Assembly: GCF_006345805.1 (NCBI RefSeq)
Contig: NW_021828611.1
Span: 1 to 8,004 of the forward strand
Direction: 5' to 3'
From: Octopus sinensis
Taxonomy: Eukaryota
Length of the DNA: 8,004 nucleotides
In this document: piece after piece, positions 1 through 8,004 of the stretch
Numbering within the stretch: the stretch's first letter is position 1
Layout of the letters: every line of letters begins with the position of its first letter
Notes under the pieces: generated by a model
The model's database searches: none
The model's input: the letters and a program-made list of their open reading frames with translations, nothing else
What the model was told of the DNA's origin: nothing
Program-made: the position numbers and the translations under genes

Positions 1-30
1 TGCATGCGCACACATTTACACCTGTGTCTA

Positions 31-31
31 A

Positions 32-62
<31 letters not shown>

Positions 63-66
63 TCAC
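31..66. repeat. (AC)n microsatellite ending in ACTC units
   Basis: Direct read of the sequence. Confidence 0.95.
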
Positions 67-536
67 ATTTACTCAGAAGTTTGTCCTCATCTATACGCAG
101 ACGGTTTTTATCTTTTATATTCCGCATTTTTTGTACATGTGTGCATCTAAGTGCATTTTACATACCTTGATTGCCTTATTGTATTGTTAGCTGTTTTTCA
201 TTTGGGATTTTTTTTTATATATATGATGCGGAAGCATACTATGTCCATTTCTATAGAATTTCTCATAGAATGAAGTTAGGGTAAGCTTGAAGAAATAATA
301 CTAAGGAAGTATGTATGAGCTGGTATATTGCTATATTGTAATCTTAATTGTACGGTCAGAAATCTTGCAGCTTCCACACGACATGATGCGCCCTCTTCCA
401 GCATACAAAAGATCAACTGACGAGATATGCGATGCGAGTAGGAGGTAGATGTATGCGCTCGTGTTTGGTAGTACATATAGATGTATAGATGTATTTAGAA
501 GAAAATAGATAGGTGGATATATGGGGAGAGAGAGGG

Positions 537-566
537 AGACAGACAGACAGACAGATAGGGACAGAC

Positions 567-599
<33 letters not shown>

Positions 600-626
600 T
601 AGATAGATAGATAGATATATATATAT

Positions 627-659
<33 letters not shown>

Positions 660-844
660 CAGATAGATAGATAGATAGATAGGTTGGTTGGTAGGTAGGT
701 AGGTAGGTAGGTAGGTAGGTAGGTAGGTAGGTAGGTAGTAGGTAGGTAGATAGATAGACAGACAGGCAGACAGACAGACAGGCAGACAGACAGACAGACA
801 GAGGACGGACGGACGGACGGACGGACAGACACACAGACAGACAT

Positions 845-900
<56 letters not shown>
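537..900. repeat. Compound microsatellite (GACA)n-(TA)n-(TAGA)n-(GGTA)n-(GACA)n-(GGAC)n-(TAGA)n
   Basis: Direct read. Explains the low-complexity ORFs 331..1050 and 413..844. Confidence 0.97.
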
Positions 901-901
<1 letters not shown>

Positions 902-962
902 AGGGATGAAGAGGGCCAGAGTAGGTTAATATAATGCTTGGAGAGGATAAAGAAATGAGAGC

Positions 963-964
<2 letters not shown>

Positions 965-1008
<44 letters not shown>

Positions 1009-1017
1009 GAGAGAGAG
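965..1017. repeat. (GA)n microsatellite
   Basis: Direct read. Confidence 0.95.
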
Positions 1018-1049
1018 CTGTGGATTAAATAACTTGCCGTAGATAGTCA

Positions 1050-1220
1050 TGACTCTTTACGCTCATCTAAGTGCAAATCCCATCTAGTTTGACTTAGACT
1101 TCTGGTAGGTCAATAATATAGTACCAGTAATTTACTGCGGTCAGTATGTTTGTATGTTCCATCACGCTAGACATGAGCTTCGTGTCTCTGTGATAAATTA
1201 ATATTAGTATTATTATTATT
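1050..1220 (+). mobile_element. Old, degenerate SINE copy (family A; boundaries approximate)
   Basis: AAGTGCAAATCCC resembles a decayed B box. GGTCAATAATATAGTACCAGTAATTTACTGCGGTC resembles GGTCGATAAATAAAGTACCAGTTGCGCACTGGGGTC of the copy at 6001-6136. Ends in a (TTA)n tail. Confidence 0.5.
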
Positions 1221-1349
1221 GTTTTGTTGTTGCTTTTTCATACGTATTTTCCTTTATTTTTCATATTGATCCTGCATATATTATTTACCTCTGTGTAATT
1301 TATTCATGCGATATACCCACATCCGGTACCCATGGGACAGATAAAAGTA

Positions 1350-1420
1350 ATCTCTCTCTCTCTCTCTCTCTTTCTCTCATTCCCTCACAAACACACACAC
1401 ACTCATTCACTCACTCTCTC
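1350..1420. repeat. (TC)n/(CA)n/(CTCA)n compound microsatellite
   Basis: Direct read. Confidence 0.85.
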
Positions 1421-1479
1421 CATTTGTAGCCCTGTGTCTACGTCCAAACTTCAGATGCCACCGGTAGAATATGGACACT

Positions 1480-1629
1480 TACACACACACACGTTTGTAC
1501 ATATAAATATATTTATATATACACACACACACAAGTGCGTTTGTAAATGTAAATTTGTATACATATACATATATATATGTGTGTGTGTATGTGTGTGTGT
1601 GTATGTATATATATGTATAATAATATGTC

Positions 1630-1685
<56 letters not shown>
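1480..1685. repeat. (CA)n/(TG)n/(TA)n compound microsatellite
   Basis: Direct read. Confidence 0.9.
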
Positions 1686-1778
1686 CCATGCCCACACACA
1701 CCTCACAAACATTTAGATCACACGAATGTCTGATTAAAGTGGTCCATTGAGCACATAAGCACGTATGCACATATGCAC

Positions 1779-1793
1779 CTATGTATGTGTGTG

Positions 1794-1825
<32 letters not shown>

Positions 1826-2011
1826 TGTATGTATGTATGTATTTATGTATGTATGTATGTTATATATGTATGTATGTAGGTAGGTAGGTATGTATGAATG
1901 TATGTATGTATGTATGTATGTATGTATGTATGTATGTATGTATGCATGTATGTATGTATGTATGTATGTATGTATGTATGTATGTATGTATGTATACATG
2001 CATGTATGTAT
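1779..2011. repeat. (TATG)n tetranucleotide microsatellite with a TAGG interruption
   Basis: Direct read. Confidence 0.97.
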
Positions 2012-2275
2012 GAAAGGAGCGTGGTAAGTAGTTAGAGAGGTGTGTACAATATTATATTGACAAGTGCGAACGAGGAAGAAAAATATGCTGAGTTGATAAA
2101 AACGTGTGGATAACAAAGCGTTCACCTCCAAAAGCCTTATTTTTCTCAGTTTAGCTAACGGTCAGCCTTCAGTAACACAAACATAGAAACTGTGAGAAGA
2201 CACCTTCATCCATTGATAGATTTTGTGATGAGAAAATATCGAAGGACTTATTTATATTCATTATATTTATTACAG

Positions 2276-2371
<96 letters not shown>

Positions 2372-2460
2372 GGAGGGACGGACGGAGAGACGGTGAAGAA
2401 GAGAGAAGCAGAAACTGTACACGCACACACGCACACACACACACACACATACACATAGAC
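2276..2460. repeat. (TAGA)n array (2276-2370) followed by (CA)n (about 2419-2455)
   Basis: Direct read. Confidence 0.93.
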
Positions 2461-2559
2461 ATGCATAAATAGACAGTCAGACAGTCAGGCAGAAAGATGG
2501 AGAAAGAGAGAGATAGGGAGGGAAGAAGAGTGAGCTATCTACAACAAAAGCAAACATAC

Positions 2560-2612
2560 AAGATGGTGCTCCAGCATGGCCGCAGTCAAATTACTTAACA
2601 CGTAAAAGAATT
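2560..2612 (+). mobile_element. 3'-tail fragment of SINE family F
   Basis: 2565-2585 GGTGCTCCAGCATGGCCGCAG matches the reverse complement of 7215-7235 at 20/21. It is followed by GTAAAAGAA, like the tail of the 7177-7584 copy. Confidence 0.85.
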
Positions 2613-2648
2613 AAATTAGAGAATACATAATTTTGGAGAAATAGAAAT

Positions 2649-2667
2649 TATATATATACATACATAT

Positions 2668-2706
<39 letters not shown>

Positions 2707-2730
2707 TATATAATATATATATATTATATA

Positions 2731-2763
<33 letters not shown>

Positions 2764-2777
2764 ATATATTATATATA
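2649..2777. repeat. (TA)n/(TATG)n microsatellite
   Basis: Direct read. Confidence 0.95.
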
Positions 2778-3289
2778 AGGATAAGATCGATATTCAAATA
2801 CCGATCTTATCAGGTAGCCAGCATGGGAATAAAAACCTTTCAAGGGTAATAATTATTTAAAATTATAATCTAGGGTATCTAAGAGATACCTGTACGCTGG
2901 AAATAGCAGTCAAAACTTGACTCTAAAACCACACACACACACACATACATATATATATACGCGCGAATGCACTTACATACACACATACGCCCACGCACAC
3001 ACATACGCACTACAGAAACTCTGAGTATTGTTGGAGGTGGATGGGTGTGTTTTGAATGTGTACTTTTACCTGTTCAGTGATATCAGGTTTACCGATTCCA
3101 GCATCTCTGTGGATAATTTTTCCTTCTCACTCACTCACTCACTCACTCACGTGTCTTATCGGACACAATGTGTGTACATTCGTGTGAAGATTTATTTCCA
3201 GAAACCTTGGAAATTACATAATGCCATGTATACGTAGAAAAATCTGTGTGCTTCCGTGTGCTTGTGGCAATGTAGAGGTGTGCGCCGTA

Positions 3290-3384
3290 CGTACGTGCGT
3301 GCATGTGCGTGTATGTGTATGTGTGTATGTATGTGTGCGCGTTGTGTGTGTGTGTGTGTGCGTGTGTGTGTGCGAGTGTGTGCG
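3290..3384. repeat. Degenerate (TG)n microsatellite
   Basis: Direct read. Confidence 0.9.
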
Positions 3385-3542
3385 TTAAAATTATCGAGAT
3401 ACACGCGTAACACGTTCGTTTGGTTTGACCACAGCTTTCCTTTTAAACGTCACACAAATTCGACATCCATCTATCTTCCTCCCTTAATCATCCTTTGTGT
3501 CTGTGTGTAGTGTATACCTTCTTAATTTTCTCAGTCTCGCAT

Positions 3543-3550
3543 TCCTTCTT

Positions 3551-3598
<48 letters not shown>

Positions 3599-3644
3599 CT
3601 TCTCTCGGTTCTTTCTCTCCTTCTCTCGGTTCTTTCTCTCCTTC
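3543..3644. repeat. (CT)n tract with a 21-bp tandem duplication
   Basis: TTCTCTCGGTTCTTTCTCTCC occurs at 3600-3620 and 3621-3641. Confidence 0.9.
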
Positions 3645-3703
3645 AGTAGTCTTCTTTTGACTCTTCCTATCTGCCAATCGATTAATAGCTCTAACTATTA
3701 ATT

Positions 3704-3705
<2 letters not shown>

Positions 3706-3755
<50 letters not shown>

Positions 3756-3765
3756 CACACACACG

Positions 3766-3803
<38 letters not shown>

Positions 3804-3912
3804 TATACACTCACACCTATAGTGACGATTGAATTTTTCCTTTATGGTATCACATTGCGCCTGGCTGTTTATATTAATTTTTAGCACGCGCGGGCGCGCA
3901 CACACACACTAT

Positions 3913-3951
<39 letters not shown>
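3706..3951. repeat. Two (CA)n/(TA)n microsatellite blocks (3706-3812, 3899-3951)
   Basis: Direct read. Confidence 0.9.
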
Positions 3952-4087
3952 TTACTGATCGATTTATTTATCTACTGACAAACTTACGAACGTATCCTAT
4001 CCATATTCCTCTCCTTACCCACTCTCCTTTTCGTTCTTTCTCTCTTGTTCCCTATCTCCTAGTATATATTTATCTAATTCTGTATTT

Positions 4088-4145
4088 GTGTGTGTGTGTG
4101 TGTGTGTGTGTCTGTGTGTGTGTGTGTGTGTGTGTGCGTGCGTGT
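4088..4145. repeat. (TG)n microsatellite
   Basis: Direct read. Confidence 0.95.
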
Positions 4146-4299
4146 TGAATAACAGTTTTCTGGTACCTTTGGTTCCATACCCATTCCGCATCATTAATTT
4201 TTCTGAACCAGGAGCGATCACCTTCTGAATTTTAAAAAAATATTAAATTTACTTAGATAATTAAATGACAGACAGGTACCTGTATTATATTTATTACAG

Positions 4300-4396
<97 letters not shown>
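4300..4396. repeat. Perfect (TAGA)n array
   Basis: Direct read. Confidence 0.97.
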
Positions 4397-4398
<2 letters not shown>

Positions 4399-4556
4399 GT
4401 ATAGTATAAATGACCCAAGGTTATTAATACAAATCTGTGCAAGGTACACTTTAACTAATCTGGCGGCCACGGGAGTATGAAGTTCTTACACGTAAATTAG
4501 TGCGGATTACGTGATGTACCGGATTATCAGCGTCCGGAAAGTCGATGGTGTACCCG

Positions 4557-4712
4557 TATGTGTGCATCTTGTGTTCGTTCCCCCCACCGGTGTTGGTGTG
4601 TTTACGTTCCCGTAACTTAGCCGTTCGACAAAAGAGAACCGATAGAAAAAGGTAGCTGGTTTAAATTTTTATCAAATATCGCGGATCGATTCATTCGACT
4701 AAAAAAATTCTC
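4557..4712 (+). mobile_element. Internal fragment of SINE family F
   Basis: 4591-4615 TGTTGGTGTGTTTACGTTCCCGTAA matches the reverse complement of 7319-7343 at 24/25. Similarity continues through GTTCGACAAAAGAGA and TCGATTCATTCGACTAA. Confidence 0.85.
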
Positions 4713-5039
4713 CAATTCTACACACAAACACATACACACGCACACAAACACATACACACACACTTACTCACACACATATATATATCGGAACTCCGACTTG
4801 GCCACACACAGCCTTTAGCTGGAACCTAGTTCACACAGACATACACACACATCTATGCGCACGCACACACACGAGCATACAGCTGTTTTCCGTTCGACTC
4901 GGTGATTTGTGACGATTTCCAACACGTAGCGTGTATATAGCAGTTCCTGTGCGTTTATTGCTTTTACCACACGTTTAAATTTACATTAAAATTAATGTCG
5001 CACCGAGCACTACTGTTTACTTAAATGCGCGCACCTTGT

Positions 5040-5329
5040 CCCTTGCCCACCTTCGTTTCCCCTCTCCTTCACTTCCTTCCTTTCTATAATGAACCCTTCG
5101 TAGCTTTCATTGTTTCTCTTTCCTCTCTCTCCTTCTCTCTCTCTCTCTCTCTATTTATCTTCCTCTTTCTCAATCTCTCTTTGTCTTTCTTTCGCTGATC
5201 CCTCTCGCTCCTTTGCATAGCATAACCTTTCTCATATACACACATTCTCTCATTCCCTTTCTCTCTCCATCTGTGTGTGTTTCTGTGTGTTTCTGTGTGT
5301 GTGTGTAGAAATAAATGTATGTGTATGTG

Positions 5330-5362
<33 letters not shown>

Positions 5363-5432
5363 TATATATATATATTACATATATATTATATATATATGTT
5401 ATATATATATATTATAGATATATATTATATAT
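5040..5432. repeat. CT-rich polypyrimidine tract (5040-5270) followed by (TG)n/(TA)n
   Basis: Direct read. Confidence 0.88.
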
Positions 5433-5698
5433 ATCATGTGATCACGTGACCGACCAGCTATCAGATGTTGCTACACATCGCTGGTCACAATGCGCTTCAT
5501 ATTGTTTTAGCCTTCAAATGACGCCGCCCCGCTGGCTAAGCGAGCAGGCCAACAGAAGAAAGAGTGAGAGAAAGTTGCGGCGAAAGAGTACAGCAGGGAC
5601 CGCCACCATCCCCTGCCGGAGCCTCGTGGAGCTATAGGTGTTTACGCTCAATAAACACTCACAACGCCGCCCGGTCTGGGAATCGAAACCGCGATCCT
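5433..5698 (-). mobile_element. tRNA-derived SINE, family D/E, 5'-truncated
   Basis: B box GGTTTCGATTCCC on the minus strand at 5678-5690. 5554-5698 aligns in reverse orientation with 7648-7779. No A box is retained. Confidence 0.88.
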
Positions 5699-6000
5699 GA
5701 AGAGGTTGCAGGATGTGACGATATGTATATCAGAAAGTCACACGAGAGAAATTTAAAAACGTATATGCCTTTTATTTTGATAATCTACAGATCGTGACCC
5801 CTCCCCCCTGTGGATTATGATGCCCTGAGCTCTAGTTTGTGTAGTGAATGATTAAATCTGATGTTGATAGTGTAGAAATTAATTTATTGGTTAATAATAC
5901 TTTCTACTCTACGCACAATGCATGAAACATCGACCCCAGTATGTAACTGGTACTTATTTCATCAACTCCGAAAGCATGAAAGACAAAGTCGACCTCGGTG

Positions 6001-6136
6001 CTTTTGCCTTTCATCCTTTCGGGGTCGATAAATAAAGTACCAGTTGCGCACTGGGGTCGATGTAGTTGACTTAATCCCTTTGTCTGTCTTTGTTTGCCCC
6101 CTCTATGTTTAGCCCCTTGTGGGCAATAAAGAAATA
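6001..6136 (+). mobile_element. 5'-truncated SINE family A copy inserted antisense into the host SINE
   Basis: 6003-6078 is the near reverse complement of 7844-7918. It has its own tail GCCCCTTGTGGGCAATAAAGAAATA, and the host SINE resumes at 6138. Confidence 0.88.
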
Positions 6137-6203
6137 CATTTGAACTAAGAATGTAAGGACGGACGAAATGACGCTGAGCATTTTGCCCGGCGGCGAAATT
6201 TTT

Positions 6204-6258
6204 TTCCCACGCGAGTTCCGGATCCCAGTTAGGAACTCATTTGCATACGGCCAATCAG
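6204..6258. promoter_or_regulatory. Motif cluster in the left TIR: CSL/Su(H), ETS-like, octamer/H2B box, CCAAT
   Basis: TTCCCACG 6204-6211; TTCCGG 6216-6221; CTCATTTGCATAC 6236-6248; GGCCAATCAG from 6249. These are motif matches only; function is unproven. Confidence 0.45.
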
Positions 6259-6648
6259 AGCTCAACTATCAAACTAATTTATGAGCGCATAACAAGTGAT
6301 TGGCGATAAAATAAGGTCACTTGGGTTAGGAATGACCATGCTTCTGTTCGCTTTTTATAATGCTTGTTTTTCTTGTTCTTGTTTCAACCATGGCTGCCTC
6401 TGCGTAGTTATTTGTGTTATTGTTTACTTTGTAAAGCAGTAAAGGGAGAGGGTTGCTTGCACATCACCCTCTACCCACATTTTTCCCATCCAGATCTTTT
6501 CCATATGGGACCCTAACAAAATCCTTCTAAAATCTCCTTCTAAAATCAGTCACAACTTGGCGATCGGTCGACTTACAACACTGTTCATCGTCTTGAGTTT
6601 ACTTGGTAGAGTGTGCTTGTTAACTTGACAACAAGGCCAAGGTGAGCT

Positions 6649-6703
6649 CTGATTGGCTGTATGCAAATGAGTTCATTACTAGAGTCCGGAACTCTCGTGG
6701 GAA
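6649..6703. promoter_or_regulatory. Mirror motif cluster in the right TIR
   Basis: CTGATTGGCT 6649-6658; GTATGCAAATGAG 6659-6671; CCGGAA 6686-6691; CGTGGGAA 6696-6703. Confidence 0.45.
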
Positions 6704-6813
6704 AAAAAATTTGCTGCCTTGCGTGCTAACGATTCTGCCACCTCGCTACCTTGTTTGTTAGCTAATAATGAGAACAAGAATGGCTCTTGTGGAAAATCGA
6801 ATGTTAAATAAAA

Positions 6814-6863
6814 CTGCTGCTGCTGCTGCTGTTGCTGCTGCTGTTGCTGTTACTGCTGTTGTT
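6814..6863. repeat. (CTG)n/(TTG)n trinucleotide repeat
   Basis: Direct read. Confidence 0.92.
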
Positions 6864-6963
6864 TCACATCATCGCGTTTTCCTTCTGTGTGATAGTCTAC
6901 TACAAAGCACCCGTAAACCTATGAATATGGATTAGATTAAAGAATGATACCACATTTATAAAT

Positions 6964-7145
6964 ATGTGTAGGTATGTGCTTATGAGTGCGTATGTATGTA
7001 AATGTATGTGCGAGTGTATGTGCGTGTACGTGTATAAATATATCTGCGTGCATAAGCATGTATATATATATATATAGATATATTATATATATATATATAT
7101 ATGTGTGTGTGTATGTGTGTAAAGATATATATATATATATATATT

Positions 7146-7176
<31 letters not shown>
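6964..7176. repeat. Degenerate (TG)n then (TA)n microsatellite
   Basis: Direct read. Confidence 0.9.
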
Positions 7177-7177
<1 letters not shown>

Positions 7178-7584
7178 TCTATTTTATTATTTTACTTGCT
7201 ATCAGTCATTTTGCCTGCGGCCATGCTGGGGCACCGCCTTATTCGAACAAATCGACCCCAGGGTTTATTTTTGTAAGCCTAGTACTTATAGTTTTTGTCT
7301 CTTTTGCCGAACCGAAAATTACGGGGACGTAAACACACCAACATCGGTTGTCAAGCGATAGTTGGGGGACAAACACAGGCACACAAATATATATATATAT
7401 ATATTATATATATATGTGTGTGTGTGTTGTGGTGTGTGTGGTGTGTGTGTGTTGTGTGTGGTGTATGTATAAGATGGACTTCTTTCAGTTTCCATCTACC
7501 AAATCCATTCACAAGGCTTTGGTCGGCCCGAGGTTATAGTGGACTTGCCCCAGGGTCAAGCAGTGGGACTGAACCTGGAACCAA
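7177..7584 (-). mobile_element. tRNA-derived SINE, family F, with an internal microsatellite (7388-7470), lacking the A box
   Basis: B box GGTTCAGTCCC at 7565-7575 (-) is followed by CORE-like TGACCCTGGGGCAAGTCC. Two further fragments lie in the window (2560-2612, 4557-4712). A-rich tail at 7177-7195 (-). Confidence 0.88.
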
Positions 7585-7623
7585 GTATATATACCAGGAA
7601 CCATATATGTGTATATATATAAT

Positions 7624-7841
7624 GGAGGTGCAATGGCCCGCGGTCAGAGGATCGCGGTTTTGATTCCCTGACCGGGCGTTGTGTGTGTTTATTGGGCGAA
7701 AACACCTAAAGCTCCACGAGTCTCCGGCAGGGGGTGATGGTGACCTCTTTCGCCCCAACTTTCTCTCATTCTTTCTTCTTGTTTCTTGAGTAACGCTGCG
7801 ATGGACTGACGTCCCGTCCATACGCCATAGAAACCGGGAAA
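7624..7841 (+). mobile_element. tRNA-derived SINE, family D/E, internally deleted and probably 3'-truncated
   Basis: Head GGAGGTGCAATGGCCC with a partial A box; B box GGTTTTGATTCCC 7656-7668; body homologous to 5554-5698 (-). Confidence 0.87.
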
Positions 7842-8004
7842 ATGGATTAAGTCGATTATATCGACCCCAGTGCGTAACTGGTACTTATTTAATCGACCCC
7901 GAAAGGATGAAAGGCAAAGTCGACCTAGGCAGAATTTGAACACAGAACGTAACGGCAGACGAAATTACCGCTAAGCATTTCGCCCGGCGTGCTAACGTTT
8001 CTGC
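7840..8004 (-). mobile_element. tRNA-derived SINE, family A; 3' tail missing, 5' end runs off the window
   Basis: B box GTTCAAATTC at 7932-7941 (-); A-box region GCAGAAACGTTAGC at 7991-8004 (-); homologous to the copies at 5899-6752 and 6001-6136. Confidence 0.9.

What the first reader, a model, noticed from the sequence alone, without database searches (positions are those of the whole stretch)
6193..6714. MITE whose TIRs each carry a promoter/enhancer-like cassette (CSL + ETS-like + octamer/H2B box + CCAAT)
Seen: each 72-bp TIR holds, within about 55 bp, CGTGGGAA, CCGGAA, CTCATTTGCATAC and RGCCAATCAG. Five of the nine TIR mismatches fall in the 10-bp spacer between the ETS-like and octamer motifs. 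None breaks a motif; one is a tolerated G/A in RRCCAAT. Established: CGTGGGAA is the high-affinity CSL/Su(H) (Notch) site, ATGCAAAT is the POU octamer, CTCATTTGCATAC matches the vertebrate histone H2B-box consensus, RRCCAATCAG is the NF-Y site, and MULE TIRs can contain promoters. Inference: this may be a mobile regulatory module that spreads S-phase/POU/Notch-responsive sites through a cephalopod genome, or a relic of the parent transposon's promoter.
Basis: partly seen in the sequence, partly recalled or inferred. Interest (0 to 1): 0.72.

Follow-up and report, generated by a model that had tools for sequence, protein, structure and literature searches.

The report
Dead Mutator transposon carrying parent's promoter
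This is one of roughly a thousand dead copies of a small cut-and-paste transposon in an octopus genome; the motifs in its end repeats are likely the leftover promoter of its parent enzyme gene, which likely crossed between animal phyla and survives in octopuses as a single, likely host-adopted gene.

Summary
The element and all four motifs are real: 6193-6714, 72-bp TIRs, 9-bp target duplication. It is a non-autonomous Mutator-like (MULE) deletion derivative, 6-7% from the family consensus, with a strong NNCCNGGNN target preference. I found the parent: a five-exon MULE transposase whose ATG lies 86-111 nt from the same TIR. Related elements from other animals carry a POU-type site at the same TIR position plus varying promoter boxes, so the motifs are most likely the parent's promoter, or its transposase-binding site. 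A four-factor mobile module is not supported. All four motifs survive in 17 of 139 TIRs; the CSL and CCAAT cores decay neutrally; the ETS site lacks its flank; this copy lies on a gene-free repeat contig. Beyond the finding, the transposase is 78-81% identical to a sea-urchin protein and 67-71% to a mantis-shrimp protein (likely horizontal transfer). One copy is intact in two named Octopus species, with mostly synonymous changes and one spliced contig (likely domesticated); its own TIR octamer and CCAAT are broken.

The parts
6193..6714 (-). Non-autonomous MULE (MITE-size deletion derivative), 522 bp; minus strand = parent's sense
   Evidence: 89% identity to the 548-bp consensus, gaps counted
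6184..6192 (+). Left 9-bp target-site duplication
6715..6723 (+). Right 9-bp target-site duplication (7 of 9 match)
6193..6264 (+). Left TIR (3' end of the parent)
6643..6714 (-). Right TIR (5', promoter-side end of the parent)
6204..6211 (-). CGTGGGAA (CSL-like); decays at the neutral rate across copies
6696..6703 (+). CGTGGGAA (CSL-like), right TIR
6216..6221 (-). CCGGAA inside GTTCCGGAC, which resembles the target consensus and recurs in three related families; poor ETS site
6686..6691 (+). CCGGAA, right TIR
6239..6246 (-). Octamer ATGCAAAT (TIR positions 47-54); under-mutated across copies
6661..6668 (+). Octamer ATGCAAAT, right TIR
6249..6258 (+). RRCCAATCAG (NF-Y-like), left TIR
6649..6658 (-). 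RRCCAATCAG (NF-Y-like), right TIR; about 45 nt before the parent's ATG in longer family members
6598..6615 (-). Last codons and stop of the ancestral transposase, joined to the 5' end by the internal deletion (junction near 6616)
   Evidence: C-terminus of P0123
6389..6421 (-). 33-bp piece of transposase coding sequence (NNNTNNYAE, around the catalytic Glu)
   Evidence: (91% to the parent)
6315..6368 (-). Piece matching sequence downstream of the parent's coding region
   Evidence: 81% over 54 nt
5926..6192 (+). 5' part of the very high-copy interspersed repeat (SINE-like; label inferred) that the element interrupts
6724..6760 (+). 3' continuation of the interrupted repeat

Best explanation
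The element is a non-autonomous Mutator-like transposon formed by internal deletion of a transposase-coding parent, and the octamer and CCAAT box in its TIRs are likely the parent's own promoter elements, carried along because the TIR was needed for movement. Shown: TIR identity with the parent, 9-bp duplications, CCNGG-centred targets, loss of the start codon and coding exons, and divergence accumulated after insertion. Inferred: a host POU factor and NF-Y bound the 5' TIR to drive a transcript whose ATG sits 86-111 nt from the end, and the transposase mobilised derivatives in trans in one old burst. The CSL-like and ETS-like strings are likely incidental parts of the terminal recognition sequence, and this copy is likely a neutral passenger.
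For: The parent locus L131 has the same TIR followed by five exons of a MULE/SWIM transposase; the predicted fold of its O. bimaculoides orthologue P0130 matches the IS256-family ISCth4 transposase. ATG at 86 nt (parent) and 111 nt (870-bp family) leaves the TIR as the only element-borne upstream sequence. The same TIR caps at least six different interiors. In 7 related families read from metagenome loci, 6 have ATGAATAT or ATGCTAAT at TIR positions 35-53. In the first 100 nt of the end examined, 3 add GTCACGTG, 2 an SP/KLF-like box and 1 a CCAAT. 3 of 5 tested have an open first exon starting at 102-155 nt. CSL, CCAAT and the H2B flanks decay neutrally. TSD divergence per copy 0.103 vs 0.089 expected, and a near star-shaped family. 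No gene-like ORF or RNA family on the contig. Maize MuDR TIRs are described as holding the promoters of both genes (PMC3310237, PMC10401008, passages).
Against: No transcription start, open chromatin or binding was measured. The octamer is under-mutated after insertion, which a purely neutral relic does not predict. The block lies where maize Mu TIRs have the predicted transposase site (positions 34-64 of an alignment; PMC10401008). The one retained parent copy has a broken octamer and CCAAT, and sits just downstream of a CpG-rich host stretch with NRF1-like and ETS-like strings (motifs recalled). The POU-type pattern set for the relatives was chosen after seeing them; L156 and L160 are close relatives; calling ATGAATAT a POU site is recalled knowledge.
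Confidence: 0.58

Rival explanations
1. TIR positions about 24-60 are the transposase-binding site, and the likeness to POU/NF-Y sites is convergent or secondary. The retained Octopus transposase-derived protein might still bind it.
For: Position matches the predicted MURA site (34-64) in maize TIR alignments. The ATGAATAT/ATGCAAAT block sits at 35-54 in 6 of 7 relatives and in both TIRs; GTTCYGGAC-like words recur in 3 of 7. The TIR octamer is more under-mutated (0.41-0.68) than two interior octamers (0.62; 0.79, p 0.27), as expected if TIR context matters. The retained protein keeps the N-terminal C..C..HNH motif and DDE residues.
Against: The neighbouring boxes in relatives are classical host promoter words that change between families (E-box, SP/KLF, CCAAT). 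The deficit is confined to the 8-bp octamer; its flanks are neutral (O/E 0.97). No binding data.
Confidence: 0.24
2. The host keeps many TIR octamers as functional POU sites (partial exaptation), so the family acted as a spreader of POU-responsive elements.
For: Octamer substitutions 29 vs 70.5 expected, below all 362 interior 8-bp windows; same direction in two further sets; not explained by 3-mer context in other repeats or by selection during remobilisation.
Against: It would need selection on about half of some 1,800 TIRs (estimate), many lying in repeats. The partner-TIR set against interior rates gives 0.82 (p 0.17). A third octamer context is not significant. The octamer was one of about ten blocks tested, and left and right TIR share one sequence context, so a longer-range mutability effect is not excluded.
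Confidence: 0.11
3. One reading: a four-factor (CSL, ETS, octamer/H2B, NF-Y) mobile enhancer module wiring S-phase and Notch responses.
For: All four strings are in the family consensus. Motif positions pooled are less mutated than non-motif ones in the anchored set (Mantel-Haenszel OR 0.63, p<0.001).
Against: The pooled effect vanishes in the interior-selected set (OR 0.98, 47 TIRs) and is driven mainly by the octamer. CSL core O/E 0.98-1.48; all four intact in 17 of 139; full ETS core in 2 of 139; CSL in 1 of 7 relatives.
Confidence: 0.05

Closest known systems
MULE/MuDR non-autonomous elements, maize Mu (PMC3310237, PMC10401008, bioRxiv 10.1101/2020.01.09.900282; passages seen)
   Same: 9-bp TSD, shared TIRs over heterogeneous interiors, deletion derivatives, TIRs that hold both a transposase site and promoters, plus sites for host proteins.
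   Different: TIR about 70 bp rather than 150-250; single multi-intron transposase gene with SWIM finger, no mudrB; POU/NF-Y-type words; tight NNCCNGGNN target.
Muta1, Aedes aegypti (PMC5225508; passages seen)
   Same: Animal MULE with hundreds of non-autonomous derivatives sharing TIRs; 8-9-bp TSD.
   Different: Muta1 has tandem-repeat TIRs and reinserted in yeast with no apparent sequence preference; most A. aegypti families have a FLYWCH finger. Here: simple TIRs, C at TSD position 4 and G at 6 in 88 of 92 elements.
MITEs amplifying E2F motifs in Brassicaceae (review PMC7329337; passages seen)
   Same: A MITE family multiplies a host transcription-factor word genome-wide; most copies are apparently without regulatory effect.
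   Different: There binding was shown; here it is untested, and the words trace to the parent's TIR.
Domesticated MULE transposases FHY3/FAR1 and animal 'FHY3' set (PMC10027918; passages and the 21-row FHY3 supplement sheet seen); SETMAR-MADE1 and PGBD3-MER85 pairs (recalled)
   Same: Single retained transposase-derived gene coexisting with many dead TIR copies.
   Different: This gene (XP_014775784 / LOC106873077) was not found in that paper's supplements. It is C-terminally truncated, keeps DDE, and appears young and horizontally acquired; TIR binding not shown.
Horizontal transfer of MULEs among invertebrates (Dupeyron et al. 2019, PMC6446971; passages seen)
   Same: Short branches between MULEs of distant phyla.
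   Different: That text has no mention of octopus; this lineage links Octopus, Lytechinus and Oratosquilla.

Membership tests
MULE/MuDR superfamily | 8-11-bp target-site duplication | tested here: met
   63 of 118 distinct elements match at 7 or more of 9; outer control identity 0.24; window copy 7 of 9
MULE/MuDR superfamily | Terminal inverted repeats shared with an autonomous element | tested here: met
   TIR 87-90% to parent L131 over 62 nt
MULE/MuDR superfamily | DDE transposase with CxxH, related to IS256 | tested here: met
   Parent: Pfam MULE/ZSWIM/SWIM hits below curated cut-offs; most homologues carry PF10551; D, D, CxxH, E present; top five Foldseek hits of the orthologue model are ISCth4
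MULE/MuDR superfamily | Demonstrated transposition by the cognate enzyme | not testable with these tools
   Needs an excision/insertion assay
MITE (non-autonomous, short, high copy) | Short, TIRs, no coding capacity, many similar-length copies | tested here: met
   548-bp consensus, most copies 480-560 bp; 641 exact 20-mers; about 1,800 TIRs estimated
TIR promoter of a transposase gene | Lies immediately upstream of the coding start, within the element | tested here: met
   ATG at 86 and 111 nt; exon 1 confirmed by Octopus proteins
TIR promoter of a transposase gene | Transcription starts in the TIR and depends on the motifs | not testable with these tools
   Only contigs were available; no CAGE or reporter
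Host-exapted multi-factor enhancer module | All motifs more conserved than spacers across copies | tested here: not met
   Only the octamer clearly; CSL, CCAAT and H2B flanks neutral
Host-exapted multi-factor enhancer module | Open chromatin, binding, nearby gene response | not testable with these tools
   No chromatin data or annotation; this contig shows no gene
Histone H2B box (OCA-S) element | Extended CTCATTTGCATAC matters beyond the octamer, upstream of a histone gene | tested here: not met
   Flank O/E 0.97; no histone-like ORF seen in the window
Domesticated transposase (parent locus) | Single copy, orthologous, intact ORF, purifying selection | tested here: met
   One full match in G000; 790-795-aa proteins in O. 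vulgaris and O. bimaculoides, 94% identical, same truncation; 14 of 21 listed changes synonymous; neutral ORF survival 0.9%. G000 exon 2 shows one frameshift, real or assembly error unknown
Domesticated transposase (parent locus) | Expressed, immobile, with a host function | tested here: inconclusive
   One spliced contig in a run only guessed to be RNA; no 3' TIR in L131 or L406; function untested
Horizontal transposon transfer | Identity too high for host divergence, tree incongruent, patchy | tested here: inconclusive
   Octopus-Lytechinus 78-81%, similar to 82% for another family between two urchin genera; other mollusc hits at most 53%; clade starred in both trees; AU rejects a mollusc clade. 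No dS against host genes, and paralogous families weaken the AU test

The most novel reading that the evidence does not exclude
A MULE that jumped between sea urchins, crustaceans and octopuses left about a thousand TIR-bearing MITEs and one domesticated transposase in Octopus. That protein, alone or with a POU factor, still occupies the octamer block of the TIRs in the germline, which is why this 8-mer is under-mutated, and so forms a young octopus-specific regulatory or genome-defence network.
Probability: 0.14. Interest if true: 0.82.

Novelty: new member of a known kind. Interest (0 to 1): 0.5.

Why it matters
The MITE itself is ordinary and warns against reading motif lists in TIRs as enhancers. 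The family gives specialists three testable things. First, a marine MULE lineage whose short TIRs keep a POU-type word at a fixed position while neighbouring boxes change, a candidate portable promoter for crossing phyla. Second, an unusually tight CCNGG-centred target. Third, a young, apparently domesticated transposase in Octopus with about a thousand candidate binding sites. The octamer's under-mutation is a natural experiment on whether protein binding or selection shapes neutral repeat decay.

Tried and rejected
Pfam MULE search of G000 (88 matches; 30 loci fetched) showed no TIR within 1.5 kb and did not list the parent. Reading the MITE interior as a 5' UTR plus intron was dropped once the parent showed it to be the 3' end. 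Selection during remobilisation as the cause of the octamer deficit was rejected: divergence is post-insertion. Simple 3-mer context was rejected; 5-mer data were too sparse. No octamer enrichment in 263 kb of masked flanks (O/E 0.94-1.09). The first partner-TIR tally included elements whose partner lay outside the cut and was redone. Six TIR rows (truncated, non-TIR or tandem) were dropped; tandem-array hits were not fetched for the anchored set, and L373 was kept out of it. L210/L211 (distant, long branch) were left out of the seven relatives. Sequencing runs: no RNA holder listed for the window stretch; contigs laid on it were dominated by other copies, so presence of this insertion in other individuals could not be told. 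PDB sequence search gave only spurious EGF-like hits. The careful tree did not finish; quick trees were used. Paper searches with no result; one search gave nothing pertinent; PMC232367 is not held. Dfam and Repbase could not be searched, so a prior library entry is not excluded. Earlier scan notes: none by sequence or words, none pertinent by place.

Full report
Observation. The element runs from 6193 to 6714 with 72-bp arms and nine mismatches, and all four motifs are in both arms. It is flanked by TGCCCGGCG and TGCCTTGCG and splits a very high-copy repeat that is continuous at a paralogue in the window. The window is a whole 8-kb contig of simple and interspersed repeats with no gene-like ORF and no Rfam match. 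The clustering of mismatches in the spacer is not significant once the fixed left/right difference at TIR position 38 is set aside (p 0.22).

Family. A DNA search gave 1,286 candidates, 40 scored, 30 fetched; their consensus is 548 bp and holds all four motifs. The octamer+CCAAT 20-mer occurs 641 times exactly; 49 of 139 anchored TIRs keep it, giving about 1,800 TIRs, probably a low estimate. Copies are 6-7% from the consensus and nearly star-shaped (pairwise over summed distance 0.93). Of 118 distinct elements with readable ends, 63 match at 7 or more of 9 flanking bases. Among the 92 with at least 5 matches, 88 have C at position 4 and G at 6, and the symmetrised profile is G-K-C-C-S-G-G-M-C; TSD GC is 72% against 39% in flanks. 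The same TIR caps interiors of about 550, 660, 680, 870, 970 and 1,250 bp.

Parent. The 870-bp form differs from ours by an extra 330 bp holding a start codon, a short exon and a donor site. Following it led to L131 (G000:C30, minus strand): the TIR, then five exons of a transposase. Pfam hits to MULE, ZSWIM RNaseH-like and SWIM are below cut-off, but most of the 120 listed homologues carry PF10551, and the model of the O. bimaculoides orthologue (pLDDT 78) matches ISCth4. The window copy keeps the two TIRs, a 33-bp coding piece, a piece of downstream sequence and the last codons. The window's right arm is the parent's 5' end; the ATG is 86 nt from the end in L131 and 111 nt in the 870-bp form. 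The MITE has lost it.

Relatives. A metagenome scan found 164 related stretches and kept 80; most contigs stop short of the ends. Ends were read for seven families with 41-51% transposase identity. All begin GC followed by an A/T run. Six have ATGAATAT or ATGCTAAT at positions 35-53, where ours has the octamer at 47-54. In the first 100 nt of the one end examined, three have GTCACGTG, two an SP/KLF-like box, one RRCCAAT, one the CSL string and two CCGGAA. Three of five tested have an open first exon from an ATG at 102-155 nt; a fourth opens from the next ATG. The pattern set was chosen after looking, and naming these words POU, E-box or SP/KLF sites is recalled knowledge. All 9 left flanks checked have the C4/G6 target pattern.

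Conservation test. To avoid selecting on the motifs I used anchors just inside the TIRs: 402 matches, 200 listed, 139 non-array TIRs analysed. Against interior rates by base class, observed/expected substitutions were: CSL core 0.98, CCGG block 0.77 (p 0.016; 0.83, p 0.07, against TIR rates), spacer 1.17, octamer 0.41 (29 vs 70.5; lower than all 362 interior windows), CCAAT 0.86, 10-bp NF-Y 0.83, H2B flanks 0.97. All four motifs are intact in 17 of 139. The octamer deficit recurs in left and right arms separately (0.47, 0.38), in 72 partner TIRs (0.68 against TIR rates, 0.82 against interior) and in 47 interior-selected TIRs (0.61, p 0.03), where pooled motifs do not differ from spacers (OR 0.98). 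Two interior octamers give 0.62 and 0.79 (p 0.27). Trinucleotide context does not explain it, nor does selection while jumping, since TSD pairs have diverged as much as interiors (0.103 vs 0.089). The cause is open: longer-range mutability, protection by a bound protein, or selection.

The retained gene. L131 is the only full match in G000. O. bimaculoides and O. vulgaris have 790-795-residue proteins with the same first exon and the same C-terminal truncation, 94% identical to each other; G000 exons are 91-100% identical to O. vulgaris apart from one frameshift in exon 2. This places the genome in Octopus. Of the 40 differences shown (345 found) when four runs were laid on the locus, 23 fell in coding exons; I left out 2 seen only in paralogue contigs, and 14 of the other 21 are synonymous. 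A 554-codon frame survived family-level neutral decay in 0.9% of simulations. One contig of a run guessed to be RNA joins exons 4 and 5 across a GT-AG intron (depth 3.4). No 3' TIR was found in the next 10 kb. In this copy the octamer and CCAAT are broken, and a CpG-rich host stretch lies directly upstream, which argues against the host valuing the cassette there.

Transfer. The protein is 78-81% identical to Lytechinus variegatus and 67-71% to Oratosquilla oratoria, but at most 53% to other molluscs listed; no squid or cuttlefish record appeared among the 120 and 50 hits shown. Octopus and Lytechinus form a starred clade in two quick trees, at about the distance that separates another family in two urchin genera, and an AU test rejects a mollusc clade. 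Horizontal transfer is likely; direction and date were not determined.

Mechanism. Most likely the TIR is the parent's end plus compact promoter, with a POU site and CCAAT box about 45-60 nt before the ATG, as MuDR TIRs hold promoters (PMC3310237, PMC10401008; passages). The chief rival is that the same block is the transposase site, which in maize lies at a like position. The two are not exclusive. CSL and ETS likenesses are probably incidental. Binding, start sites and activity are all inferred.

Known or new. It is a MULE-derived MITE by every feature testable here. Five paper searches for the motif combination, an octopus-urchin MULE transfer or the gene id returned nothing. PMC10027918 reports one Octopus 'FHY3' in its text, but its 21-row sheet has no Octopus entry and the accession is absent from the five supplements held. 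PMC8967140 does not mention MULEs. Repbase and Dfam were not available. Verdict: the finding as framed is an ordinary MITE with an inherited promoter-like TIR; the family's history and the octamer deficit lift it to moderate interest.

Noticed in passing
L131 (G000:C30:10700600-10710500, minus): Single retained transposase gene, intact in O. vulgaris and O. bimaculoides, mostly synonymous changes, one spliced contig; likely domesticated.
   Followed up: partly
P0002, P0123, P0131, P0132, P0124: Sea-urchin, mantis-shrimp and one unnamed transposase are 67-83% identical to the Octopus protein; likely horizontal transfer across three phyla.
   Followed up: partly
L373 (G000:C5:11010000-11016000); also C5:9.64 Mb, C3:46.97 Mb (L096), C24:8.47 Mb, L097: The TIR plus flank has been amplified into tandem arrays (about 152-bp unit in L373 and L096; about 77, 105 and 114 bp elsewhere): a MITE end turned satellite.
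   Followed up: partly
L041:1455-2692, L091:1013-2302: A 1,250-bp subfamily has long internal inverted repeats (about 400 bp), a foldback-like form.
   Followed up: no
L091:1013 and L095:1040-1048: Family members abut or overlap each other; in L091 one ends exactly at the target-like GTCCCGGAC inside another's TIR, suggesting the TIR is itself a target.
   Followed up: no
L406 minus strand (G000:C30:10691000-10700999): A 517-codon C2H2 zinc-finger ORF lies a few kb downstream of the retained transposase gene, on the same strand.
   Followed up: no
L404, about 1.6 kb upstream of the parent's TIR: CpG-rich stretch with NRF1-like GCGCATGCG and CGGAAGT strings (motifs recalled) right before the TIR; candidate host promoter.
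   Followed up: partly
L160, L164-L171, L172, L177, L155, L156, L187: Full-length or near full-length related MULEs in metagenome contigs with near-perfect 46-108-bp TIRs; the L164 group has identical ends at different flanks, so it looks recently active.
   Followed up: partly
L061-L090: Other MULE-domain loci in G000 (88 matches), several with open frames of 300-460 codons on small contigs; no match to this TIR within 1.5 kb.
   Followed up: no
window 6522-6547: This copy lost about 24 bp of the consensus interior, including the interior octamer, and has a 13-bp tandem duplication there.
   Followed up: partly
window 2246-2300 and 4284-4330: Two ATAG microsatellites are preceded by the same TTATATTTATTACAGTAG word, perhaps the end of a microsatellite-associated repeat.
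   Followed up: no
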